Part shown: positions 1 to 64,000 of the stretch, piece after piece
Layout: the number at the start of each line of letters is the position of its first letter
How positions within the stretch are numbered: the stretch's first letter is position 1
Sequence record: AP017925.1
Direction: 5' to 3' (one strand)
DNA: 64,000 bases
The notes under the pieces: generated by a model
What the model was told of the DNA's origin: nothing
Database searches by the model: none
The model's input: the letters and a program-made list of their open reading frames with translations, nothing else
Program-made: the position numbers and the translations under genes

Positions 1-592
1 GAGTCGCGTGACTGTACTCGATGGTGATGCTGAGCACTTTCTTGCCACCGAGCACGAAAGCCACTTCCACGCCCACTTGAGTCGGCTTCAGCCTGATATG
101 CTTCGGCATCAAGGCATCGGTAGGTTTGACGGTTGCCGCCACTGCTTCGAAAGCAGCTATGGCCATACTACTGAAGCGAGGATTGGCCGAGAGTACATCC
201 TTGGCTTTATCCCAGCTGACGGATTTACCGAGGGAAGAGAGATCGCTCTTGGACGGAGCAACCTTCTCTACAATCACATCAGACAACACTGCCAAGCCAT
301 CCTTACGCACGAACAGCTTGAGCGTTTCCATTACTTCCGCTTTCTCTTTGGAATGCAGCGTAACGATCAGGATATGGCCGTGATTCGGATCGGCTTGCAG
401 GGCAGCGGTGAGATATACCTTGCTGCTGCTGTTGCCTTGTGACCAGACGAGATTGTGCTTCTCCCACATTGCGCGAAGAACAAGAGAGTTATCGAACTCG
501 TTGTCGAAACCTTCCTGAATTGCAGCGTGCATGAAATCCATCACACCGCCATCATAACGCTTACCGTCAAATGCTTTCAGTCGTTGGCTCAT
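1..592 (-). CDS. hypothetical protein, runs off the left end of the window
   Basis: Translated by hand from ATG at 592 (MSQRLKAFDGKRYDGG...). The frame stays open to position 2 with no stop. An AG-rich RBS (GGGAAAG) lies upstream. Absent from the ORF track because it has no stop. Confidence 0.7.
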   Translation of the reverse strand, partial: MSQRLKAFDGKRYDGGVMDFMHAAIQEGFDNEFDNSLVLRAMWEKHNLVWSQGNSSSKVYLTAALQADPNHGHILIVTLHSKEKAEVMETLKLFVRKDGLAVLSDVIVEKVAPSKSDLSSLGKSVSWDKAKDVLSANPRFSSMAIAAFEAVAATVKPTDALMPKHIRLKPTQVGVEVAFVLGGKKVLSITIEYSHAT

Positions 593-612
593 AGCTTTCC
601 CACTAAACTTCG

Positions 613-1248
613 TTAACCCCAAGGATGCCAGCTGTCATCCCGTTTCTTTTTCTCTTCAGAGACAAGCGCTCTGAGTTCTTCGTATTTCCATGGAAGGCCG
701 AAGTCGACATCCGGCTGGCGCTTCATAGCGTCCCAAGATTTTTCTTCCTCAGCACTGACTGCATGGTGATAAGGGTGTCGCGAATCGGTAACGTAACCGT
801 GATCAGTATCAAACACGAAGCCTTCGCCTTCGTGGAACGCATCATTCGAGAAGTAGATGACGGCTTCCCTGCTACCATCTTCGAAAATGCTGCGCAGAAG
901 AATGTCGCCTTCTTCCAGCACAAGATTCTCACGAATGCCGTTGAGCAACATGATAAAGAGCTTCTCACTCGGACGACTGGTGCTGGCGCGGCTTTCATAC
1001 AGCCAGAAATCACCTTTGTCTTCTTTGACGCGCCAGCGCCAAGTATCGAAGTAAGATGAGCAGCTCACTAGCATGGAGTGGATTGTACTGACTGCTTTGT
1101 TCAGATCCTCTTGCGCTTGGTTTCTCGGCGGCGGCGGATCAGTCAGCTCTTCCTTGATCCAGTAGAGATAGTCGAGAAAATCCAGCAAGTGCTGCGGTGC
1201 CGTCTTCTTGACTCGCAACTGGGTAGCGATTCCGGTATAGTCAGCCAT
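613..1248 (-). CDS. hypothetical protein (~211 aa)
   Basis: Track ORF 613..1356. Start moved to MADYTG (1248) because a promoter motif (1288..1314) and the RBS AAGGAAA lie just upstream of it. Confidence 0.7.
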   Translation of the reverse strand: MADYTGIATQLRVKKTAPQHLLDFLDYLYWIKEELTDPPPPRNQAQEDLNKAVSTIHSMLVSCSSYFDTWRWRVKEDKGDFWLYESRASTSRPSEKLFIMLLNGIRENLVLEEGDILLRSIFEDGSREAVIYFSNDAFHEGEGFVFDTDHGYVTDSRHPYHHAVSAEEEKSWDAMKRQPDVDFGLPWKYEELRALVSEEKKKRDDSWHPWG

Positions 1249-1287
1249 GATGTTTCCTTTAAGCAGTTCAGTGGTGTTTACAGCGTG

Positions 1288-1314
1288 GTAATATGTTCCC
1301 AGAGAAATCTTGAG
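1288..1314 (-). promoter_or_regulatory. putative phage early promoter (AAATT-N8-ACATATTAC type)
   Basis: Minus strand CTCAAGATTTC-TCTGGGA-ACATATTAC, same spacing as five other copies. TATTAC is the known phiKZ early-promoter core. Confidence 0.65.
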
Positions 1315-1360
1315 ATGGATTTCAATGGCATAAAGCGGAGAGCAAATGCCCTCCACCTTA

Positions 1361-1711
1361 TTACTGCTTTAGCTTGCGTTTCCAGCCGATACTCAGGACG
1401 TAACGCACGCCTTCTTCGACTTTTGTTACCGAGTGAGTTACCAGATCCGGACGGAAGTAGTTGATGCCTCTCCAACGAAAGAGGGACTTCTCACAAACCA
1501 ACTCTCCGCCTTTCTTCGGCGCCTTTAACTCGATGTTCAAACGGAAGTGACCGTAACCCTCGATTACGGGATCGACATGGGGAGGAATGGAACTCCCTAC
1601 GCCATATCTGATCAGATGGCAGTCCATGTTCAGAAGCTGGCTATTGAGCATCGTAAAGATGCGATAGCCTGTTCCCTGTCTGCCATCTTGCCAATGCCAC
1701 AGCTTTCTCAT
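1361..1711 (-). CDS. 2OG-Fe(II) oxygenase superfamily protein (minimal)
   Basis: IPPHVD (HxD), GGEL, distal H in VTHSVTKV, and R in GVRYVLSIGW: the typical facial triad plus 2OG-binding Arg. Confidence 0.75.
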   Translation of the reverse strand: MRKLWHWQDGRQGTGYRIFTMLNSQLLNMDCHLIRYGVGSSIPPHVDPVIEGYGHFRLNIELKAPKKGGELVCEKSLFRWRGINYFRPDLVTHSVTKVEEGVRYVLSIGWKRKLKQ

Positions 1712-1758
1712 GGTTATTCTCCTGTACTACAGAATCCCCATTAGAAGTAGAAAATGGA

Positions 1759-2394
1759 TCAGCCCTTGGACACCATCGTCAGTGTGATTGCACGACCATC
1801 CGGCAGAAACACGCTTTCACCGAACGTCGGGAACTTGGTTTCCGAGTTCAGGTTGAAGTCTTTGATATCCCGCACCATATACGCCATCACGATCTCGTTC
1901 GTGATATGGAACATACGATCACGCACGTCAGCATAAGGCACGCTGACGATAGTATCACCAAAGTCCTTTACCGTACCTTTGTGGAACGAGAACGACATCA
2001 TGCTGTTCGGCGTGTAGCTGTAGGTCTCACCTACTTCCAGTGCCTTGATCGCTTCGTCGTGGTTCCGGTCTTTAGGCGAGAACCCGCGATAAAGCGTTTC
2101 ACGTACCGGAGGCGGTTGAATGGCTTCGAACACACGCTTGGCTTCGCGCAGTTTCGGCAACAGCGAGTAGTCAGTGACGGTGATCCAGCGTTCCACAGCT
2201 TCGAGGAGTTCTTTGTGCTGAATCAGTTCTCGGACGATGCGTTCGTCCACGTCTTCCTTCTGGAAAGTGACTTGGGGATGGGACCACACCCGGTCTTCTA
2301 ATTTGTCCCACAGTTGTTTGGTCCAGTCGTACACTTCTTCTTGCTCCAGGCCAAGCCCGGGTTGCCCGTCGAGGGACAGAACTTTCAAGCCCAT
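1759..2394 (-). CDS. putative ADP-ribosyltransferase (R-S-E type)
   Basis: TLYRG ... MSFS ... FGESVFLP matches the order and spacing of the ART R-S-E catalytic motifs. Confidence 0.55.
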   Translation of the reverse strand: MGLKVLSLDGQPGLGLEQEEVYDWTKQLWDKLEDRVWSHPQVTFQKEDVDERIVRELIQHKELLEAVERWITVTDYSLLPKLREAKRVFEAIQPPPVRETLYRGFSPKDRNHDEAIKALEVGETYSYTPNSMMSFSFHKGTVKDFGDTIVSVPYADVRDRMFHITNEIVMAYMVRDIKDFNLNSETKFPTFGESVFLPDGRAITLTMVSKG

Positions 2395-2440
2395 GATGAA
2401 TACCTGTTGGTTAGATGATGGCTATAAAATAGTTCACAGC

Positions 2441-2478
2441 GGCATAAAAAGCGGGAGAGGGCACTCACGCCCTCTCCC
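2441..2478 (-). terminator. intrinsic terminator with TTTATGCC tail
   Basis: GGGAGAGGGC/GCCCTCTCCC stem followed on the minus strand by TTTTTATGCC. Confidence 0.8.
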
Positions 2479-2479
2479 T

Positions 2480-3240
2480 TAGTCCATTGTTTCCCCAAGA
2501 CGCTCCACCAAACGTCAAGAGAATTCAACCGCAAACCAAACATCAGCCGAACGAATACCACGCTTCTATAGTGAGTGTGGGGAGAGGATACGGGCCCATC
2601 TACCTATCTTACCTCTCCCCACTACCTCGCAGGCCACCATCAAGCCTTTTGAGTAAAGTGGTAACAACCCACTCACTACCGACACTGTTACCCGCCTCAG
2701 GACGTAACCTGTGCATTGGGTCAGCTCCCAACTCAATGTCGGAACTACGCTCGTTCTAACGTAGCTTTGCTTTTTACCGCTTACCGAGATAGCGGTGTTT
2801 ACCTCGCCTCATTTGCTCGGGTCTTTGAGGTTTCGCAATTCCATATCCTTTTTTGATAGGCTGGAGGTCTGCAAGAGGTAGAGTTTCATGCCCCGGCTTC
2901 AGCTGATGCACTTTTCCCTACTCGCTCCGCACCCACAGGCTATCCCTCTAAACTAAACACCGACTGTCGCATGGCTGCTACAGCTCCGTATCGCTTGACT
3001 TTAATTGTCGACTCTAAACCACTACTACCTATCAGATCTTTGCGAGGTATGTCGGTCTTACATTCTTGCGATGGGCTTAAGCTACTCTGGTGGAGAAACC
3101 TAATCAGCAAGCTGCCGGTGTAGAAACGATCTAGAGCCGCCTGTCACTCCGAGTGACGGACAGTGTCAATTTAAAAGGATAGTCCACGAGCAATCTGAAC
3201 AAAAACATTCAGAAATGGCTAATGGGACATAACATAGGGA
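2480..3240 (-). ncRNA. candidate large structured ncRNA (~750 nt; GOLLD/ROOL-class candidate)
   Basis: No credible ORF over ~800 bp, bounded by terminators at both ends. Many stems: GTGGGGAGAGG/CCTCTCCCCAC, GGTAAC/GTTACC, ACCGCT/AGCGGT, CTACG/CGTAG, GTCACT/AGTGAC, CTGAA/TTCAG, and GACGTTT/GAGCGTC with G-U pairs on the minus strand. Family identity not verified. Confidence 0.55.
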
Positions 3241-3281
3241 AATATGATAAGGTAACTAGGTATTTACCTACTTATGCAAAC

Positions 3282-3309
3282 AAAAAAATAAAGCGGCCGA
3301 AGCCGCTTC
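3282..3309 (-). terminator. intrinsic terminator
   Basis: AAGCGGC-cgaa-GCCGCTT (cUUCGg loop on minus strand) followed by TTTATTTTTTT. Confidence 0.8.
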
Positions 3310-3311
3310 AC

Positions 3312-3437
3312 TCACCAAGACCAGTGAGCAAGTCCAGCGAGGATCAGTAAGACCACCAACAACTTGATCTTAGTCTTCTGGACCTGTACGTAGAAGTCTT
3401 TGTCCTCTACGAGGCGATCGAACACGGAACGACTCAT
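3312..3437 (-). CDS. small membrane protein (41 aa)
   Basis: Hand translation MSRSVFDRLVEDKDFYVQVQKTKIKLLVVLLILAGLAHWSW*. ATGA overlap with the upstream gene. Below the track length cut-off. Confidence 0.65.
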   Translation of the reverse strand: MSRSVFDRLVEDKDFYVQVQKTKIKLLVVLLILAGLAHWSW

Positions 3438-3625
3438 CGACGTAGCTCCTGTGCTGCTACACGTGCTTCCAGATTCGAATCCTGCAACTCTTCAACCTGC
3501 TTGAGCAGGGCAGCCATCCGGAAACCAGCATCGCGACACTCAGCGCAGTCACTGGACTGCAGATGTTCAACGAGTTGTTCGTCAGTGAACTCTCCATCGA
3601 GTTCTTTCTGATGACAGATAGTCAT
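3434..3625 (-). CDS. small Cys/His-containing hypothetical protein (63 aa)
   Basis: Track ORF 3434..3712. Start moved to MTICHQ at the ATGA overlap (3622-3625). Contains C-H...H...CxxC. Confidence 0.6.
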   Translation of the reverse strand: MTICHQKELDGEFTDEQLVEHLQSSDCAECRDAGFRMAALLKQVEELQDSNLEARVAAQELRR

Positions 3626-3852
3626 TGCCCCTCCGGCCAGACAACAGCGTCCGCACGGCCAGTGAACACAGCCCACGCGGCACGGAAGCGAGCCTTGATG
3701 CCGCAAGCGCATTGCGGTCGAGCAGGAACCCAGCGCCCGTTGATCTGGGCTTGAGTGGTATTGATAGTCTCGCAGAGACTACGCAGTCCCCACATGGTAG
3801 GTTCGTGTTTGAATTCCGGCTTCAGTTTCTTGAACCATTGCAGCAACTTCAT
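3622..3852 (-). CDS. hypothetical protein (76 aa)
   Basis: ATGA-coupled on both sides. Confidence 0.7.
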   Translation of the reverse strand: MKLLQWFKKLKPEFKHEPTMWGLRSLCETINTTQAQINGRWVPARPQCACGIKARFRAAWAVFTGRADAVVWPEGQ

Positions 3853-4301
3853 TGTTTCTCTCCTGCGTTTGCCAGTATGGCGGCTGACTTGTTAAATACT
3901 TCTTTGATAACATCCGCGAGCGCCTTCAGGCCGTCGGGAGTATCGACGTGGTAGCTGCCGCAGGCGAAGCCTTTGAACCACTCGCGCGGGCTCGGGCAAC
4001 CACAGTGACCTGCAACGCGCACAACGCGACCGTGGGTAGCGTGCAAAGCTTCTGCGGTATCGACGTCGAGTCCGGGACCTTCAACCATCCAGTAATACCA
4101 GCCGCGAGTGAATTTCCAGCCATGCAGTACGCCCAGTACCGATGTCTTCACTTCACCGGATTGGCGGCGAAGCATATCAGCCAGCCATTCGGGTGGTTGA
4201 CCAGCATCTTCTTGCAGCGTCGGAATACCGGCTGCTTTGAGTTCGGCACGTAGAATATCATCGGTGTCTGCGTGATCACCGGCTCTGTTGGGGAAACCCA
4301 T
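3849..4301 (-). CDS. hypothetical protein (150 aa)
   Basis: RBS GGGAGTAG. Protein-like composition, with WYYW and HCGCP motifs. Confidence 0.75.
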   Translation of the reverse strand: MGFPNRAGDHADTDDILRAELKAAGIPTLQEDAGQPPEWLADMLRRQSGEVKTSVLGVLHGWKFTRGWYYWMVEGPGLDVDTAEALHATHGRVVRVAGHCGCPSPREWFKGFACGSYHVDTPDGLKALADVIKEVFNKSAAILANAGEKQ

Positions 4302-4339
4302 TTCTACTCCCTAAAGTAAGTTAACGGCATAAAAGGAAT

Positions 4340-4592
4340 GCAGGGGGTGGCGAAACCAAGGCTAACCCGTCCCTGATCCCGCCACCCTTCTCCCACACCG
4401 CCCTCACCGCGTGCTCGCGGCCAGAGGACTACATTGGGAAGGCTGCGTCGACAGACGCTCCGGCGGCTAGCGGGCCGCACCATGGCGTCAGCTGTCTTCC
4501 CTGCGTGGGGAGCTTTGCGGCCCGCGATCTCGCGAGGCGCGCTCCCCATCGTTCAGCGCGGGCGAGTCTCTCAATCCCGCCCGCGCCTGAAC
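4340..4592 (-). ncRNA. candidate GC-rich structured ncRNA (~250 nt) at the 3' end of the tRNA array
   Basis: Stems GTTCAG-CGCGGGCG/CGCCCGCG-CTGAAC, GGGGAGC/GCTCCCC, GGGAAG/CTTCCC, a 17-bp GGGTGGCGGGATCAGGG/CCTTGGTTTCGCCACCC hairpin with G-U pairs on the minus strand, and a possible long-range GCAGG/CCTGC pairing. Visibly more GC-rich than flanking DNA. Confidence 0.6.
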
Positions 4593-4610
4593 ACTTCACT
4601 ACAACAATAC

Positions 4611-4718
4611 TGATCCCTCGGGTTAGGATTCGAACCTACGACCTGCGTCTGGTATGGTAGGCCGGCCGCTGAGGACCCGCCTTGGTGACGCCGCTCTGCC
4701 GGACTGAGCTACCGAGAG
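4611..4718 (-). tRNA. tRNA-like RNA with a 37-nt insert in place of the anticodon loop (identity undetermined; ends UCA, not CCA)
   Basis: Acceptor CTCTCGG/CCGAGGG, TA, D-arm GCTC-AGTCCGGCA-GAGC, anticodon stem GCGTC/GACGC enclosing 37 nt (4650..4686), variable region AGGTC, T-arm GTAGG-TTCGAAT-CCTA(A)C. Confidence 0.7.
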
Positions 4719-4733
4719 TATGCTACGGAAAAC

Positions 4734-4809
4734 TGGCTCCAAGGGCTGGGTTCGAACCAGCGACCAACGGCTTAACAGGCCGCTGCTCTACCGACTGAGC
4801 TACCTCGGA
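4734..4809 (-). tRNA. trnN: tRNA-Asn (anticodon GTT)
   Basis: 76-nt canonical cloverleaf: TCCGAGG/CCTTGGA, D-arm GCTC/GAGC, anticodon loop CT-GTT-AA, T-loop TTCGAAC, encoded CCA. Confidence 0.97.
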
Positions 4810-4822
4810 ATACTACTAAACT

Positions 4823-4933
4823 TGGTGCAAAAGGTACGATTCGAACGTACGAAGTCTTTTCCCATCCTTAGATGAGTCACCTTGTGATGATACGGTTGTA
4901 TCTCACTGCCTTAAACCACTCAGCCACTTTCGC
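4823..4933 (-). tRNA. class II (Leu/Tyr/Ser-like) tRNA-like RNA with a 25-nt insert in place of the anticodon loop
   Basis: Acceptor GCGAAAG/CTTTTGC, discriminator A, CCA. Class II-style D-arm TGGCTGAGTGGTTTAAGGCA, T-arm GTACG-TTCGAAT-CGTAC. Stem GTGAG/CTCAT encloses 25 nt (4877..4901) and is followed by a long variable arm. Total 111 nt. Confidence 0.7.
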
Positions 4934-4949
4934 TTGGAAACTACACTCC

Positions 4950-5200
4950 TAGAGCCAGAAGCAAGGCAGCTAACGGCGTCTCCATGACGGTTCTGCTGCC
5001 GCTGCCGAGCTAGTGGCCTAAGGGCTATAGTCTCGCTGCTAACAAATCCATAACTTGAGAGTTGCGCTGATGAACGCTTCTCCCCTACACTTTAACGAGG
5101 ATCATCACTCCTCGCAACTAGAGGCCTTTCGGCGGTAATCCTAACGCTGCCATCCCGGTCAGGGGATGGCCAGCAAACTCGAAGAAAACTAGAGCAGCTA
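4950..5200 (-). ncRNA. candidate structured RNA or leader upstream of the tRNA array
   Basis: Stems GCTG-GCCATCCC/GGGATGGC-AGC, GCC-GAAA-GGC (GNRA loop), GAGGA/TCCTC, and GGCAGC/GCTGCC enclosing CGTC/GACG. No credible ORF. Confidence 0.35.
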
Positions 5201-5288
5201 CTCCAGAGAGTCCTCAAGTGATAGGATACAGATACAGTGTGAGTCTCTGCATGAAATAAAGACAACGTGTATTTTTTTACTCTACTTC

Positions 5289-6164
5289 TTAGTTTGCGCC
5301 AACGAGCCAATTAGCCAAACGCTTGATACCCGCGAGCAACTTGCCGAAGATACCTTGCGGTTTGGACGTAGTAGCAGCGCTAACGGCTTCAGGTTGAATT
5401 GCTGGCTCTGCAACCACTGCTTTCTCTTCAGAGGCAGGAACTTCCGGCTCCTGTTCTACAGGATCGCGAAGTACGATCCCGTCACCGAAGGCCGGGTACG
5501 GTGCTGCGTCGTAGTCTTCCTGATCCATCAGAAGCTCGTTAGTCCACTGGTACGTGGCGTGGAAGCCGCTGAGGATATCGAGCCACCAAACGCTACCAGT
5601 CGGAGACGGCGTGATGGCGATCTTGTGCTCAGTGCCTTCTTCGTCAGTGACGATCAGGCAAGGCATGGCCAGCCACTTGTACTGCTCCTTGATTGTGCGG
5701 CTCTTGAATGCAAACTCCACACGGATGTCGTGCGGCTTCAGGAAGGTGTTTTCGAACTGCTTGTTTACCTTAAGCGAGCGGAACACCGATTCGTATTCTT
5801 GCTTCGCCAGCGCCTCCTTGTTCTTCACGCAGGAGATGCCGAGGTTGCACACAGCATCGCAGAACACGAACCAGCGGTTGAAGCGCTCGGCGAATTCCTT
5901 TGGCGCGAGTTTTTCCTTCTTGATGGCGGACAGTTGGTCGGCCACGATGTGCGGCAAAGCAGCCACGAACTCGTCGCGGTCGAAGTAGTAACCGTCGGCT
6001 TGTGCACGCTCTTCATCGATGTTCTTCTGGACTTCTTCCAGCGTACCGAGGATGCGGTTGTAATTCGGATCGATGTGCTCGATCGCTGCAATTTCTTCAT
6101 TCACCGCAGCCACGCCTGCTGCAATGTCGTCTTGTACTTCCTTCGGGATATTGGAATCACTCAT
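5289..6164 (-). CDS. hypothetical protein (~291 aa)
   Basis: Start moved to MSDSNIP (6164) because the longer track ORF runs through a terminator. Codon usage matches other phage genes. Confidence 0.8.
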   Translation of the reverse strand: MSDSNIPKEVQDDIAAGVAAVNEEIAAIEHIDPNYNRILGTLEEVQKNIDEERAQADGYYFDRDEFVAALPHIVADQLSAIKKEKLAPKEFAERFNRWFVFCDAVCNLGISCVKNKEALAKQEYESVFRSLKVNKQFENTFLKPHDIRVEFAFKSRTIKEQYKWLAMPCLIVTDEEGTEHKIAITPSPTGSVWWLDILSGFHATYQWTNELLMDQEDYDAAPYPAFGDGIVLRDPVEQEPEVPASEEKAVVAEPAIQPEAVSAATTSKPQGIFGKLLAGIKRLANWLVGAN

Positions 6165-6239
6165 GATGGGTCTCTGGGTTAGGGTGCAGTGAGAAGTTGC
6201 ACCAAGATGATAAGGGCTACTGGTTAAAACTAGATTGAC

Positions 6240-6270
6240 GGCATAAAGGGGAGGCAAAACGCCTCCCCTC
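6240..6270 (-). terminator. intrinsic terminator with TTTATGCC tail
   Basis: AGGGGAGGC/GCCTCCCCT stem next to GGCATAAA on the plus strand. Confidence 0.8.
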
Positions 6271-6304
6271 TGGGTTAGTTATTCGCTTTCCCGTAAAACC
6301 TACT

Positions 6305-6655
6305 TCACGATACCGTGTCTTCAATCACGATATCGAAACTTGGTGCTCGAACCAACGCACACGCTCGAACATTCGGCGTCACGTGGTGAGTAACCAGCTC
6401 TAGTCCAGTCTGATGACAGAAAGTGATCAGCTGACTCAGTTTGACAGCTTTAGTTGCCGGTTCGATGAAGGTTTCCCTCATTTCGCCCAGCAGCTGACTT
6501 TTCTTCCGATTAAATTGAACGGATTGATGCCCATCCTTCGTTCGACTACGCGAGAGGACCAGCCTGTTTCCGTCCATTGCTACTGTTGCAGATTCACTGA
6601 CGAGAATGTCGACTTCATCAATCAGGTCAATGCAACGTTTAAAGGCAACGTCCAT
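6305..6655 (-). CDS. hypothetical protein (116 aa)
   Basis: RBS GGAG, lies between two terminators. Confidence 0.7.
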   Translation of the reverse strand: MDVAFKRCIDLIDEVDILVSESATVAMDGNRLVLSRSRTKDGHQSVQFNRKKSQLLGEMRETFIEPATKAVKLSQLITFCHQTGLELVTHHVTPNVRACALVRAPSFDIVIEDTVS

Positions 6656-6746
6656 TGTTTTTAACTCCTATGCAGTTGGTCTCTACTGCATAAGATAACT
6701 AGCCGGCACAAAAGACGGGGAATTTCCCCGTCTCTTATGTTGCTGT

Positions 6747-7349
6747 TTAAACGATCGGGTTCTGGGTGCCGATTTGCTTGTCGTACTTGCCGCCACGGTC
6801 TTTGTAGCTGACTTTGCACTCGGCATCAGTACGATTGAAGATCAGCTGTGCGATGCCTTGGTCGATGTAGACCTTGGCGTGCGCCGCCGTGCTATTGACA
6901 ATCTCGACCACGAGCTGACCTTCCCAGGTCGGTTCCAGCGGAGTCACCAGCGGGAAGATACCGACACGAGCGTAAGTGCTCTTGCCCAGACACGTCACCA
7001 GGATATCGCGCGGCACTTTGAAATACTCGGGAGTGTGGCCCAGCAGCATGCTGCCCGGCGGAATCACCACGTATTCCAGACCGTCTTCGTCCACACACAG
7101 TTTCGGCTCGGTGTAAACGTCAGCATGCAGGTTACGCGGATCGGCGAGCACGCCGTTCAGGTTGGTGAACAGCTTCAGCTCTTTCTTCGTAAGGCGAATG
7201 TCATAGCCGTAGGACGACACGCCATACGACAAGATCTTCTGGAGACCCTTGTCAGTTTCCATGGTCTTGACAGACTCGTTCACGAAGGGGGTGATCATCC
7301 CTTCTTTTTCACAACGTTCAATAATCTGCCAGTCTGCGAGAATGCTCAT
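6747..7349 (-). CDS. dcd: dCTP deaminase
   Basis: SYGVSSYGYDIRL, GKSTYARVG, PLEPTWEGQLVVEI, GIAQLIF and SYKDRGGKY motifs. Confidence 0.95.
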   Translation of the reverse strand: MSILADWQIIERCEKEGMITPFVNESVKTMETDKGLQKILSYGVSSYGYDIRLTKKELKLFTNLNGVLADPRNLHADVYTEPKLCVDEDGLEYVVIPPGSMLLGHTPEYFKVPRDILVTCLGKSTYARVGIFPLVTPLEPTWEGQLVVEIVNSTAAHAKVYIDQGIAQLIFNRTDAECKVSYKDRGGKYDKQIGTQNPIV

Positions 7350-7392
7350 GATGAATTTCTTTTCCCTGATGGTTGATGGTTAAGATTGTTGC

Positions 7393-7620
7393 TTAGGCGA
7401 TTTTTCTGCTCCAAACTACACGATAGAACTCGTAGTGATAACGAGTGCCATCACCGCGCTCGACGTAGAAACCACGATCGTCACGAAAGCCAACCAATCG
7501 CGTCGTGTAATCCGTCACCTTGAACATCCAGACACTGCGTCTCATTTGAATGTTCACTGCTGCGATTGGAGGAATGCGGTGAGCGGCTTTGGTCAGTCTT
7601 CGACGATGCATGCGTAACAT
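7393..7620 (-). CDS. hypothetical protein (~75 aa)
   Basis: Start moved to MLRMHRR (RBS GAGGT) because a promoter motif sits inside the longer track ORF. Confidence 0.6.
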   Translation of the reverse strand: MLRMHRRRLTKAAHRIPPIAAVNIQMRRSVWMFKVTDYTTRLVGFRDDRGFYVERGDGTRYHYEFYRVVWSRKIA

Positions 7621-7684
7621 GTGGCTTACCTCTAAAGCAAAAGAAGGATCTTTAACGAAAATCGAACGCTCGATATCTACGTAG

Positions 7685-7711
7685 GTAATATGTCGCCAAA
7701 GAATTCTAGAG
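7685..7711 (-). promoter_or_regulatory. putative phage early promoter
   Basis: CTCTAGAATTC-TTTGGCG-ACATATTAC on the minus strand. Confidence 0.65.
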
Positions 7712-7756
7712 TTGATTTCTATACATGCGATGAAATGCACCGGTATTTTTCTTAGC

Positions 7757-7792
7757 GACATAAGGCCAGGGATTTCTCCCTGGCCGCTATGC
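7757..7792. terminator. symmetric terminator (CATAA...TATG flanks)
   Basis: GACATAA-GGCCAGGG-atttct-CCCTGGCC-GCTATGC. Confidence 0.75.
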
Positions 7793-7794
7793 TG

Positions 7795-9597
7795 TTACGT
7801 CAACTTCGTGATCGCGCCGTTGGTTTCCAGCCGATAGGTTCCGCCCACCGTACTGGTCACCACACGAGGCGAGCCAAAGAAGTCATGCGGCTTTAGTCCG
7901 ACGATCTCTTGGATCGATCCGGACTTGTACGCATAGACTTTGCTGGTTTGCGCGTCGATGAGTACCGTCCCGGGATTAGCAGCCGCTGCAGCTACTGCTG
8001 TTGCACAAGCAGTGCTAGTTGCATAGATAGCCGCAGTCAAACTATCCGACGTCTGGAGCTTGCCCTGCATCAGATTCTCGAAGTAAGCCACCTGCATCGA
8101 TACTGACTTCAATTGCTGCTGAGCCGATGGCGCTACATAACCTTTCATGGTGTTGAAAACCATGGTCAGGCCATTTCGCAGAGGCAAATCACCGATCATG
8201 TCGCGATAGCTCTTATACTTCGAGGAAAGACTGACGTGACCGGACTCCGCATCGAACTCAGGTCGAACAATGGTCAACGACTTAGTATAACTGAACGGAA
8301 TCGCGATTGCCTGTTGGACCGTATCATTCTTCCGCATCGGAGTGCGGTTCGCAGCGCCTGCATACCAGTAGGTGTACGATTGTCCGCCGGAATAGTAAAC
8401 CTCACCAATCCGTTTTCCATTCAGCAGGATCTCGCCCCACACCGTCCCAAGATTCGAACCATCCAGACTCATGGAGAGATCAACTTTCCCACCCCAGTCA
8501 GCCCAAGCCTTCCCACCATTAGTCTCTAGCAAACCGGAGGATGGGTTGGTCGACTTCGCAAAGACGAATTCCGTACCTTGGATGTTGTACACGAACTTGT
8601 CTGAGTACATCGAGCCATCGCTCGTCAAAGCCAGCACATTGATCGTGTTCAGGCCGTTAGCAGAGACATTTTGCGAAGGAACTGAACCAGGAGCGTAAGT
8701 AGTAGCTGACGGCGCAACTACGCGAGACTCCGAAGCACCTGCTGCTACGTAATCCGTATCAGCCATCCCTGCGTACAGTGGGTGATCACCATAAGTCGTC
8801 CGCAGGAAGCCCACCTGCACTGGTGTACGGTCGTAATTACCAGTGAAATACGTACCGAACTTCGAAACGATTGCATTAGCTGTTTTGAAGAAGGCGGGAT
8901 CAGCCGTACTAATGTCAGCGATCGTATTGAGGTTATAACCGTGGTCAGTGATCACCACCACGCCATTACCATTTTGACGATATGTCGCAACGTCAGTACA
9001 GGCTTGCGCTGTGATCTTCGAAACAGTTGACCAGCTCGAACTGATGAACACTACGCAAGCATATTGCTCCATTTCGGATAGCGTAGGGTTAAGCGTTCCA
9101 CCATAATCATTGCTATCTTTAATAGTTGGTGTGAAACCCGCCACTGAGCAAATCGCATTGATCGTGTTGTAGAAGCCAGAAGAACCTGTGCTCTTGATGG
9201 GATAGTTACCAGTAACAATGTCGTCACCGAGAAACAGTACCTTCTTGTTACCCGCTGCAACTTTAGTGGGATTGGCTACCCAGTTCAGTGCGTTGTACAA
9301 ATACTTCCCAGCCGGAGTCAGTGCGGAGAAGCTTGCGGGACTAGCGGGATTGGCACTGTTGTAGAATTTCGGGAACCCGCCGTCATACACTACGCGACCG
9401 TTACCGTCTTCCGTCACTGCGATAAACGGATTAGGTGGTGTCAGCGTGTCATACGCGATGTATTTGGAAATGCTGGGAGGAGCGCCGTTCAGCGTAATTG
9501 CTACTTGCGTAACGTCTGCTCGAAAAGTAAATGAAACGTTCTGGGCGCTACCATACGCCCCCGGGGTAATGCTAGGAGTAGTCGCTGGCAACGTCAT
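7795..9597 (-). CDS. putative virion structural protein (600 aa)
   Basis: Ser/Thr/Gly/Ala-rich, beta-rich composition, with a central alpha/beta segment (KKVLFLGD...YACVVFIS...NGNGVVVITDHG). Located next to the fibre genes. Confidence 0.6.
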   Translation of the reverse strand: MTLPATTPSITPGAYGSAQNVSFTFRADVTQVAITLNGAPPSISKYIAYDTLTPPNPFIAVTEDGNGRVVYDGGFPKFYNSANPASPASFSALTPAGKYLYNALNWVANPTKVAAGNKKVLFLGDDIVTGNYPIKSTGSSGFYNTINAICSVAGFTPTIKDSNDYGGTLNPTLSEMEQYACVVFISSSWSTVSKITAQACTDVATYRQNGNGVVVITDHGYNLNTIADISTADPAFFKTANAIVSKFGTYFTGNYDRTPVQVGFLRTTYGDHPLYAGMADTDYVAAGASESRVVAPSATTYAPGSVPSQNVSANGLNTINVLALTSDGSMYSDKFVYNIQGTEFVFAKSTNPSSGLLETNGGKAWADWGGKVDLSMSLDGSNLGTVWGEILLNGKRIGEVYYSGGQSYTYWYAGAANRTPMRKNDTVQQAIAIPFSYTKSLTIVRPEFDAESGHVSLSSKYKSYRDMIGDLPLRNGLTMVFNTMKGYVAPSAQQQLKSVSMQVAYFENLMQGKLQTSDSLTAAIYATSTACATAVAAAAANPGTVLIDAQTSKVYAYKSGSIQEIVGLKPHDFFGSPRVVTSTVGGTYRLETNGAITKLT

Positions 9598-9607
9598 TGC
9601 TTACTCC

Positions 9608-9964
9608 TTATACTTCAGCCAACACCGCGAAGACGCGGATAATGAACGACAACGTGCTGGCGTGTTGGTTGACGACGCGCACTTGGCCGGTTTCTTTGTA
9701 GCCGATAGCGGCAACACCAAGGGCCGAAACGTAAAAGCCATTGGTTGGAGAGGCAGCATCGTTATCCAGTACGAATACTTGGATTTCGGTGCGAGTTAAA
9801 TCGTATTTGGATGCATCAGCGCCAAGTGCGGCCGCCATATCGTAATCCCAAGTTTGATTTGTATTCAGATCAACGTGGGCAACAGTTTGATAAGCGTGAC
9901 GACCATACAGAGTGCCTTTCGTTACGAGAATCGCACCGTTCAGGTTCGGGAAAGGAGTGGCCAT
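9608..9964 (-). CDS. putative small virion structural protein (118 aa)
   Basis: RBS AAGGAG at the junction to the 600-aa gene, co-oriented with it. Confidence 0.6.
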   Translation of the reverse strand: MATPFPNLNGAILVTKGTLYGRHAYQTVAHVDLNTNQTWDYDMAAALGADASKYDLTRTEIQVFVLDNDAASPTNGFYVSALGVAAIGYKETGQVRVVNQHASTLSFIIRVFAVLAEV

Positions 9965-10035
9965 ATCTTTTTTCTTCCAACAAGAGGGAACAACAGCCTG
10001 CTTTATTGCAGGCTATACTCATAGTAATCGAGGCA

Positions 10036-10070
10036 GCATAAAGCCCGGGTTTCCCCGGGCCCATATGCCG
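10036..10070. terminator. symmetric terminator closing the U32/permease operon
   Basis: GCATAAA-GCCCGGG-tttc-CCCGGGC-CCATATGCC. Confidence 0.8.
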
Positions 10071-10082
10071 TTGAAGTTAGGA

Positions 10083-11123
10083 TTACATGGCTTGGAAGAG
10101 GCCCACGAACACCATCAGTCCTGCGAGCCCGCCAACGTAACGATAGAAGTCAGCGGGACGGGTCTTGAAGTAACTGGCCGAGATAGCACCGCACTTGTGA
10201 ACCGGGGACAACAGATAACCGGCGTATTCTGCCATCAGGATGATCGGGAAATACTGGATACCGAATAGCAACGTCATTGCCACACAGATACCAGCGTACT
10301 TACCGCTCGAACCCAGCGCAAACGATGCTGCGAAGCCGCCAGCAACAGCCACACCGATCAGGCCAGGAGTCAGTGTGCCCATGTGTGCGATTTTGAAGAA
10401 GTTCTGGATGGCATCCGAGTTCATCTTCAGGTAGTTCGACAACACGATCACCCCAGCAACCAACAGCAAGGTATCCCACTTGATGAAGGAGAGCAGTTCT
10501 TCAGCTCGCACTCGGTTAGTGATAACGTAGAACAATGCCACCACTGGGAAGATGAAATACGGTTCGCAGAAGATGCTTGCCGCCAGACCAGCCAAGAATG
10601 GCACGATTTGCAGCACTTCCAAAGCCGAATACGACTTGCGCACCGTTGACAGCTCGATGTCATCTTCCTGCACGTAGTTGAACACCACGAACACGAGGTA
10701 AGCCACGTAGGCGAGCAGCGGCCAAACGGTGTAGGCCAACAGTTGCGAGTACGTAAGGCTCAAACCAGCCATCATGATCAGCACGGACTTCTCCAGCGGC
10801 GACCACAAGTAGTAGTGATGTGTTGCCACGAAATCGAGCACACCCATCTTGCCACGCGAAGCATGCGCCGAGCAACAACTGTCACGCGGTGTCTTGACGA
10901 GCGAGTCGAGGATCGGCGCTGAGACACTGACACGCCCTTCCACCGGCAGCACACCGGAGATCAGGGAGATGCCGAGCAGTGCGAGTCGTTTCGACCGCAC
11001 TTTGTCAACAAACGCGACAAAGGCCGGGATGAACAACCCTCGCGTCTTGAAGATGCCTCCGATGATAAAGGCGCTCAGCAGCACGAGCAGGGCCTCCTGG
11101 CCCGAGAAGAGAAGTTTAAGCAT
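10083..11123 (-). CDS. multi-pass membrane permease, ion-transporter (IT) superfamily / DUF401-like
   Basis: About 9-10 hydrophobic segments. GVLPVEGRVSVSAPIL and HHYYLWSPLEK motifs. Start moved to MLKLLF (8-nt overlap with the upstream stop). Confidence 0.7.
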   Translation of the reverse strand: MLKLLFSGQEALLVLLSAFIIGGIFKTRGLFIPAFVAFVDKVRSKRLALLGISLISGVLPVEGRVSVSAPILDSLVKTPRDSCCSAHASRGKMGVLDFVATHHYYLWSPLEKSVLIMMAGLSLTYSQLLAYTVWPLLAYVAYLVFVVFNYVQEDDIELSTVRKSYSALEVLQIVPFLAGLAASIFCEPYFIFPVVALFYVITNRVRAEELLSFIKWDTLLLVAGVIVLSNYLKMNSDAIQNFFKIAHMGTLTPGLIGVAVAGGFAASFALGSSGKYAGICVAMTLLFGIQYFPIILMAEYAGYLLSPVHKCGAISASYFKTRPADFYRYVGGLAGLMVFVGLFQAM

Positions 11124-12156
11124 GTTGTTGATTTTCCTTGATTTTAGCGACCGTGTCTTCACACACAGTGCACTTCCAGCAATTGAACCGACAGGTTCGG
11201 ATGGTTTTCAACCAGATCTTGCGATCCAGCTCCGGCAGCACTGACAAGGCTTGACGGTAAGGATCATCGATCATTTCCCGTCGCACGAACTGCCGAACGA
11301 TTTTCAGCGTCTGGTAGAACGTGTGCTTACTCTCTCGCCCATGCATCTTGAAGACATCGACGTAGTTCGAGAGATTATCGAGCGTGCTATAGAAAGAGGG
11401 GATACTGGCAGCTTTCAGCGCCCAGAGAATGGAGTTCTCGTCCTTGATCTTGCAGGGCGAGATATCAAACATCTCCGAAGCGAAATAGGCCTTGTCTTTC
11501 TCAGCACGACGAAGGTTGTAAGTGTAATGGTCCTGATGTACCGGACAGTTCCCTTCACACATTTCGTTATACAGCAACGAGATGTAGAGCTTTCTTCCCA
11601 GCTTCCTTTCCATCGCTAATTTAGCAGCGTGGACTTCTTTCAGCGTGCGCTCGTCACGCATCAGAGTCCGGTCGAGGTTGATATAATCGAACCCATCTTG
11701 GAAAAGCACTGCAACTTCCGAAGCTGTCTGTACACGGTTGAGAATCGTGTTCTTGACAAACAGTTCCGGAAACTCCTGCTTCAGTCCAAACCGCAACCAT
11801 GCCGTATTCGGAATGGTGACGATTCGGATACCTTCGTCATAAAGCGGACGAAAGTGCTTCACGAACGTTTGATAGTTCGCAAAGCTGGGTGAAACGGTGA
11901 TGTTGTTGAAAGTAGGAGAGGCATGCAGTCCAAAGCGGTCAGCAACGATCATCGCATTACGCGTAACTGTTGCGACTTCTTCAGGGACAATCACACCGCC
12001 CATGGCATCGTTTTGGAACGGGGGTAGCCGGCAGGTGAAGTACAAGTCCGAGATAACGTCCTTGCACTCCTCCAGAAACGGATACACATCCCGCTCGATC
12101 TCCTCTGGACTCAAACCGGGCCACAGAGGGATCGAGAACTGGATGTCTTTCAGCAT
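11116..12156 (-). CDS. U32-family-like Cys-rich TIM-barrel protein (putative Fe-S enzyme)
   Basis: DYINLDRTLMRD, LLYNEMCEGNCPVHQDHY, SPC, FKMHGRE (cf. U32 KIEGR) and a C-terminal CRFNCWKCTVC. Confidence 0.65.
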   Translation of the reverse strand: MLKDIQFSIPLWPGLSPEEIERDVYPFLEECKDVISDLYFTCRLPPFQNDAMGGVIVPEEVATVTRNAMIVADRFGLHASPTFNNITVSPSFANYQTFVKHFRPLYDEGIRIVTIPNTAWLRFGLKQEFPELFVKNTILNRVQTASEVAVLFQDGFDYINLDRTLMRDERTLKEVHAAKLAMERKLGRKLYISLLYNEMCEGNCPVHQDHYTYNLRRAEKDKAYFASEMFDISPCKIKDENSILWALKAASIPSFYSTLDNLSNYVDVFKMHGRESKHTFYQTLKIVRQFVRREMIDDPYRQALSVLPELDRKIWLKTIRTCRFNCWKCTVCEDTVAKIKENQQHA

Positions 12157-12804
12157 TTAGCGATCCTGTAAGGCCAGTTGCTGATCGCGAACATCGCGCA
12201 GAGCATTCTGCGTGACGATAGCTTGACCTTGCGCCAGCGACAGAATGCTCTGCTGCTGTTCCAGCGGCAGGTTCAGGATAGCTTCCAGAGTGCCTTTGTT
12301 GATGGTGCCGAAGTTGATCAGGTCAGAATGCACGCCACGCGCCAACTTGTGCGTCCAGAAGTGCGCTTCGTTGACTGCGTGGAAGTTCGGATCTTGCAGC
12401 TCCTTGAGCAGCTTTTCTTTGCCGCCGAAATGCTCATCGGCAAGCTTGATCAACTGATCATTGAAGAACTGGACTTCAGCGTTCTGCTGACTCAAGATGG
12501 ACTGCTTGCGATTCAGCTCGAACTCGTACCGGCGGATCTGTACATCTTGCAGCTGGCTTTCGAGTTTGTTGAACGAGCCTACTTTTTCTTTCGCTTGCTC
12601 GGCCTGCTGTTTCTTGATCTGCAACTCCTCGATATCGAAACCGATCGAGGTGATGTTTTCAAGACGTGCGCGCGTCTCGACGATAATCTGCCGCAGCTTG
12701 CGATACGGCGTGATCTGATCCTTGATCACGAAATTATCCATCTGGAATACCGACATGCCATTCGACATATGCGGTTCGAGACTGAGGTAAAGGCTGATGT
12801 CCAT
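12157..12804 (-). CDS. coiled-coil protein (215 aa)
   Basis: Heptad-rich Q/E/K/L core between FVIKDQITPYRKLRQ and FWTHKLAR. Abuts the U32 gene with zero gap. Confidence 0.75.
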   Translation of the reverse strand: MDISLYLSLEPHMSNGMSVFQMDNFVIKDQITPYRKLRQIIVETRARLENITSIGFDIEELQIKKQQAEQAKEKVGSFNKLESQLQDVQIRRYEFELNRKQSILSQQNAEVQFFNDQLIKLADEHFGGKEKLLKELQDPNFHAVNEAHFWTHKLARGVHSDLINFGTINKGTLEAILNLPLEQQQSILSLAQGQAIVTQNALRDVRDQQLALQDR

Positions 12805-12818
12805 CTTGGTTACCAGGG

Positions 12819-13295
12819 TTAGAGGTTATAGTGGAGATTCTTGCGGATGTAGGTACGTGCGTCCTCGGCAGTCGTCAGTGCATTCACGGCATCGACGTAC
12901 GTTTGCACGATGTCGTCAGCAATGTCATACATCCGTTTCTTGTCAGGAATCCAGACGTTGAGCATCAGCCATTTCATGTAATCGAGCTGGATGGTCAACT
13001 GGTCTTCGCTATAAATAATAGCCCGCCTGTTTTTATTATCCACCTCAGTGCCAAACGCTACTTCCCCGTTGAAAGGGTCATACCAAAGCTTACGCCCTTG
13101 CGGGTGCTGGTAGAAGATGTGTTTGGCGTACTGCTCGTCCGGATAGTCGACAACGAACTCCGCATTCGGGGTAGTCGGACACACGACGATGAACAGGCGG
13201 TTTTCCAGTGCGCCGCCGCCTACGATTTCAAAACCATCCGGTTGCTGACTGTGATCAAACGTACCGGACTGATTCTTAACAATGAAGAATGCCAT
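12819..13295 (-). CDS. hypothetical protein (158 aa)
   Basis: Abuts the Kelch-like gene with zero gap. Confidence 0.75.
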   Translation of the reverse strand: MAFFIVKNQSGTFDHSQQPDGFEIVGGGALENRLFIVVCPTTPNAEFVVDYPDEQYAKHIFYQHPQGRKLWYDPFNGEVAFGTEVDNKNRRAIIYSEDQLTIQLDYMKWLMLNVWIPDKKRMYDIADDIVQTYVDAVNALTTAEDARTYIRKNLHYNL

Positions 13296-14222
13296 TTAGA
13301 ACCCCTGCATCATCTGGCCAGATGACTGGGCAAGCACCAGATCCGGCAAAGTGGCGATAGCTTCGGTGGCAAGCGAGATGCGCTGGCACAGACCGTGCTG
13401 CGTATTGCCGTAACGACCCGTGGTGTCGGAGTAACCAGCCATCATAAAGCCATAACTGCTGTTCGCCAGAGCATGACTCTCACCGAAGTTGTACGAGTAG
13501 GATGAAGCTACTGTGAAGGCTTGAATCGTTGAACCGCTGACATCAAGACGGACGTTGCGACCAAGCATACCAACGAAGTAGCCGCGAGTGTTATTCACGC
13601 TCATGCCGCACGGAATCTGGATATTGCTGTCCAATGCTGATGGGCCACCAATGCCGGACGCTACCGCCTTCGTCGTGAAGTTGAGCGTAGTAACGGATTG
13701 GTTAGCCGGCGTCAGGAAGAAACCAGCCGAGCCCGTACCGATAGCTTGTCGAGTGCTACCGTAAGGTGCACTGGAAAGCAAACCTTGGCTTGTCGGCGTA
13801 TCGGTCGTCAAATCAACCTTATACCAGTCACCATCGATACTAGCTTGGATCGACGGATTGACTGTAGCCAAAATCCAAGCCTGCGAATAGACGTTCAAGT
13901 CGGACACTGACACACTCGGATCGCGCGCAGTAGTGAACGATGCAGATGCGCTGGCGGTGATGTAGTTGAACTTGTTGTATGCTGTCGTATCACTGATCGA
14001 GAAGTAACCATTGTACGCCCCAGAAATACCAGGGCGGTAATTACGCTGGTAACCAGTGTCATACACGAGCTGCCCTACTTGCGTAGTCGTGTTGAACAGC
14101 TGCACTTTGGAGTGCACAGTAGAGTCTTTGTAGCCACCTTGCAGGTAGCCAATCGAGCGTTGTACCGGTCCCAAGTTCCCCGGGACCGTACGATTTCTCG
14201 TGAGTGCTTTTAAGAGACCCAT
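13296..14222 (-). CDS. Kelch-like beta-propeller protein (~308 aa)
   Basis: Repeats of the type GYLQGGY...VQLFN, GYFVG and GFMMAGY...QRIS. Start moved to MGLLKAL (RBS GAGGG). Confidence 0.6.
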   Translation of the reverse strand: MGLLKALTRNRTVPGNLGPVQRSIGYLQGGYKDSTVHSKVQLFNTTTQVGQLVYDTGYQRNYRPGISGAYNGYFSISDTTAYNKFNYITASASASFTTARDPSVSVSDLNVYSQAWILATVNPSIQASIDGDWYKVDLTTDTPTSQGLLSSAPYGSTRQAIGTGSAGFFLTPANQSVTTLNFTTKAVASGIGGPSALDSNIQIPCGMSVNNTRGYFVGMLGRNVRLDVSGSTIQAFTVASSYSYNFGESHALANSSYGFMMAGYSDTTGRYGNTQHGLCQRISLATEAIATLPDLVLAQSSGQMMQGF

Positions 14223-14233
14223 GTTTCCCTCAA

Positions 14234-14746
14234 TTAGGCAGTATTGGCCAGGATAGCGATCGTCAGATCGGTAAGCGTGGCATCTTGCGTAGATGGCAGG
14301 CACTTCATGGCAAATTGGTCGCCCGGGTTGAGTAACAGGTCAGTTGCCAGAGTAAACGTGCCGTTGGTCGCATTCGCAGCAAAGTTCAGCGTACCAACCT
14401 GTACACCGTTCTTCATAATCGCAATGTCGAACGAAGCAGAGGCTGCAATACTACAGAAAGCAAAGCTACCCGGACAGCCAGCCAGAATCTTGACTGTGCG
14501 AACAGAAATCGCACGCATCAAGATTTCCTGTACGAGCGGCTTGCCGTTGATGAAGTTGTGAAAGTCATAGGTAGACGGACCAGCAGGTCCTTGAATACCC
14601 TGGGAGCCCGTCGCTCCGGTAGCACCCTGCACACCTTGCGGGCCCGCAGGCCCGGCAGGCCCTTGGGGTCCCGCAGGAATAGCGGCTACCTTGCCATCGA
14701 CATAGCCTTGCGATGCGAGCGCTTTGCCATTAACAGGAAAAGTCAT
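14234..14746 (-). CDS. short collagen-repeat structural protein (170 aa)
   Basis: About 11 GXY triplets (GPQGPAGPAGPQGVQGATGATGSQGIQGPAGP) followed by a beta-rich C-terminal domain. Confidence 0.75.
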   Translation of the reverse strand: MTFPVNGKALASQGYVDGKVAAIPAGPQGPAGPAGPQGVQGATGATGSQGIQGPAGPSTYDFHNFINGKPLVQEILMRAISVRTVKILAGCPGSFAFCSIAASASFDIAIMKNGVQVGTLNFAANATNGTFTLATDLLLNPGDQFAMKCLPSTQDATLTDLTIAILANTA

Positions 14747-14827
14747 TTTTATTCCGCCACGAATATGAGTTAAAAGATACTCGACCCCTTATAAGGGTCG
14801 TAAGCTCATAGTAATCTCAGTCGCAAC

Positions 14828-14860
14828 GGCATAAACGGCGGTGGGGGAAACCCACCGCCT
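14828..14860 (-). terminator. intrinsic terminator with TTTATGCC tail
   Basis: GGCATAAA-C-GGCGGTGGG-ggaaa-CCCACCGCC. Confidence 0.8.
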
Positions 14861-14894
14861 TGGGTGCTCCTTAGCCCCTAAGTGCAGCCAGTGT

Positions 14895-15512
14895 TTAAGC
14901 CAGCCACGGTAAAGCAGCAGTGTCTAGGAAATTCATGCTCTTGGCGAAGAAACTAGCGCTGACGAACATGAGAAATCCGTGATACTGTTGAACGAACTTC
15001 GAACTACTTTGTACTAACCCCCTGAAGCCATCACGAACGATGGCCATGCTGCCAAAATTGCTGTCACTGCCACCAGTTAACACATTCTCACTCTCGTGGA
15101 ACACCGGCTCAATGTACGTCTGCCAATAATCCACCGCATTGCCTTCATGCGGCTTGAAAGTGCTTCCATCCCATACAAGCAAGAACGCTTGCCCGCGAAC
15201 CAGAGCTTGATCCGGATCACGCAACAATACTACACGCTCTTTACCTGCAGCGACCAAATAGCGGCTTTCCAGGATACTGTTGCCATCCAATCCGATGCGT
15301 TCACGACAGATATACTGCATCGGTTGACGGCGGTATCGCTGAGGATAGTGCGCACTATCCTCATGTTGACTTGTTAGAAAGTCAAATGGAAGTACCTCAG
15401 TTTGTCGACATAAACGATTGCGCACATTCCGATACAGCATTTGATACGACTGGAACTTCAAACGTTCCTGCATCGGAATTTCACTGCACGCGTCTTCGCA
15501 CATATCTAGCAC
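14895..15512 (-). CDS. hypothetical protein, start uncertain (may begin at 15320)
   Basis: The C-terminal 140 aa look protein-like. The N-terminal part crosses a perfect 24-bp palindrome. Confidence 0.45.
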   Translation of the reverse strand: MLDMCEDACSEIPMQERLKFQSYQMLYRNVRNRLCRQTEVLPFDFLTSQHEDSAHYPQRYRRQPMQYICRERIGLDGNSILESRYLVAAGKERVVLLRDPDQALVRGQAFLLVWDGSTFKPHEGNAVDYWQTYIEPVFHESENVLTGGSDSNFGSMAIVRDGFRGLVQSSSKFVQQYHGFLMFVSASFFAKSMNFLDTAALPWLA

Positions 15513-15819
15513 TTTACCTTTCTTTGAGGTTGTTGGATAGAAAGGATTTATCGAGTTTGGCCTTCTCCTCGCGTTGGCTTTTATTCGCTCTCTGATTCTT
15601 TTTTCTTTATGGCCAGTATTATTGTTGTCAGGAAAAACCCTTCCACCAAGATAGACCTATTGGTAAAAATTACATTTTACTCATCAGACATAGGGAGTGG
15701 CAATTAAGCCACTCCCTGATAACTTAAAAACAGATGCACTCTACGTCCCAGTACCCGCAGTTGGGGCAAGTGAGATCATACGAGCTTACCTTAACTTTTC
15801 GGTATTTCATACCCACCTC

Positions 15820-16167
15820 CTAGCGAGCAATGACAATGCCCTTGACCCGTGTCTTCTTGAGCGGTTTAGCGTATTGCAGTCGCTTAGCTTCAGAGCGCTT
15901 GTGGCGCTCCTTGCGACTCTGCTGCAAGCTCGCTTCCTTAGCCAGCGAGTTCTGCCAACCAGCACGTGACAAGAGTCGCTTGTGCTCTGCAAAGCTCAGA
16001 TCTCGTACAAGGTACTCCAGATTGTGGAGATACGTACCGGGGAACTGTTCCAGCTGATGCATCGAGAGCAGATTAGTTTGTGCAGACCTTCTCAGGCCCT
16101 CGATCAAGGCTCTAGACATAGCCGAACTAGCACCAGAACCACCTATCACTACGACTCTTCGTTCCAT
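15820..16167 (-). CDS. hypothetical basic protein (115 aa)
   Basis: RBS AAGGAAG, K/R-rich C-terminus. Confidence 0.6.
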   Translation of the reverse strand: MERRVVVIGGSGASSAMSRALIEGLRRSAQTNLLSMHQLEQFPGTYLHNLEYLVRDLSFAEHKRLLSRAGWQNSLAKEASLQQSRKERHKRSEAKRLQYAKPLKKTRVKGIVIAR

Positions 16168-16178
16168 TATTCTTCCTT

Positions 16179-16367
16179 CTACTCTTTGGGATGGAAATGC
16201 AGAATAGCCAGCAACTCTTGGCGAGTGTAGTTACCGTTCAGATTCACGTAAGGTACGGAATTACAACGGTCTCCCCAAAACAACTCGGTTAGGTTCAATC
16301 CACTTTTAGTACCCGTACCGCCAAGGATTTTATCAGCTTGTTCATCTGTCATCAGTGACATGATCAC
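16179..16367 (-). CDS. hypothetical protein (62 aa)
   Basis: RBS AAGGAG. Confidence 0.6.
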   Translation of the reverse strand: MIMSLMTDEQADKILGGTGTKSGLNLTELFWGDRCNSVPYVNLNGNYTRQELLAILHFHPKE

Positions 16368-16639
16368 TCCTTTAGTGTCTTCCTTATAATGCTCTATAAC
16401 AGGTTTATTCTCTACTTATAGTCAGAGCTTCGCTAGGTTAGCTAGAGGAGCGCTATGACGCTCCTAGGTACTCTAGAAGGGAAGATAAAGGATGGTCGTG
16501 CCATAGCACGACAAATGTTTACTAGCAAAACGACCCCATTGGGCATCACTCGGTGTCTCTACAACCCGAAGGTCGTAGGGACGCGTCTCAGAGCAGTAGC
16601 AAGCTGCTCCATGGGATAAGGAAGGGGTGTAAAAAAGCA

Positions 16640-16667
16640 GCATAAAGAGAGGGCCGAAGCCCTCTCC
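16640..16667 (-). terminator. intrinsic terminator with TTTATGC tail
   Basis: GCATAAA-GAGAGGGC-cgaa-GCCCTCTC. Confidence 0.8.
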
Positions 16668-16673
16668 TCATTT

Positions 16674-16997
16674 TTAACGCCAGTGGAAACCACCACCGCT
16701 ACCAGTCTTCGGAGGCGGAGGAGTAACACCAGTTGGGTTGACGATGACGTGAACAGACGCACGCGTCATGGCGGGGGTAGCAGGACTCAGTTGTGTTGCT
16801 TTGTTGACGTGAGTCTTACCGGTTGCCTTGAGCGAGTAAATGTTCGACTTGACCTTGGCCGCGTAAAACACGACTCCATGTTTGACAGTTGCAGCAGGAC
16901 TGGGGTACGTCGAGCTGATGCTCCCGTACTGGCCGCCCCAACGGACAGGAGGACCAAGCCCAGTCATGCAACTGACCTTAGCGATCACTCCTGCCAT
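16674..16997 (-). CDS. small fibre-associated protein with C-terminal GGFHWR (copy 3)
   Basis: Ends ...TGSGGGFHWR*. Abuts the upstream 561-aa gene. Confidence 0.7.
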   Translation of the reverse strand: MAGVIAKVSCMTGLGPPVRWGGQYGSISSTYPSPAATVKHGVVFYAAKVKSNIYSLKATGKTHVNKATQLSPATPAMTRASVHVIVNPTGVTPPPPKTGSGGGFHWR

Positions 16998-18683
16998 TTA
17001 GGTCGATGCCTCCACAACAACGTCGCCGATGCCATTGATACTGATCGGAACGAGCGTATCGCCAGTCGTGCTGGTCGTTACCGAAGTGGTCGTTGCGCCA
17101 CCCGCGAAGGTAGCGTTACCACTGGTGATGGCCAGATTCAGGTTCTGAGCGATGCGCACGCCGGACGAGTTCCAGATGTTCACGTGAGCGTTCGTATTGA
17201 TCGCAGCACCACTAAAGGTGTAGATCGAATTGTCGAACGTCACAGATACACTGTTCGGCAGGTTTTCCGGGTTGATGTAATACAGCACTGCACCATTACC
17301 AGACTGGTTACCGCTACTGCCTTCGATCATCCAGATCCGTTCTTGCGAGTCAACGCCAATCGCAATGAACTGACCAGCATACTCGCTCACCTTTTGGAAG
17401 AGCGTGGCATCATTGAACTTGTAGATCGCGATACGGTCAGCCTGACGCACCACCAGACGATCGTGCGCGTCAGACGTGAACATGGTGTGGTAAGCACGAG
17501 CATTATCAGCAATGCTGAATTTCTGAACGAATTTCAGCGTGCTCTTGCTGGTGATTTCGAACAGAACGCCGACGTGGGAAGCCTGGGCTTCCAGGGTACT
17601 GGCTGGCGCTTCCGTGATCGTCACAAGCAGATAAACCTTGCCTGTAGTCGAAGTACGATCGATGATGGATGCGCGGATCTTGCGTGCGCTCGGCTGAGCG
17701 CGACTCAGTGCTGGGAATGCGGACACGCCACCATTGCCAGTCCAGTCGTAAGTGCAGGCCGCCAGCGTAGCGGTCGGCGTGGTCGGTATGGTATCGACAG
17801 TAATGGTCGACACCGAAATATTGTCAGAACCAGCAGTCGACTCAGCTACGAAGAAATAACCGCGCGCCGAAGTCTCGTTGATGATGTGCGACGGAACCGC
17901 ACCGCAGTGGTCAACGCTCGCAGCGCCGGTGATAGCAGCACTCAGAGTCGTCAGCGTTTTTGCTTGACGGTTAATCACGGCAACAGTAGCGGCGTCAGTA
18001 GCTGTTTGCCACTGTTTGTTACTGTAAAGAACAGCGAAGCTGCCCAGAATACCAGTGATTGTCCGACCGTGGGACTGCCCGGAGAACGAACCCATCAGTG
18101 GAGAGTTTGCTGTATTGAAGTCAGCAGCTGCATTCGTAACTTGGCTCGAACCAAAACCCATCGCTTGCAGGATGTTGATGTAAGAGCCGGAGACTGCTGG
18201 CAGCCAAGATGAGATCGCGTTGTACTGATCCAGGGAGCCAGTCCAGCTAGCATAAGAAGCCAGCGCATCCATGGTAGCGCGATCGCGCTTGAACATGCCG
18301 TTACGCGCACCCAACCCGCCACCACCAGCCACCACAACGAAATTCTCGCCGGGTTGCGGCGGGACGTAATTGGGAGTGCCGTTGGCCAGCAGGCCAGCAT
18401 TCATGTAATCGGAGCAACCGCCGCCAGCATCGCTAGCCGCAGCTATAAACATGGCGTTCGGTGTAGCCGAATAGATGACGCGAGGAAGCGCCATGTACCA
18501 GCCTGGACCACCGTCAGGAGTAGTGCCAGAATAAGGTAATGGCGCGCTCGGACCTTGGCGATAGTTGTCGCCAAGCGGAGCCAGCGTGGTGGGGTTATAC
18601 GGGGAACCGTCGATATAGAGAGTGCCGTCAATGTCGACGACGTTCATCCCCAAACCACGACGCAGGGTTTTGAACTTAATCAT
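16998..18683 (-). CDS. putative tail fibre / receptor-binding protein, paralogue C (561 aa)
   Basis: N-terminus MIKFKTLRRGLGMNVVDIDGTLYIDGSPY and an Ig-like C-terminus shared with 19005..20702. S/T/A/G-rich. Confidence 0.65.
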   Translation of the reverse strand: MIKFKTLRRGLGMNVVDIDGTLYIDGSPYNPTTLAPLGDNYRQGPSAPLPYSGTTPDGGPGWYMALPRVIYSATPNAMFIAAASDAGGGCSDYMNAGLLANGTPNYVPPQPGENFVVVAGGGGLGARNGMFKRDRATMDALASYASWTGSLDQYNAISSWLPAVSGSYINILQAMGFGSSQVTNAAADFNTANSPLMGSFSGQSHGRTITGILGSFAVLYSNKQWQTATDAATVAVINRQAKTLTTLSAAITGAASVDHCGAVPSHIINETSARGYFFVAESTAGSDNISVSTITVDTIPTTPTATLAACTYDWTGNGGVSAFPALSRAQPSARKIRASIIDRTSTTGKVYLLVTITEAPASTLEAQASHVGVLFEITSKSTLKFVQKFSIADNARAYHTMFTSDAHDRLVVRQADRIAIYKFNDATLFQKVSEYAGQFIAIGVDSQERIWMIEGSSGNQSGNGAVLYYINPENLPNSVSVTFDNSIYTFSGAAINTNAHVNIWNSSGVRIAQNLNLAITSGNATFAGGATTTSVTTSTTGDTLVPISINGIGDVVVEAST

Positions 18684-18700
18684 GAAGCATCCTTAAAAGG

Positions 18701-19003
18701 TTATCTCCAATGGAAGCCACCGGCTTTTCCAGTTGGGTAGATGGGGTTAGCGGGTCCGGAAACGTTGGTGGTGGAAATCGCTTTTGCTACGGCGCGCTTT
18801 TGGTTGACCGGTGACGTCAGAGAAACCTTATAGCAGTGAGCACTCGCCTTAGCACGAATTCTGTCATTCAGCGATTTCGAGTCCATTACTTTTGCCGATG
18901 CTAGAACGTAAGCAGTCGGTTGGCGAGAACGAGCTGTCGTTCTCGCCTTCAAAGCAGGACCTTTACCATCCAACACGAGAGTGTGAAGGATGATGCCTGG
19001 CAT
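18701..19003 (-). CDS. small fibre-associated protein with C-terminal GGFHWR (copy 2)
   Basis: Start moved to MPGIILH (1 nt after the upstream stop). Ends ...TGKAGGFHWR*. Confidence 0.7.
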   Translation of the reverse strand: MPGIILHTLVLDGKGPALKARTTARSRQPTAYVLASAKVMDSKSLNDRIRAKASAHCYKVSLTSPVNQKRAVAKAISTTNVSGPANPIYPTGKAGGFHWR

Positions 19004-19004
19004 A

Positions 19005-20702
19005 TTAAGTCGTAGCCTCGATAACCACGTCACCAATGCCGATGATGTTCACCGGAACTTGCAGCGTAGCTGTAGTCAATGTGGTTACGGTCGTTTGCGT
19101 CGTACCATCTTGGAACTTCGCATTGCCACTCGTGATCGTGATCGTCACGTTGCCGGCTTTGCGTACACCAGCGGCCGTGCGGAGATCCACGTTCAGGTTC
19201 GCAGCTACCGGAGTGCCTGCGAATTGATACGTACCGCTATCGAATGAAACCGACAGGCTATTTGGAATACTTTCCGGATTCACGTAGTAGAGCGACGGAC
19301 CTTGTGCAGACAGGTTACCGGCCGTTACATCAATCATCCAGATGCGTTCGGTGCTATCCACACCCACGCCGCCCCAAACACCGCTGTACTCAGCCAATTT
19401 GGCGAAGTAAGTACCGTCGGTAAACTTATAGACAGCGATACGGTCAACTTGCTTCACGATCAGACGATCGTGGGTATCGCTGGTCCACAACGTACCGTTA
19501 GCGCGCGCGTTGTCAGCCAAACTGATTGACTGTACGAACTTCAGACTGGTGGGTGTGGTGATCTCGAACAGCAGACCCTTCATAGCTGCTTGAGCTTCGA
19601 AGGATGACGAAGTCGGTTCAGTCACCATTACGAAGAGATAGCGTTTACCTGCTGTAGCTGTGCGGTCAATGATGGATGCGCGGATCTTGCGCGCGCTGGA
19701 CGTGTTGCGACTCAGCGCGGTAAAGGCAGTCACACCGCCATTGTTGGTCCAATCAATGGTTGCCACTTGATTGGAGGCAGTCGGAGTACCAGTACAATCC
19801 ACCGACACTACGTTAATAGCGACGTTATCGCCACCGGCAATCGACTCCGGCGCGTAGAAATAACCCGTGCTGGCGCCAGTATAGGTCATTTCCGAAGCAA
19901 CGCTGCCGGCGCGATCCTGCGACGCCGCGCCAGTAACTGCTGTGCTTACCGCAGTAGCTACTCTGGTTTGGCGATTTACTACGTGCAAAGTATTCGCGGC
20001 AGTGGCCGGAGAAGCATTGGCTAGCGAACTGAAGAATACTGCGTAACTACCAAGAATACCTACACACTGACGGATCTTGAAGTCATTACCGATGGAAGTA
20101 CCGAAATACACTGATGGGGCGGTTGTGAAGTCAGCCGGTATGTTTTCGACGATATTCGAATAAGCATCTGCGCGTTGCGCCCACATCAGGTAGCTACCGC
20201 TGACGTTGGGTAGCCACATGGACATATGCATGTACCAGCCCGATTGGTTGGCGTAAGAACCACTACCTACACCAGGCATGGCAGCGAGCGCATCCATCGT
20301 AGCGCGATCGCGCTTGAACATGCCGCCGGTATAGCCCAAGCCAGCACCGCCCGCCACGACGAGGAAGTTTTCACCGGACTGCAGCGGCACATATCCAGCA
20401 GTACCATTAGCAGTCAAACCAGCGTTCATGTAGTCGCTGTTATTAGCGCCACAATCAGAAGTCATATTGGCGACTACACCGTTAGCAGGACACCAGATGG
20501 TGGCGCGCTGTAGTGCCATGAACGGTGGGAATGCCCAATCCGTACCAAGAGCGTCGAGCTGTCTGGCCGGGCCTTGTTTGTAGTTGTCGCCAAGCGGAGC
20601 GAGTGTTTGAAGGTTGTAAGGAGAGCCATCGATGTACAGAATGCCATCGATTTCTACAACGTTCATGCCGAGCCCTCGGCGGCAATTCTTGAACTTGATC
20701 AT
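19005..20702 (-). CDS. putative tail fibre / receptor-binding protein, paralogue B (565 aa)
   Basis: Long identical blocks shared with paralogue C (GMFKRDRATMDALA, SARKIRASIIDRT, QERIWMI/TERIWMI). Confidence 0.65.
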   Translation of the reverse strand: MIKFKNCRRGLGMNVVEIDGILYIDGSPYNLQTLAPLGDNYKQGPARQLDALGTDWAFPPFMALQRATIWCPANGVVANMTSDCGANNSDYMNAGLTANGTAGYVPLQSGENFLVVAGGAGLGYTGGMFKRDRATMDALAAMPGVGSGSYANQSGWYMHMSMWLPNVSGSYLMWAQRADAYSNIVENIPADFTTAPSVYFGTSIGNDFKIRQCVGILGSYAVFFSSLANASPATAANTLHVVNRQTRVATAVSTAVTGAASQDRAGSVASEMTYTGASTGYFYAPESIAGGDNVAINVVSVDCTGTPTASNQVATIDWTNNGGVTAFTALSRNTSSARKIRASIIDRTATAGKRYLFVMVTEPTSSSFEAQAAMKGLLFEITTPTSLKFVQSISLADNARANGTLWTSDTHDRLIVKQVDRIAVYKFTDGTYFAKLAEYSGVWGGVGVDSTERIWMIDVTAGNLSAQGPSLYYVNPESIPNSLSVSFDSGTYQFAGTPVAANLNVDLRTAAGVRKAGNVTITITSGNAKFQDGTTQTTVTTLTTATLQVPVNIIGIGDVVIEATT

Positions 20703-20726
20703 GCCTTTACCCTTTACGAGTGAAAC

Positions 20727-20757
20727 AGGCCACGCTATAAAGCGTGGCCTTTATGCC
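20727..20757 (+). terminator. hairpin with plus-oriented TTTATGCC tail
   Basis: AGGCCACGCT-ataa-AGCGTGGCCT-TTATGCC between two minus-strand genes. Confidence 0.6.
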
Positions 20758-20764
20758 GCTACTC

Positions 20765-21181
20765 TTACGGCTGTTCTTGTTCAGTCACCGGAGCAGACAA
20801 GATGGCGGTCACGCGATCTTCAGTCAGCAGATTTTGGGTCACGTAGAACTCCATTCCAGCCTTGACATCCGGATCTTCCAGATCAATGAACTTAGCCAGC
20901 ATCAGTCGATCATAGATCGCACGCACAGTCGGAACCGTCTGGGCAGCAGCCAGAATGCCGGCGTGCTCAGCCAGAGTGAAGCGACGTACCAGCGCCAGCG
21001 TAGTGATCTTGCGCGACAGAGTGCCTTGCATATTCTTGATCTCCGAAGTAGCCCAGGCTTCCGCAGTTGCTGCGTCAGCCCATGGTTGTTGAGTGTTGGG
21101 GTCAAACGGCTGCACCACGGTGTCAACACCATTGCATTGGATGGTCAGCACGCCATTGACGTAAGTAAACGTGTAATTCAT
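20765..21181 (-). CDS. putative fibre assembly/chaperone-like protein (138 aa)
   Basis: QPFDPNTQQPWADAATAEAWA and RKITTLALVRRFT...FIDLEDP, embedded in the fibre cluster. Confidence 0.5.
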   Translation of the reverse strand: MNYTFTYVNGVLTIQCNGVDTVVQPFDPNTQQPWADAATAEAWATSEIKNMQGTLSRKITTLALVRRFTLAEHAGILAAAQTVPTVRAIYDRLMLAKFIDLEDPDVKAGMEFYVTQNLLTEDRVTAILSAPVTEQEQP

Positions 21182-21235
21182 TTTCCTATCCTTTTACTGG
21201 ATGAAAGGGGAACCCGAAAGCTCCCCTTGTATCGA

Positions 21236-21517
21236 TTACCGCCAGTGGAACCCACCGCCTTTGCCGCCGCCATTCGACATTTTGACAAAATTGCAGCGAG
21301 AAGCAATCGTTGCAGCCACAGGCACAATCCCAGGCGCAACCAGTTTAACACTGGCCTTGACGCGTTGAGTCAAGAGCGGTTTCCCGCTCACGACTTTTGC
21401 TTTCACGCGCTTAAATGCCAGTTGGTTGACGGTGGCCTGGCCATGCACGCTAACCACTTGGTTCTTTACAGTCCCAGGGTCAAACGTGACGCGAGACGTT
21501 ACCGTTGCTCTGGTCAT
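21236..21517 (-). CDS. small fibre-associated protein with C-terminal GGFHWR (copy 1)
   Basis: ATGA overlap with the 552-aa gene. Ends ...GGGKGGGFHWR*. Confidence 0.7.
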   Translation of the reverse strand: MTRATVTSRVTFDPGTVKNQVVSVHGQATVNQLAFKRVKAKVVSGKPLLTQRVKASVKLVAPGIVPVAATIASRCNFVKMSNGGGKGGGFHWR

Positions 21518-23172
21518 GATGTAGCCGCATCGATCGAAATATCACCAGGAGCGGTGATAGTGAATGGAACCAGCGTCGGGCCAGTAGCAGACGTGGTGAA
21601 CGTCGTCTGAGACAGCGTCACGTTCGTCGACGGCGTCAGCGTCACGTTTGCAGCAACATAGTTACCATTCGCATCCGTTACGGAGACCGTCAGTGTACCG
21701 CTAGCCGGCGCGCCGCTGTACGAGTAGCTGCCGCTATCAAACGACAGGTTGATCGTGTTAGCGGTGCCAGTCGGGTTGATGTACCACAGCTCCCATTCAC
21801 ACATCGTTGCGGGCGTAGCCGAAATCGGGTTGATGTACCAGAAGCGACCAGCGGAGTCAAAGCCATGCGACCAAGCACCGTAATACTGAGTAGCGCTGAC
21901 ACGACCCAGTGTAACAGTGTTGGTCTTATTCAGGACACCACCAGTACCGACCGACCAGAACTCGTAGCGGTCATCGTAGGCAACCACAAAGTTCATGCCA
22001 TTGTCGTCTGCCGTGGTCATCGAGCGCGGGCTCGGTGCCAAGTTATACGTGCCCACGTAAGTGGCTGTATTTTTGTCGGTCAGCTTGTACACGTACATTT
22101 TCTGCAATGCCGTCGTCGGAGTGGCAGCACTGTTTTCGAAGCCGATCACCAGTAGATATTTGTTACCATCCGTGTGGTTGATCAGTTGTACACGCATCAC
22201 ACCGACTTGCGTCAGTGTCATTGGGTTTTGATCCAAGGTCACCAAGTTATTGGTGATCGCTGGTGTTGCGTCCAGGCTACTCATAGCTACGCGATGGATT
22301 TCCATCGCAGTAGCGGAGCGCCAGATCACGTAGGAACTTTTCTCGTTAGAGAGAGTATCCCAAGCAAAGGACGGAGCAGATTGCGCATAACCCATGCCGG
22401 TGCTAATGGTAGAGGCTCCCGCCGGTGCACCCAGCGAGGTCGAGTAGGCAATTGCTGCCAGCGTTGCTTTAGCAACGGCTCGAACCTCCATTGTAGCCTG
22501 AATCGCGCTGGCGCCAACATACGTGTCGACAAAATACCAACGATTGGTGTCTTCGCCGACACGATGCGCGGCGAACATGGGTCCCAGAGCCCTAGAGCCA
22601 AACAAAAGCGTTGTTTGGCCAGCAGTGGTAGTGCCAACAGGAAAGCTTTCAACGCTCGCAGACAGATACGAGTTGCTGTAGTGCCGAGTCATAGCAAGCC
22701 GGCCAGCATTCACCGATGGTAACCAAACAGCTTCATGGTTCCACAGAGAAGTCGTATAGGTACTCGCACTAGCCGGATTACTGACGTTGCCGGTATTCGG
22801 GTCCCAGTCGTAAACCATAGCCAAACCAGCGTCGGAGAAGTTCCGGATATTGCCATTCGGCAACGTCTGATGGCAAATCTCCACGCCGTTCCAGCGACCG
22901 CAAAGCACCATATCGAAATCGCTTGCGATCTGGCCCGGCGAACCTCCAGCAACGTTTGGTGTCATTGGCTGATAACCGCGCATCATTCGAATAGTCCATG
23001 CGTTGTTATACGCCACCGGTGACATGCTCGATGTCATCGGAGCCGCAGGAGCGCCGATGACTTCACTCAGGTCACTTACCCGGTACACTTTGTTATCGAT
23101 GTGCAGGTTATTACCCAACTGAACAGCGAGGCGGTTGGGGAACATGCCCCGATAAGTCTTAAGTTTAGGCAT
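21514..23172 (-). CDS. putative tail fibre / receptor-binding protein, paralogue A (552 aa, divergent)
   Basis: Similar N-terminus (LHIDNKVY vs LYIDGSPY) and C-terminus (WYINP...INLSFDSGSYSYSGAP...GDISIDAA). TAATG-coupled to the collagen fibre gene. Confidence 0.65.
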   Translation of the reverse strand: MPKLKTYRGMFPNRLAVQLGNNLHIDNKVYRVSDLSEVIGAPAAPMTSSMSPVAYNNAWTIRMMRGYQPMTPNVAGGSPGQIASDFDMVLCGRWNGVEICHQTLPNGNIRNFSDAGLAMVYDWDPNTGNVSNPASASTYTTSLWNHEAVWLPSVNAGRLAMTRHYSNSYLSASVESFPVGTTTAGQTTLLFGSRALGPMFAAHRVGEDTNRWYFVDTYVGASAIQATMEVRAVAKATLAAIAYSTSLGAPAGASTISTGMGYAQSAPSFAWDTLSNEKSSYVIWRSATAMEIHRVAMSSLDATPAITNNLVTLDQNPMTLTQVGVMRVQLINHTDGNKYLLVIGFENSAATPTTALQKMYVYKLTDKNTATYVGTYNLAPSPRSMTTADDNGMNFVVAYDDRYEFWSVGTGGVLNKTNTVTLGRVSATQYYGAWSHGFDSAGRFWYINPISATPATMCEWELWYINPTGTANTINLSFDSGSYSYSGAPASGTLTVSVTDANGNYVAANVTLTPSTNVTLSQTTFTTSATGPTLVPFTITAPGDISIDAATS

Positions 23173-26100
23173 TAGTTGTACTCCAAAGTAATCAACATGT
23201 CGGAACCGCTGCTACCCACTACTTGGAGGGAAACATTGCTTCCGGCAGGGAGACTGTTAGTTTCAGCCACATACATGTTGGTTTGACCGGCTGCCAGTGT
23301 GAGCGAGATATTATCGCTCGTACCGTCGGCATGATGGACAACGGCATTCACCACGAGGTCAGTGGTAGCTACCGTACCCAGCTGCAGCCGGATACCAGCC
23401 AAGGCATGGGCATCTGCAGGCGGATACCAATTCATCGGAATCGAAGTGGTCTGAGTGATCGGACCATCGAAGGCAGCGGTCTTCTGACGGGTGAGCGTCA
23501 GCGCAGACCAAGCACCATTCTGACGAACGTAAACACCGTTGTCCTTCGGTGCCTCCAGAACATCTACCGGAATCCAGTTACCATCCTTGCGAGCGTAGAG
23601 CACGTCGTCAAAGTTGGCATCGTAGACGTTACCACCACCAAGGTAACCCAACGCGCTCCAGGCCACCGTAGAGGTTTTCTGGAAGAACTGCAGCGATGCC
23701 GAGTTGAGGAAGTAATCCCCTACAGTGCCGTCGGCAGCCGATGGGTTGCGGGACAGTACGATCCAGCGAGTGCCCGGATCACCCTTGACACCTTGTACGC
23801 CCTGAATACCCTGAGCGCCTTGAATACCTTGAATACCCTGCAAGCCACGCACACCCTGCGGGCCTTGGATCGGACCAACATCGATGAATGCTGTACCTGT
23901 CCATGCCCAACCATGCAGAGTGTCCTGAGCAATGTACATATCGCCAGGATTGGTGGAGGTAGCAGGCAGGTTAGCACTGGTATTAACCGTACCCAAGATT
24001 TTTACACCAGGACCCATCGGACCTTGGTCACCTTGCGGACCCTGAGCACCAGCTGCGCCAGGATCGCCTTGTGGTCCCTGAGCACCAGTATCGCCCTTTA
24101 CGCCCTGCAGGCCTTGGATACCTTGGTCACCCTTGTCACCCTTCCACTGCCCGGCATCAAGCCAGCTGACACCGTTCCACACGAAGAGATGATCGCCTAC
24201 GCGATAAGCATCGCCGATGTTGTTGGTGCCGCTGACAGGCAGGGAATTTTGGTCAGGCAGAATACCAAGCACCTTGATGCTGTTACCGGTATCGCCCTTA
24301 TCACCTTTGTCACCTTTATCGCCCTTCAGGCCCTGGATACCCTGAATACCTTGGATACCTTGTAGACCTTGTGCACCAGTGTCGCCTTTATCGCCTTTGA
24401 CACCCTGTAAACCCTGAGGACCTACCGGACCTTGAATGACACCCATGTCCGTGTACTGTGTACCATCCCAGCCCCAGAAGTGGCCGCCAATCAAATAACC
24501 CTCACCCAGCGTACCGGTAGCCGGCAGTTGCGAGGTATCTGTGAGTGTGCCAACGATACTGATGCCGGGACCCATCGGACCCTGCACACCCTGCGGACCC
24601 TGGATACCTTGGTCCCCTTGAATACCCTGGATACCCTGATCGCCTTTGTCACCTTTAATACCCTGGATACCTTGAATACCCTGGATACCTTGGTCCCCTT
24701 GAGCACCACGGAACGGACCAGCGTTCGTCCAATCAGTGCCGAGGAAGATATAAAGGTCGGTGCCTACAATGTAAGCGTCTTCCTGCGCGGGATTGGCAGG
24801 TAGTGACGGAACGTCCGCCACGACACCTTTGATCGCCAAACCACGCCCCATCGGACCCTGAGGACCGATATCGCCCTTAGCACCGACCAGCGAATTCAGC
24901 CAAGAATTCAGGTCACCTACGTAGCCATTTTCAACAGCCACTTGGTAAGCCGTAAGGCCAGCCGTGCCTTGCAGCGAAGCGATCCACTGGTCAATAGTAC
25001 CAGTGAAACCACCAGCGACGGCAATATCAAAGGCAGAAGCACCGGTGGTGCCGGTATCGCCTTTCAAGCCCTGCAGACCCTGCAGACCTTGAGGTCCAGT
25101 ATCACCTTTCGGACCTTGTACCAAACCGCAATCAACGAAGGCGGTGCCGGTCCACGCCCAGCCGTGCAGTGTATCGAGGGCGATATACATATCGCCCGGA
25201 TCAGTGGAGGTTGCCGGGAGATCCGTGCTGCTCGGAACCGTGCCAAGAATCTTGACGCCCGGACCCATATCGCCCTTGTCGCCTTTCAGGCCTTGGGGAC
25301 CAACGGGACCAATCGGTCCAATCAGAGTAGCAAGCCAGTCGGTCTGCGAGCCGGTAAAGCCATTGGCGACTGCCACATCAAAAGCAGACTTACCAACCAG
25401 CGAAGCCAACCACGCAGTCTGACCGCCTACGAAACCATTCGCTTGCGCAATCTGGTACGAAGACTTACCTTGCAGCGAAGCGATCCACTGCGACAACGTC
25501 ATCGATTGCGGGATCAGGCCAGCATCCTTGGCCAGTTGGTAAGCAGACTTACCTGCCGGACCCACCTGACCCACCGGAACCCAGTTCGTAGCGTCCCACA
25601 CCCACATCACCGAGTCGATGATATACGCGTCGCCCGGAGAGTTGTTCTGCGCCGGAAGATCGCTGGTGGATTGGAACGAACCCTGAACTTTCAGGCCGAT
25701 ACCATCTGCGCCATGCAGAGAAGCCAGCCAATCGGCTTCCGTACCGCCAAAACCAGCCAATTGTGCCAGTTCATAGGCACTCTTGCCTTCGGGACCTTGC
25801 AGGTTGCCGAGATTCACCCACTGACCGCCCGTCACAGCCCAGAATTGCGGCCCGATCAGATAGCAATCGCCTTCTTGCGACGTAGTAACGTCAGGCAATT
25901 GAGATTGATCGGCCACAGCACCAAGCAAACGAGCACCGTTACCGATCGGACCTTGTGCTCCGGTGTCGCCTTTGTCACCTTTCGGGCCTTTGAGCGACGC
26001 CGACCACTCAGCTTCAGTACCCGTAAAGCCACCGGCAACAGCGATATCGTAAGCCGATGGGCCAGTATCGCCTTTGACACCTTGGATACCCTGATCACCC

Positions 26101-26444
26101 GGGATACCTTGGATACCTTGGTCACCTTTATCGCCCTTGTCGCCCTTCAGGCTGGCGACCCAGTCTGCTTCAGTACCGACAAAGCCGAGAGCGACAGCAG
26201 CGTCGTAAGCGCTCTTGCCATCCAAAGAAGCCAGCCATTCAGCTTCGGTGCCTACGTAGCCGGCTTCAACAGCGACCTGATAGGCGCTCTTACCAGCTAC
26301 GAACAGTTGATCCAGAGTGAACTTGACGTTCTTACCATCCTGGACTGCCTCCACCACTTCTGCACCAGTGATCGGTGCAGCAGGCGGCAGGTCGGTAATC
26401 CGATAATACAAGGAGGGATCGAGAGAATTGGGATCGCTCATCAT
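23172..26444 (-). CDS. collagen-like tail fibre protein (1090 aa)
   Basis: Many GXY runs, GKSAY(Q/E/D)xA...G(F/Y)xG...WLASL repeats, and about 6 globular G-x-LP-GD-Y-W modules. Confidence 0.85.
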   Translation of the reverse strand: MMSDPNSLDPSLYYRITDLPPAAPITGAEVVEAVQDGKNVKFTLDQLFVAGKSAYQVAVEAGYVGTEAEWLASLDGKSAYDAAVALGFVGTEADWVASLKGDKGDKGDQGIQGIPGDQGIQGVKGDTGPSAYDIAVAGGFTGTEAEWSASLKGPKGDKGDTGAQGPIGNGARLLGAVADQSQLPDVTTSQEGDCYLIGPQFWAVTGGQWVNLGNLQGPEGKSAYELAQLAGFGGTEADWLASLHGADGIGLKVQGSFQSTSDLPAQNNSPGDAYIIDSVMWVWDATNWVPVGQVGPAGKSAYQLAKDAGLIPQSMTLSQWIASLQGKSSYQIAQANGFVGGQTAWLASLVGKSAFDVAVANGFTGSQTDWLATLIGPIGPVGPQGLKGDKGDMGPGVKILGTVPSSTDLPATSTDPGDMYIALDTLHGWAWTGTAFVDCGLVQGPKGDTGPQGLQGLQGLKGDTGTTGASAFDIAVAGGFTGTIDQWIASLQGTAGLTAYQVAVENGYVGDLNSWLNSLVGAKGDIGPQGPMGRGLAIKGVVADVPSLPANPAQEDAYIVGTDLYIFLGTDWTNAGPFRGAQGDQGIQGIQGIQGIKGDKGDQGIQGIQGDQGIQGPQGVQGPMGPGISIVGTLTDTSQLPATGTLGEGYLIGGHFWGWDGTQYTDMGVIQGPVGPQGLQGVKGDKGDTGAQGLQGIQGIQGIQGLKGDKGDKGDKGDTGNSIKVLGILPDQNSLPVSGTNNIGDAYRVGDHLFVWNGVSWLDAGQWKGDKGDQGIQGLQGVKGDTGAQGPQGDPGAAGAQGPQGDQGPMGPGVKILGTVNTSANLPATSTNPGDMYIAQDTLHGWAWTGTAFIDVGPIQGPQGVRGLQGIQGIQGAQGIQGVQGVKGDPGTRWIVLSRNPSAADGTVGDYFLNSASLQFFQKTSTVAWSALGYLGGGNVYDANFDDVLYARKDGNWIPVDVLEAPKDNGVYVRQNGAWSALTLTRQKTAAFDGPITQTTSIPMNWYPPADAHALAGIRLQLGTVATTDLVVNAVVHHADGTSDNISLTLAAGQTNMYVAETNSLPAGSNVSLQVVGSSGSDMLITLEYN
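23770..26300 (-). repeat. coding repeats: collagen GXY (9-bp periodic GGATACCTT-type), GKSAY repeats and globular modules
   Basis: Visible as repeated ccctggataccttg / tcgcctttgtcacc at DNA level. All in frame within the fibre gene. Confidence 0.85.
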
Positions 26445-26454
26445 TTATCCTTTA

Positions 26455-27003
26455 TTAAGAAATTGTGTTTTCGAGCACGCGAATGCGGAGATTCTGATCC
26501 GTCGGAATCTGACCATTTTCTCCACGTGCAGCCGGTAAAGGAGCATTCGGAGTGTAGGGGAAGAAGTAATCCCCCGGTAGCCATGCAAGCGACGTATCGG
26601 TAATCGTTACGGTAATGCCGTTGATCGGCAGAGTGTCGAGCGGAGTGTCTTCTACCTCGGAGGTCACCAGATCCAGGCCGAGGCCGGCGTTGATCTGGGG
26701 CAGGATAGCGTGCACGGTTGTTGGGAAGGTGATGGGATCAAACGGAACCAACTCCCCCGGGGGAAGACGTTTCAATGCATCGAAGCTCAGTCGCTTGTAA
26801 TTGATGGCCAACGGTTCATCCTGGCGCGTCGTCGTGTATGCTTCGGCCTGCACCGTGGTAGAACCTTCAACGGGTGCAGAACCGAGTTCCGGCGCACCAA
26901 AATTGAAATTCACGGCGCTGGGAAGAACCGGCTGTTGCGCACTACGGATCAACTGTGACAGTCGCGCCTGGCTCGTGCCAGCATAGGGCTTGATACGAGA
27001 CAT
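26455..27003 (-). CDS. putative virion structural protein (~182 aa)
   Basis: Start moved to MSRIKPY. Contains INYKRLSF and ends with a motif (RGENGQIPTDQNLRIRVLE) typical of fibre-adjacent proteins. Confidence 0.55.
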   Translation of the reverse strand: MSRIKPYAGTSQARLSQLIRSAQQPVLPSAVNFNFGAPELGSAPVEGSTTVQAEAYTTTRQDEPLAINYKRLSFDALKRLPPGELVPFDPITFPTTVHAILPQINAGLGLDLVTSEVEDTPLDTLPINGITVTITDTSLAWLPGDYFFPYTPNAPLPAARGENGQIPTDQNLRIRVLENTIS

Positions 27004-27107
27004 TATTCGACCTTGTCTAACTGGTTGAAGAAATAAGCGTAGCACGAGATACGTAAATACCTCGCGCCCATAAAATTGGGAAGCTAAAAAAATACAGGAG
27101 AAACGAC

Positions 27108-27143
27108 GGCATAAAGGCCCGGGGAAAACCCGGGCCTGTTATG
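27108..27143. terminator. symmetric terminator after nrdB
   Basis: GGCATAAA-GGCCCGGG-gaaaa-CCCGGGCC-TGTTATG. Confidence 0.8.
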
Positions 27144-27158
27144 TTGCTGCGTTATTGC

Positions 27159-28361
27159 TTAGAAGCCGAGGTCGATATCCCCACCGATGACTTCTTTCGA
27201 CACGTTCTCAGTGGAGACCGTGTTGATAAGGTACTGGTTGTTGTCCTGTTCTTGCGGAGACGACTGTTTCTCGTTGATGTCGATCCAGTCGCGCATGTAG
27301 TTAAGCGGCAGTTGTTGCGGCATTTGCACGCCCAGTTCCATTTCCACTTCAGCCAGCACACCGAAAGTCACACAAACGTGGCGACCGTTGAACAACGACC
27401 AGTCCTTCAGCTTTTGCGGAGTCACACCCGGCAGTTCATCGCCATCGCTGTGCAAATAGTCAACCCAGGACATTTCATTACGCAGCAGTTCGATCAACGC
27501 GCGAATGATGATCGGACGAACAGCCTGGAATGCAGCGCGACCCCATTCGGTAGCCAACAGGTTACGAAGAACTTCTTCGCCATACGGCACATGGTTGTTG
27601 TACTCGTCGCGTGCGATCAACTGGATAGCCGAGCCAATCGGTTCGAACAGGCCCAGTTCGCAGATACCGAAGGTCACCGCGAAGGAGGCCATGAACTGGA
27701 TACGTTCCAGCATGTACACTGCCGCCACCAACAGCACCACGGCTTGTTCCATTTCCTTGGTGCGCTTGCGGGTGAGTTGCCATTCGAGGCAGGCGGCAGA
27801 AGCTTTCGCGAAGATTTCGCCGACCACCGCCATGCGGCCATGCGCTTCCCGCACCGACAGAATCTCGTTCAGTATTGCCGACGGATCTTCGAACGAACCA
27901 CGCACGATCTCGGAGTAGGTCAGGGCATGCAGGTTTTCGTTATCTGCGATACGGACATAGCCGCAACGGATTTCGGTGGCGGTACAGAACGGCACCATCA
28001 CTTCCGCCAGACCACGAGCAGCAACCGAGTCACCCTCCCACTGCCATGCCAGCGTGCGGATCATCATCCGGTAGATCGATGGCGAGCAGGTCTTGAATTC
28101 CGGCATGCAACGCGAGTAATCAAACTCGTTATGCTTCCAGTCCATCGACTTCAGTTCTTCATAGAGACGGAAGATGTCCGGATACGGACGATGGATGGTA
28201 TCGAGCAGGCCGCCGGGTTGGCCCAAGAACAGCTCGGGCTTTTCGTAGTCGGTCTTGTGAAGGTTGAAGATCGCCGGGTTCAGTGTTTCCCCGCGCTGAG
28301 CCAGCGAGAGGTTAATGTAGTCGACGGTTTCAAAGTTATGCGCTTGTACGAGTTCAGTCAT
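27159..28361 (-). CDS. nrdB: ribonucleotide reductase class Ia beta subunit
   Basis: Di-iron ligands in WEGDS, NENLHALTY (E-x2-H-x3-Y radical Tyr), LERIQFMASF and ARDEYNNH. Confidence 0.93.
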   Translation of the reverse strand: MTELVQAHNFETVDYINLSLAQRGETLNPAIFNLHKTDYEKPELFLGQPGGLLDTIHRPYPDIFRLYEELKSMDWKHNEFDYSRCMPEFKTCSPSIYRMMIRTLAWQWEGDSVAARGLAEVMVPFCTATEIRCGYVRIADNENLHALTYSEIVRGSFEDPSAILNEILSVREAHGRMAVVGEIFAKASAACLEWQLTRKRTKEMEQAVVLLVAAVYMLERIQFMASFAVTFGICELGLFEPIGSAIQLIARDEYNNHVPYGEEVLRNLLATEWGRAAFQAVRPIIIRALIELLRNEMSWVDYLHSDGDELPGVTPQKLKDWSLFNGRHVCVTFGVLAEVEMELGVQMPQQLPLNYMRDWIDINEKQSSPQEQDNNQYLINTVSTENVSKEVIGGDIDLGF

Positions 28362-28445
28362 TTTTGTTCACTAACGAGAGATGGAAAGAGGGGTGGATTC
28401 ATTCAATACCAATGCCCGGTATTTTCTCATCTAAAGGAATTGGGA

Positions 28446-28478
28446 GCATAAACAGAGAGGAGGAAACCTCCTCTCTGC
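28446..28478 (-). terminator. intrinsic terminator between nrdA and nrdB
   Basis: GCATAAA-CAGAGAGGAGG-aaa-CCTCCTCTCTG. Confidence 0.75.
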
Positions 28479-28498
28479 CTACACTTCTGTCTTACTGC

Positions 28499-31159
28499 TT
28501 ACAGCTTGCAGGCGCCACCGCCACAAGCGTCTTCCTGCTCAGACTCGACGTACTCGACAGACGGCATCGTGTACAGCTTGATCCAGCTTTCACTGTTCCA
28601 AACGTACCAGGACTCACCGATCAAGTAGCTGTCACCGAAACGATCGCTTCCCTTCGGCAACATGCCTTCCTCTTTCACAGTGCCGCAGCAATGTACCAGG
28701 AACGTATCACCGAACAGTTCACGAGCTTTCACGAAGATCTCGTATGCTTCATCGCCCTCAGTACGGACGTAACCGCCGCTCTCATCCGTGCCGATAGCGG
28801 TCGGAATATTGAGAGCCGCAGTTTGCAGTCGACTGATCACCGCTTTAGTCTCGGTGTTCGCTTCGGCTTCCGTTGCAACGGCAGCTTCTGCTGCACCAGG
28901 AATGCTGGCCACCAGCGACACGGTCGCTTCCATCGACTTGACCTTCGGACGGAGTGAGTTGGTGTAATAACGACTCTTCATGCCCGATGCGATCATGTAA
29001 AGGAAACGTTCCACCACTTCCTTTTCCGTCACGGTCGTTTCGCCGGGAGCGAACTTCCGGTACTCGTCAGCCGAAATACCTTGGTCAGTCCATTTCTGGC
29101 CGAGCGCGTAGAGGTCGATCAGATCCTTGTAGTGCAGATCCCAGACGGACTGGTAGGCGTCACCCAGCAGGTCACCATCCACAGCGGCCCAACGCAGGAT
29201 GTTGTTTTCCCCGTCAGTCTTGGTGATCACCACCGAACGGATCGGATAGATCGAGTTGGTGGAGCCAAGAGCCTTCGACGACGATTCACCCGGCATCATG
29301 GCCGACAACACGCTGTGAGCGATACCACCGTTCGCGATCAGCTCTTGCGACAGAGCATCCCAGTCATAGACGTTCTCGAACTTGCCGATCTTGTCCACAT
29401 TACGGTTGTAAGTCTGCAGCGGAGTCCAACCTTCCGGCCACTTGGTCTTGTGAATCCACGGAGCCAGACCACGTTCCTTCGAGATCTTGATCGAAGCCTT
29501 GATCAGGAAGTACATGTGACGTTCGAAGATGCGGTGGATCTCAGCCTTGCCTTCCAGCGTATCGTAGCGCAGACCCTTACGAGCCATCCAGGTAGCCAGA
29601 CCCATGATGCCCACGCCGGCATTCATGCGCTTGTGCGCGGTGAACTTGAGGTGCGGGAACGGGTACTCGCCGTTGAGGATCGTGTAGTCGATCATCTTCA
29701 GCGCGTAGTAGCAGGCGTCGAGGTACTCGTCGTCATCTTCACCGATGTTCTCGATCGGAATCGCAGCCAGGTTACACATCGCGATTTCGCCGCGACCGTG
29801 ATCTTCCTCGGTGTACAGATCGCGCATGTCGAAGTACGGTGCCTGGATTTCAGCGATTTCCTGGCACAGGTTCATCGAGTGGATGCGGTGATCCGGCGAG
29901 ATCTTGAACGGCGTATGACGGTTGATCTCGTGGATGTTCTGCACGTAGGCCGTGCCGGTATCGAACGCTTCAGCGTACGAGTGCAGCACCAGCTTACGCG
30001 CATTTACGTACTTCTTCGGGAACAGCGGGTTGTCTTCGTACTGCTTGTACAGTTCGACGAAACGCTTGATGTCCGGCGAGAAGAATGCATCGAACAGATC
30101 CGGTGCCGAAAACTCCGTGAAGGTGAAGATGTCTTCGCCTTTCTGGACTTTGGCAGCGAACCACGGGTTTACCAGCATCGAGAAGTGCAGGTCACGCAGC
30201 TGCTTGTCTTCCGGCTGCATCGGGTTGCGATACTGCACGATGTCGATCGCTTCCGGGTCGAAACCACTGAAGCTGGTCGTACCAGCGCCAGCGCGGGCCG
30301 CTTGCTTGTTCGCGATGGTCGCTGCCGCGTTGGCCTTCAGGTAGCGATACTTACCACCGTGCATCACACGACCGCCAGCAATCGGATCACCCACGGTACG
30401 AGTCGAGATGAACGAGCCCAGACCAGCCGAGTTCACGGTCATCATGTACGCAATGTGGTCACCGATGGCCAGCGAGTTGGCATCGTCAGCCGCCGTGAAG
30501 ATGCAGCACGATGCCCAGCCGTTGTGCGGCGTGCCCAGGTACAGGTAGTTCGGAGTCGGCGCCGACAGCTTCTTGCCGGAGAACTTGTCGTAGAACTTGC
30601 GCAACACCTGCATACGGACGGATGGGTCTTCATTTTCCGCCAGCGTCATTGCCATGCGCATATACAGGTGCTGCGGCGTCTCGAAGACCTCGCCAGTCAC
30701 GTGGTTGCGGATCGCGTACTTGTCACGGATCTGCTTGAGTGCAAATTCCGGATAGAAGAAATCCTTGTTGTGATCGATGAGGGATTCGATCTCGGCGTAT
30801 TCCTCTTTGGAATACTGGAGCGGACGCATCAGCGTCAGCCCTTCCAGCTTTTTGTGCTGGTCAAACACCGACGGCGGGTTAATACTGCCGTAAATGTCCT
30901 TGCGATACACAGTCGCAAACAGGCGCCCGGCCATCAGGTAGGCCGGCCAGGTCCGAATTGCCAACAGTTCTTCGATCAGGACGAGCATCAGCTCGCGAGT
31001 GGTGGCCTTTTCAGGCAGTTTTGCAACAGCAGCGAGAGCAGCTTGAGACCAGTCCACACGACCTTGGAGGTGATTGGCGGCCCATTCTCCCCAGCCATTG
31101 AGTTTTGCAGGGATCAGGGGCTCTTCGGAGCCATTCCGTTTGATGAGAGTTTGCAACAT
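28499..31159 (-). CDS. nrdA: ribonucleotide reductase class Ia alpha subunit with a C-terminal insertion
   Basis: ATP-cone-like start (LIKRNG), LSAPTP, WASCC, MNLCQEI (N-C-E), MCNLAA, AMMPGESSS, SRYY and terminal CGGGACKL. Confidence 0.95.
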   Translation of the reverse strand: MLQTLIKRNGSEEPLIPAKLNGWGEWAANHLQGRVDWSQAALAAVAKLPEKATTRELMLVLIEELLAIRTWPAYLMAGRLFATVYRKDIYGSINPPSVFDQHKKLEGLTLMRPLQYSKEEYAEIESLIDHNKDFFYPEFALKQIRDKYAIRNHVTGEVFETPQHLYMRMAMTLAENEDPSVRMQVLRKFYDKFSGKKLSAPTPNYLYLGTPHNGWASCCIFTAADDANSLAIGDHIAYMMTVNSAGLGSFISTRTVGDPIAGGRVMHGGKYRYLKANAAATIANKQAARAGAGTTSFSGFDPEAIDIVQYRNPMQPEDKQLRDLHFSMLVNPWFAAKVQKGEDIFTFTEFSAPDLFDAFFSPDIKRFVELYKQYEDNPLFPKKYVNARKLVLHSYAEAFDTGTAYVQNIHEINRHTPFKISPDHRIHSMNLCQEIAEIQAPYFDMRDLYTEEDHGRGEIAMCNLAAIPIENIGEDDDEYLDACYYALKMIDYTILNGEYPFPHLKFTAHKRMNAGVGIMGLATWMARKGLRYDTLEGKAEIHRIFERHMYFLIKASIKISKERGLAPWIHKTKWPEGWTPLQTYNRNVDKIGKFENVYDWDALSQELIANGGIAHSVLSAMMPGESSSKALGSTNSIYPIRSVVITKTDGENNILRWAAVDGDLLGDAYQSVWDLHYKDLIDLYALGQKWTDQGISADEYRKFAPGETTVTEKEVVERFLYMIASGMKSRYYTNSLRPKVKSMEATVSLVASIPGAAEAAVATEAEANTETKAVISRLQTAALNIPTAIGTDESGGYVRTEGDEAYEIFVKARELFGDTFLVHCCGTVKEEGMLPKGSDRFGDSYLIGESWYVWNSESWIKLYTMPSVEYVESEQEDACGGGACKL

Positions 31160-31405
31160 GTTTGTTGGTCTTTAGAGAGAAAGTTGGCAAAAGTAGCTAC
31201 GTAGAACGGAATGATGGTTCATTCAACATAGCATCCGATGGACGTGTTAAAAATTCACGAGCGAAATACAGTCCCCGTCCGACACGAGCATGCTATTTGG
31301 GGTAGCGCTCGTGTCTTTGAGAGTGGCTGTAACACCTCCTCTCTAGGGCAGGCATAACATTGGAGTAACCCTCTAAGCCTCTCGAAACCAAAAAATAAAT
31401 AGCGA

Positions 31406-31441
31406 GCATAAACTCCCGTAGACCACGAGGGTCTACGGGAG
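31406..31441 (-). terminator. intrinsic terminator
   Basis: GCATAAA-CTCCCGTAGACC-acga-GGGTCTACGGGAG. Confidence 0.8.
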
Positions 31442-31448
31442 CGATGCA

Positions 31449-31904
31449 TCAGGAGAGTGCGATAACGGACTCAGGAACCACTGCGTCGGCTGACAATTCC
31501 AGCACCAGAGGTTCGAATTGCAGCGATTCCGAGCGCTTGGCCTTGTGCTTTTCGATGACTTGGCCCGGAATGATCTTCATCACAGACGGAATCACCGAAA
31601 TAGTCCGCTTCTCAGCGTCAACTCGGTAGTTGTACATGACGTAATGGATGTCATCCCACGACAAAGCCGTTGTATCGCAAGTGGCTGCCTCGGGAATCTC
31701 ACCGGTGAGTTCGATATTGCAGATGTCACCATAGAGAGCGCCAGCCGTAGCAGCAGCGTGCACTGCCTGTTGCTCGGTGACACCGCAACACTGTTGCAAT
31801 ACAGCTGCAGTGTTCTTGCACCATTCCAGCAACTGTTGGAGACGCGGTTCATTACGCTTCATCACTTCAGCAGCCAGTTGTTCCAGAAAAGTCACTTCAT
31901 TCAT
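31449..31904 (-). CDS. hypothetical protein (151 aa)
   Basis: ATGA-coupled to the upstream gene. Confidence 0.7.
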   Translation of the reverse strand: MNEVTFLEQLAAEVMKRNEPRLQQLLEWCKNTAAVLQQCCGVTEQQAVHAAATAGALYGDICNIELTGEIPEAATCDTTALSWDDIHYVMYNYRVDAEKRTISVIPSVMKIIPGQVIEKHKAKRSESLQFEPLVLELSADAVVPESVIALS

Positions 31905-32482
31905 CTAAATTTCCCCGATTGACAGTCTTCACTCTCCAGATAGTAGAATATCTGGGATGGATTCATCATTCTAAAATACACGTTACCAAAATCATCGATG
32001 TGGTCGAGCCGATAGATGCAGCCATAGTCTTGGATAGCTGGAGCACCAGTGCGCGACAGAACTCCGATTATCGAATTCAAGAAAGTCTGCAGTGCGGTAG
32101 TTAGCATCGCCATCGAGTCTTGCAGCGCTGTTTCTGCTGTCACGGCACAGCCGAGATTACGGATGAGTCCCACACGAGCCTCTTCAATGATCGCTTCGTT
32201 AAGGAACTCATCCGTAATGGCCACCACACTATCCCAGTCGCAGTAGTAGAAGCAGGCGAGATCAATCGCCTCTTCAATCTCGACTTCGAACTGCTGAGGC
32301 ATCGACGTGAGGAACGTGTCCATTTCTCCGAGCATGTTGATCGAGAACAGCTGTGGATAAGACAGTTGTATCAGCGGCCAGCGTAGCTCGTACTCGTCGT
32401 CACTATAGACAGGTATCTCAGACAGGAGAAGATTGTCGACACCCTGCATGAAGTAACGATCGTCTCCGATAGGTACGTTCAT
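31901..32482 (-). CDS. acidic hypothetical protein (~193 aa)
   Basis: Start at the TAATG overlap (MNVPIG). Confidence 0.7.
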   Translation of the reverse strand: MNVPIGDDRYFMQGVDNLLLSEIPVYSDDEYELRWPLIQLSYPQLFSINMLGEMDTFLTSMPQQFEVEIEEAIDLACFYYCDWDSVVAITDEFLNEAIIEEARVGLIRNLGCAVTAETALQDSMAMLTTALQTFLNSIIGVLSRTGAPAIQDYGCIYRLDHIDDFGNVYFRMMNPSQIFYYLESEDCQSGKFR

Positions 32483-33132
32483 TATTCCCCCACGTATGCA
32501 ATCACGAACTCCTCCCAAGTCCGCAATCTCAATACCAGCAAACCTTTCTCGAATTTCTCAGCCGTGTAGACCGATTCCGTCTCGACGAGTGGGAAGCGCG
32601 CATTGACCAGATAGTTCTGGACCATTGTTGCGACTTCGTACATAGTGCCAACAGCATCGTTGAAAGGCTCGCCCATTAAGCAGGCAGCTTCATCTTCCGC
32701 ACCGAGCCTCGCTTGGATTTCAGATGAGATCTCTTCCTCGAAAGAATTCCACAGCACGTCGCCAATGTTAGAGTCTTCACCGAGGAAATCGCAAGCCACG
32801 TCTGCAACCGTCTTGACGTCGATCACGCTGTAGCCCGGATTATCGCCGACACGCAGGAACTGTAGAATGTCGTGCATGTCGATGAATACGTAGAGTGAGA
32901 GTCCCTCCGTATATTGCAGGTAGTCTTCTTTCCCATCGAAGGAATCGAATGGCCGACGAACCAGACTGGCGTATTCTCCGGGAGTGATGGGCTTCCGGAA
33001 GAACTTGTCATTGGAGCCGTACAACTCGATCCCCCGCTCTTTGTTTTCCGGCGAATCCGGATCAAAGTCGCCTATATTCCTCATAACTGGTTCTATCGCC
33101 TCCTCGAAATCCCATTCGTTGTTGAGCCGCAT
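32482..33132 (-). CDS. acidic hypothetical protein (216 aa)
   Basis: Coupled operon member. Confidence 0.75.
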   Translation of the reverse strand: MRLNNEWDFEEAIEPVMRNIGDFDPDSPENKERGIELYGSNDKFFRKPITPGEYASLVRRPFDSFDGKEDYLQYTEGLSLYVFIDMHDILQFLRVGDNPGYSVIDVKTVADVACDFLGEDSNIGDVLWNSFEEEISSEIQARLGAEDEAACLMGEPFNDAVGTMYEVATMVQNYLVNARFPLVETESVYTAEKFEKGLLVLRLRTWEEFVIAYVGE

Positions 33133-33140
33133 TCTTGCCG

Positions 33141-33587
33141 CTAAAGCCTCTTTAATACGTATTCGACCAACTGCATGTTGTCAAGTTTTTCGAATACCAT
33201 CAGTTTTTGGTTAGTTCTTGCGATTTTGTAAGGGAACAAATTCCGGAAATCATTCGTTACCCTCGCCAGTAGTTCATCGTACTTGGCCAAGAAGGCCGCA
33301 TCCAGCACTTCGTCAACCATAGCGGACATACCGGCGCTATGAGACGTCACTATCTGGCGCCGACGCCAGTCGTTTGCATTGGTGAGCTGCAAAGCATCTT
33401 GCAGATCGATGATTCGTTCTGACCAGATATCAGCAGGCACCATTACATACGCTTGCTGCATTACCTTGTGATTCTGCGTGACGAGATGCTTCGGATACGG
33501 TTTGACGGTATCGAAGTAATACTTCATCGTCACGTGATCCGTCAGCCCTAGTCCCAGCTGTCGAATCTCATTAGAGAGCTGATTCAT
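33141..33587 (-). CDS. hypothetical protein (~148 aa)
   Basis: Start moved to MNQLSN (RBS GAGGAT). Confidence 0.65.
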   Translation of the reverse strand: MNQLSNEIRQLGLGLTDHVTMKYYFDTVKPYPKHLVTQNHKVMQQAYVMVPADIWSERIIDLQDALQLTNANDWRRRQIVTSHSAGMSAMVDEVLDAAFLAKYDELLARVTNDFRNLFPYKIARTNQKLMVFEKLDNMQLVEYVLKRL

Positions 33588-33759
33588 AGTTCTGATCCTC
33601 GTAAGAAAGTCATCTATCAAATTCGTGCTCAGGGTAAAAAGCGCCGCGGCAGCATAAGAGCCAGCCCGAGAGCTGGCCAAATGAAAAAGACCTCGGGAGA
33701 GCGGGGCTTCAACCCTCCCGAGGCAAACTTCCTCCTATCTCGACAGGAAGAGGAAGACT

Positions 33760-35721
33760 TTAAGGCTCTCCAGTAATGAAGAGGCTGAGGAACACGCGGT
33801 AATCTATAATTTCGATACCGAGCAAGTTGGCTTTGCGGGCATTGCTGCCAGGGCGTTCACCGACCACAACGTAATCGGTTTTAGCACTGACACTACCGGA
33901 CACGAGACCACCAGCTGCCAATACCTTGTTTTCCATGGTATCCCGCGATTCCGGGAACTTACCAGTGAAGACAAAAGTCTTGCCAGCCACACCTTCGATG
34001 GTTTGGATCTCTCCCATTTCAGGAATATGCAGTCGTGCATGGAGATCCATTGCATCCTGCTTCTTCTGCGGGTTCGAGAAGTAGGCAGCGATGTTAGCGG
34101 CCGTACTTGGTCCGACATCTGGTACTTTCAATTCGAGCACCTTGTCTGGCGTGTCGAGTTCGAAGAGTGCCTGGTGCTTAAGAATCCGCTGAGCGAGCTT
34201 TCGCGCAGTTGACTTCCCAACCTCTAGGATGCCCAAGGACATGATGAAGCGATCCATAGTGGTGTCTCGCGAATTCCAGATGGCTCGGTGCAGCTTGGCA
34301 GCCGAATACTCGGTATAACCCTCCAGTTTGGCGATTTCTGCGACTTCTAGCTTATAGAGGTCAGCTGCACATTTCACGATCCCGGCTTTGAGCATGAGAT
34401 CGATCGTCTGCTCAGCCAAACCATCTACGTCCAGTACATCACGCGACACGGCATACGCAATGCTAGCCACTGCCTGTGCTTCGCAGTGCGGGTTCTCGCA
34501 GTAGTAAGCTGCACCGCGCTTCACGATCGGAGTCTGGCAACACGGGCAGTTGGTCGGGAACACTACGGGCCGGGCATCCGGCACAGCCTTGATGAGTTTG
34601 CCAAAGTGAGGAATTACGTCACCCGAGCGATACACCTCGTAGCTATTACCAATCGCGATCTGACGCTCGCGCATGCGGTCTTCGTTGTGCAGTGATACCG
34701 ATGTTACCACCACCCCCATAAGCGGCGTCGCTGTGATCTTCGCAACCGGCGCAATTTCACCAGTACGACCCACCTGGAACACCACATCAACAACCGTACA
34801 TTCACCTTTCGTCGGCGGGAACTTATAGGCGAAGGCCCAACGCGGAGAATGAGACGTTTCACCCAACTCAGCCTGCTTGGCGGTATCATTAATCTTGAAG
34901 ACCATTCCGTCAATGTCAAACGGAATGTCTCCTCGCTCACGGATTTCCGTAATCGAGTCGAATACCTCCTGAATAGAGATGGGCGAAAGGAGGAAACAGC
35001 TAAGCATCGAGAACCCAAGATTCTTGAGCGTTTCGAGCTTGTCGGTGTACGCATTGAAGACAAAGTCAGCTCCTTCGATATCGTAAGGAACAAACGAGAT
35101 GCCGTGCGTAAAGTTGTTGGGCTGGTCGCGGTTGAGCATACCAGCTACCGCATTGCGGCAGTTGGCGTACTTATCCGGACCTGTGTTCATGAACTCCAGC
35201 CAGGCCTTCTTGATCAGCGCTTCCCCACGAACTTCCACCATACCCTTGGCGTCAATTCTATCACGCACAAACTGCGCGGCGTGTTTGGTTACGTCCTCGC
35301 CGTACTCGCCGTCGCCACGTGTCAGTGCACGGGAGAAGATGCCATCGATGTACAGCAGAGATAGCGCCATGCCGTCGTACTTGAATTCGCCGACGACCTT
35401 TACTTCTGGATCGAACTTCGTTGACCAAAGGTTGATCCAACTTTGCAGCTCGTCCTCGTCGAGCGCATTCTCCAGAGAGAGCATCGGGAATTCGTGACGC
35501 AGATGCTCGTTCTTGTTGCTGGCCTTGATAGCACCCACCTTGAACGTCGGAGAGAGTTCCAGCGTTTTGTCCGGATGCTTGGTTTCCCACGCGATCAGTT
35601 CCTTGCGAAGCTTATCGTATTCGTGGTCGGGAATGAGTTCAGTGCCGTCGATGTGGTAAGCACGATGGTATTCCGCCATCTTGCTCGCGAGACTGACGTA
35701 AGACAAGTAATCGTTTATCAT
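33760..35721 (-). CDS. ligA: NAD-dependent DNA ligase
   Basis: YDKL, HEFPMLSLEN, KYDG, TRGDG, EVRGE, RNAVAG, DGMVFK, AYKF, QVGRTG, Zn finger CPCC...C-x4-C, HhH region and BRCT (GKTFVFTG). Confidence 0.97.
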   Translation of the reverse strand: MINDYLSYVSLASKMAEYHRAYHIDGTELIPDHEYDKLRKELIAWETKHPDKTLELSPTFKVGAIKASNKNEHLRHEFPMLSLENALDEDELQSWINLWSTKFDPEVKVVGEFKYDGMALSLLYIDGIFSRALTRGDGEYGEDVTKHAAQFVRDRIDAKGMVEVRGEALIKKAWLEFMNTGPDKYANCRNAVAGMLNRDQPNNFTHGISFVPYDIEGADFVFNAYTDKLETLKNLGFSMLSCFLLSPISIQEVFDSITEIRERGDIPFDIDGMVFKINDTAKQAELGETSHSPRWAFAYKFPPTKGECTVVDVVFQVGRTGEIAPVAKITATPLMGVVVTSVSLHNEDRMRERQIAIGNSYEVYRSGDVIPHFGKLIKAVPDARPVVFPTNCPCCQTPIVKRGAAYYCENPHCEAQAVASIAYAVSRDVLDVDGLAEQTIDLMLKAGIVKCAADLYKLEVAEIAKLEGYTEYSAAKLHRAIWNSRDTTMDRFIMSLGILEVGKSTARKLAQRILKHQALFELDTPDKVLELKVPDVGPSTAANIAAYFSNPQKKQDAMDLHARLHIPEMGEIQTIEGVAGKTFVFTGKFPESRDTMENKVLAAGGLVSGSVSAKTDYVVVGERPGSNARKANLLGIEIIDYRVFLSLFITGEP

Positions 35722-36425
35722 GGTTTTATAGGCTCGTCAAATATGAAATGTGTCTCTGGAAAAGCATTCTCGCTGTCAGGATGTTCGTCGGTCAGAACGA
35801 ATCCATGAGCCGGGATAGCGTAATCCTTTTCCTCTCTAATCATCGTTTTTATCCATTCTTCAGCGAACTCGTCATTTACGAGCATCAGATCGTACGTTGG
35901 TGTGAGTTTTTCATCAACGAAGTCATAGGCACGATCATGGTTTACATATTTGCCATCAACGTACAATCGATTAATGCGGCAAGCGATCGGATGACCGTCA
36001 ACCGTAGTCTCTTTGGCACGTAGTGCTTTGCGGATGAGCTTTGGCACCTCTTGCGCTTTAAAACTAGGATTGAGTACCCTAGGGTCGTATTTCACCGACA
36101 GCAGCGCATGAAGCGTTATATCGCCTTTATGCGATGACTCCTCAGGGAACAATAGCAACGCGACTTCATCGTTGATCCGCTCACCCTCGACTCCGGAGCC
36201 TTTCAGAATCAGTGATTGAAATTTACCATCTTTGTAATTGACGCTGGCCTCTAGGCCGTAGTTGTCGTAAGAAAGTCGGAACTCGCGCGACGGATGCGTC
36301 GCAAGGCACTCCATTACTTTCGCCGTAATATTTTTTCGTGCTATCCGTACACTGCGATGTTTCGGGAATTCCACGGGATGCATTACAATCGATCTTGTCG
36401 AAGGCGTCTTCTTGGGTTTATCCAT
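35718..36425 (-). CDS. degenerate NAD-ligase adenylation-domain paralogue (~235 aa)
   Basis: [33 protein letters not shown] aligns with LigA [33 protein letters not shown], and [10 protein letters not shown] with IPFDIDGMVF. ATGA overlap with ligA. Confidence 0.6.
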   Translation of the reverse strand: [235 protein letters not shown]

Positions 36426-36471
36426 GGTCTCATCTTTCCTCTGTACATATTTTAACCGTCGTAGTAAAAAC

Positions 36472-36512
36472 GGCATAAAACCCACTAAGAAGCCGAAGCC
36501 TCCTAGTGGGTT
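36472..36512 (-). terminator. intrinsic terminator with TTTTATGCC tail
   Basis: GGCATAAAA-CCCACTA...TAGTGGG. Lies inside the N-terminal extension of the track ORF, supporting the later start. Confidence 0.7.
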
Positions 36513-36517
36513 TGTGT

Positions 36518-36793
36518 TTAATGCAGGTGTTTGGTCGGTTCGAAAGGAGTCCACGCAAAAACCTGTCCCGGCGTGAAGACGCTCACAATTTCGTCATCGG
36601 TATCGATGAACACTGGTTCAACCGTGCACGACTCGCCATCGAGGTCGAACGAAATGGTGCCAACGACGGCGCGCAGTTCCTCACCATCACGTAACTGGAT
36701 AATGACGACTTGCCCCTGTTCCGGCCAGTAAGCAGCGGGATGAGGCTCTAGTGATGTTGCATTTTTCCACAACTGGATCATTAACTCAGACAC
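36518..36793 (-). CDS. hypothetical protein (91 aa)
   Basis: RBS AGGAGG. Confidence 0.7.
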   Translation of the reverse strand: MSELMIQLWKNATSLEPHPAAYWPEQGQVVIIQLRDGEELRAVVGTISFDLDGESCTVEPVFIDTDDEIVSVFTPGQVFAWTPFEPTKHLH

Positions 36794-36845
36794 ACTGCAC
36801 CTCCTATCAAGAAGCTCTATAGGATTTAGCAGAGCTTGTTACGTG

Positions 36846-37364
36846 TTACTGAACTGCTGTTTCTTTCGCATCAACGGACTTCTCGTCTTTCTGTTCGGTA
36901 ATACTGTTTTGATTGTTGCGATCTGCATACGAAACATGTGCAGGCAACGCCGCCGGGAGTTTCGGGCGAGAAGCAGCCAAGCTTTGCGGTACAACTGCAT
37001 GATACGGATCATCGCCAGAATACAACTTCGGCTTGGTAGTGGGAGGCATGCGTTGAATTTTCACCGAACGCAAAGGTGCTTCGGTATGGGATGCGGAGGC
37101 AGTACCGAAACGCGGAATATTTACAGTACGGGCTGGCGGTTCAATGTGTGTCGTAGGAGCAGAACCGAAGCGTTGGATGTTTACCTGGCGTGCTGGTGCT
37201 TCGACGTGTGAACTGGATGCAGAGCCAAAGCGCTGGATGCTTACAGCGCGAGCGGGTGCCTCGATATGCGGCGCCGGCACTTGAGACGGAGCAATGATAC
37301 TGACTTTGCCGGCTTGGACTTGACTGGCTGCAAACAGAAGGAAACCTGCGAGGAACATTTTCAT
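36846..37364 (-). CDS. secreted protein with four 20-aa tandem repeats (172 aa)
   Basis: Signal peptide MKMFLAGFLLFAASQVQA followed by HxEAPARxVxIQRFGxAxxx x4. Confidence 0.75.
   Translation of the reverse strand: MKMFLAGFLLFAASQVQAGKVSIIAPSQVPAPHIEAPARAVSIQRFGSASSSHVEAPARQVNIQRFGSAPTTHIEPPARTVNIPRFGTASASHTEAPLRSVKIQRMPPTTKPKLYSGDDPYHAVVPQSLAASRPKLPAALPAHVSYADRNNQNSITEQKDEKSVDAKETAVQ
37040..37268 (-). repeat. imperfect 60-bp coding tandem repeat (~4 copies)
   Basis: HIEAPARAVSIQRFGSASSS / HVEAPARQVNIQRFGSAPTT / HIEPPARTVNIPRFGTASAS / HTEAPLRSVKIQRM. Confidence 0.85.
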
Positions 37365-37390
37365 GATTCTGCCTTTCTTTCTAATAAGGG

Positions 37391-37427
37391 AATAAAGCCC
37401 GGGGATTTCTCCCCGGGCGTTTATGCC
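37391..37427. terminator. symmetric terminator
   Basis: AATAAA-GCCCGGGGA-tttc-TCCCCGGGC-GTTTATGCC. Confidence 0.8.
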
Positions 37428-37433
37428 GCTAGA

Positions 37434-39263
37434 TTAGCGGACGCTGGTGATCGTGATGCGTTCGAAGGTGCCGTTCTTCAGCTTGGCCAGCAGAACCGTG
37501 CCAACACGACAGAAGATACCACCAACACCCTTACCACCGGCAGACACATCCATTGGCATCTTCTTCGACAACTCGGTCAGAGCACGGGAGTGACCGAAGT
37601 GCTCGCTGCGAATCATCGTACCCAAGATGCAGCTGCCATACTGGCTCAGCGCGTTGTAGAAGTTGGGAGCGAAGCCTTCGATGTGAAGGATGTAGCCGCT
37701 GTCCTCTTGTTCAGGACGAGCAACACGGACCACGGCTGCAACATCGATCGATGCCGGCGGAGTAACAATCGAAGTTTCACCAGCCCACTCAGCGATCACG
37801 CTGTAGTGGTACGGTTGAGGAGTCGTCAACAGCAGAGAGGTATCGTGGATACCGTCAACGAAGTTCAGCAGCTGAGCGTGATCACCTTCTTCAGCGGCAG
37901 CGGTAACGAATACCGGCAACATGGAAGTCGATTCATGGGTAATTTCCAGCGACTGATATTCCGACAGACCGCGGATGAACTCGATGAGCGACATGGTCTT
38001 GCGTACTTCGACGTCACCGAGGATCTCATCCATCTTTGCGTTGGCCTTCAGATCCGGGTTCTTCTGCTGCTTCAGTTCACCGAAAGCAGCGTCGAGAGCG
38101 GAACCAACCGGGCCGGCTTCAACTTGCTCTGCAGCAGCCCCTTTCCAGACGACTTGCTTGGCTTCGTCGAGCGGCAACAGGCGACGCGACAGCGAGCCAC
38201 GCAGGTTGTTCTCGGTCAGGAACTTGAACGTTTGTTCGAGCGAAGCTTCGGAGGCTTCGGCCGTCTTCTGTTTGTAGTTCTCGCCGGCAGTGGCTTGCTT
38301 CAACAGGGCCTTAACACGGGTCAGGGCGGCGGCCATGTCGTCGCTGTCTTTCAGCTCAATGGTAACGTCGAGCACGATGCCCAGCAGCGAACCGTTGATG
38401 TGTCGCATCCAGGAGTTGTCGTTCACTTGCAGCAGCGACCACAGGTACAACGGGCCATTGCGCGACTCGGTCTGCACGCGACGCACGCTGCGGATCAGTT
38501 CGACCAGCGCGTCACCGCGACCCAGCGCAGTGTGGTCTTGATCGCCGATGTTGGCTTTGACGTACACGAGTACCTTGGCCAGCAGGTCGACATTCAGCCC
38601 GTGCCAGATGATCTGCTGGAACAGGCGATCCACGTACTGGAAGTCAGCGAACGAAGTACGCTTGCGGTTGTACTCACGCACCAGGTTAACGTCTTCGACG
38701 CCGTAGAAGTGCTGGAAGCCGCCAACAACGCGCTCGGTCAGCAGCTTTTCCGACAGACGTGCCAGCGGCATGTAACCAGGCCGGCTACGCTCGCCGTTGG
38801 ACAGTTCTTCCATGACCTTGGCGATGATCTCATCGGAGTCAGCGATGCTACGAGCTGCTTCGAGAACCGGATAAGACAGCTGACCGTTTTCGTCCATGGC
38901 GGCGATGCCAGCCATTTCAGCCCAAACGCTGCGACAGTAGTCGCAGTTGAAGTGTTGATGCATGCTGGCCGGCAGGGCATTACGCCAATGGAAGAAGTTC
39001 AGCGGACCGTAGCTGGCGAGGTATTCACCCGGACGAGTGCCGTAGGTGGCCTTCTCTTGCACCAGAACTTTGCCGCTTTGCAGAGCTGCGGTAATGTGCG
39101 CGCCGATGGCGCGGCGGAAAGCGTCGTAGGAGCGATCAGCTACGTCTTGATCCGGATGGATGTCGTCGCGACCACCTTCCTTACTTGCTACCGCAGCATC
39201 GACAGCCTCAACGATTTTGGGGGTATTGCTTTGTTCATCCATTACGCTTACTTCGATGTTCAT
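37434..39263 (-). CDS. large hypothetical protein (609 aa) with HFNCDYC motif
   Basis: Strong phage-type codon bias. No family recognised. Confidence 0.8.
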   Translation of the reverse strand: MNIEVSVMDEQSNTPKIVEAVDAAVASKEGGRDDIHPDQDVADRSYDAFRRAIGAHITAALQSGKVLVQEKATYGTRPGEYLASYGPLNFFHWRNALPASMHQHFNCDYCRSVWAEMAGIAAMDENGQLSYPVLEAARSIADSDEIIAKVMEELSNGERSRPGYMPLARLSEKLLTERVVGGFQHFYGVEDVNLVREYNRKRTSFADFQYVDRLFQQIIWHGLNVDLLAKVLVYVKANIGDQDHTALGRGDALVELIRSVRRVQTESRNGPLYLWSLLQVNDNSWMRHINGSLLGIVLDVTIELKDSDDMAAALTRVKALLKQATAGENYKQKTAEASEASLEQTFKFLTENNLRGSLSRRLLPLDEAKQVVWKGAAAEQVEAGPVGSALDAAFGELKQQKNPDLKANAKMDEILGDVEVRKTMSLIEFIRGLSEYQSLEITHESTSMLPVFVTAAAEEGDHAQLLNFVDGIHDTSLLLTTPQPYHYSVIAEWAGETSIVTPPASIDVAAVVRVARPEQEDSGYILHIEGFAPNFYNALSQYGSCILGTMIRSEHFGHSRALTELSKKMPMDVSAGGKGVGGIFCRVGTVLLAKLKNGTFERITITSVR

Positions 39264-39432
39264 GTTTCAACTCTTTCAGATGGTTGTCTCAACTACGATG
39301 GGATTGGCGCTACATATTCTTCAAGCGCCAGGTTAAAAAAGCCACAGCGTCATAAAAGCCCCCGCAACCACATGGCTGCGGAGGCCCTGTTTCTACAGTT
39401 GTGAGAGAGAACTAGGGTGAAGCCAAGGTGAT

Positions 39433-40092
39433 TCAGTAAGTGTTGCGGGCAACGAGCATAGCTGTTGCGACCGGAGGCTCTTTGGCGGCGGCGAAAGTGG
39501 CAGCACTTGCTGAAACAGGATAGTATCCCTTAGGATTTTCGAAACGAGAGGCTACGGTAATGGGAAGCTCATTCTCGAATCGGTACTGAATTTCGGCCTT
39601 CCGGGCCTCGTTGTGACCAGCTTTAAGCTTGGCGTAATAGTTTTTGGCGTTACTGGAGTAACACCGTTGAAGGGCGCGTTTCAAATTGCCGCGGTTGCTA
39701 TCGATACAATCGGAGAGAATCTGAGTTCCCACTTCGATATTCGTTTCGATGTTTGTCGGACTTCGTCCTCGCAGTTTATCACGGTGGAAGCGTGGGACGA
39801 CTTGCATGAGGCCCTGTGCCCCATAGCTACTTCGAGCAGTGGTTCGGAACCGACTTTCGGTTTTGATAAGGGAAATGATCAGAAGCGGGTCCAGCCCTTG
39901 TTTTTTGGCATTGGAGAAAACCGCGTTCACAATACGAACAGCTTCAGCCTTGTGGACTTTGTTGTTCGACTGATCCATAACGACGTTCACCATCGCAGCT
40001 TTGGAGTGAACGATTTCATCGGCGAATGCAGGAAGTGCAATCGTCATCAGCATTGCGATCGCCACAATCGCTCGCTTGATTAGTGCAGTCAT
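39433..40092 (-). CDS. lytic transglycosylase (SLT domain) with signal peptide
   Basis: LIKTESRF (catalytic Glu), GAQGLMQV, NIEVGTQIL. Start moved to MTALIKR. Confidence 0.9.
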   Translation of the reverse strand: MTALIKRAIVAIAMLMTIALPAFADEIVHSKAAMVNVVMDQSNNKVHKAEAVRIVNAVFSNAKKQGLDPLLIISLIKTESRFRTTARSSYGAQGLMQVVPRFHRDKLRGRSPTNIETNIEVGTQILSDCIDSNRGNLKRALQRCYSSNAKNYYAKLKAGHNEARKAEIQYRFENELPITVASRFENPKGYYPVSASAATFAAAKEPPVATAMLVARNTY

Positions 40093-40252
40093 GAGTAACC
40101 TCCATGAGATAGTTGAACCACACACCACTGGTTAGAGTAGTGAGTGATTGAAATAGCCTGATTTCTCTAGGCTATGGCGCGCGCATAGGATATAGGTCAA
40201 GAAAAGGATAAGCGGGCCAGCCGAAGCCAGCCCGCTCCCTTAAGAGTGTGGA

Positions 40253-40636
40253 TTACTTAGAACGCCAGCCGTGATGCACTGCCTCGGAATAGTAACCGCT
40301 CGACGTCCCTAACCAGCGAACATCGACGTAACCCTTCAGAGTTGCGAACTTGTAGAACGTCCAGGTAGACGACTCACCCCATCTCGTATCCTCTTCACTC
40401 TCATGTTCAATCTCTTCAGCCATCAGCAGGGGTGAACCCACTAAGTCTTGAAGATCGCCCACGATAGATTCGATGTTTACGGATTCGCAGCAGTCTTGGT
40501 AATGACAAAACACATACTTCCGCCCATCTTGCAGCGTAAATACGAGTTCATCTTCACCATCTACCTCGATGTGTTCAACATTCACCATCACCTGACCCAG
40601 CAAATCATCCAGCACATTCACGTTAATAGCATTCAT
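40253..40636 (-). CDS. hypothetical protein (127 aa)
   Basis: HYQDCCESV, STWTFYKFAT and GYYSE motifs. RBS GGAG. Confidence 0.75.
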   Translation of the reverse strand: MNAINVNVLDDLLGQVMVNVEHIEVDGEDELVFTLQDGRKYVFCHYQDCCESVNIESIVGDLQDLVGSPLLMAEEIEHESEEDTRWGESSTWTFYKFATLKGYVDVRWLGTSSGYYSEAVHHGWRSK

Positions 40637-40762
40637 TTGTATTCTCCGATTTTGGAAAGCGATCCGCTTCTCGGAAAAACACTAAGTCTGCTATTGGGTC
40701 AGGCTCACTCTTTACTTCAACTGTGATTAATGCGTTACATCTGCATAACTAATGCCATAACG

Positions 40763-40789
40763 GTAATATATTGCCAGCGAATTTTACAG
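40763..40789 (-). promoter_or_regulatory. putative phage early promoter
   Basis: CTGTAAAATTC-GCTGGCA-ATATATTAC on the minus strand. Confidence 0.65.
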
Positions 40790-40845
40790 ACCAAAAATAA
40801 AATGACGACATAAAGGCAGGGCTTTCGCCCTGCCGCTGTGCCGGA

Positions 40846-41856
40846 TTAAATCCAGCGCCGTTCAAACAGTGCCTGGATCATCTCCAGACCCTCGCTTAAG
40901 GGCATGATGAAGCTTGCTGCACACTTATGCCCACCGCCGCCGAAGCGCTCTGCTACTTGCTTAGCGAAGCCCTTCTCTTCGTCGGTAGAGCGTACGTTGA
41001 ATACCACGACATTGCGCTTCACTCGGAAACCGATCGAAACATCCACTTCGAACTTCTTGCAGATGAAACCACCCAGTTGGGAATGAATGATGCCCAAGCC
41101 ATTGTGAACAGCATAGCGCGCGATCTTCACCTTTGTCTTTGGTGGAGTCCACGATCCCTCCGCTACAGGCTGACTCGGGACGTCATCGGGAGGCAGTCCT
41201 ACTTGCTCTTTGGTAACGTTGCAAGGATTGTCCACCCACTCCACGAAATCACCGAAGCCCATATTGCTGCCAACGCTAGTGATGCTGTGCATCACGCTCT
41301 CGTTGTACTGCTCGATGGTCTTGCCGGTCTTGATAGCGTGTTCCATCGCTTCCGGAACAGTGCAGAGCAGATCCCACTTCGCCCAGTTCTGACGAACACG
41401 ATCGAAATGCAACCAGGACTCGAAAGCACCAGTGTCAGGGTACTTCCATGCCCACATGTCGAAGTCATCAACCAGCAAGCAAGCCAGCGGCGCCGAACTA
41501 TCGGGGAAGAAGTATTCCCATGCCAACAGAGCACCAGACTTGGTCTTATCGAAGAAGGCGTACGGCGCGGCCTTCAATTGCTCTTCAGCAGTAGCGTGGT
41601 GATCGAGTACCTTCAGCAGGCCGACTTTCTCGTAGACCTTGTCGAGAGTCTGACGATCGTACGAGAAGTCCAGAATGTAGACCTGGTCTTCTTTGGTGAA
41701 GGAATCGATGTCGTACGGAAAGGGTTGCTTGTATTGAACTTCCCGGAACTGGATGGTGCTAACATCGATCCCGATGTTATCCTTGAAATGGCGCCAAGCA
41801 GCGTACGCGGCGAATCTGCCATCCGAATCCGCGTGATGTAAAACGTAAATGGTCAT
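40846..41856 (-). CDS. DHH/DHHA1 phosphoesterase
   Basis: HHADSDG, LDFS, LDHH, DDFDMW and GGGGHKCAASF. Start moved to MTIYVLH because a terminator occupies 41910..41940. Confidence 0.9.
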   Translation of the reverse strand: MTIYVLHHADSDGRFAAYAAWRHFKDNIGIDVSTIQFREVQYKQPFPYDIDSFTKEDQVYILDFSYDRQTLDKVYEKVGLLKVLDHHATAEEQLKAAPYAFFDKTKSGALLAWEYFFPDSSAPLACLLVDDFDMWAWKYPDTGAFESWLHFDRVRQNWAKWDLLCTVPEAMEHAIKTGKTIEQYNESVMHSITSVGSNMGFGDFVEWVDNPCNVTKEQVGLPPDDVPSQPVAEGSWTPPKTKVKIARYAVHNGLGIIHSQLGGFICKKFEVDVSIGFRVKRNVVVFNVRSTDEEKGFAKQVAERFGGGGHKCAASFIMPLSEGLEMIQALFERRWI

Positions 41857-41945
41857 GGTAGGGTCTTTTCGAAAGGGATGCCATACAAAACCCAACTCGT
41901 GTAATAAACGGCATAAAGCGAGTGGGTTTCCCCACTCGCCCACAC

Positions 41946-44201
41946 TTACCAGCTAAGCTTCGTTGGTGCTGCGATGATAACCGTCTCCGATTCTGCCCCT
42001 ACCGACAGCGATACGCTGCGATGAGTTCTAACGTGAGGACCGCCGTGTACCCATTCCGCGCCATCGGAGAAGTAATGGAACGGATCGAGGCTTTCTTCAC
42101 CAGATACCAGGGATGGCTCACTCCGCGATGCGCTCACTGAGTGCTGAGTCAGCTCACTGAGTTCATTATCGATAAAACCAAAGAACTCATGACCGTCAAC
42201 CAGCTCCTCCAGACCCACTGACGAACCAGCCGTACCCAGCATCGCTTCGACTTGAGACTTGGACCATGCCATGATGTCCAGAGAACGAGTGGAGATGTTA
42301 GGCTCCTTGCCCGTATCCAGATACACGTCCCAGATTTGCACGACTTCAGTCTGACCCAGACGATCCACACGCGAGCAAGCCTGTTCGTATTCGTGATCCC
42401 GGAACGGAGCATTCAGGAACACGACAGAGTTGGCCATGATCAGCGGTACTGCAGTGGACAGAGACTGCAGCGTAGCGATCAGCGGATTGCTGCGCTTGTC
42501 CTTATCGAACTGCGAAACAATCTGCGGAAGTTCACCGTTTGTCTGTCCGTAGACTTTCAGCGGGAAACCACCCTCGTCACGAATGATCTCTGCGCAGCGA
42601 TCGACCACTTCGACGTAACTCGTGAATACCACCGTCTTCTTGATGGAGTTCTCGATGATGTCAACCAGTGTAGTGTCGAACTTCTCACCCGTCTGCATAT
42701 CGGTGACTTTGTACGAGTCCCAGGCAGATAGCATGTCCACGTTACACTGTGTCCGCTTCTTGCCGAGGATACGACCCAAAGCCTCGCCTTGCACTTTGAG
42801 CTTCACGTACTTGTAAACCGAACGAGAGTCTTTGAACGACTCTTTCAGTTCCTTCGGTAGAGCCGGGAGGATAAATTTCTTCTCATAGGCGTTACAGAAG
42901 ATCGGTTCGGTCTTGTGCACCATCGGATCGTACGAGGTATGCAGCAGCTTCGCAGTGCGTACGTATTCATCGAAGGCCTTGACTTCCGCAGAGGTCTTCA
43001 GGGTACGTTCGTAGAAGCGCAGACCAGCTTGGTAGTTCTCGATGTACGTCTTCATGTTCGCCCGGTAGTAATCCAGACGTTCCTTGACGAACTTCGTCAT
43101 TTCCTTGCTGATGTTCGCCAGCGTGTAGTCGTCGCCATTCTTCAGCGTGACATCCACTCGGTACTTCTCCACCGTGTTGCCAACGATCTGCTGTTTGTCG
43201 ATCTTGAAGGTCATGTACCCCAAGCGGTGAGCAAGGATGTCCAGACCACGAGCCGAGGAGAGGCCGAAGATGGCGCGGAAGCGCTCTTCTGCTTCCTGAT
43301 CGAAGAACGGGTCGATCGAACGCAGGATCGGAATCACTTCCGAACCCATGGCCTTGATCGGAGTACCGGACGTCCAGAGAACGTCTTGGCAGTCAACGAT
43401 CTTGCAGAGCTGCAAGAACAGCTCGGTACGCATCGACTTCAGTTCGTTCAGGTTGTGCGACTCATCCAGAACGATGTTGATCTTCTTGCCTTTGAAGGCC
43501 GGATCTTTGAAGAACTCGACCATTCGGTCAAGTTGCTCGTAGTGAGCTACGTAGTAGCGGTAGCCTTTCTTCAGCTCGTCACCCGAAGTCGAGTACCAGT
43601 ACGGCTGCTTCTCTTTGAAGATCCACGACAGAGTGTCGTGCCAAACGCGCTCCACCGCATTCTTCGGCACGATACAGATCGTGATATCCGTTTCCAGACA
43701 TTCCGAGACAGCAATAGCTGCGATCGTCTTACCCGAACCCGGAGCCGCACCAAGGATGGCACCTTTCAACTGCCAGCGAGATACTGACTCGTTGTAATAC
43801 GCCAAGAACTGATTCTGATGCGGAAGCATGTCCTTGGTCAGGCGATTCAGGGCTTTGAGATTCAGGCGCGGGGTGAACGTCTCGGCAAAGGCCGTCTTCA
43901 TCCAGGTGTTGGTTTGCAGCTGGTCAATTACTTCTTGCAATGCGTTACGATTCACACGAGCGCGACGCTCACCCATCAGGCGCTTACAGACGTAGTAGAA
44001 GTCAGGAGCGAAGAAGGGATGGAAGTCCAGCTGGCGGCTTTTAACCTTACGGAATAGGTTGCCGGAGATCTTGCTCGTCTTCCAGAGCTTATCGATCTCG
44101 TAAAGGAAAGGTGGCATTTTCATGCCAAGGACGCGGATGGTTCTCAGATCAATCTGATTGACCTCCGTGCCCGTAAAAAATGACAGAGCTGATTCGAACA
44201 T
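41946..44201 (-). CDS. SF2 helicase (SNF2-like)
   Basis: GAAPGSGKT (motif I), LDESHN (II), SGTP (III), QACSRVDRLGQ (VI). Start MFESAL assumed. Confidence 0.88.
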   Translation of the reverse strand: MFESALSFFTGTEVNQIDLRTIRVLGMKMPPFLYEIDKLWKTSKISGNLFRKVKSRQLDFHPFFAPDFYYVCKRLMGERRARVNRNALQEVIDQLQTNTWMKTAFAETFTPRLNLKALNRLTKDMLPHQNQFLAYYNESVSRWQLKGAILGAAPGSGKTIAAIAVSECLETDITICIVPKNAVERVWHDTLSWIFKEKQPYWYSTSGDELKKGYRYYVAHYEQLDRMVEFFKDPAFKGKKINIVLDESHNLNELKSMRTELFLQLCKIVDCQDVLWTSGTPIKAMGSEVIPILRSIDPFFDQEAEERFRAIFGLSSARGLDILAHRLGYMTFKIDKQQIVGNTVEKYRVDVTLKNGDDYTLANISKEMTKFVKERLDYYRANMKTYIENYQAGLRFYERTLKTSAEVKAFDEYVRTAKLLHTSYDPMVHKTEPIFCNAYEKKFILPALPKELKESFKDSRSVYKYVKLKVQGEALGRILGKKRTQCNVDMLSAWDSYKVTDMQTGEKFDTTLVDIIENSIKKTVVFTSYVEVVDRCAEIIRDEGGFPLKVYGQTNGELPQIVSQFDKDKRSNPLIATLQSLSTAVPLIMANSVVFLNAPFRDHEYEQACSRVDRLGQTEVVQIWDVYLDTGKEPNISTRSLDIMAWSKSQVEAMLGTAGSSVGLEELVDGHEFFGFIDNELSELTQHSVSASRSEPSLVSGEESLDPFHYFSDGAEWVHGGPHVRTHRSVSLSVGAESETVIIAAPTKLSW

Positions 44202-44278
44202 GATCTTTGGCTTCTGGGGAAAAATAGGGCTCAAAAGATTGGTCGTATCAGCCGTGTGAAAACAAAAAATAAAGAGTA

Positions 44279-44310
44279 GACATAAAAGGGAGAGGCCGAA
44301 GCCCCTCCCT
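44279..44310 (-). terminator. intrinsic terminator
   Basis: GACATAAAA-GGGAGAGGC-cgaa-GCCCCTCCC. Confidence 0.75.
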
Positions 44311-44329
44311 CTGAATTCAACTGCCTTTC

Positions 44330-44869
44330 TTATTCAGCAGGGAAGACTGCCTGTACCAACTTGGTGAAGGAAGTCAATGGCATGCTTTCATCTTCAATAG
44401 CCGCAAGCATGCCATGAATTACCGTCTCACGCATGCCGGGGCCATAGTAGATGCTCACGAACTTGCGGATGCGTGCTTCCACTTCATCGGGAGAGATGCA
44501 ACAGCGCTCTACCAGTTCCTTGAATGTCACGAAGTAGACATTGGACATCGGTTCATCTGCGCGGCCACAGGCAGCCGCGATCGTTTTGTGCATGGCCAGA
44601 GACGCAGTAGCCATAGCTGTAGCTATAACGTCATCGTGCACCTGCATCTGTTCAGCCACGTCTTCTACCGATTGCTTCATTTCGAAAGGAACGATCGGCA
44701 GAATAGGTGCACCAGGCGGAGTGTCGAGTTCGCGCTGCATTTGCGCCATGTCGTTACGCAGCTTGATAATGCGTTCACGCAACTCACCGCAGTACATTGA
44801 ATCGTAAAGCGGATTTTCGAGATAACGGTCGACACCATCAACAGCTTCGAATAGTACATCAGAAATCAT
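44330..44869 (-). CDS. paralogue family X member (179 aa; extra N-terminal domain)
   Basis: C-terminal VYFVTFKELVERCCISPDE...FTKLVQAVFPAE. Confidence 0.75.
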   Translation of the reverse strand: MISDVLFEAVDGVDRYLENPLYDSMYCGELRERIIKLRNDMAQMQRELDTPPGAPILPIVPFEMKQSVEDVAEQMQVHDDVIATAMATASLAMHKTIAAACGRADEPMSNVYFVTFKELVERCCISPDEVEARIRKFVSIYYGPGMRETVIHGMLAAIEDESMPLTSFTKLVQAVFPAE

Positions 44870-44886
44870 AACACTCTCCTAATCTC

Positions 44887-45321
44887 CTAAAATGTAGGAG
44901 GATACTTGCCAGAATCGATATCCGCTTGTGTCACGACTTTATCCACCGGTAATCCAGATGAGCCAATTCGTCTCTCTTCAGGAAAGACTGCAGCTATCAG
45001 TTTAACGAAGGTAGGCAGCCCCATGTTTCGATCAATAGATGCCTTCAAGAGGTTGTTGACCAGCATCGGGGCGCTGGAAGCCGAGTATTGGGTATTTGCG
45101 AATTTGCGGACACGCCGTTCCAATTCTTCGGACGTAATCTCGCATTTCATCAGCAACTCATTGAACGCCACGAAGTAAACCGTAGTCAGTTCCGCATCGT
45201 GAAATTTTTTACGATATTGTTCCACGTCCTGTCCGCGCACTCGCGCACGCATAAGCGTTTGTTGCATGTGGTCAGAGACAGCTTGCATAGCGATGCTTAT
45301 GATGTCCTGTTCGTTTGCCAT
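44887..45321 (-). CDS. paralogue family X member (144 aa)
   Basis: VYFVAFNELLMKCEITSEE...FVKLIAAVFPEE. Confidence 0.75.
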   Translation of the reverse strand: MANEQDIISIAMQAVSDHMQQTLMRARVRGQDVEQYRKKFHDAELTTVYFVAFNELLMKCEITSEELERRVRKFANTQYSASSAPMLVNNLLKASIDRNMGLPTFVKLIAAVFPEERRIGSSGLPVDKVVTQADIDSGKYPPTF

Positions 45322-45357
45322 GGTACTTCCTTTCCTTTACAGTGGTGTGGTGCAGCC

Positions 45358-45738
45358 TTATTCATCCCAGTTAGGGCAGAGTTCTGCAGTCCAATCCCAG
45401 CAGCGCGCCATCACTTCACCGACACGCAAGAGACCCTCTCGGTCGCAGGAATGCATGTAGTTGTTCTGGAGTTCGTCCAGTATCCAGTCAGAACAACCAT
45501 CCCACTTTACGCTACCGTGTAGGAAGACTTCCGCATCTTCCAGTTTTTCGACAGGAGACGGAGAAGATGAAGCGTCCTTTTCATGCCAAAGCGGTGCGTC
45601 GTCTGGTCCGATGCCTTCGATATGGTAGACTGTGTATTCCACCCGGTATTCAGCCGGGACCGCTACCACGGTGAAGTTAAGATCCAGAAAATGTTTGATG
45701 TGCTTAACCGGTGCTTCCTGCTTAGTAGGCTGTGACAT
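45358..45738 (-). CDS. hypothetical protein (126 aa)
   Basis: GSVKWDGCSDW motif, RBS AAGGA. Confidence 0.7.
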   Translation of the reverse strand: MSQPTKQEAPVKHIKHFLDLNFTVVAVPAEYRVEYTVYHIEGIGPDDAPLWHEKDASSSPSPVEKLEDAEVFLHGSVKWDGCSDWILDELQNNYMHSCDREGLLRVGEVMARCWDWTAELCPNWDE

Positions 45739-45745
45739 TACTACA

Positions 45746-46096
45746 CTATCCTTTCTTCAGTATTTGCTGTGCTTGCTTTGTGCAGAATTGACGGAACTGC
45801 TGCTGCAGCGTTTCGCTAGTATAACGCCAGCCCCATGGGTATGCGCTGCACTTTTCCTTGGTCACATCAGTGCCTTCGTAAAGTTCACTCTCGAAAGCTA
45901 AGGCGCTTTCCGCCATGGATTTTTCCAATGGTGTTTTGGATTCATCCAGCATGGCTGTAAGCTGACCGATGGAGAGCGCTGCTTTGATGCAATCGCGGAT
46001 GCCTTGTTGTTCGCGCGGAAGCAGGCACGAGTAATCGCCTTGCCGAAGATACTTAGCGATCAACTCGTCAGTGATCTGATTAGGAGTCTTACTCAT
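45746..46096 (-). CDS. hypothetical protein (116 aa)
   Basis: ATGA-coupled. Confidence 0.7.
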   Translation of the reverse strand: MSKTPNQITDELIAKYLRQGDYSCLLPREQQGIRDCIKAALSIGQLTAMLDESKTPLEKSMAESALAFESELYEGTDVTKEKCSAYPWGWRYTSETLQQQFRQFCTKQAQQILKKG

Positions 46097-46329
46097 CGTT
46101 TCTTCTTTCTATTCATGAGGTGCTGGATGCAGAAACCGCCGAGAAACGTCACCGCCGGAGCTATCGGCCACAGAAGAACGGCTAATACAGCAGTAATGCC
46201 GGCTATCCATTTGTAATCTGTAGCACTGTAAAGCGTTAGAGAGATGGTGACCGACCCGACTCTGAATACGTAGATGAGAAGCCAACCTACAAAAGACCAA
46301 AGTAGGAAGGCGATCAGGTAGTCGCCCAT
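46093..46329 (-). CDS. small membrane protein (78 aa)
   Basis: Two hydrophobic segments and a basic C-terminus. Confidence 0.65.
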   Translation of the reverse strand: MGDYLIAFLLWSFVGWLLIYVFRVGSVTISLTLYSATDYKWIAGITAVLAVLLWPIAPAVTFLGGFCIQHLMNRKKKR

Positions 46330-46332
46330 ACC

Positions 46333-46653
46333 TTAGCCTTTAGCTGGAAAGACTGCAGCGATCAGCTTGGAGAAAGTGGACACCGACATATTCTTGTCGT
46401 CAGCCGCTTTCAGAAGGTTGCTGGTTACAGCTTGCTGGGAGCGCTTGGGATAATGCGTATCAGCAAACTCGCGAATACGTTGTTCCTTTTCTTCAGGAGT
46501 GATCTCGCACTTCTCCAGAAGCTCTTTGAACGTGATGTAGTAAATCGATGTAAGCACCGTACCGGCGCCGTGACGGGCAGCCATTACAGTTTGGTGCATG
46601 TGCTTAGCGGCAGTTTCCATAACAACACCAGCTACGTCTTGATGATTCGTCAT
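46333..46653 (-). CDS. paralogue family X member (~106 aa)
   Basis: IYYITFKELLEKCEITPEE...FSKLIAAVFPAKG. Confidence 0.75.
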   Translation of the reverse strand: MTNHQDVAGVVMETAAKHMHQTVMAARHGAGTVLTSIYYITFKELLEKCEITPEEKEQRIREFADTHYPKRSQQAVTSNLLKAADDKNMSVSTFSKLIAAVFPAKG

Positions 46654-46733
46654 TTGAATTTCTTTCACAATGGTTTACGGCATAAAGAGAGGTAGGATTC
46701 CCCGCCTCTTCTCTGGATCACTATTCCACATTA

Positions 46734-46760
46734 GTAATATGTCTCTCAGTAATTTTTAGA
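46734..46760 (-). promoter_or_regulatory. putative phage early promoter
   Basis: TCTAAAAATTA-CTGAGAG-ACATATTAC on the minus strand. Confidence 0.6.
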
Positions 46761-46836
46761 TCCAGAATCATGTGTACTAGGGTAACCTAGTCGTTTCACA
46801 CCTTCCACCCACTAACAAAAGGTGACAGAAATGGGG

Positions 46837-47280
46837 ATGAAAATTGCCTTTTGGAAAGGCACTGATCCTGGCTTCGGCGGGGTCTTGGACCGTTCTATCC
46901 GCTGGTGGACGAACGGCTCGTATTCGCATTGCGAACTTATCTTCTCCGACGGCTGGACGGGCTCTTGCTCGTGGTCGGAGGGCGGCGTTGTTCTTCTCCA
47001 GCGTAGTGCTAGCTACTATGATCCCAAGAACTGGGACATCGTAGAAATCGAAGGCGACGAAGCAGCAGCCCGTGCTTGGTTTAAGAAGAACCGTGGTACA
47101 CCGTATGACTTACTCGGTGACTTCGGTTTTGTTTGGCGTCCGATTCGTGGTGAGGATGGCGCATACTTCTGCTCAGAAGCTATTGCACTGTCGCTCGGCT
47201 GGCCGAATGCTTGGCGCTACGATCCGAACACCCAGGCAGATGTACTTCGTATTCCGAAGTATCGGCCTGCAGCAGTTTAA
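46837..47280 (+). CDS. permuted papain-like (YiiX/NlpC-P60-type) amidase/hydrolase
   Basis: YSHCELIF (His before Cys), YDLLG, YFCSE. One of the few real plus-strand genes, followed by a plus-oriented terminator. Confidence 0.75.
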   Translation: MKIAFWKGTDPGFGGVLDRSIRWWTNGSYSHCELIFSDGWTGSCSWSEGGVVLLQRSASYYDPKNWDIVEIEGDEAAARAWFKKNRGTPYDLLGDFGFVWRPIRGEDGAYFCSEAIALSLGWPNAWRYDPNTQADVLRIPKYRPAAV

Positions 47281-47306
47281 ACTGCAAAAAAAAAACGCAT
47301 AGTGCG

Positions 47307-47343
47307 AGAGAGTACGCCCGTACGGGCGTACTCTCTTTATGCC
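47307..47343. terminator. bidirectional terminator, perfect 30-bp palindrome
   Basis: AGAGAGTACGCCCGT|ACGGGCGTACTCTCT then TTATGCC, between convergent genes. Confidence 0.8.
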
Positions 47344-47344
47344 A

Positions 47345-47785
47345 TTACTTTCCAGATTCGAATATTAGACCAGAGATATTCATAACCGGATGGACGTCAG
47401 AACCTTCCGATGGAATGCCAGTGCTAAATAAGCCGGTGAAGATGACGGAGTGCCCTTCTTCTAGCACACGTTTCAACACCAACCCCATCGGAGTCCCGAG
47501 TACCTCGAAATGCACCGTGATTTTGGTAACCACATCGCTGTCGCCTGTAATTGCATATTCTGTTACCCGCGCCGCGGCGTCTTCGATCTTCAGGCCAGTT
47601 CTCCAGCCCGTCAGCGGATCAACAACAATGTAACCGAGCACTTGGCCGGAGTACACTCTTCCAGAGAAGAAATAGGCATCAGCGATGGCTTTATCCAAAC
47701 GCAGCTTTCTACCGCTATAAAGCACGTTGCTGTCGTAGATATCGGCACTGTAAATGCCTTCTTTTACCTTTGAAACTTGTCCCAT
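47345..47785 (-). CDS. hypothetical protein (146 aa)
   Basis: RBS AGGA, beta-rich composition. Confidence 0.7.
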   Translation of the reverse strand: MGQVSKVKEGIYSADIYDSNVLYSGRKLRLDKAIADAYFFSGRVYSGQVLGYIVVDPLTGWRTGLKIEDAAARVTEYAITGDSDVVTKITVHFEVLGTPMGLVLKRVLEEGHSVIFTGLFSTGIPSEGSDVHPVMNISGLIFESGK

Positions 47786-47861
47786 GTCAATTCCTAAAAA
47801 GAAAATATGTCTGGAAGAGAGAGGGAGTGCCTGCAGGCACTCCCTCTATTAGCGCTACCGG

Positions 47862-48338
47862 TTATTCCTTGAACTGGAAGATCACCAGTGCACCATCTTG
47901 GTAAACGTACAGAGCAATTGCTTGGTTGAACGGATTGGAATCAGCGCCGAAGCGAACGTCGTTACCAGTCCGTACCTCCAGGACACCAACGATGTGCTTC
48001 AGTGCCTCGTGGTACTTGAAGTCAAGACCGGAATGCTCCAGAGCTTCTTGCAGGCTGTTTTTGCCTTCGAAGGTCGGAGTATCGGACTTGAGCATTTCGA
48101 TGGCTTGGTCAACCAGCACACAACTGCCGTCTTCTGCGCGCAGTTGAATCGCACGCAGGTGGTAGCTCACGTTTTCGTGGTCAGCTACCACGAAGTGAGT
48201 AGGGCGCACCCTCATGGTGCGGCTCGGACCTTCCGAGAATTCGTATTCGCTTTTAGCTGGCGAATTGTAGCGAGTCACGACGCGAGCTTCAGCACCGAGG
48301 ATGGCTTGCAGTTCATTGATGACGTATACGTATTCCAT
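47862..48338 (-). CDS. hypothetical protein (158 aa)
   Basis: RBS AAGGAAAG. Confidence 0.75.
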   Translation of the reverse strand: MEYVYVINELQAILGAEARVVTRYNSPAKSEYEFSEGPSRTMRVRPTHFVVADHENVSYHLRAIQLRAEDGSCVLVDQAIEMLKSDTPTFEGKNSLQEALEHSGLDFKYHEALKHIVGVLEVRTGNDVRFGADSNPFNQAIALYVYQDGALVIFQFKE

Positions 48339-48381
48339 GATCTTTCCTTTTTAGAGTTTGGTGCGGTGGTAAAACGAGTGC

Positions 48382-48918
48382 TTAGTTCGAACCGAAGACT
48401 TTGCTGTGCTTGACGAAGAACGTACGGAAGGCAGTGCCATCGTCCAGCCCGTGCAGTTGCTCGCGGCTTACTTCTTTATCCGTGTCGACGTAAGTTACGG
48501 AAACGAAGTCATCTTCTTCAGTGGCTGCAGCGATGTTGAGGAAACGCCCGCCGAGGTCTTCATCCGGGCACTTCATGGTCGAGTAAGCGATGCGCTTGAC
48601 TTCAGGATAGGCTTCGATGAAAGCCTTGCCCCAATCGGTATCCAGAATACCAAAGTGATCGGTTTCACTTACCGATACTTCCAGCAACTTGGCGGCGCTA
48701 AACGAGTCTTTCGCCATGGTGGACATGGCGGTCAGGAAATACTCCACGAAAGCATCGCTACCGTTTTCGCCGTGGAAAGTCGTAACTGCAAATCCGAGCT
48801 TGTTGTTGTCGGAGAAGTAGTGCAGTGACTCGATACCATCGGCATCAGCGGGGAAGTGCTTACCCACTTTCAGGGATTGGGATTCCAGGTAGGCATTAAG
48901 AGCTTGGGAGGTTTGCAT
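48382..48918 (-). CDS. hypothetical protein (178 aa)
   Basis: RBS AAGGAAA. Confidence 0.75.
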   Translation of the reverse strand: MQTSQALNAYLESQSLKVGKHFPADADGIESLHYFSDNNKLGFAVTTFHGENGSDAFVEYFLTAMSTMAKDSFSAAKLLEVSVSETDHFGILDTDWGKAFIEAYPEVKRIAYSTMKCPDEDLGGRFLNIAAATEEDDFVSVTYVDTDKEVSREQLHGLDDGTAFRTFFVKHSKVFGSN

Positions 48919-49033
48919 GGAACATTTCCTTATCTAAAATTAGAATATTGAGTGCCTTTGCTTGGCATTACTCAAGTTAACTATATGTGGTTGAAACTTT
49001 TTCCATTTCAACCGAAGACAAAAAGAGAAAACA

Positions 49034-49070
49034 GCATAGAAGCGGAGAGGGGAATCCCCTCTCCTTATGC
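49034..49070. terminator. symmetric terminator
   Basis: GCATAGAAGC-GGAGAGGGG-aat-CCCCTCTCC-TTATGC. Confidence 0.75.
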
Positions 49071-49586
49071 TTAGTCGGCTCTGAAACGAGAGTGATAGAA
49101 GATCTTGTCGTAGCCTTTTTCTTTAGCATGCGCGACCCAGTCAGCAACCAGCAGGATATGCGGATCGAACATGCCATCCACCTGACCGTGCTCAACAATC
49201 CCTACAGCTTCAGAGATCGTTTTGCAGTCTTTCATCAAGTAGGTGAAAGCTTCGCCAGTGTCACGCGAGGCATGCAACAGCGAGAACTTCTTGCTGACCA
49301 CTGGTATCATGGAGATCGTGTTCTCTTCGCTATCGATCACCATCGTGAACACCTCGCCATCATTGCTGACATGTACAGCGTGAGCATGACAGGCGTCCTT
49401 CGGCAGTTCGTCCTTCATGCCGCGACGAATCCAGCGAATGAACTGGTAGGCTGACGCAGTGCTTGGGATGAACAGGCCGTATTCGGTGCCGAACATCTCG
49501 TACGGCTCGACATACGTAGTGCAAGGCTGGCTGCCTTCTTTTTGCGGGATAGCAACGGACTCACGGTTGTAGAGGATGTTGTACAT
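49071..49586 (-). CDS. hypothetical protein (~171 aa)
   Basis: Start at the TAATG overlap (MYNILYN). Confidence 0.7.
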   Translation of the reverse strand: MYNILYNRESVAIPQKEGSQPCTTYVEPYEMFGTEYGLFIPSTASAYQFIRWIRRGMKDELPKDACHAHAVHVSNDGEVFTMVIDSEENTISMIPVVSKKFSLLHASRDTGEAFTYLMKDCKTISEAVGIVEHGQVDGMFDPHILLVADWVAHAKEKGYDKIFYHSRFRAD

Positions 49587-50479
49587 TACTTGGCCTTCTC
49601 TTTCGGTTCTTCGTAGCCGGTGATTTCCACAGCAGCCTTCCACGCCTTGGTACGTTTCGCTTCAGGAGTAGAAAAGCCAAACATCGGATTGCGAGAGAAG
49701 GATACTTTGCCATCCTTCATCTTACCCATCGACAGGAACGCAGCAATCATCTCAGTGATCGATTTACGCACCATGTTGGCTTCTACTTCCGTACAAGCCC
49801 CATCCTTCAGCTCTTTCTTGATTTGTGCTTGAGCAAATATGTGCATCGCGTCCAAGAAAGTTTCATCACACACCGGCGGAAAGTCGTCCGTCAAATCATC
49901 CTTCACGGTGAACGTGTCGATTGTCGTGCCTGTAGGGCACCCGCTCAAACGTAGGGCGTAGTAGATTTCTTCGGTCGGTACACCGTGATCAAGCAAGATG
50001 GCTGCCATCTTCTTACCAGATCCCACGATCAGCGCTTCTTGATTGCTGTACTTGCTCCAGCCCTTGCCATCACCAACGAAGGTGTTTTCGTGTGTCATCA
50101 CAAGCAAACCAGAGCCATCTGCGTCCATATCTTTGGAAAGCCGATGCCCGATTAGATCGCGGATGCGACGGCACGTAAGACGAAACCTTGCGAAGGCACG
50201 AATGTCTTTGATTGTCTTGAACATGCGGTGCTTGGTGAAGCGGTCTTCCGTGAAGAAGTTCAGTGCGCAGATCACTGAAAGCTTTTGCTCGAAAGTCGTT
50301 TTAGCGTTTGCACCTACTTCATGCGGAGAGAACTCGAAGCCCGTCGTCCCATACAGACAGTAGGGTGTCTTGGTAATCTTGGGTTCGTCACGCAGTCCAA
50401 TCATGCCAACTTTAAAGTAGTTGACAACCTTACGGCGGTCTGCTACGAGCACGCCTTCCCTAGCGATAATTGTTGTCAC
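49586..50479 (-). CDS. Ntn-hydrolase / HslV-proteasome-beta-like protein
   Basis: Starts M-TTIIA...LVADRR (N-terminal Thr nucleophile pattern) and has IVGSG. Confidence 0.6.
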   Translation of the reverse strand: MTTIIAREGVLVADRRKVVNYFKVGMIGLRDEPKITKTPYCLYGTTGFEFSPHEVGANAKTTFEQKLSVICALNFFTEDRFTKHRMFKTIKDIRAFARFRLTCRRIRDLIGHRLSKDMDADGSGLLVMTHENTFVGDGKGWSKYSNQEALIVGSGKKMAAILLDHGVPTEEIYYALRLSGCPTGTTIDTFTVKDDLTDDFPPVCDETFLDAMHIFAQAQIKKELKDGACTEVEANMVRKSITEMIAAFLSMGKMKDGKVSFSRNPMFGFSTPEAKRTKAWKAAVEITGYEEPKEKAK

Positions 50480-50572
50480 GGGCCAGATTCCTTATTTTTG
50501 TACAAAAGACAAATGCGGCATAGCGACCCAGTGAAGCCGAAGCTTCACTGGGCGTGTCAGGTCAGGATGCGA

Positions 50573-50917
50573 TTAACGCAGCGGGCGCGACGGAGCGTCG
50601 AAGCGATCCGACGGGGATTGCTTGGCGCTGGTCTTGGTCGTCTTGCCTGCTGCGGCAGTGGCTTCCGGCAGTGCAGAACGGAACACCTGGTTGATCACGT
50701 AGGACACTTCGGCTTCTTCTTCGGCCGGGCTGGCGCCGCGCGCTTCTTCGACGGTCACGTCGTAGATGCCGGCAGGCTGGCGCACTTCATCGGTCTGGTC
50801 AAAGCTCAGTTGGGTGTTCTTGTCGGAGAAGGTCACCTTGACTTCGGTGTGGGTGGCGATGATGGTCTGGCCGATACCGAAGACAGCTACGAGCTTTTGA
50901 GCGATGCTGGAAGACAT
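50573..50917 (-). CDS. hypothetical protein (114 aa)
   Basis: High-GC3 codon usage, downstream of a promoter motif. Confidence 0.7.
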   Translation of the reverse strand: MSSSIAQKLVAVFGIGQTIIATHTEVKVTFSDKNTQLSFDQTDEVRQPAGIYDVTVEEARGASPAEEEAEVSYVINQVFRSALPEATAAAGKTTKTSAKQSPSDRFDAPSRPLR

Positions 50918-50982
50918 GTGATACCTTTCTACTGGTTGTTTGTGGAGAGAAACGGGATGCTATTGCAGCTATCCTCAAGATG

Positions 50983-51009
50983 GTGATATGTTGTTAAAAG
51001 TTATTTAGA
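50983..51009 (-). promoter_or_regulatory. putative phage early promoter (degenerate)
   Basis: TCTAAATAACT-TTTAACA-ACATATCAC on the minus strand. Confidence 0.45.
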
Positions 51010-51058
51010 TTAAGGCGACATAAAACGAGGAGAGGCGAACCTCTCCTCGCTATGCTGG

Positions 51059-51949
51059 TCAGAACTTAACGGTGTCCGGGGAAAAACGACGCATGCTGTT
51101 CAACATCTCTTGTTGTGCGGCGCGCGCGGAATCCGTCATCCTGATAACATCCGCTTTAGTAAACGAACCATCCCATTCGACCGGGGCCAAGCCAGCAACG
51201 ACGCGGAGAGTGTTGAGGTTGACCAGCGGGCCAAGATCACCTTCATCCTCGTCGGTAACGTGGAAGAACTCGTGCAGCGATCCGCCAATGTCCATCTCGC
51301 CGAAAGGATGCGTCCAGTGATGGCCGTTCTCCCTACACCACTCGATCTCGCTGAAGTCCTTGGTCTCCGCAACCATCGGGATGATCTTGAAACCAGGGAT
51401 ATAGACTGCACTGCCGTCCAGCATTGACAGGATGGAGAAGGCCAGTCCCGACAATGCATCAACTCGGTCATGACCAGGCTGGTTCGCCCAGTAATGACAA
51501 AGGTGCTTCACATGCGAAAGAACCACAGTGCGGATGGCATCTTTCGTATATGGCTTCGGCTTGAACTGCGGCTCTTCCAGCTTTTCATCCATGAGCGTGC
51601 TGAGCATCTCAACGATAAACGACATCGCTTTCTCGTTGAGTTCCATCACCTCATCGAATTGCTGTATTGGTGTCTCGCTCTTGAGCTTCTCCAGCGTAAT
51701 GGAAATTCCATCACACTGGTATTCGCCCTTGTCGAACTTGTCTGCCGTTTGGATGAGAAGTTCCTCTCGCTTTTCGGATCTCCAATCGAGCTTATCCAAA
51801 GCTTCGCTGAACCGATCGATCAGCAGCATGCGTGCGTGCGCGATGGTGATATGCATGCCGTCGTTGCTAGCCATATAGTGCGCTATGCCAACTTCGAAAC
51901 CATTCACCTCGACCGTGCCCGCTATTTTCAGAAGTGGCATTAGTGACAT
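51059..51949 (-). CDS. hypothetical protein (296 aa)
   Basis: Flanked by terminators at 51017..51055 and 51981..52023. Confidence 0.75.
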   Translation of the reverse strand: MSLMPLLKIAGTVEVNGFEVGIAHYMASNDGMHITIAHARMLLIDRFSEALDKLDWRSEKREELLIQTADKFDKGEYQCDGISITLEKLKSETPIQQFDEVMELNEKAMSFIVEMLSTLMDEKLEEPQFKPKPYTKDAIRTVVLSHVKHLCHYWANQPGHDRVDALSGLAFSILSMLDGSAVYIPGFKIIPMVAETKDFSEIEWCRENGHHWTHPFGEMDIGGSLHEFFHVTDEDEGDLGPLVNLNTLRVVAGLAPVEWDGSFTKADVIRMTDSARAAQQEMLNSMRRFSPDTVKF

Positions 51950-51980
51950 TTCGTTATTCTCTCTGAGTAATGTAGATCCA

Positions 51981-52023
51981 ACATAAAAAGAAGCGGGGTA
52001 AAAAACCCCGCTCCCATTATGCC
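51981..52023. terminator. symmetric terminator
   Basis: ACATAAAAAGAA-GCGGGGT-aaaaa-ACCCCGC-TCCCATTATGCC. Confidence 0.75.
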
Positions 52024-52038
52024 GTACTTACTCGACGT

Positions 52039-52362
52039 TTAGTCTTCCAGCGGATCGCGATCGTCCGGCTCGGATTCGTCGTCCGGGTCCGGGAACTCAT
52101 CTTCGCCCGGTTGATCGGCGCCAGCCAAAGCTGGCTCGTTATCGAACAGGCTGACGTCGATCGATACTTCGTACTGGAAGAGGCTGGGGTTGAGATTGTG
52201 CATGGCTTCCACAACTTCTTCTTCCTGGTCGTTGTGGGTCGGGCAAGCGACGTTGGTCACGTCGTCAAAGCCATGGGCATTGAGGTTTGCGGTGATCAGA
52301 CGGGAAACGAGTTCGCCATCACTCTGATCGTCGGCCATTACTTCTACGGAGATGCGAGGCAT
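52039..52362 (-). CDS. acidic hypothetical protein (107 aa)
   Basis: D/E-rich C-terminus, RBS GAGGA. Confidence 0.7.
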   Translation of the reverse strand: MPRISVEVMADDQSDGELVSRLITANLNAHGFDDVTNVACPTHNDQEEEVVEAMHNLNPSLFQYEVSIDVSLFDNEPALAGADQPGEDEFPDPDDESEPDDRDPLED

Positions 52363-52444
52363 GTTGAGTTCCTCTAAGTGGTTAGTAAGACAGGGTTAGA
52401 TCGCCTACTTCATGGAGCGGCGTAATTGAAAACTAGGTCTATGC

Positions 52445-52969
52445 CTAGCGACTAGGGAAGAAACGAACCATCTCCATCACCACGGATGGATGGGTATCGT
52501 CCCCACCGAAGAGTTCGGTGCGTTCTTCGATCTCGTAGAACGGCCAGTCCGGCGCCATGACACACGTTTCGTCGAGAGGAGTCCTCACACCAATACGTGA
52601 CACATAGGCAAGGTCTGTGTGCGCTTCAGCTGCCTTAAACAGCTCTTTGCCACCGATTACGAAGGTCGAGCGCAAGCGGCTCTTATCTACGCAGTCAGCC
52701 AACGCTGCTTCCAGCGTCGGGAAGACCAATGCACCCGGTGCTTCGTAATCCGGGTTTCTGCTGATCACGTAGTTATTGCGATTCGGCAGCGGTTTCTTGG
52801 GTAGTGACTCCCAAGTCTTACGACCCATGATCACATTGCCGCCTTCAGTCAGGGACTTGAAGAACTTGAAGTCGTGCGGACTGTGCCATGGGATGGTGTT
52901 GTTCTTGCCAATGATGCCGTTCTCGTCTTGAGCGAAAACAAGGGCAAGTGGCGGTACGGTTATTGACAT
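52445..52969 (-). CDS. folA: dihydrofolate reductase
   Basis: GIIGKNNTIPW, DFKFFK, VIMGRKTWESL, PLPNRNN, FVIGG. Start moved to MSITVPP. Confidence 0.95.
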   Translation of the reverse strand: MSITVPPLALVFAQDENGIIGKNNTIPWHSPHDFKFFKSLTEGGNVIMGRKTWESLPKKPLPNRNNYVISRNPDYEAPGALVFPTLEAALADCVDKSRLRSTFVIGGKELFKAAEAHTDLAYVSRIGVRTPLDETCVMAPDWPFYEIEERTELFGGDDTHPSVVMEMVRFFPSR

Positions 52970-53011
52970 GTTGCTCCTTTCTTCCAATAGTTTACTGTTC
53001 GGTGTTAAAAA

Positions 53012-53641
53012 TTAGCGAGCATCTTCAACATCTGCATCGGCACATACGACGTTATCATTTTCTAATAACATCCGAGCCGCTTGTGATCCCCTGCTTGCAT
53101 GGAGCTTCAACATGCGTTCACGCAGTTCATTACGTCTTTGCTCCGGCAGTTCCTTCTTCCGTATAATGACTTTGTTCCCCAAGCACCACTGCTGAGTAGC
53201 TCTAAAGTAACCATAGTCAACCATCACTACCCTGCCATCCGGACGAATACCGATATTGCTCGGCTTCAGGTCAGTGAGAAAATCAAGGTTCTTATAACGA
53301 TTCTCGATGATCTCTGCGCAGCGTAAGTATTCCGGATCAGAGCACCGCTCGTACTCTTTCTCCAGATGCTCTAGCGTATCAACACGCTCCATCACTACGC
53401 ACAAACCGAAACGATCCGCCCAGTAGATCTGCGCTAAGTGATTGGTGCTGCGATATTCGTCATACCACAGATCAGGGTCTTGGACGGTACTATCAGCACA
53501 CCACCAAGAGCGTTCGTGTAGGTTTTCCATCACGCCCAGTATGAAGCTCAACCAAGAGGTAAACTTCGGGATCTTGATCACTCGCTTCTTAAAGACGAAT
53601 ACGAAACGGCGACTGCCGGACTTGATCTGAAACCATGCCAT
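53012..53641 (-). CDS. protein-kinase-like fold protein (209 aa)
   Basis: SGSRRFVF...VIKIP (Gly loop and beta3 Lys), ENLHE (alphaC Glu), VVMERV, TDLKPSNIG (catalytic loop), VDYG (DFG-like). Confidence 0.7.
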   Translation of the reverse strand: MAWFQIKSGSRRFVFVFKKRVIKIPKFTSWLSFILGVMENLHERSWWCADSTVQDPDLWYDEYRSTNHLAQIYWADRFGLCVVMERVDTLEHLEKEYERCSDPEYLRCAEIIENRYKNLDFLTDLKPSNIGIRPDGRVVMVDYGYFRATQQWCLGNKVIIRKKELPEQRRNELRERMLKLHASRGSQAARMLLENDNVVCADADVEDAR

Positions 53642-54348
53642 TAAGCGGTTCTTCCTGTAGTGTCGAGAATGAAATTGCGAATGGCTTGCAGGTTCAGCTG
53701 GGTTACGCGTGACGTAAACTCGTTGTGCTTGACATTCGCAAACTGATTCGTACGGATCACCTGGGCCGTAGTCTCGAAGGGGTTGGTTTTGTTGCTGAAC
53801 AGAGTGCGCAGCGCAATGCGCATGGTATCTCGTTCATGCTTGTTCTGCTTCGCTGGAGAGCCGAGCCAACGGAGCATACTCTCGTTAGCCTTCTTGATTA
53901 CCACATCCTTAGGCGTATCGCCGGGCGCGCACACGAAGCGCGTGACCTTGTTGAATGGCGAGTAGACTTGGAAGAGGACGTGTATTTGCTCCGCCGCATC
54001 ACCACGCATCGTTGCCACGCGTTTCTTGCCTTGGAGAGCCATCCACTGTTCAACAGTGGGGCGACCATGGATCGGCAGAACGAAGAACTGGAACTCGGTG
54101 TTGTGCTCCAGCATTTGGTGCACTGTCAGCGCCACCTTATCCCATTTCGGCCCGAATCGGGTACGCAGCGTGCTGTAGTAGGCCAACGGATTCTTAGCCC
54201 ACGTAGCGTAATACTGACCGGTGGAGGGATGGTAAACCATGATCCCCTTCCAGAAAGGGATATCGCCCTTTTGGGTTGTAGGGGTCACTTCGCGCAACAA
54301 CACGCGGATATCGTCGGTAATGACCAGTTTCGAATGAGAGATTTTCAT
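53641..54348 (-). CDS. hypothetical protein (235 aa), faint GIY-YIG-like N-terminus
   Basis: KGIMVYHPSTGQYYAT loosely resembles GIY-x-YIG. TAATG-coupled to the kinase-like gene. Confidence 0.6.
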   Translation of the reverse strand: MKISHSKLVITDDIRVLLREVTPTTQKGDIPFWKGIMVYHPSTGQYYATWAKNPLAYYSTLRTRFGPKWDKVALTVHQMLEHNTEFQFFVLPIHGRPTVEQWMALQGKKRVATMRGDAAEQIHVLFQVYSPFNKVTRFVCAPGDTPKDVVIKKANESMLRWLGSPAKQNKHERDTMRIALRTLFSNKTNPFETTAQVIRTNQFANVKHNEFTSRVTQLNLQAIRNFILDTTGRTA

Positions 54349-54407
54349 AGCCGGTTTCGTAGTTACGGCATAGCCGGAGGGACAAGCCCTCCGACCATTT
54401 GCCTGGT

Positions 54408-55790
54408 TTAGAACGGCGGTTCTTCGAGGATGCGCTTCATGGAAGACTTCAGCACCGCAGCGATATCAAGCCCCAGCGAGTCGTACACCGAGACCATAAA
54501 GCGAGCAGTTTTGACCTTGTTGTTCAGGTCATTATCCAGCATCGTCTGAAAATCAAACAATGCGGTGAAGAAGGCCTCGAACGTACCATGCCCACGCGAG
54601 ATCGCGATAAACGCTTTACGTAGGTACTTGGATGGATTGAGAAGACGACTGTTGATAGCCGTCACGTTCAGCGTCACATTGTGTTCAGCCAGTAACACTG
54701 TTTCTACCGAACCCTGTACTTTAGCCGGCAGTGCTGCGTTGAGCGCACGGATCAATTGCAGGATGAGGTAGTAGTTCTTCGGCCGAATAGTTCGCGCAAC
54801 TTGTGCATATTCCACACGCACCGGGTAGTCGCCGAACTTACTGAGCGGGATTTCCGTCAGTTCGTAGACAGACTTGGTGTCGAAGTCCTTGTTGACCTTG
54901 TCGTAACCCTTCAGCGACACACGAGCATGATCGCGCGCGTCCATGTACATCAGCACGAGATCGCGCAGCAGATCTTGCGATTCCGGACTGACTTGACTGA
55001 ACTGGTCCGTCGACACAAACACGCCATAGTTGGTGGCGAGGTCGCTGCCGAGTACCGCATTGACGAAGTTGAACAGCAGCTCTTCCCGCGCCAATGTTTC
55101 CATATTGCGAACTTCGACGTCCACCCGGCGCAGCAGTCTCTCGATAGTGTCTTTATCGATCACACCGTGATAGCCGCGGTGTTTGCTGAACACGTTTTCA
55201 TTACCGACGAATCGGTAATGCCCTTCCCGCACCAGCGCACGGTAGGCGTTGTTTGCCTCCAGTGGCTTCTTCGGATGGAAGAGCATGACGATCTTGTTCT
55301 TCTCGGCATTGAGGTTCATCGTCAGATCGACGTTTTCCGTCTCACTGTAGTTCTTGATGGCCTCGGCCACCGAATCCGTCACGGCCGGTACAAACTCGTC
55401 CGGGTCGATAGAGGCTTCGATGTCTTCACCGCGCATCTCTGCCACCCACATCTTACCGATCGCTTTGGAGAACTTCTCGATGTCTTCCGGTGTCAAGTTC
55501 TCCTCATCTCCTTCCAGAACTTTCCCCATGCTTACGAGGTCTGCGGTCGTGAACTTATCCGGAGTTGGCTGACTATTATCAGCTTTCGGATTTTCGGCGG
55601 GCTTGTCTTTTCCGAGCATCCAGCCGAAAGCATTAGACAACCTCTCAACATCCTCAGGAGAAATGCTTTCGGGGTTATCCAGATTGATTGTTCGGGAGAT
55701 GCCGTTTTCCATTAAAACGGCGACGTTCTCCGGAGGAGGAGATTCCCCGGCATTAGTTTCGCCGGTAGAAGGTTTCTGTCTCTTTGTCAC
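54408..55790 (-). CDS. hypothetical protein (460 aa)
   Basis: Long ORF with an acidic low-complexity N-terminus. Confidence 0.8.
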   Translation of the reverse strand: MTKRQKPSTGETNAGESPPPENVAVLMENGISRTINLDNPESISPEDVERLSNAFGWMLGKDKPAENPKADNSQPTPDKFTTADLVSMGKVLEGDEENLTPEDIEKFSKAIGKMWVAEMRGEDIEASIDPDEFVPAVTDSVAEAIKNYSETENVDLTMNLNAEKNKIVMLFHPKKPLEANNAYRALVREGHYRFVGNENVFSKHRGYHGVIDKDTIERLLRRVDVEVRNMETLAREELLFNFVNAVLGSDLATNYGVFVSTDQFSQVSPESQDLLRDLVLMYMDARDHARVSLKGYDKVNKDFDTKSVYELTEIPLSKFGDYPVRVEYAQVARTIRPKNYYLILQLIRALNAALPAKVQGSVETVLLAEHNVTLNVTAINSRLLNPSKYLRKAFIAISRGHGTFEAFFTALFDFQTMLDNDLNNKVKTARFMVSVYDSLGLDIAAVLKSSMKRILEEPPF

Positions 55791-55844
55791 GATGTGCTCT
55801 CCTTTAATAAGGCCGGTGGTTAGCCGGCCTTTGTTGCGACAACC

Positions 55845-56927
55845 TTAAAAGGGAAGACCTTCGTCGCTGATACGCTGACTGGATTCTCTCACCAGCGTTT
55901 CGAACGGCATGTCGATGCGAGCCAAGTAGCCGAAGTAGCAATCCAGCTCGTAGGTGATTGCGATGAAGTGTTCCTTCAGTGCTTCGGACAACTCGACGAT
56001 CTGGTCCAGCAATTCCGACAACGGCTTCCGGTTCTGGATGAAGTCGGAAGTGATGTCCCGCAGGCGCGCCGATTTCGCCTGCAGCCTGGCGATCGTCTGG
56101 TGCGTGGTATTGGGGTAGCGCATGGCCGGAATGTGGTCCTGGATCACCGTGGTCGGAATCACGCGGTTGAAGAAGGAGGCCAAGTCACGAATACGATGGA
56201 GCAATACACGTGGCTGAGTTTCGCGGAACTTGGGTTGCAGCTCGTCGAGGATTGGCATCAGCAGACTTTCCTGCGTGTAGCGGTAGTCCCACTGTTTCCA
56301 GGTGGTAAGCGCTTCTCGCATCCGAGGGATGAAGTTGATGGTCATCTCCAGCAACTGCATCTCTTCATCCGTGAGAATGCCATTCACCACAGCAGGTCGA
56401 GCCGGATGCCTGAGGCCGACGTGATTCGATGTCCAGGCTTCCTGTACACCAAAGCTACCGGTCGGCAGCAACGCGGTATTCACGATGTACTCGCGATCGC
56501 CGTCGGCCAGCAAGTCTTCGAGGTCGTACTTGCGTTCCAGGTTCTTCAGCTTCTTGATGGCCTCACGCACCTTTTGCATCTGCATCCACCAGTCGGTGTT
56601 GCCGGTATACGGGATCGTGAAGATGCGAGCAATCTCGTTGTCCACCAGCGCCTTACTGAAGAACTGGCTGTTTTTCTGAGTCTCTTCCGAGAGATTGAGG
56701 ACCGGGGAGAAAGACAGCGGTTCGCGCGCCTTGTTGTAGCTCTTCTGATCACCCCAGATATCGGAAGCGAGCTTGTTGGATTTCTCCGTCAAGGTTTTGG
56801 AGTATTCCGTGTCCCAGGGCGCGGTGTCGCTGTACGGCGCGAACGGAATGATCGGTGCTTGATCGGGCGCCGCTACGGCTACCGGCTTTTCCTGCTGTAC
56901 TGCAGGTTTTTCATTCTTCGGTTTCAT
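55845..56927 (-). CDS. hypothetical helical protein (360 aa)
   Basis: Long ORF with high-GC3 codon usage. Confidence 0.8.
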   Translation of the reverse strand: MKPKNEKPAVQQEKPVAVAAPDQAPIIPFAPYSDTAPWDTEYSKTLTEKSNKLASDIWGDQKSYNKAREPLSFSPVLNLSEETQKNSQFFSKALVDNEIARIFTIPYTGNTDWWMQMQKVREAIKKLKNLERKYDLEDLLADGDREYIVNTALLPTGSFGVQEAWTSNHVGLRHPARPAVVNGILTDEEMQLLEMTINFIPRMREALTTWKQWDYRYTQESLLMPILDELQPKFRETQPRVLLHRIRDLASFFNRVIPTTVIQDHIPAMRYPNTTHQTIARLQAKSARLRDITSDFIQNRKPLSELLDQIVELSEALKEHFIAITYELDCYFGYLARIDMPFETLVRESSQRISDEGLPF

Positions 56928-56992
56928 TGGCTTCTCTTTCGAAGGAGCGAGGGGTTAAAGAGGATATCTACAATTAACTCGCTACGGGTAAA

Positions 56993-57526
56993 TTAGGACT
57001 CTACTGCAGCGCATTCGATGCCGGCGAGTTCGAATACCGACTTGGGATCGTATCCGTCGCAGTAGATCATTTCGAAAGCCGTCTCAACATCGATCATTCG
57101 CATGTCTTTGTTGGGTAGGCCTTCTTTACGTACCAGCATGTGCCAAATTGCAGCACTCCAGGGACGTCTTGCCGACAAGATATCCGTCATGAACTCTGAC
57201 GCCATCTTGTTGAACTTTTGGTCTTTCGAATGATGGAAGTTATACGACGCAGTTTCGGCATTCGTGTCATCCACGAGAAAGCGAGCGATCTCGTAGATTT
57301 CTGCCAAGTCCTCTTTGGAGCCAGAGAACACCATATCGTCCACCGCACCGAAGCAGCCGCTTTTGGTACGTACTTCATCTTCAGACACAAACACCATCTT
57401 GCTACCGTAGTAGACTTCAGCACGCACGAAATACTTGAGCGCTGCTTGCGGTGTCATTTGACGATCCTCGCAGACCATAACACCCCGCGCATCGTCGAAC
57501 GTGCGAGTGTAATAATGCTTGATCAT
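56993..57526 (-). CDS. hypothetical protein (~177 aa)
   Basis: Start moved to MIKHYY (RBS AAGGAAG) downstream of the promoter at 57568..57594. Confidence 0.7.
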   Translation of the reverse strand: MIKHYYTRTFDDARGVMVCEDRQMTPQAALKYFVRAEVYYGSKMVFVSEDEVRTKSGCFGAVDDMVFSGSKEDLAEIYEIARFLVDDTNAETASYNFHHSKDQKFNKMASEFMTDILSARRPWSAAIWHMLVRKEGLPNKDMRMIDVETAFEMIYCDGYDPKSVFELAGIECAAVES

Positions 57527-57567
57527 TCTTCTTCCTTTCGTTGTCACTACCAGATGTATTCCCAGTA

Positions 57568-57594
57568 GTAATATGTTGCCAGCGAATTTTTGAG
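57568..57594 (-). promoter_or_regulatory. putative phage early promoter
   Basis: CTCAAAAATTC-GCTGGCA-ACATATTAC on the minus strand, nearly identical to the copy at 40763. Confidence 0.7.
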
Positions 57595-57609
57595 AAAAAG
57601 AAACCACCA

Positions 57610-57653
57610 ACATAAAAGCGAGGAGACCCGAAGGTCTCCTCGCTCGTTATGCC
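57610..57653. terminator. symmetric terminator after the permease gene
   Basis: ACATAAAA-GCGAGGAGACC-cgaa-GGTCTCCTCGC-TCGTTATGCC. Confidence 0.85.
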
Positions 57654-58384
57654 GTGCGTTGTTTCTCAATGACTGTCGCTGTCACGTACAAGACGAAGGA
57701 TAACAACAGGAGGTATGTGGAGAGTGCCATGGCGTTGTCGAACTCAAACAAGTGAAACCGCTCAAAGATTTCAGTCGTCATGACTTTAGGCCAATACGCA
57801 AACACCACGATCACTCCAAACATCGATAGACCAAACGACGTACAGGTCACGAAAATCCGCACCAAACCCCTCAGATTGCTCCGAATGTAGATTTGGACTG
57901 CAACTGTACGTCGCGATGCTCCGAGCGCGTAGGCGGCCTCTAGAATGTCTCTATTGGTGCCTCTGAATACTTGAGCCACCAACACAATGCAGTAAGGAGT
58001 CAGGCAGTACAGCTGCGCCACCAATAGCCCTAACCACGTATTGACGAAGATGTCGCCAAACAGCATTCCAAAGATGCCGCTCTTGCCGTAGAGCATTAAC
58101 AAAGCCACGCCAAGCACGATGTCCGGTACTGCGAGCAACAGCCCACTGACCAAAGACATCACCGTCCCAGCGCGACTTGGTACAGCCATCGCGAATGCAA
58201 CAGGAAACGCCAGCACGAGCGCTCCTAGAGAAGCTAGAGCGCTTAGGAGTAGCGATGTACCGAGTGCAGGCAGACACTCGACAAGCACCGCTACATTGAA
58301 CGAGAACTGACTCAGTACGTACAGAACAGGCGCCATCAGCCACAGACAAATGACGCCGTTCGTGACTGATAGTGCGCGACCCAT
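57647..58384 (-). CDS. ABC transporter permease, ModB/CysT-like
   Basis: About 5-6 TM segments, VPDIVLGVALL, and the EAA loop ILEAAYALGAS. Confidence 0.8.
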   Translation of the reverse strand: MGRALSVTNGVICLWLMAPVLYVLSQFSFNVAVLVECLPALGTSLLLSALASLGALVLAFPVAFAMAVPSRAGTVMSLVSGLLLAVPDIVLGVALLMLYGKSGIFGMLFGDIFVNTWLGLLVAQLYCLTPYCIVLVAQVFRGTNRDILEAAYALGASRRTVAVQIYIRSNLRGLVRIFVTCTSFGLSMFGVIVVFAYWPKVMTTEIFERFHLFEFDNAMALSTYLLLLSFVLYVTATVIEKQRTA

Positions 58385-59172
58385 TACTGGATCAGACCCA
58401 GGCTCTTGAAGGACTGGATGTTCTTCGGATCAGCCAGGAACTTCACGAAGGCAGCCGTTTCCGGACGGTTGTTCATGATGCCCACACCGAACGAGGACAC
58501 GTGACCCGGCACCTTTTCACCGTTCTTCAGCGTGTACGACACTTGACTGTAGTCATAGTTCGGATTATCCAGACCGTACGGCGCCGGCAGTTCGAAGAAC
58601 TTCTGCTTCGAGCCGACCGCGAACGACTTGTAGGTGAAGATCACGTCGAGGTTGCCGGCCTTCATCAGGTTGAACAGATCCGTGGTCTCGTTACGGTCGT
58701 ACTTCGACACCGCCTGGAACTTGGTGCCGTGTGCTTGGTTGTACAGACCGAAGATGAAGTGTGCGTAGTAGCCCAGCGGGTCAGCATTCGGGTTCGAGAA
58801 ACCGTAGTTCAGCTTGGACAGCTTTTGCATCCAGTTGTCCTTGGTGAAACCCGGGTCCTTGAGGTAGACCAGCACGATCGGATCGATGGCGATCTGTTGG
58901 GCACGCACGTCTTTGAAGCGCGAGAGAAGCCAGGTGTCTTCGGTGAAGAACAGATCCGGCTTGTAGCCTTGCTTGAGGTAGTTCGCCAGGCCGGTCACGG
59001 ACTCGGTTTCGCGCAGCTTGGTGGTGTGACCGGTAGCCTTGTCGAAGGCCGGAGCCAGTTGTTTCACCAACGGGAACGGGCTGTCTTCGGAGTACACCGA
59101 CAGGTTGCTGGCGAAGACCGCGAACGAGATGAATGCCGTGGCAATGGCGGCAAAGAAGTGCTTGAGTTTCAT
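58384..59172 (-). CDS. oxyanion (molybdate/tungstate/sulfate) binding protein, ModA/WtpA-like
   Basis: Signal peptide, PDLFFTED, FSNPNADPLGY, GNLDVIFTYKSFA, and the C-terminal AAFVKFL. TAATG-coupled to the permease. Confidence 0.75.
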   Translation of the reverse strand: MKLKHFFAAIATAFISFAVFASNLSVYSEDSPFPLVKQLAPAFDKATGHTTKLRETESVTGLANYLKQGYKPDLFFTEDTWLLSRFKDVRAQQIAIDPIVLVYLKDPGFTKDNWMQKLSKLNYGFSNPNADPLGYYAHFIFGLYNQAHGTKFQAVSKYDRNETTDLFNLMKAGNLDVIFTYKSFAVGSKQKFFELPAPYGLDNPNYDYSQVSYTLKNGEKVPGHVSSFGVGIMNNRPETAAFVKFLADPKNIQSFKSLGLIQ

Positions 59173-59201
59173 GTTGATCTCAGGTTTGGAGGGGATTTAA
59201 A

Positions 59202-59225
59202 GCGAAACGGCCGAAACCGTTTCGC
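59202..59225 (-). terminator. hairpin between the TAXI and ModA-like genes
   Basis: GCGAAACGG-ccgaaa-CCGTTTCGC followed by TTTAAA on the minus strand. Confidence 0.6.
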
Positions 59226-59243
59226 CCCTTTGGTTGCTCTTGA

Positions 59244-60164
59244 TTACAGGTCGTACCACGGCCAGCCGCCATGGTTGTTCGCATCCACTTCTTGCCACTT
59301 CGGATGCGTGCCGGTCTTGTCCTGGATGTCACCCAGCTTGGCGTTGAAGCAAGCGCGCATGGACTTCAGCTTGTCTTGCATGCCAGCCGAACGATACACA
59401 CGGGACACGAGCAGCGCTTGGGTAGCCACCGATTGCACGCCTGCGGCGTTCAGGTTGGCGTAGGACAGCTTGGCCGGGAAGTACAGCTTCGAAGCTGCCA
59501 GCTTGCTCACGAGGTCAGCGGGAATCGGCAGGATCTTGAACGAAGCCGGCAGAGTCTTCACCATCGGGTGCGGTGCGCCGCCAACGACCAGGATCGCATC
59601 CAGTTCACCCGACAGCAGTTTGGCTTTCAGCTGGTCATTGTTTGCCACCGGCAGCACTTTGAAGCCTAGACCGGAGTTGGCAGCCACGACGGAAGCGGAA
59701 GCGATCGAACCACCCACGGCGCCGACGTTGCGACCGCGCAGGTCCGACAGTGTCTTGAACTGAACGTCCTTGGCACCCAGGGAAGTACCGAAGTAGCCAC
59801 CTTCTTTCTTCACATCAGCACGTGCGATGAAGTGCAGCTCTTCGGGATGCAGAGCTAGCAGGGTCTTGATATTCGCGACCTTGGAGGCATCGGTACGGCG
59901 CTCGAATTCGAGCATGTCGGCCTGGACGATGGCTGCGTTGACTTGGTTGCCGATCAGCAGGTTCTTGTTGTCGATACCGCCGGTGGTGGTCTGTTCTTGC
60001 CAGTTGCCGTTGCCGCAGACGGCGGCCAGCTCGTTGAACATGATGCTGTAGGTCGAGCCGCCCTTGCGGTCGCCGGTAGCGACGATGATCTTTTCTTGCG
60101 CGAATGCTTGCGCGGTAAACGCGAACGCCAGCAGCGCTGCGATCGAGGCGATGAACTTCTTCAT
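59244..60164 (-). CDS. TAXI-family TRAP solute receptor-like periplasmic protein (~306 aa)
   Basis: Signal peptide MKKFIAS...AFA, IIVATG...GSTY, TTGGIDN, AIVQAD, LHPEELHFIAR, LSDLRGRNV. Confidence 0.75.
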   Translation of the reverse strand: MKKFIASIAALLAFAFTAQAFAQEKIIVATGDRKGGSTYSIMFNELAAVCGNGNWQEQTTTGGIDNKNLLIGNQVNAAIVQADMLEFERRTDASKVANIKTLLALHPEELHFIARADVKKEGGYFGTSLGAKDVQFKTLSDLRGRNVGAVGGSIASASVVAANSGLGFKVLPVANNDQLKAKLLSGELDAILVVGGAPHPMVKTLPASFKILPIPADLVSKLAASKLYFPAKLSYANLNAAGVQSVATQALLVSRVYRSAGMQDKLKSMRACFNAKLGDIQDKTGTHPKWQEVDANNHGGWPWYDL

Positions 60165-60198
60165 TTCAGTTTCTTCCTTGCTTCTTGGTTGAGAGAGA

Positions 60199-60342
60199 TT
60201 ACAGCTTGTAACCGGAGTCTTGAGCAGCAGGCTCGGCGGCTGCAGGAGCAGCTTCAACCGGGGCTTGCGACTGGTTCGTGGCGAAGTACAGACCGCCGAG
60301 GATGGCGAGCATCAGTACGCCGCCGATGATACTGGCTTTCAT
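60199..60342 (-). CDS. small single-TM protein (47 aa)
   Basis: Hand translation MKASIIGGVLMLAILGGLYFATNQSQAPVEAAPAAAEPAAQDSGYKL*. ATGA overlap with the upstream gene. Confidence 0.7.
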   Translation of the reverse strand: MKASIIGGVLMLAILGGLYFATNQSQAPVEAAPAAAEPAAQDSGYKL

Positions 60343-61094
60343 GCGATCACCTTGACGTTTTCGATGGGTTTCAGAATGTTGCCCAGGATCACGCCGCCTT
60401 CAGCCGTATAGTTGATGGCGCGCACTTCTTGACCCTTGATCTGGTCACGGACGTAGTTGTCGTCGGCGAGAGCCATGCGCAGCTGAGCGATGGCTTTGGC
60501 GTTGGTGTTGTCGACTTCGTCGAACGCAACCTCTTCCTTGAACTTCGACATGAAGTCCTCGCCAGCATTCATAGCCGCACCGGTCTCGACCGCGGCCAGC
60601 GACATCTCGTACAGATCCTTGGCTTTCACGACGTTGCGCTTGAACACTTCCAGCGACGTCTTGGCATCCTTGAACTGGTCAACGCGGTAAGCCAGCAACC
60701 GCTCGAAGTCGCTAAGCTGATCCTGATAGGTTCTGGCTTCTTCCGGATAATCCTGCACCAGCTTGGCAACCTTTTTGCGGAACTTCTCCAGACTGGTTGC
60801 CTGGCCTTCGAGCTTTACCCGAGCCGTTTCCAGCTCTTGCGTACGCTCTTGTTGACGCGTGTAAAGCGTTTCGATCGGATTGGCCTGTACGACAGCGGTG
60901 ACGGCTTTGAACTTCATGTTCGTGAGCCAGGTGGTAACGGCCGGTTGCAGAGCCAGTACAGCACCACCGACAACGGCAGCAATAGCGAGGCCGACGATGC
61001 CCTTGATGATCAGGAAGATTGCAGGCGCCACAGCGAGTGCTACCCCTCCCACGATCCCAAGCTGCAGGAGCCGCTTGTATTTTTGTTTGTCCAT
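60339..61094 (-). CDS. membrane-anchored coiled-coil protein, PspA/IM30-like (~251 aa)
   Basis: Two N-terminal TM segments then NPIETL and a long helical coiled coil. Start moved to MDKQKY. Confidence 0.6.
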   Translation of the reverse strand: MDKQKYKRLLQLGIVGGVALAVAPAIFLIIKGIVGLAIAAVVGGAVLALQPAVTTWLTNMKFKAVTAVVQANPIETLYTRQQERTQELETARVKLEGQATSLEKFRKKVAKLVQDYPEEARTYQDQLSDFERLLAYRVDQFKDAKTSLEVFKRNVVKAKDLYEMSLAAVETGAAMNAGEDFMSKFKEEVAFDEVDNTNAKAIAQLRMALADDNYVRDQIKGQEVRAINYTAEGGVILGNILKPIENVKVIA

Positions 61095-61247
61095 GATGTT
61101 CTTCGGGTTAAGTTGATCGAGAGCTAACATTTGCTCAAATCATCCCATGGCTCTGTTATTTTCTACCAACTTGAGATGACAAAAAAAGAGAGAGGCAGGC
61201 CCCTGCCTGGGCCAAGTTCCCCCGAGCCTCTCTCCAAAAAGTAATCG

Positions 61248-61730
61248 TTACGTGATCAAGGCCGGTTCTGTCTCGATCTTGGCGAAGTAATGCTTCTTGC
61301 CGTCACGCACACTGAACAGCCTTCCTTGGAAGTCAGCTTCCATCAACGCATCGTTGATGGCTTCGAACTCGCGCAGGTCTACTCGTACCATATTCAGGCG
61401 CTTCTGATAACGCTCGGCGGCTGCTTTCGTGGTGAAGAAGCCAGCACCGCGCCCTTTGTTGCTAAAGGGCGGAATGCTTATCCCGTAATAGTTGGCCGGG
61501 ACGATGTGGCGCATGCGAGTGATACAAAGGTGGCTGGAAAGGAAAGCCATACGGTGAGAGTTTTGGTCCTTATGGAACCAAGGCTTCTCTGTCCAAGGCT
61601 TCTCAGTGAAGAAGACTTTAATGGGTACTAACGTATGAAGCTTACCGTCATAGGTGAGAGTTTGTACCCACCAGCCGGTTTTGCCATTACGGATATCCTT
61701 GTACTTCAACTGACCAGCTTTGGTAGCCAT
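61248..61730 (-). CDS. hypothetical protein (160 aa)
   Basis: RBS AAGGAAAAG. Confidence 0.7.
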   Translation of the reverse strand: MATKAGQLKYKDIRNGKTGWWVQTLTYDGKLHTLVPIKVFFTEKPWTEKPWFHKDQNSHRMAFLSSHLCITRMRHIVPANYYGISIPPFSNKGRGAGFFTTKAAAERYQKRLNMVRVDLREFEAINDALMEADFQGRLFSVRDGKKHYFAKIETEPALIT

Positions 61731-61741
61731 GTCTTTTCCTT

Positions 61742-62098
61742 TTAGATCTTGTTGGCGGCAGCCAGCTCAAGCATGATTTTGACGCTAGGCATGCTTAGGG
61801 CTTCTTCCACTGATGTGTCAGGCCCAATCACACCAGCTTTACGAAGGTGCTCCATCAGTGGCTCGTAGTCGATCTCTTCCCACTTTTTGGGTGTCACGAC
61901 AACTTTTACTTTGGAAGTGAAAGCAATGCGCTCATTGCACTGCTCGCAATATACCTTACGCTCGTGACTGCAGAGCACTTTCAGGATATCGTCGGGAGCG
62001 GTTTCCAGCGTATAGTTCGCATAGTTACCGTTACCGATTTGTTCACTGGTAGTTTTGCTGCAGCACGGGCAGGTAAAAACTACGGTGTCATAGGACAC
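61742..62098 (-). CDS. Zn-ribbon protein (118 aa)
   Basis: CPCC...CEQC. Confidence 0.7.
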   Translation of the reverse strand: MSYDTVVFTCPCCSKTTSEQIGNGNYANYTLETAPDDILKVLCSHERKVYCEQCNERIAFTSKVKVVVTPKKWEEIDYEPLMEHLRKAGVIGPDTSVEEALSMPSVKIMLELAAANKI

Positions 62099-62109
62099 GT
62101 TATTCCTTT

Positions 62110-62466
62110 CTAATCTTCGCGATGATAATCAGCAAGCGATTTACGACACTTGCTGCAGAGATAGTACACAGGACCAGCCATTCCTTCGTCGGGATCACGA
62201 GTCGGCAGACACTGCTCACCCACAGGGCCGCAGTGATCGCAATCCGTATCGGTCGGATTATCCTTCTGATCCGCCACATGCTTCTCGTGCTTGTCCAAGC
62301 ACTCCTGACACATGTCAATGAGTTCGGCTCCCCAACTGTCCGTCTCACCTTGTATCCGAGCAACGGCTGGACGATCGGAATGGTCGTCGCAAGTCATACC
62401 CGCAGGCACGGGGTGACGGTGTCCGGGAAGAGTGCTAATCGGTCCAGTAACATCAGCCATTATCAT
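62110..62466 (-). CDS. Cys-rich putative Zn-binding protein (~118 aa)
   Basis: CDDH, CQEC, CDHC and CSKC. Confidence 0.75.
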   Translation of the reverse strand: MIMADVTGPISTLPGHRHPVPAGMTCDDHSDRPAVARIQGETDSWGAELIDMCQECLDKHEKHVADQKDNPTDTDCDHCGPVGEQCLPTRDPDEGMAGPVYYLCSKCRKSLADYHRED

Positions 62467-62698
62467 CTACTCCTAAGAGTTTGAAATCGGTATTAATAAG
62501 GAATCGCTCCTTATCAACTTGTTCAGTTCTGCTCTTGGCCCTAACAACAACCAGCTCGCGAACCGGATAGATGCCTGGGAACGTAGGACTGAGGAGTTCA
62601 ATTGGAGGATGCTTAGGCATAACCGCCGGAATCACTACGTTGACGTGCGGGCCATTATCACGCGTCCATTGCCTCAACTCGTCCCAAAGCTTTTTCAT
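62453..62698 (-). CDS. hypothetical protein (~81 aa)
   Basis: Start moved to MKKLWDEL. Confidence 0.55.
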   Translation of the reverse strand: MKKLWDELRQWTRDNGPHVNVVIPAVMPKHPPIELLSPTFPGIYPVRELVVVRAKSRTEQVDKERFLINTDFKLLGVDDNG

Positions 62699-62762
62699 AT
62701 CAGACACAATGCTCTCCTTTAAACACAATTCTATGCAGTACAACTTTAAGACAGGAGTCTTT

Positions 62763-63017
62763 ATGAATCTCGAACTCGAACTGATCGATGGCTGGAAAAA
62801 GTTCTATGCCATGTACTCGATCTGGTTTTTCGCCATCCTTGGCCTGCTGCCGGACCTGTTCAACCTCGCCATCCAGAATGGTGTGATCACCAGCGCCAGC
62901 GCACCCGAACTGCTCACCCGCGCGATCAACGTCATCGCTTTCGTGGGCGCTGCTTCCCGTCTGGTGAAGCAGAAGGTTCTTGCGAGCGAACCGGCTGCGC
63001 AGAACCCTGCCAGCTAA
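62763..63017 (+). CDS. putative holin (84 aa)
   Basis: RBS AGGAG. MNLELELIDGWKKFYAMYSIW followed by two TM segments ending RLVKQ. Plus-oriented terminator at 63035..63063. Confidence 0.75.
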   Translation: MNLELELIDGWKKFYAMYSIWFFAILGLLPDLFNLAIQNGVITSASAPELLTRAINVIAFVGAASRLVKQKVLASEPAAQNPAS

Positions 63018-63034
63018 AGCTGTTTAGAGCTTGG

Positions 63035-63063
63035 AGCGCTGGGGAAACCCGGCGCTTTATGCT
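63035..63063 (+). terminator. terminator with TTTATGC tail after the holin
   Basis: AGCGCTGGG-gaaa-CCCGGCGCT-TTATGC. Confidence 0.75.
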
Positions 63064-63512
63064 GTCGAATGCAATTCCTTCGTAGAGAAGGACAGCGGCA
63101 TCAGCATAATCAGAGAGACGGGGTCAGATAAAGGCTGAACTGCATGAACGTCCGGAAGCTTCATCGCGCTAGGTTCGATACGACGAAGTATCAGGTCACT
63201 GACAGCAGGCGGCTTAGGTGGACCTTCAAGCTCAACGAACTTAACGACAACCGTTTCGCGCGGGATGCGCAGGTCGTCCAAGATCTCAGCAAGCGGCTTA
63301 GACATGCTCAGCACGCAGGTGACGATATTGTTCAGCGTCTCCGCCGTATAGGTATCAGAGTGCCAAGCAAGATGAGCCTCCAACTCACTCCGCGACATGC
63401 GTTGTGCAATCTCCAGCCGTTCCTTCAACGAGAGGACTTTTGTTATCGGTTGGGTATAGCCTGGGTAACGCTGGCCGCCTGGAATCCAGCTAAATTCTTT
63501 AAACATTTGCAT
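63057..63512 (-). CDS. hypothetical protein (151 aa)
   Basis: RBS GAGGG. Confidence 0.6.
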   Translation of the reverse strand: MQMFKEFSWIPGGQRYPGYTQPITKVLSLKERLEIAQRMSRSELEAHLAWHSDTYTAETLNNIVTCVLSMSKPLAEILDDLRIPRETVVVKFVELEGPPKPPAVSDLILRRIEPSAMKLPDVHAVQPLSDPVSLIMLMPLSFSTKELHSTA

Positions 63513-63518
63513 CGCCCT

Positions 63519-63803
63519 CTAGTCTTTATAAGGAGTCTCTTCACGGAACCATAAGTTACCAGATCGTAGTAGAATTACTCGAAAGAAGAGAGAATCTGGA
63601 GTAGAGCCATCACGACGCCGAGGCTGACGCAACATCCAACCAGTACCATTTGGTCGTTTGAGAACTTCTACTGCGTTAAACTCCTTGCATTCGCGCAGAC
63701 CATGTTTGAGTTCGAGCAGTTCGACATCATCGGCCGGAACCATCATTTTCCTAGGGATGTATGCATCAAACACGAACTCTTTCTTCATGGTTAATTCAGC
63801 CAT
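63519..63803 (-). CDS. hypothetical protein (~94 aa)
   Basis: Track ORF 63519..63815, start uncertain. Confidence 0.55.
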   Translation of the reverse strand: MAELTMKKEFVFDAYIPRKMMVPADDVELLELKHGLRECKEFNAVEVLKRPNGTGWMLRQPRRRDGSTPDSLFFRVILLRSGNLWFREETPYKD

Positions 63804-63906
63804 ATTTCTCACCATTTTTTACCCATTGAAAGCATGATTTTGAGGAGCGCCAATCGTATGGAGCCCTCGCTCCTAAACAACTTTTTCCATGTGGAGTAGT
63901 AAACAA

Positions 63907-64000
63907 ATGGACGCAAATACGCCTCAAGACGCACAGCCGGTAGCCGACACTGCGCCGGTGGTTGATACCACCGTAGCCGTCGATACCAGCGCCGCCGCTC
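63907..64000 (+). CDS. N-terminus of a gene running off the right end
   Basis: RBS GGAG, MDANTPQDAQPVADTAPVVDTTVAVDTSAAA..., with no stop before the window end. Confidence 0.55.
   Translation, partial: MDANTPQDAQPVADTAPVVDTTVAVDTSAAA

Follow-up and report, generated by a model that had tools for sequence, protein, structure and literature searches.

Large non-coding RNAs with an elaborate conserved fold have been described in phages and bacteria, and the closest systems to the locus considered here are GOLLD, ROOL (Rumen-Originating, Ornate, Large) and OLE. GOLLD is about 800 nt in length, is encoded by phages and prophages, often near tRNA genes, and has a conserved 3′ core and a variable 5′ domain. 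ROOL is a large, ornate, pseudoknotted RNA of phages and prophages near tRNA islands, which is abundant, has no known function, and forms RNA-only cages through kissing loops and A-minor contacts. OLE is a highly conserved structured RNA of about 600 nt that is found in Bacillota, is associated with the membrane, and works with known protein partners as the scaffold of a ribonucleoprotein. In OLE, a palindromic loop tetranucleotide (GGCC, GAUC, or AGCU) makes a symmetric kissing dimer, and palindromic loop tetranucleotides including AGCU mediate symmetric kissing in OLE and GOLLD (10.1101/2024.12.08.627333). Furthermore, small non-coding RNAs have been found by transcript mapping in the phiKZ-related jumbo phages phiKZ and 201phi2-1, some of which are conserved across genera (PMC11512511; PMC13282480), although these are under 250 nt and mostly derive from 5′ UTRs. 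Here, a gene-free stretch of a phiKZ-related Ralstonia jumbo phage is compared with these systems. It is identified, with high confidence, as a stand-alone gene for a structured RNA of about 785 nt that is conserved in at least eleven lineages of phiKZ-like jumbo phages and matches no Rfam 15 family.

Location and noncoding nature of the element

The window, i.e., the whole 64,000-nt stretch of DNA that was analyzed, is 100% identical to Ralstonia phage RP31 (AP017925.1, 277 kb; genus Ripduovirus), and window position 2300 corresponds to record position 126300. In the record, 2395–3311 is an unannotated gap between ORF124 (1759–2394) and ORF125 (3312–3437), and every gene nearby is on the minus strand. 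The gap lies in the longest stretch of the window without an ORF of at least 100 aa (1230 nt), the next longest being 987 nt around the tRNAs. Two intrinsic terminators in minus-strand orientation bracket it, with stems at 3313–3286 and 2478–2453, each followed by a T run. The initial annotation had described positions 2480–3240 as the longest non-coding stretch, bounded by terminators at 3282–3309 and 2441–2478, with at least eight predicted stems and minus-strand G-U pairing. This observation is confirmed: the limits are slightly wider, at about 3228 to 2447, far more than eight stems are supported, and conserved G-U pairs are frequent. The minus strand folds better than the plus strand (−294.8 against −241.8 kcal/mol; z −5.7 against −2.9).

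The element is not a protein-coding gene. All six frames carry 10–17 stops in RP31, and 8–20 in RP31 and three homologues. Among three lineages, the variable sites fall evenly on the three codon phases (111/96/102), and most indels are of 1 nt. Mechanical ORFs of 40–90 codons exist, and gene callers placed short ORFs over parts of the element in two homologous loci (L045 and L053, see below), but none of these ORFs is conserved, and the one AUG preceded by a Shine-Dalgarno-like sequence opens frames that differ in every lineage. Small or recoded proteins are therefore a very improbable explanation. A DNA element such as a replication origin, packaging site or partition site could also account for a long conserved noncoding stretch, and the origins and pac sites of these phages are unmapped. 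However, no iterons, tandem or direct repeats, or AT-rich unwinding region were found, and the GC-skew trend does not change at the locus. Conserved G-U pairs, half-compensatory changes and strand-specific fold stability make sense only for RNA, and the terminators bracket the element in transcriptional orientation; this explanation is thus very unlikely.

Homologues in phiKZ-related jumbo phages

The element is conserved as a unit. A blastn search found the block 2438–3243, and only that block, in Ralstonia phages FLC4-3B and FLC1-1B at about 73% identity, where the same gene-free gap is present. These phages share only 35% of their genomes with RP12 at the DNA level (PMC11530567). Between RP31 and FLC4-3B, nucleotide identity is 73% for the whole RNA, 80% for the RNA core, 79% for the dCTP deaminase gene and 69% for the ORF130 gene, and the element is under purifying selection comparable to that on a neighboring enzyme gene. 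The immediate downstream gene, ORF124, is not shared with the FLC phages and could not serve as an anchor.

Exact-pattern scans with conserved blocks in IMG/VR, JGI metagenomes and GTDB genomes yielded only RP12, one IMG/VR contig (UViG_3300049460_000312, hereafter UViG312) and an odd contig, L006/L007 (L numbers denote loci retrieved from sequence collections). The remaining hits (L008, L010–L037 and L039–L041, the last three coding) were chance hits, and all chance loci were rejected by the core model. The productive route was the dCTP deaminase gene 3.5 kb upstream, whose relatives at 58–92% identity lie on many long metagenomic contigs, eleven of which were retrieved. A covariance model of the 145-nt core, built from RP31, FLC and UViG312 alone, found the element at the syntenic place in L042/L043, L044, L045, L046, L049, L051, L052 and L053 (seven new lineages) at 65–163 bits, and in L047 at 25 bits, rising to 67 bits with a second model. 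All hits were on the strand of the neighboring genes. No copy was found in L048, in L050, or in the dCTP deaminase region of 201phi2-1. Among 50,697 phage records, blastn searches with the RP31, L046, L051 and L053 cores hit only the four Ralstonia phages. The family is thus confined, as far as seen, to a clade of phiKZ-related jumbo phages comprising RP12, RP31, FLC1-1B, FLC4-3B and metagenomic relatives.

Furthermore, L006, part of a Psa21-like jumbo phage (its major capsid protein is 63% identical), carries a shortened version of roughly 250 nt directly after an ORF and before a terminator. It shares the AAAC-hairpin-AAAGCA start, a second hairpin, and the three-way junction with the identical 21-nt H1 hairpin. 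The second model scores it at 21.7 bits, with a rough E of 1e-4 to 1e-6, although part of that score comes from the 21-mer by which L006 was found.

In RP31, a tRNA-Asn gene lies at 4734–4809, about 1.5 kb away, with tRNA-like elements beside it. tRNA genes lie within 1–2.5 kb in six lineages (RP31, FLC, UViG312/L042, L049, L052 and L053), whereas none were found in the retrieved loci of the other five (L044, L045, L046, L047 and L051). The association with tRNA genes is partial, holding in only about half the lineages, and appears weaker than the initial annotation had assumed.

Architecture and covariation

The features are as follows, all on the minus strand.
3286–3313: intrinsic terminator of the upstream ORF128–ORF125 unit (12-bp stem plus T run), isolating the RNA gene from read-through; the hairpin is conserved in the FLC phages and UViG312.
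3226–3231: TATGTC, candidate phiKZ-type promoter and start site, in which the G at 3228 would be +1.
2447–3228: the RNA gene proper, about 785 nt.
2931–3191: 5′ domain D1, closed by a long G-U-rich helix (about 3185–3166 with 2956–2938) and containing the internal helix 3140–3128/3020–3007; present in seven lineages, and replaced or shortened in L045, L053, L051 and L047.
3085–3095: D1 hairpin CUC-CACCA-GAG, invariant in the seven lineages that have D1; its loop UCCACC (3094–3089) is complementary over 6 nt to the loop of the 3′ hairpin (2509–2504).
2997–3009: invariant hairpin GAC-AAUUAAA-GUC.
2807–2830: hairpin with a covarying stem, whose loop carries CCGAG (2820–2816), the first partner of a loop-loop pseudoknot.
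2776–2796: hairpin whose loop carries CUCGG (2788–2784), the second partner of the pseudoknot; 8 pairs, 6 with changes on both sides, 100% paired.
2743–2775: near-invariant linker AAAAAGCAA, then hairpin 2766–2758/2751–2743 with invariant loop AGAACG.
2679–2742: three-way junction, comprising the closing stem 2742–2734/2687–2679 (9 pairs, 7 with changes on both sides, 100% paired), hairpin H1 2732–2715 with loop AGCUGA (identical in 10 of 11 lineages and in L006), and a variable hairpin H2.
2569–2678: 3′ sub-domain closed by UAGUGAGU/ACUCACUA (2678–2671 with 2576–2569), holding hairpin 2647–2631 (loop UGAUGGU) and the long hairpin 2622–2577.
2577–2622: long hairpin GGGGAGAGG/CCUCUCCCC with a conserved 24-nt apical region containing GGUAGAUGGGCCCG; 11-bp stem with several covarying positions and almost no broken cells.
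2493–2521: 3′ hairpin with invariant loop UGGUGGA (GGUGGA at 2509–2504); 12 pairs, 6 with changes on both sides; present in eight lineages.
2440–2478: intrinsic terminator of the RNA (stem 2478–2453, U run 2450–2446), overlapping TTTATGCCG (2448–2440), the likely start signal of ORF124.

The fold is supported by covariation, with a universally conserved core of about 290 nt that contains two hairpins joined by the loop-loop pseudoknot, the three-way junction with the AGCUGA loop, and the closed sub-domain with the long hairpin. In the 145-nt core (2800–2655), counts were made on eight lineages, five of which were not used to build the model: 97.8% of cells form standard pairs and 24 of 43 pairs change on both sides, which 0 of 500 shuffles reach, while partners slid by 1–3 columns give 34–48% pairing and 3–5 such pairs. 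Several G-U pairs are conserved, which fixes the strand. In the 3′ sub-domain (2686–2562, ten lineages), 96.2% of cells are paired and 13 of 29 pairs change on both sides, against 5.9 ± 1.6 in shuffles. In D1 (3196–2928, seven lineages), 89.1% are paired, leaving about 11% non-canonical cells, and 10 of 37 pairs change on both sides, against 4.1 ± 1.6 in shuffles. These per-helix counts are relied on because the global tests are weaker. Whole-alignment shuffle z-scores (−10.7 on the minus strand, −4.3 on the plus strand) come from a lenient null, since the dCTP deaminase coding alignment also reaches −4.3, and pairs taken from single-sequence minimum free energy folds are kept no better than slid controls overall, only double changes being enriched. 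Long-range helices outside the core have no covariation and remain provisional.

The loops of the two adjacent hairpins at 2830–2807 and 2796–2776 are complementary in five different ways across lineages: CCGAG/CUCGG, CCAAG/CUUGG, CUAC/GUAG, GCCAUU/AAUGGC and CCGAC/GUCGG. By contrast, the complementary D1 loop UCCACC and 3′ hairpin loop GGUGGA are invariant, so that covariation gives no support to their contact, although both are missing together in L045 and L053, which suggests, but does not prove, a docking contact. The dispensable 5′ domain and the 3′ hairpin appear or disappear together. The palindrome GGGCCC is partly paired in the consensus fold and carries no weight here as a free palindromic loop.

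Inferred transcription, family relationships and function

The 5′ edge of conservation carries T(A/G)TGTC, which lies 425–439 nt upstream of the core in seven lineages and at −296 and −392 in two shorter versions, i.e., in 9 of 9 alignable lineages. In phiKZ, the late promoter consensus is TATG with the G as the start site (PMC4666361). No sigma-70-like promoter is present in RP31 at this place, and RP31 completes infection in rifampicin, relying on phage RNA polymerases (PMC5468394). However, two lineages have TGTG instead of TATG, and neither the phiKZ middle motif AAnnTTACC nor the early motif TATATTAC is enriched in the window. At the 3′ end, a hairpin and U run overlap TTTATGCCG, which occurs 10 times in the window against 0.31 expected, nearly always right after a GC-rich hairpin; TTATGCC lies 202–211 nt after the core in seven lineages. 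The transcript inferred from sequence alone would run from G3228 to about U2447, roughly 785 nt, and would be about 610–630 nt in L045 and L053. A cis-acting leader or riboswitch-like element might be considered because the RNA lies on the same strand as, and directly upstream of, ORF124. This is very unlikely, since a strong intrinsic terminator followed by the genome-wide hairpin-TTTATGCCG start signal separates the two, and the downstream gene differs between lineages while the RNA is conserved.

The initial annotation had proposed a GOLLD/ROOL-class candidate and had named OLE, HEARO and raiA as further models to compare, with no hit plus covariation among homologues taken in advance as support for a new class; the latter outcome was obtained. 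None of the 4227 Rfam 15 models, among which are GOLLD, ROOL, OLE, HEARO and raiA, matches the element at gathering score in a search of the whole window, and none matches in 2300–3400 even at E ≤ 10 with permissive filters, only weak chance matches (mir-1249, AniS and similar) being returned. Homologues as divergent as L047, L051 and L053 likewise have no match. ARAGORN finds no tRNA or tmRNA in 2395–3311, Rfam gives no tRNA or tmRNA hit there, and no RNase P, group I or group II intron model matches. Segments that the initial annotation had found reminiscent of GOLLD 3′ domains are family-specific helices here, and this resemblance was not borne out. Its interpretation is therefore partly supported: an ORF-free, terminator-bounded, independently organized and highly structured RNA gene is upheld, whereas membership of GOLLD, ROOL, OLE, HEARO or raiA is not, and a divergent member of these families is extremely unlikely.

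What remains is a likeness of kind with GOLLD and ROOL, in size, phage origin, a conserved 3′ core with a variable 5′ domain, and kissing loops. The element fits the loose class of large ornate phage RNAs, being longer than 500 nt and phage-encoded, with an elaborate conserved secondary structure that includes a pseudoknot. Compared with GOLLD at about 800 nt, the element is about 785 nt in size and phage-encoded, with a conserved 3′ core, a dispensable 5′ domain and a covarying loop-loop pseudoknot, but its sequence and helices are unrelated and its carriers are phiKZ-like jumbo phages of Proteobacteria. ROOL differs in size and fold. The H1 loop contains AGCU, as in the kissing tetranucleotides of OLE, although no conserved neighboring protein was found. 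The neighboring proteins have no known function, and none is a conserved adjacent partner. Literature searches found no description of this RNA.

A large ribozyme, for example an RNA-processing or self-processing catalyst used during infection, is possible but unlikely. Long runs of conserved unpaired nucleotides sit in a compact, pseudoknotted core (AAAAAGCA, AGAACG, AGCUGA, GGUAG and UGAUGGU), a pattern typical of RNase P and of group I and II introns, which also share its size range, and odd tRNA-like genes with enlarged anticodon loops lie nearby in RP31. However, no ribozyme model in Rfam matches, no catalytic motifs were recognized, and there is no exon context, the flanking genes being complete and separated from the element by terminators. 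tRNA genes are absent near the RNA in five lineages, and complementarity to the neighboring tRNA-like elements and the leader did not exceed shuffled controls, although this method is poorly suited to long RNAs. A decoy or sponge that titrates a host factor or an RNA-targeting defense system is equally unlikely. The element lies in a variable accessory region with small ORFs and tRNAs, the kind of neighborhood where phage counter-defense genes are often found, and its own inferred promoter and terminator suggest high expression. By contrast, no repeated binding motifs were found, such an elaborate and strictly conserved fold is more than a sponge needs, no mimicry of any known host RNA family was detected with Rfam, and two conserved 19–20-mers are absent from 185,579 bacterial and archaeal genomes.

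Taken together, the analysis establishes an independent, noncoding, conserved and structured RNA gene between two terminators, which is held with high confidence, as is, slightly less firmly, its status as a new family. Transcription by a phage-encoded RNA polymerase from a TATG-type start at G3228 is inferred and is somewhat more likely than not. It is also inferred, and only tentatively, that the RNA acts in trans through its three-dimensional architecture as an RNA-only or RNA-protein scaffold, in the manner proposed for GOLLD and ROOL; this remains a best guess, and no finding distinguishes a scaffold from a ribozyme or a decoy. The explanation as a whole is held with moderate confidence. 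The strict conservation of unpaired nucleotides in the core argues for specific contacts with a protein, another RNA, a ligand or the RNA itself. In this view, these nucleotides would serve as contact surfaces, and the palindromic AGCU in the H1 loop is a candidate self-association site and the only hint of RNA-only homo-oligomeric assembly, although L047 breaks this palindrome (AGCGGA).

A more far-reaching possibility, which is unlikely on present evidence but not excluded, is a wholly new class of large functional RNA specific to phiKZ-like (nucleus-forming type) jumbo phages. It would be either a new natural ribozyme or a new self-assembling RNA architecture, made by the phage's own non-canonical RNA polymerase and needed for a step peculiar to these phages, such as RNA handling between the phage compartment and the cytoplasm, or host-independent gene expression. 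RP12 and RP31 are rifampicin-independent, while their relatives RSL2 and RSF1 are not, and no copy was found in those relatives by blastn.

Four cultured phages carry the element, so it is directly testable, and the alignment of eleven lineages gives a ready covariance model and concrete mutational targets, i.e., a minimal core (the version in L006), a covarying pseudoknot, and a peripheral domain pair gained and lost together. It also gives a defined, probably highly expressed substrate for studying transcription by the phage's non-canonical RNA polymerase. Bacterial and phage RNAs longer than about 500 nt with an elaborate conserved fold are rare, and nearly every such class has turned out to be either a ribozyme or an unusual assembly, GOLLD and ROOL forming cages and OLE a dimeric scaffold. 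The present RNA is a new class of that kind in jumbo phages, where none has been described, and it is the best-conserved element of an otherwise variable accessory region.

Small conserved element and tRNA-like genes upstream of the large RNA

Window 5014-5120, minus strand: a second, small conserved noncoding element of about 95 nt
Window 4826-4933, minus strand: a tRNA-like gene with an enlarged anticodon loop
Window 4610-4714, minus strand: a second tRNA-like element, directly 3′ of tRNA-Asn

A second conserved noncoding element, about 95 nt in size, lies about 1.8 kb upstream of the large RNA, within the ORF-free leader preceding the tRNA cluster or at the same place where tRNAs are absent. 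In addition to window 5014-5120, the element is found in the related phage loci L002 (7490-7600), L005 (2610-2700), L044 (12540-12640), L046 (12840-12930), and L049 (12250-12350). It comprises invariant blocks (AAAGUGUAGG, CAAGUUAU, and GACUAUAGCC) and covarying hairpins, in which 11 of 25 predicted pairs are changed on both sides, and no match to it was found in Rfam.

The tRNA-like gene at 4826-4933 was scored at 35.8 bits by the Rfam tRNA model, although it was not called by ARAGORN. It contains a 25-nt anticodon loop in place of 7 nt and a long variable arm, and it is located next to tRNA-Asn, at a position where the FLC phages have ordinary tRNAs. The element at 4610-4714 (L002 6859-7024) consists of a 7-bp acceptor stem, normal D and T arms, and an anticodon stem (GCGUC/GACGC) enclosing about 37 nt, and is 76% conserved with an unannotated stretch of FLC4-3B. 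A similar insertion-bearing tRNA-like sequence is visible in alignment A6 just upstream of the RNA of the L045 locus. In lineages without tRNA genes, 600-700 nt of further ORF-poor sequence precedes the large RNA (L044 12363-13045, L046 12641-13319, and L047 12471-13080), and this sequence contains conserved patches shared with the RP31 tRNA region, including a 19-nt identity with window positions near 4354-4375.

Shortened core, downstream genes, and phage distribution

L006 1587-1792, minus strand: a shortened version (about 250 nt) of the RNA core
Window 1361-1711, minus strand: a small protein gene downstream of the RNA

The shortened version of the RNA core was found in L006 (IMGVR_UViG_3300035034_002228), a Psa21-like jumbo phage contig, and the same version is present in L007. 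It lies downstream of the major capsid gene and a 215-aa ORF and shares an identical 21-nt hairpin with RP31, and a 76-codon ORF without a ribosome-binding site overlaps it. Furthermore, a small protein (113-116 aa) with a weak 2OG-Fe(II) oxygenase match recurs one or two genes downstream of the RNA in several lineages (window 1361-1711, L049 14724-15065, L052 12517-12867, and L053 14222-14566), and an AAA ATPase gene follows further on. Regarding distribution, the large RNA is among the features not found by blastn in RSL2 or RSF1. This is a correlation only with the reported replication of RP12 and RP31 in rifampicin, whereas their closest relatives RSL2 and RSF1 do not replicate in it, a difference for which the authors of that work suspect RP12/RP31-specific factors.

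A hairpin-associated punctuation motif

Window 2440-2448, 4325-4333, 6239-6247, 14827-14835, 27107-27115, and 36471-36479: examples of the motif

A genome punctuation motif, in which a GC-rich hairpin is immediately followed by (T)TTATGCCG, occurs throughout the window. Ten exact copies were counted against 0.31 expected, together with more than 25 hairpin-TATG(C/T)C sites. The motif looks like a terminator fused to a phiKZ-type TATG start signal.

What the first reader, a model, noticed from the sequence alone, without database searches (positions are those of the whole stretch)
4326..5200. RNA-only operon: two anticodon-less tRNA mimics and two structured RNAs arrayed around one normal tRNA
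Seen on the minus strand, in order: structured RNA (~5200-4950), tRNA-like (4933-4823), tRNA-Asn (4809-4734), tRNA-like (4718-4611), GC-rich structured RNA (4592-4340), TTTTATGCC terminator. The units are separated by similar short 12-18 nt spacers containing GTAG (GGAGTGTAGTTTCCAA; AGTTTAGTAGTAT; GTTTTCCGTAGCATA; GTATTGTTGTAGTGAAGT). Both odd tRNAs keep the acceptor, D and T arms (the elbow read by RNase P and many tRNA-binding proteins) but lose the anticodon, which argues against random decay. Inferred options: (a) decoys or anticodon-nuclease-proof mimics against tRNA-targeting defences such as PrrC/RloC, PARIS or VapC-type toxins; (b) tRNA punctuation marks that release the flanking ncRNAs; (c) tRNAs with short introns needing splicing.
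Basis: partly seen in the sequence, partly recalled or inferred. Interest (0 to 1): 0.88.

Follow-up and report, generated by a model that had tools for sequence, protein, structure and literature searches.

The report
Phage RNA operon with tRNA mimics
A giant Ralstonia phage carries a protein-free gene cluster in which one normal tRNA sits between two tRNA-shaped RNAs that cannot read codons and two conserved folded RNAs of no known family. One of the mimics is kept in three phage genera, so it very likely has a job of its own, still unknown.

Summary
The window is Ralstonia jumbo phage RP12. On the minus strand, 5250-4334 holds a ~310-nt structured leader RNA, tRNA-like 1 (TL1, 4933-4823), tRNA-Asn, tRNA-like 2 (TL2, 4718-4611) and a ~265-nt GC-rich RNA. 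No ORF inside is conserved.

- **TL1 and TL2:** both keep acceptor, D and T arms and lack a 7-nt anticodon loop.
- **TL2 is a conserved family.** It occurs in RP12, FLC4-3B, FLC1-1B and Burkholderia phage FLC9. The anticodon stem covaries. The loop is always replaced by a hairpin followed by NCCA. Its core is about as conserved as tRNA-Asn.
- **TL1** is known only from RP12/RP31.
- **Leader and GC-rich RNAs** are conserved with covariation in three lineages and match no Rfam family.
- **The tRNA cassette between them varies** from lineage to lineage.
- **The "terminator" TTTATGCCG** is a genome-wide punctuation motif: a hairpin plus a phiKZ late-type TATG promoter look-alike.
- **Splicing** is not supported. 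TL2 homologues get different anticodons and intron sites.
- **An anticodon-nuclease decoy** is unlikely, because the target loop is missing.

Best reading: a middle-promoter-driven non-coding operon. The tRNA-shaped units are cut out like tRNAs, which frees the flanking RNAs. TL2 is a selected, non-decoding tRNA mimic with an unknown partner. The layout (5' domain, tRNAs, 3' domain) resembles GOLLD, but membership is not met.

The parts
5267..5280 (-). Promoter-like box GTAAAAAAATACAC. It lies about 22 nt upstream of a CATG whose G (5250) is the predicted transcript start.
   Evidence: It is near-invariant in RP12 and FLC4-3B/FLC1-1B, and one base differs in the UViG copy. Only one exact copy exists in the window. 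It matches 6 of 8 specified positions of the phiKZ middle-promoter motif, which sits at about -24 (PMC4666361). FLC9's array is preceded by a similar box. The promoter function is inferred, not shown.
4938..5250 (-). 5' leader structured RNA of about 310 nt, with no known family.
   Evidence: Conserved in RP12, FLC4-3B/FLC1-1B and UViG_3300049460_000312. RNAalifold predicts 69 pairs: 95.9% of cells are paired, and 18 pairs change on both sides against 0-3 in slid controls. There is no Rfam match at E <= 10. No conserved ORF.
4823..4933 (-). tRNA-like 1 (TL1): a type-II-style tRNA-shaped RNA with no anticodon loop and an encoded ACCA end.
   Evidence: Rfam tRNA 35.8 bits. The MFE fold has a 7-bp acceptor stem with G3.U70 and A73, a 9-bp arm capped by a 4-nt loop in place of the anticodon arm, a long extra arm and a perfect T arm. 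The D arm is closest to phage tRNA-Ser genes. It is found only in RP12/RP31, where it is identical.
4734..4809 (-). Canonical tRNA-Asn (GTT), with CCA encoded.
   Evidence: ARAGORN; Rfam 70.9 bits; annotated in GenBank.
4611..4718 (-). tRNA-like 2 (TL2): a conserved tRNA mimic. The anticodon loop is replaced by a 37-nt insert made of an internal loop, a hairpin and an ACCA-containing tail.
   Evidence: Homologues exist in FLC4-3B, FLC1-1B and FLC9. The anticodon stem is 5/5 paired in all four, with three pair types at one position and two at two others. The insert folds as a hairpin in all four and is followed by NCCA. The D stem is invariant, and the T and acceptor stems partly covary. The FLC9 copy scores 42.1 bits against Rfam tRNA.
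4599..4610 (-). Conserved spacer GTATTGTTGTAG between the last tRNA-shaped unit and the GC-rich RNA.
   Evidence: It is identical in RP12 and FLC4-3B/FLC1-1B. In the UViG it follows tRNA-Asn directly. A processing role is inferred.
4334..4598 (-). 3' GC-rich structured RNA of about 265 nt, with no known family.
   Evidence: Conserved in three lineages. The predicted structure has 84 pairs: 92.4% of cells are paired, and 12 pairs change on both sides against 1-4 in slid controls. The 5' hairpin has a conserved loop, and the long 3' hairpin shows compensatory changes. Rfam gives only chance-level hits. The 81-aa ORF inside is not conserved.
4325..4333 (-). TTTATGCCG: one copy of a genome-wide transcription-unit punctuation motif, a late-type TATG promoter look-alike for the next gene, ORF131.
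   Evidence: There are 10 exact copies in the window against fewer than 1 expected. Nine of them directly follow a GC-rich hairpin, and all lie 9-80 nt upstream of an ORF start on the same strand. phiKZ late promoters are TATG with G as +1 (PMC4666361).

Best explanation
This is a polycistronic non-coding RNA operon of a phiKZ-related jumbo phage.

How it is made:
- It is probably transcribed from a middle-class phage promoter.
- The primary transcript carries a ~310-nt structured leader RNA, a changeable cassette of tRNAs and tRNA-shaped RNAs, and a ~265-nt GC-rich structured RNA.
- The tRNA-shaped units keep what the host tRNA-maturation enzymes read: a 7-bp acceptor stem stacked on a T arm, the D/T elbow, and mostly an encoded CCA.
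- They are therefore cut out like tRNAs. RNase P makes the 5' cut, and an endonuclease cuts in the U-rich, GTAG-containing spacers at the 3' side.
- These cuts also define the 3' end of the leader RNA and the 5' end of the GC-rich RNA.

What the mimics are:
- Neither TL1 nor TL2 can decode.
- TL2 is not a decaying gene. It is a selected tRNA mimic whose anticodon loop has been rebuilt into an internal loop, a hairpin and a single-stranded NCCA.
- It most likely acts in trans as a stable tRNA-shaped RNA that offers this arm to a still unknown partner.
- TL1 is a lineage-specific, serine-type (type II) tRNA-shaped RNA. It has a closed anticodon arm and an alanine-type G3.U70/A73 acceptor end. 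Whether it is functional or recently remodelled cannot be told.

Shown: anatomy, conservation, covariation, absence of coding, absence of a coherent splice model. Inferred: the promoter, the processing enzymes, stability, and action in trans.
For: Synteny and layout:
- The leader RNA, array and GC-rich RNA are syntenic in RP12/RP31, FLC4-3B/FLC1-1B and a 283-kb UViG.
- Cassette content varies between constant flanks: TL1-Asn-TL2; Gln-Asp-Asn-Tyr-TL2; Asp-Asn.
- The GC-rich RNA is always preceded by a tRNA-shaped unit plus the same spacer, whether TL2 or tRNA-Asn.

Flanking RNAs:
- Covariation in both.
- No conserved ORFs inside the operon.

TL2 and other mimics:
- Four sequences in three genera. 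All anticodon-stem pairs are kept and three covary. The insert is always a hairpin followed by NCCA.
- Core identity between genera is 76-85%, against 79-86% for tRNA-Asn in the RP12 comparisons.
- The FLC9 copy scores 42.1 bits as a tRNA.
- Further anticodon-less tRNA-shaped genes occur in FLC9 (six extra T arms, one with a tetraloop-capped anticodon stem) and BcepSaruman (triloop-capped, CCA encoded).

Promoter motifs: and PMC4666361.

Precedent: bacterial YrlA tRNA mimics are handled by RNase P, the CCA-adding enzyme, TruB and DusA (PMC4201824).
Against: - No expression or end-mapping data exist for any of these phages.
- TL1 has no homologue, so selection on it cannot be shown.
- TL2 is imperfect. 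The RP12 copy has one unpaired T-stem position, one extra junction nucleotide and UCA instead of CCA. The two FLC copies have two non-pairing acceptor positions. The FLC9 copy has two extra junction nucleotides.
- TL2 is absent from the UViG lineage, so it is dispensable there.
- Single-sequence folding energies of TL1 and TL2 are not unusual, with z-scores of -1.9 and -0.5.
- The comparative sets are small: three independent lineages for the flanking RNAs and three genera (four sequences) for TL2. The tested structures for the flanking RNAs were predicted from the same alignments.
Confidence: 0.55

Rival explanations
1. Decaying tRNA pseudogenes. TL1 and TL2 are former tRNA genes whose anticodon arms were hit by insertions or deletions. 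They persist only because the array turns over quickly, or because any tRNA-shaped remnant still serves as a cutting site.
For: - TL1 is a singleton.
- TL2 carries imperfections in every lineage and is missing from one lineage.
- Arrays are clearly in flux: cassette content differs between close relatives. FLC4-3B and FLC1-1B differ in their tRNA-Asn although their genomes are 99% identical (PMC11530567).
- FLC9 holds several ragged tRNA-like units with ordinary folding energies.
Against: - The TL2 core is about as conserved between genera as tRNA-Asn.
- Its anticodon stem stays fully paired through compensatory changes.
- The inserted hairpin changes sequence but not form, and the NCCA after it is kept.
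- Those genomes are only about 35% alignable at 77% identity (PMC11530567).
- Every arm of TL1 other than the anticodon arm is intact.
Confidence: 0.22
2. One large GOLLD-like RNA. The leader and GC-rich RNAs are the 5' and 3' domains of a single ornate phage RNA, and the tRNAs and tRNA mimics sit in its linker, tethered or released.
For: [quoted passage not shown]
- Here two covarying structured domains always flank a variable tRNA cassette.
- A further ~800-nt conserved non-coding RNA lies 1 kb away.
Against: - No GOLLD or ROOL hit appears at E <= 10 with permissive filters, in either piece or in relatives.
- No conserved pairing between the two domains exceeds what column-shuffled controls give: longest run 8, control maximum 9.
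- The two pieces sum to about 575 nt, less than GOLLD.
Confidence: 0.15
3. Anti-defence decoys. TL1 and TL2 soak up a host tRNA-targeting immune effector or toxin, sparing real tRNAs.
For: - RP12 encodes an RtcB-like protein and a putative RNA ligase elsewhere in the genome (supplementary table of PMC5468394). This fits pressure on its tRNA pool.
- Anticodon-less tRNA-shaped genes recur in several Burkholderiaceae jumbo phages.
- TL2 exposes a conserved NCCA, the sequence of a tRNA 3' end.
Against: - Anticodon nucleases recognise and cut the loop that these RNAs lack, so they are poor decoys for that class.
- No defence or anti-defence gene lies next to the operon. The neighbours have no Pfam or PHROG function.
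- Nothing links the units to any particular effector.
Confidence: 0.12
4. Intron-containing tRNAs. The inserts are removed and the halves joined, for example by the phage RtcB-like ligase, to give working tRNAs.
For: - Intron-aware ARAGORN calls both units.
- The phage has an RtcB-like gene.
- In one alternative TL1 fold, the 5' side of the loop has U33 and a purine at position 37.
Against: - TL2 homologues receive three different anticodons and non-canonical intron sites.
- TL1 needs an intron inside the anticodon.
- The single-stranded flanks left after removing the TL2 hairpin total 10-14 nt, never 7.
- By inspection, no bulge-helix-bulge geometry is present.
- The published RP12 table, searched for a few RNA-enzyme terms, lists no enzyme that could cut out an insert; the terms splicing and endonuclease were not searched.
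Confidence: 0.05
5. Y-RNA-like partner of a Ro/Rsr protein.
For: Sub-threshold Rfam YrlA hits of 29.8, 28.2 and 26.5 bits. YrlA is a tRNA mimic that lacks an anticodon (PMC4201824).
Against: - The hits span the T arm of one unit and the D arm of the next. The YrlA authors name exactly this dimeric-tRNA false positive.
- The gathering score is 69.
- The topology is not permuted.
- No TROVE or Ro protein appears in the published RP12 gene table.
Confidence: 0.02

Closest known systems
GOLLD and ROOL RNAs (large ornate phage or prophage RNAs near tRNA islands)
   Same: Phage-encoded and non-coding, sitting at a tRNA island. GOLLD has a 5' domain, a linker that sometimes holds tRNAs, and a conserved 3' domain. 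Here two structured, covarying domains flank a variable tRNA cassette, and another ~800-nt conserved RNA lies nearby.
   Different: No Rfam GOLLD or ROOL match at permissive thresholds. The pieces are smaller. No supported pairing links the two domains. The host clade is different (Burkholderiaceae jumbo phages). Multimeric cages are untested.
YrlA / bacterial Y RNAs (tRNA mimics bound by Rsr)
   Same: A non-decoding RNA that keeps acceptor, D and T arms. YrlA is handled by RNase P, the CCA-adding enzyme, TruB and DusA, and its anticodon side extends into a protein-binding helix.
   Different: YrlA is circularly permuted relative to tRNA and is encoded next to rsr. TL1 and TL2 have tRNA topology, sit inside a tRNA array, score far below the gathering score, and no Ro gene is known in RP12.
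Phage T4 tRNA-cluster stable RNAs (species 1 and 2, rnaC/rnaD). Recalled from my own knowledge, not retrieved here.
   Same: Small stable RNAs of unknown function, co-transcribed with phage tRNAs and matured by the host tRNA-processing enzymes.
   Different: No sequence relationship was tested. The literature search found nothing in the held library. The T4 RNAs are not known to share TL2's remodelled anticodon arm.
tmRNA tRNA-like domain
   Same: TL1 has G3.U70 and A73, the main alanine identity elements, which do not involve the anticodon (PMC9976931). It also has a T arm and an ACCA end, and no anticodon.
   Different: ARAGORN finds no tmRNA and Rfam gives no tmRNA match. There is no tag reading frame or pseudoknot ring attached. 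TL1 has a full D arm and lacks two of the four bacterial alanine acceptor-stem elements.
tRNA punctuation and mascRNA-type 3'-end processing
   Same: A tRNA-shaped module placed next to another RNA, so that RNase P or RNase Z cleavage defines that RNA's end. The flanking RNAs here always abut a tRNA-shaped unit.
   Different: Those systems are organellar or eukaryotic. Here ordinary tRNAs can do the same job (UViG lineage), so punctuation alone does not explain TL2's conserved arm.

Membership tests
Canonical decoding tRNA (Rfam RF00005) | Cloverleaf with acceptor, D and T arms and T-loop/D-loop consensus | tested here: met
   TL1 scores 35.8 bits, above the gathering score of 29. The arms of TL2 are shown, and its FLC9 homologue scores 42.1 bits. 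The RP12 copy of TL2 itself is not reported by cmscan.
Canonical decoding tRNA (Rfam RF00005) | 5-bp anticodon stem closed by a 7-nt loop with U33 and an anticodon that homologues share | tested here: not met
   TL1 has either a 4-nt loop on a 9-bp arm or a 25-nt loop. TL2 has 37-46 nt between the stem strands in all four homologues. Standard ARAGORN calls neither.
Intron-containing tRNA | Same intron position and same anticodon in homologous genes, with a 7-nt loop after removal | tested here: not met
   ARAGORN -i gives Gly(ACC) i33, Met(CAT) i39 and Leu(GAG) i33 for the TL2 homologues. TL1 needs an intron inside the anticodon.
Intron-containing tRNA | A splicing endonuclease or self-splicing intron fold is available | not tested
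   Rfam finds no group I or II intron or ribozyme in the region. The RP12 gene table lists an RtcB-like protein and an RNA ligase; the terms splicing and endonuclease were not searched. Proteins outside the window were not searched.
YrlA / Y RNA (RF02553) | Covariance-model score at or above gathering (69 bits) | tested here: not met
   29.8 bits in the window and 19-28 bits in relatives. Each hit bridges two adjacent tRNA-shaped units. This is a known false-positive type.
YrlA / Y RNA (RF02553) | Encoded next to a Ro60/Rsr (TROVE) gene | tested here: inconclusive
   The published RP12/RP31 gene tables contain no TROVE, Ro or Rsr term, and the neighbouring ORFs have no Pfam hit. The whole proteome was not scanned with a TROVE profile.
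tmRNA | tRNA-like domain with G3.U70, plus a tag reading frame and pseudoknots, detectable by ARAGORN or Rfam | tested here: not met
   No tmRNA from ARAGORN or Rfam. TL1 alone has G3.U70 and A73.
GOLLD / ROOL | Match to the Rfam covariance models (conserved 3' domain for GOLLD) | tested here: not met
   No hit at E <= 10 on 4200-5400, 2300-3450, L002, L113 or L190.
GOLLD / ROOL | Phage-encoded, at a tRNA island, two-domain layout with tRNAs in the linker | tested here: met
   Layout in three lineages. Description of GOLLD. This is a resemblance in architecture only.
GOLLD / ROOL | Homo-oligomeric RNA-only cage | not testable with these tools
   Needs cryo-EM or other biophysical study of the transcripts.
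phiKZ-type phage promoters | Late class: TATG with G as +1, immediately upstream of the transcribed gene | tested here: inconclusive
   TTTATGCCG has 10 exact copies, all 9-80 nt upstream of ORF starts, and 9 follow a hairpin. The motif definition comes from PMC4666361. No transcript starts are mapped in RP12.
phiKZ-type phage promoters | Middle class: AAanTTACc centred near -24 | tested here: inconclusive
   The box at 5267-5280 matches 6 of 8 specified positions and is centred about 22 nt upstream of the G of CATG. It is conserved in relatives.

The most novel reading that the evidence does not exclude
Nucleus-forming (phiKZ-related) jumbo phages of Burkholderiaceae carry an RNA-only module. 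A two-domain ornate RNA, with a GOLLD-like layout but of a new family, carries or releases tRNAs together with purpose-built tRNA mimics. TL2, with its conserved hairpin-NCCA arm, would be a new class of viral tRNA-shaped effector. It would engage a host or phage factor that reads both the tRNA elbow and a 3'-end-like CCA. TL1-type units, which have a closed anticodon arm and an alanine-type acceptor end, could be charged amino-acid carriers that never enter decoding.
Probability: 0.15. Interest if true: 0.85.

Novelty: new variant of a known kind. Interest (0 to 1): 0.62.

Why it matters
Phage tRNA islands are usually read as codon-usage or anti-defence spare parts. This one holds more RNA that cannot decode than RNA that can.
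- It contains two tRNA mimics and two structured RNAs of no known family, and a third ~800-nt conserved RNA lies 1 kb away.
- A tRNA mimic kept across three phage genera with a rebuilt anticodon arm implies a tRNA-shaped function outside translation in jumbo phages.
- The layout gives a second, independent example of the "structured RNA domains around tRNAs" theme known from GOLLD, whose function is still unknown.
- The units are short and well defined, and cultured phage-host pairs exist. The question can therefore be approached directly with transcript mapping and structure work.
- For annotation, it shows that standard tRNA finders miss a class of phage genes.

Tried and rejected
- **Pattern scans.** Scans of metagenome and genome collections with motifs from the GC-rich and leader RNAs returned only chance matches in coding DNA. 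A 15-mer scan of viral contigs gave 109 mostly random hits.
- **Searching for more relatives through neighbouring proteins.**
  - dCTP deaminase alone found only RP12.
  - An alignment of four deaminases gave 61 loci, but none beyond RP12 and the UViG carried an array.
  - ORF132 is confined to the same clade.
- **tmRNA idea.** A conserved stretch in the leader RNA can be read as a short frame ending in a stop. There is no tRNA-like partner in the lineages that lack TL1, ARAGORN finds no tmRNA, and the stretch lies in a covarying helix. Dropped.
- **Y RNA idea.** Rejected as a dimeric-tRNA artefact.
- **Pairing between leader and GC-rich RNA.** A whole-length duplex calculation was meaningless. 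The column-wise test gave runs no longer than shuffled controls.
- **Coding potential.** No ORF inside 4326-5310 has a conserved translation.
- **Shared 9-mer ACCAUACCA.** It follows a hairpin in both RP12 TL2 and a BcepSaruman spacer. One copy in the window is within chance (17 of 100 shuffles), and the Saruman spacer does not fold unusually well. Left as a coincidence.
- **Neighbouring proteins.** They give no functional clue.
  - My DNA search patterns and one notebook entry contain short IUPAC-degenerate motif strings derived from aligned relatives. No full-length consensus was built.
Full report
**Identity of the window.** Bases 4300-5300 are 100% identical to Ralstonia phage RP12 (AP017924, 279.8 kb) and to RP31. 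RP12 is a phiKZ-related jumbo phage for which a single tRNA, Asn(GTT), was reported (PMC5468394). GenBank annotates nothing but that tRNA between ORF131 and ORF132.

**Check of the observation.**
- ARAGORN finds only tRNA-Asn at 4734-4809.
- Rfam at gathering threshold also reports 4826-4933 as tRNA at 35.8 bits.
- A scan for T arms (5-bp stem, UUCRANY loop) over both strands of the 64-kb window finds them only at the three units, plus one weak match far away.
- Intron-aware ARAGORN on the whole window calls exactly the two extra units and nothing else.

The clustering of three tRNA-shaped units in 320 nt on one strand is therefore not chance.

**TL1 (4933-4823).**
- It has a 7-bp acceptor stem with G3.U70 and A73, and an encoded CCA.
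- Its D arm is of the long-variable-arm (type II) kind and is closest to phage tRNA-Ser genes.
- It has a perfect T arm.
- In the minimum-energy fold, the anticodon arm is a 9-bp helix capped by a 4-nt loop, and a long extra arm follows.
- The Rfam alignment gives an alternative: a 5-bp anticodon stem closed by a 25-nt loop.
- Neither fold has a 7-nt anticodon loop.
- G3.U70 and A73 are two of the bacterial alanine identity elements, a set that does not include the anticodon. TL1 lacks the other two acceptor-stem elements of that set (PMC9976931).
- TL1 occurs only in RP12 and RP31, where it is identical, so nothing can be said about selection on it.

**TL2 (4718-4611).** It has an acceptor stem, an invariant D arm, a 5-bp anticodon stem and a T arm, with 37 nt between the two strands of the anticodon stem. 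It is not reported by Rfam or standard ARAGORN in RP12. It does have homologues in FLC4-3B and FLC1-1B and in Burkholderia phage FLC9, and the FLC9 copy scores 42.1 bits as tRNA. Across the four sequences:
- All five anticodon-stem pairs are kept. One position shows three pair types and two positions show two.
- The insert always folds into a hairpin of different sequence.
- The hairpin is always followed directly by NCCA: ACCAUACCA in RP12, ACCACUA in FLC4-3B, UCCACUA in FLC1-1B and GCCACCA in FLC9.
- Core identity between genera is 76-85%. For tRNA-Asn the RP12 comparisons give 79-86%. The genomes overall are only about 35% alignable at 77% identity (PMC11530567).
- Every copy has some irregularity. 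RP12 has one unpaired T-stem position, one extra junction nucleotide and UCA for CCA. The FLC copies have two non-pairing acceptor positions. FLC9 has two extra junction nucleotides.
- TL2 is absent from the third Ralstonia-phage lineage, the 283-kb contig IMGVR_UViG_3300049460_000312.

**The flanking RNAs.**

*Leader RNA.*
- Its last helix pairs a stretch around 5000 with the first spacer, so that GTAG is part of a stem.
- On the alignment of RP12, FLC4-3B, FLC1-1B and the UViG, the predicted structure has 69 pairs. Of the cells, 95.9% are paired, and 18 pairs change on both sides against 0-3 when partners are slid.

*GC-rich RNA.* It spans about 4598-4334 and has 84 predicted pairs, 92.4% paired, with 12 double changes against 1-4 in slid controls.

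These numbers are encouraging but not decisive. There are only three independent lineages, and the structures were predicted from the same alignments. Neither RNA matches any Rfam family at E <= 10, in the window or in relatives. None of the ORFs inside the region has a conserved translation, whereas the small ORFs just downstream do. "RNA-only" is therefore supported.

**The array is a cassette between constant flanks.**

| Lineage | Order on the coding strand |
|---|---|
| RP12 | leader, TL1, Asn, TL2, GC-rich RNA |
| FLC phages | leader, Gln, Asp, Asn, Tyr, TL2, GC-rich RNA |
| UViG | leader, Asp, Asn, GC-rich RNA |

The spacer before the GC-rich RNA is the same whether TL2 or tRNA-Asn precedes it.

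- **FLC9.** Its array is much larger: eight tRNAs and six further T-arm-bearing units.
  - One unit is the TL2 homologue.
  - One has an anticodon stem closed by a tetraloop and scores 29.2 bits as tRNA.
  - One is a type-II-like unit with an 8-bp anticodon stem and a very long extra arm.
  - Nearly all spacers carry GTAGTAG.
- **BcepSaruman.** It has a tRNA-shaped gene with a 5-bp anticodon stem closed by three nucleotides and an encoded CCA, 13 nt after the thioredoxin stop.

Anticodon-less tRNA-shaped genes are thus a recurring feature of Burkholderiaceae jumbo phages.

**Transcription signals.**
- Nine copies directly follow a GC-rich hairpin, and all lie 9-80 nt upstream of an ORF start on the same strand.
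- In phiKZ, late promoters are TATG with the G as +1. Middle promoters carry AAanTTACc centred near -24 (PMC4666361).
- The motif is therefore best read as standard punctuation: a hairpin ending the upstream unit and a late-type promoter for the next gene, here ORF131.
- Upstream of the operon, GTAAAAAAATACAC (5280-5267) is conserved in all lineages. It matches 6 of 8 specified positions of the middle motif and is centred about 22 nt before the G of a conserved (N)ATG. FLC9's array has a similar box.
- No sigma-70-type promoter is found.
- All promoter assignments are inferences from motifs.

- **(c) Splicing.** Intron-aware ARAGORN gives the TL2 homologues three different anticodons and non-canonical intron positions, and for TL1 places the intron inside the anticodon. 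After removing the hairpin, the single-stranded remainder of the TL2 loop is 10-14 nt, never 7. RP12 does encode an RtcB-like protein and a putative RNA ligase outside the window. That is the only point in favour.
- **(a) Decoys.** For anticodon nucleases these units lack the substrate loop. For factors that read the acceptor end or the elbow the idea stays open. There is no supporting context, since the neighbours have no Pfam or PHROG function.
- **(b) Punctuation.** This fits the constant juxtaposition of tRNA-shaped units with the two structured RNAs. Ordinary tRNAs do the same job in the UViG, so it cannot be the whole reason for TL2's conserved arm.

**Comparison with known systems.**
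- The sub-threshold YrlA hits bridge the T arm of one unit and the D arm of the next. The YrlA authors name this as a false-positive type (PMC4201824). No Ro gene term appears in the RP12 gene table.
- No tmRNA is detected.
- The closest architecture is GOLLD: a phage RNA at tRNA islands with a 5' region, a linker that can hold tRNAs, and a conserved 3' region. There is no covariance-model match, and no pairing between the two domains exceeds shuffled controls.
- From my own knowledge, the T4 tRNA cluster also encodes two stable non-tRNA species of unknown function. I could not retrieve a paper on them.

**Verdict.** The finding is real and more extensive than reported. I read it as a middle-promoter-driven non-coding operon. 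Its tRNA-shaped units are matured like tRNAs, and this releases two new structured RNAs. TL2 is a selected, non-decoding tRNA mimic, and TL1 is of uncertain standing. It is a new variant of known kinds (phage tRNA-island RNAs and tRNA mimics), known so far from only a handful of phages (RP12/RP31, the two FLC Ralstonia phages and one uncultured contig, with TL2 also in FLC9).

- Short IUPAC-degenerate motif strings derived from aligned relatives were used as search patterns and appear in one notebook entry. No full-length consensus sequence was built.

Noticed in passing
window 2445-3262 (-); counterparts L190 7396-8200 (-), L003 2530-3300 (-), L130 13975-14780 (+): A second, much larger conserved non-coding stretch of about 800 nt lies 1 kb downstream of the operon, between ORF128 and ORF127. 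It is 73-75% identical over ~800 nt in all three lineages. It has 209 predicted pairs, 27 of them with compensatory changes. It ends in a hairpin plus TTTATGCCG. It matches no Rfam family, GOLLD and ROOL included. It is a candidate new large structured phage RNA.
   Followed up: partly
window, 10 sites (e.g. 2440-2448, 6239-6247, 14827-14835, 27107-27115, 41909-41917, all -; 20750-20758, 37420-37428, +): TTTATGCCG recurs exactly 10 times. Nine copies come immediately after a GC-rich hairpin, and all lie 9-80 nt upstream of an ORF start. It looks like a combined terminator hairpin and late-type TATG promoter unit that could be used to map RP12 transcription units.
   Followed up: partly
L125 (Burkholderia phage FLC9, LC667451) 2435-3990: The record annotates no tRNA here. 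ARAGORN finds eight, and six more T-arm-bearing tRNA-like units lie between them, including pairs of very short units that lack a normal anticodon arm. A further ~470-nt unannotated GC-rich stretch follows at 3990-4460.
   Followed up: partly
L126 (Burkholderia phage BcepSaruman, MK552140) about 2046-2125 (-): An unannotated tRNA-shaped gene starts 13 nt after the thioredoxin stop. It has 7/7 acceptor pairs, an anticodon stem closed by only three nucleotides and an encoded CCA. The eight tRNAs of this locus are also unannotated.
   Followed up: partly
L127 3518-3634 and L128 2049-2170 (unrelated IMG/VR contigs): Two unrelated uncultured phages, one GC-rich and one AT-rich, carry tRNA-shaped genes with ~44-45-nt inserts in the anticodon loop that standard ARAGORN misses. 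Insert-bearing tRNA-like genes may be more widespread in phages.
   Followed up: no
L002 4497-4572 vs L003 4497-4572 vs L125 2541-2616: The tRNA-Asn genes of FLC4-3B and FLC1-1B are only about 71% identical although the genomes are 99% identical. The FLC4-3B copy is 99% identical to that of Burkholderia phage FLC9. All three phages are from Sendai, Japan, the two FLC Ralstonia phages from leaf-litter compost. This suggests recent cassette exchange between phages of different hosts.
   Followed up: no
L190 3497-3568 (-) (FLC4-3B record 122,496-122,567): The fifth tRNA mentioned in the FLC paper is a tRNA-Arg(ACG) in an unannotated gap about 6 kb from the array. It scores just under the Rfam gathering score, at 28.6 bits.
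   Followed up: no
window 3849-4301 (-), ORF131: The gene immediately downstream of the operon has no counterpart in the FLC phages or the UViG. ORF129, ORF130, ORF132 and ORF133 are conserved. The operon's downstream boundary is therefore a variable spot.
   Followed up: no
outside the window: RP12 record 196,759-198,051 and 201,963-203,231: RP12 encodes a putative RNA ligase and an RtcB-like protein, according to the supplementary gene table of PMC5468394. This suggests the phage repairs or joins cleaved RNA, which bears on any tRNA-damage scenario.
   Followed up: no

What the first reader, a model, noticed from the sequence alone, without database searches (positions are those of the whole stretch)
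4340..4592. Unassigned GC-rich ~250-nt multi-stem RNA directly 3' of the tRNA array
Seen: at least five stems, with G-U pairs only in the minus-strand fold (e.g. a 17-bp terminal hairpin with several wobble pairs). A possible GCAGG/CCTGC long-range closure encloses three subdomains. It starts after a tRNA-style spacer and ends at TTTTATGCC. I found no tmRNA (TTCGA T-loop plus CCA), RNase P (GAGGAAAGTCC) or SRP (GGAAGGAAGCAG) signature. The overlapping 81-aa ORF is low-complexity Arg/Gly/Ala. Inference: a novel ncRNA class.
Basis: partly seen in the sequence, partly recalled or inferred. Interest (0 to 1): 0.75.

Follow-up and report, generated by a model that had tools for sequence, protein, structure and literature searches.

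The report
Structured RNA ending a phage tRNA operon
The GC-rich stretch is a real, conserved, highly folded non-coding RNA of about 280 bases at the end of the tRNA operon of Ralstonia jumbo phage RP31; it matches no described RNA family, its last hairpin is the operon's terminator, and its function is unknown.

Summary
The window is Ralstonia jumbo phage RP31 (identical in RP12). The finding lies in a 990-nt gene-free stretch on the minus strand: structured leader, atypical tRNA, tRNA-Asn, tRNA-like element, conserved AU-rich spacer, then the GC-rich RNA (about 4612-4325).

The RNA has five helical domains and 16 G-U pairs. It folds better on the minus strand (-153 kcal/mol, z -5.3) than on the plus strand (z -3.6).

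Homologues exist only in two other lineages: phages FLC1-1B/FLC4-3B and one IMG/VR contig. The helices are kept through compensatory changes. ORFs are not conserved. Rfam and ARAGORN give no family.

The long terminal hairpin followed by TTTTATGCCG is one of about 18 copies of the phiKZ-type terminator punctuation in this window. The GCAGG/CCTGC closure is not conserved.

Best reading: a new, narrowly distributed RNA family that forms the 3' module of a phage tRNA transcript. It is probably released as a stable RNA, like T4 RNAC/RNAD or tRNA 3'ETS RNAs. The main rival is a purely cis-acting terminator and stability element. Function is unknown and interest is moderate. A larger conserved RNA of about 790 nt lies 1 kb away.

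The parts
4325..4612 (-). Whole candidate RNA: from the spacer after the last tRNA-like gene to the terminator motif (about 280 nt)
   Evidence: Fold z -5.3. Homologous and collinear in FLC4-3B/FLC1-1B and IMG/VR contig 3300049460_000312.
4599..4611 (-). AU-rich spacer, identical in all three lineages. It has the same style as the spacers between the tRNAs and is a likely endonucleolytic processing site.
   Evidence: Invariant columns. The spacers between the tRNAs share the GUUU..GUAG pattern. Processing itself is inferred.
4550..4593 (-). P1 hairpin (19 pairs in RP31). The loop core GAGAGAC (4572-4566) is invariant.
   Evidence: One G-C to C-G exchange and G-U to G-C changes between lineages.
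4506..4548 (-). P2. The inner hairpin (4540-4531/4526-4517) is shared with relatives. The outer 8-pair extension (4548-4541/4513-4506) is specific to RP31 and RP12.
4436..4501 (-). P3 domain, the most variable part. It is branched in RP31 and one long irregular hairpin in the relatives.
   Evidence: Compensatory changes between the FLC phages and the IMG/VR contig.
4400..4429 (-). P4 hairpin (12 pairs).
   Evidence: Four of nine modelled pairs changed on both sides across lineages.
4337..4399 (-). P5 long hairpin: outer stem 4399-4392/4344-4337, AGAA internal loop, inner stem 4387-4369/4362-4345. The apical motif GGGUUAGCC (4368-4360) is invariant. P5 doubles as the terminator hairpin.
   Evidence: All pair cells paired, with conserved G-U pairs and U-A/C-G, A-U/G-C and G-U/A-U exchanges.
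4325..4334 (-). TTTTATGCCG: the T-rich tail of a phiKZ-type terminator. It contains TATG, the phiKZ late-promoter core, 28 nt before the ATG of the next gene (4301).
   Evidence: TTTATGCCG occurs 10 times in the window against 0.31 expected. There are 18 TTTATGC sites, nearly all directly after a GC-rich hairpin. phiKZ terminator motif: PMC10914365. TATG promoter: PMC4666361.
4611..4718 (-). Context: tRNA-like gene with D arm, T arm and a roughly 37-nt hairpin-bearing insertion in the anticodon loop. It lies directly upstream of the RNA in RP31 and the FLC phages and is absent in the IMG/VR relative.
   Evidence: Not called by ARAGORN or the Rfam tRNA model.
4734..4809 (-). Context: tRNA-Asn (GUU), the only canonical tRNA.
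4826..4933 (-). Context: atypical long-variable-arm tRNA with a 25-nt anticodon loop and an encoded CCA.
   Evidence: Rfam tRNA 35.8 bits.
4934..5250 (-). Context: conserved structured leader of the same transcription unit.
   Evidence: 69 predicted pairs, 18 with changes on both sides.
5267..5278 (-). Context: A-rich ..TACAC element about 22 nt before a conserved ATG (G at 5250). It resembles the phiKZ middle-promoter layout and is the putative operon promoter.
   Evidence: Conserved in the three lineages. phiKZ motif from PMC4666361. Promoter function is inferred.

Best explanation
The region is the 3'-terminal, non-coding, highly structured module of the phage's tRNA transcription unit, read on the minus strand.

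Transcription probably starts at a phiKZ-middle-type promoter near 5250. It runs through a structured leader, an atypical tRNA, tRNA-Asn and a tRNA-like element. It then makes this RNA of about 280 nt and stops at the RNA's own last hairpin (P5) followed by UUUUAUGCCG, the phage's standard phiKZ-type intrinsic terminator.

The invariant AU-rich spacer after the last tRNA(-like) gene is the likely cut site of the host tRNA-processing endonucleases. That cut would release an RNA capped by P1 at its 5' side and by the long P5 hairpin at its 3' end, so it should be stable.

I think it then acts in trans as a ligand- or protein-binding RNA. The contact surfaces would be its invariant single-stranded motifs: the P1 loop, the P5 AGAA internal loop and the P5 GGGUUAGCC apex.

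Shown: conservation, structure, strand, non-coding nature, terminator motif, absence from known families.
Inferred: promoter, processing, stability, trans action.
Unknown: the partner and the biological role.
For: Identity and context: the window is RP31, identical in RP12. No CDS is annotated between ORF131 and ORF132.

Structure: z -5.3, -3.6 and -5.4 in the three lineages. There are 16 G-U pairs, and the minus strand is favoured by 18-22 kcal/mol.

Conservation: about 79% mean column identity over the RNA, with indels that are not multiples of three. Within the first 20 kb of the window, only the neighbouring large-RNA region (2438-3065) is found by megablast, and the gene downstream of the RNA differs between lineages.

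Covariation, 3' domain: 98% of pair cells paired, 6 pairs changed on both sides, against 0-1 in slid controls and 1 of 500 shuffles.

Covariation, 5' part (FLC phages versus the IMG/VR contig): 100% paired, 8 pairs changed on both sides, 0 of 500 shuffles.

Terminator: hairpin plus TTTATGC is genome-wide punctuation, matching the phiKZ terminator motif of a hairpin followed by TTAT (PMC10914365).

Spacer: invariant and tRNA-spacer-like. In the IMG/VR relative the RNA follows tRNA-Asn directly.

Loop motifs are invariant while the adjacent stems covary.

Precedents: T4 RNAC and RNAD come from the tRNA region (PMC3014915). The E. coli 3'ETS-leuZ RNA is cut from a tRNA operon by RNase E (bioRxiv 10.1101/2021.04.25.441314).
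Against: - There are no expression data, so a discrete stable species is not shown.
- Only three lineages (three to four distinct sequences) exist, so covariation statistics are weak. They partly rest on structures derived from the same alignments.
- The P3 domain and the P2 and P4 loops differ between lineages.
- P5 is needed as a terminator anyway, which could explain part of its conservation.
- The covariance model of P4+P5 finds nothing in 50 other phiKZ-like phage loci.
- No partner is identified.
Confidence: 0.5

Rival explanations
1. A purely cis-acting 3' trailer. P5 is an unusually long terminator. P1-P4 are a structured barrier that protects the tRNA precursor from 3' exonucleases or times its processing. 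After processing the fragment has no function of its own.
For: - P5 plus UUUUAUGCCG fits the phage's terminator punctuation (PMC10914365).
- P3 and the P2 and P4 loops are poorly conserved.
- The family is narrow.
- No partner or target was found.
Against: - The other terminators in the window are simple hairpins of about 8-11 pairs. This one is preceded by about 200 nt of conserved helices.
- The loop and internal-loop motifs and the spacer are invariant while the stems covary.
- A more distant relative ends its tRNA cluster with no such trailer (L143), so a trailer is not a general requirement.
Confidence: 0.3
2. It is the 3' domain of one bipartite large RNA. The conserved leader (5250-4934) would be the 5' domain and the tRNAs would sit in a linker, as in some GOLLD RNAs.
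For: - Leader, tRNAs and this RNA are collinear and conserved together in all three lineages.
- Both flanking parts are structured with covariation.
- GOLLD has separate 5' and 3' domains with a variable linker that sometimes holds phage tRNAs. GOLLD and ROOL lie near tRNA islands in phages (bioRxiv 10.1101/2024.12.08.627333; PMC5737381).
Against: - There is no Rfam GOLLD or ROOL match, even at E<=10.
- A search for conserved leader-to-RNA complementarity gave only 13 short windows, none with supporting covariation and no more than chance would give.
- tRNA processing would separate the two parts.
Confidence: 0.1
3. A small protein gene: the 81-aa Arg/Gly/Ala-rich ORF at 4304-4549.
For: The ORF exists with an ATG start.
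Against: - Its start lies in an RP31-specific insertion.
- The relatives have different ORFs with other starts, lengths and stops.
- Indels are not multiples of three.
- No Pfam or PHROG match.
- The ORF runs through the terminator.
Confidence: 0.02
4. A DNA-level or relic element: a captured GC-rich host fragment, decayed tRNA genes, or a replication or packaging site.
For: The G+C content (69.6%) is well above the window's 52.5%. The region lies beside aberrant tRNA-like genes.
Against: - Conserved G-U pairs and strand asymmetry point to RNA.
- Compensatory changes are present.
- There is no match in GTDB genomes by pattern or in PLSDB plasmids by blastn.
- No tRNA signal lies inside the region.
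Confidence: 0.03

Closest known systems
Phage T4 RNAC and RNAD (small RNAs from the T4 tRNA region)
   Same: Small non-coding RNAs encoded in, and transcribed from, a lytic phage's tRNA region. Their function is still unknown (PMC3014915, PMC9697503).
   Different: No sequence or Rfam link was found. This RNA is about 280 nt, very GC-rich, has five helical domains and carries the operon terminator. Expression of the RP31 RNA is not shown.
E. coli 3'ETS-leuZ (RNA from the 3' external transcribed spacer of a tRNA operon)
   Same: The segment lies between the last tRNA and the operon terminator. In E. coli it is released by RNase E and acts in trans (bioRxiv 10.1101/2021.04.25.441314).
   Different: 3'ETS-leuZ is short and works by base-pairing with small RNAs. 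No target complementarity was found here, and the size and fold are far larger.
GOLLD and ROOL large ornate RNAs
   Same: Phage or prophage RNAs of unknown function that often sit beside tRNA islands. Some GOLLD RNAs carry tRNAs between their two domains (bioRxiv 10.1101/2024.12.08.627333; PMC5737381).
   Different: There is no match to their Rfam models. This RNA alone is about 280 nt, against about 580 to over 800 nt. No pseudoknots or multimer contacts are shown.
phiKZ conserved intrinsic terminators and UTR-derived ncRNA candidates; PAK_P3 ncRNA1 and ncRNA2
   Same: The hairpin followed by a TTAT-type tail is the same terminator design (PMC10914365). In those phages, short structured RNAs delimited by such terminators or processed from 3'UTRs (about 210 and 120 nt in PAK_P3) accumulate during infection.
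   Different: Those RNAs flank protein genes and have no detected similarity to this one. Here the hairpin is about 26 pairs with internal loops, not a simple stem, and the unit is a tRNA operon.

Membership tests
tmRNA (standard or permuted) | tRNA-like domain with T arm and 3' CCA plus a tag reading frame; detected by ARAGORN or the Rfam tmRNA models | tested here: not met
   ARAGORN finds no tmRNA in the window. Rfam gives none at E<=10 in RP31. In FLC4-3B there is only a 12.7-bit, E 5.5 noise match to tmRNA_permuted.
RNase P RNA, SRP RNA, 6S RNA | Match to the Rfam covariance models | tested here: not met
   No match at gathering score or at E<=10.
GOLLD / ROOL | Match to the Rfam GOLLD or ROOL covariance model | tested here: not met
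   No match at E<=10 over 4100-5400, over 2300-3400, or over the FLC4-3B locus.
GOLLD / ROOL | Located by tRNA islands in phages or prophages | tested here: met
   Directly downstream of tRNA and tRNA-like genes in three phage lineages.
GOLLD / ROOL | Size above about 500 nt with multistem junctions and pseudoknots; homo-oligomeric cage | tested here: not met
   About 280 nt, five serial helical domains, no pseudoknot detected. Oligomerisation cannot be tested with these tools.
RNA derived from a tRNA-operon 3' trailer (T4 RNAC/RNAD, 3'ETS type) | Same strand and same transcription unit as the tRNAs, between the last tRNA and the terminator | tested here: met
   Same strand. No terminator-like or promoter-like site lies between the tRNAs and the RNA. 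The terminator motif is at its 3' end.
RNA derived from a tRNA-operon 3' trailer (T4 RNAC/RNAD, 3'ETS type) | Accumulates as a discrete processed RNA | not testable with these tools
   No transcriptome of RP12, RP31 or the FLC phages was found.
phiKZ-type intrinsic terminator | GC-rich hairpin followed by a TTAT-containing tail, recurring across the genome | tested here: met
   P5 followed after 2 nt by UUUUAUGCCG. There are 10 exact TTTATGCCG sites against 0.31 expected, and 18 hairpin-linked TTTATGC sites. Motif described in PMC10914365. Termination itself was not measured.
Riboswitch or cis-regulatory leader of the downstream gene | Conserved association with the same downstream gene | tested here: not met
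   The gene downstream in RP31 (ORF131) is not alignable with, and is annotated differently from, the small gene downstream in the FLC phages and the IMG/VR contig.
Protein-coding gene | Reading frame conserved among homologues | tested here: not met
   ORF starts, lengths and stops differ in all three lineages. No Pfam or PHROG hit.
Y RNA-like (YrlA) | Rfam YrlA model at gathering score (69 bits) | tested here: not met
   The only hit scores 29.8 bits. It spans the T arm of tRNA-Asn and the D arm of the next tRNA-like gene (4688-4769), outside the finding.

The most novel reading that the evidence does not exclude
The leader (5250-4934), the embedded tRNAs and this RNA are one bipartite ornate RNA with tRNAs in its linker. 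This would be an analogue of GOLLD unrelated in sequence. Together with the roughly 790-nt conserved RNA 1 kb downstream, it would form an island of large structured RNAs in nucleus-forming jumbo phages, with a role linked to phage tRNAs or translation.
Probability: 0.1. Interest if true: 0.8.

Novelty: new member of a known kind. Interest (0 to 1): 0.45.

Why it matters
Phage tRNA regions repeatedly carry structured RNAs whose roles are still unknown (T4 RNAC/RNAD, GOLLD, ROOL). This adds a compact, well-delimited example from phiKZ-related jumbo phages. These phages transcribe their genomes with their own polymerases.

The RNA has clear borders (a processing-type spacer and the phage terminator), so it can be mapped and probed directly. 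Its value is limited by its narrow distribution (three lineages) and the lack of any functional clue.

The wider observation may matter more than the single element. Three conserved structured RNA segments and a family of tRNA-like genes with enlarged anticodon arms sit within 3 kb.

Tried and rejected
Homologue searches:
- Exact and gapped DNA patterns were run against IMG/VR, GTDB genomes and JGI metagenomes. Only RP12 and one IMG/VR contig are true homologues.
- The 109 hits were not examined individually; a 15-base pattern is expected to match many contigs by chance. The more specific patterns recover only RP12 and the one contig. L113 is a chance match.
- The four metagenome hits lie in stretches that read as ordinary protein-coding sequence; only about 40 nt match, no tRNA is nearby and the flanks are not homologous.
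- blastn against phages finds only RP12, RP31 and the FLC phages for this part. blastn against plasmids finds nothing.
- The covariance model of P4+P5, run against 50 other phiKZ-like loci, gave no credible hit; the best was E 0.076.

Function and partner searches:
- Neighbouring proteins have no Pfam domain that suggests a partner such as a reverse transcriptase, Ro or a nuclease. The RP12 annotation around the locus is almost all hypothetical proteins.
- Similarity between this RNA, the leader and the large RNA is only short chance words.
- Intermolecular pairing between the leader and this RNA: an unrestricted duplex search was uninformative. The conserved-window search found nothing above chance.
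- A tag-like short frame in the leader made me consider a tmRNA. I rejected this because there is no tRNA-like domain at its ends and no ARAGORN or Rfam support.
- I considered a CsrA/Rsm-type sponge (GGA motifs) by eye and rejected it: the count seems no higher than the base composition would give, and most motifs lie in stems.

Full report
IDENTITY AND SETTING

The window is 100% identical over its first 20 kb to Ralstonia phage RP31 (AP017925, from base 124001) and to RP12. These are phiKZ-related jumbo phages of Ralstonia solanacearum (PMC5468394). The finding lies in a stretch of about 990 nt (4302-5288) with no annotated CDS, between ORF131 and ORF132 of RP12. Everything in it reads on the minus strand.

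From 5' to 3' the stretch contains:
- a conserved leader (5250-4934);
- an atypical long-variable-arm tRNA with a 25-nt anticodon loop (4933-4826; Rfam tRNA 35.8 bits);
- tRNA-Asn (4809-4734);
- a tRNA-like gene with a roughly 37-nt insertion in its anticodon loop (4718-4611), which neither ARAGORN nor Rfam calls;
- a 13-nt AU-rich spacer (4611-4599);
- the GC-rich RNA;
- TTTTATGCCG (4334-4325), 24 nt before the ATG of ORF131.

OBSERVATION

The description is accurate.
- The minus strand folds to -153 kcal/mol (z -5.3; no shuffle out of 200 as good). The plus strand folds to -130.5 kcal/mol (z -3.6).
- A fold restricted to the helices shared with relatives costs only 3 kcal/mol more than the minimum. 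It has 104 pairs, 16 of them G-U. The mirror structure on the other strand is 18 kcal/mol worse.
- G+C is 69.6% against 52.5% for the window.
- There are five helical domains: P1 4593-4550, P2 4548-4506, P3 4501-4436, P4 4429-4400, P5 4399-4337.
- The GCAGG/CCTGC closure appears in the RP31 minimum-energy fold only.

RELATIVES

blastn against 50,697 phage records finds the region only in RP12, RP31 and the Ralstonia phages FLC1-1B and FLC4-3B. The FLC phages are proposed as a separate genus, with 35% coverage and 77% identity to RP12 genome-wide (PMC11530567).

A profile search of 53 loci of phiKZ-like phages, fetched through a neighbouring virion protein, added one more lineage: IMG/VR contig 3300049460_000312, 283 kb.

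Pattern scans of IMG/VR, GTDB genomes and JGI metagenomes added nothing real. Neither did blastn against plasmids or a covariance model of P4+P5 run against the other 50 loci. The family is therefore confined, as far as can be seen, to one small clade.

Across the three lineages the RNA is collinear, with 79% mean column identity and indels of 1, 2, 3, 7, 10 and 14 nt. The gene downstream of it differs between RP31 and the others. In the IMG/VR relative the RNA follows tRNA-Asn directly, so the tRNA-like gene is not part of it.

STRUCTURE IS CONSERVED

Each lineage folds on its own into the same series of hairpins.

For P4+P5, on an alignment fitted to a covariance model:
- 98% of pair cells are standard pairs, against 46-63% when partners are slid by 1-3 columns;
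- 6 pairs changed on both sides, against 0-1 in the slid controls and 1 of 500 shuffles;
- five G-U pairs in P5 are kept, and one G-U becomes A-U.

For the spacer through P3, comparing the FLC phages with the IMG/VR contig:
- 100% of cells are paired, against 35-48% in slid controls;
- 8 pairs changed on both sides, 0 of 500 shuffles. One three-pair helix in that count is probably an alignment artefact.

RP31 differs by an extra outer helix on P2 and a rearranged, branched P3.

The single substitution there in the IMG/VR contig keeps that local pair.

Caveats. There are only three to four distinct sequences. The structures were derived from the same alignments. The tool's own notes warn that related sequences can beat shuffles without any structure. 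The slid controls are the stronger evidence.

BORDERS

The 5' spacer is identical in all lineages. It has the same GUUU..GUAG style as the spacers between the tRNAs, which suggests the same endonucleolytic processing. This is inferred.

The 3' end is not private to this RNA.
- TTTATGCCG occurs 10 times in the window against 0.31 expected.
- TTTATGC occurs 18 times, almost always directly after a GC-rich hairpin at a gene end.
- This is the terminator design mapped in phiKZ: a hairpin followed by a TTAT tail (PMC10914365).
- The motif also contains TATG, the core of phiKZ late promoters with the G as start (PMC4666361), so it may also restart transcription for ORF131.
- P5 with its outer stem ends 2 nt before the T run. 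P5 is thus the operon terminator, although at about 26 pairs with an internal loop it is far larger than the other terminators, which have 8-11 pairs.

Upstream, a conserved A-rich ..TACAC element lies about 22 nt before a conserved ATG at 5250. This resembles the phiKZ middle-promoter layout (PMC4666361). It is inferred.

NOT CODING, NOT A KNOWN FAMILY

The 81-aa ORF starts inside the RP31-specific insertion. The relatives carry different ORFs. There is no Pfam or PHROG match.

Rfam 15 gives nothing for the region at gathering score. At E<=10 it gives only microRNA-type noise on the P5 hairpin. ARAGORN finds no tmRNA. The flanking proteins are orphans with no domain that would suggest a partner.

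MECHANISM

Most likely (0.5): a stable RNA released from the 3' end of the tRNA precursor. Its 5' end would be made by cleavage in the spacer, and its 3' end by termination at P5. It would act through its invariant unpaired motifs: the P1 loop, the P5 internal loop and the P5 apex, which stay constant while neighbouring stems covary.

Main rival (0.3): a cis-only terminator and stability module.

Smaller rivals:
- the 3' domain of a bipartite GOLLD-like RNA with the tRNAs in a linker (0.1). I found no conserved complementarity between the leader and this RNA beyond chance;
- a small protein gene (0.02);
- a DNA-level or relic element (0.03).

COMPARISON

It works like the small RNAs RNAC and RNAD of the T4 tRNA region, whose roles are unknown (PMC3014915). 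It also works like the RNase E-released 3'ETS of the E. coli glyW-cysT-leuZ operon (bioRxiv 10.1101/2021.04.25.441314). It shares the tRNA-island address of GOLLD and ROOL (bioRxiv 10.1101/2024.12.08.627333; PMC5737381). It is not a member of any of these by the tests available. It is best called a new, narrow RNA family of a known kind.

SLIP

Noticed in passing
window 2440-3235, minus strand: A conserved non-coding region of about 790 nt, unannotated in RP12 and the FLC phages. It has no ORF over 90 aa. It is the only part of the first 20 kb found by megablast in the FLC phages (76% identity). 507 of 925 alignment columns are invariant, and most indels are not multiples of three. There are 224 predicted pairs, 21 changed on both sides. 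Fold z is -3.9. It starts near a TATG and ends in a canonical hairpin plus TTTTTATGCCG. No Rfam match, even at E<=10. It is a candidate large structured RNA and may be more interesting than the finding itself..
   Followed up: partly
window 4934-5250, minus strand: The leader of the tRNA unit is conserved in all three lineages and structured: 69 predicted pairs, 18 changed on both sides, including a long-range helix between its 5' end and an invariant internal segment. No Rfam match..
   Followed up: partly
window 4611-4718 minus; L001 2770-2881; L143 21374-21484 and 21027-21113: A family of tRNA-like genes with normal D and T arms but an anticodon loop enlarged by a hairpin, followed by an ACCA-containing tail. 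The cloverleaf is kept through 12 pairs changed on both sides. It is present in RP31, the FLC phages and a more distant phiKZ-like contig, and absent in the IMG/VR relative closest to the FLC phages. ARAGORN and the Rfam tRNA model do not call it in RP31 or the FLC phages..
   Followed up: partly
window 4826-4933, minus strand: An atypical tRNA with a long variable arm, an encoded CCA and a 25-nt anticodon loop. It is found by Rfam (35.8 bits) but not by ARAGORN, and it is not annotated in RP12 or RP31..
   Followed up: no
window, 18 sites (for example 1334, 2448, 6247, 10042, 14835, 20750, 27115, 37420, 41917, 46686): A GC-rich hairpin directly followed by TTTATGC(C/T)G punctuates gene ends on both strands. 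It matches the phiKZ terminator motif and contains the phiKZ late-promoter core TATG, so it may act as a terminator/promoter couple.; PMC10914365, PMC4666361.
   Followed up: partly
L001/L002 2894-3258; L115 15308-15476; window 4734-4809: The canonical tRNAs of this clade are mostly of the GUN-anticodon set: Asn in all three lineages, Asp and Tyr in the relatives, plus Gln. Asn is the only one kept in RP31 and RP12..
   Followed up: no
RP12 record 116135-117075 (L174 16136-17074), outside the window: Another unannotated gap of about 940 nt between ORF106 and ORF107 in RP12. Not examined..
   Followed up: no
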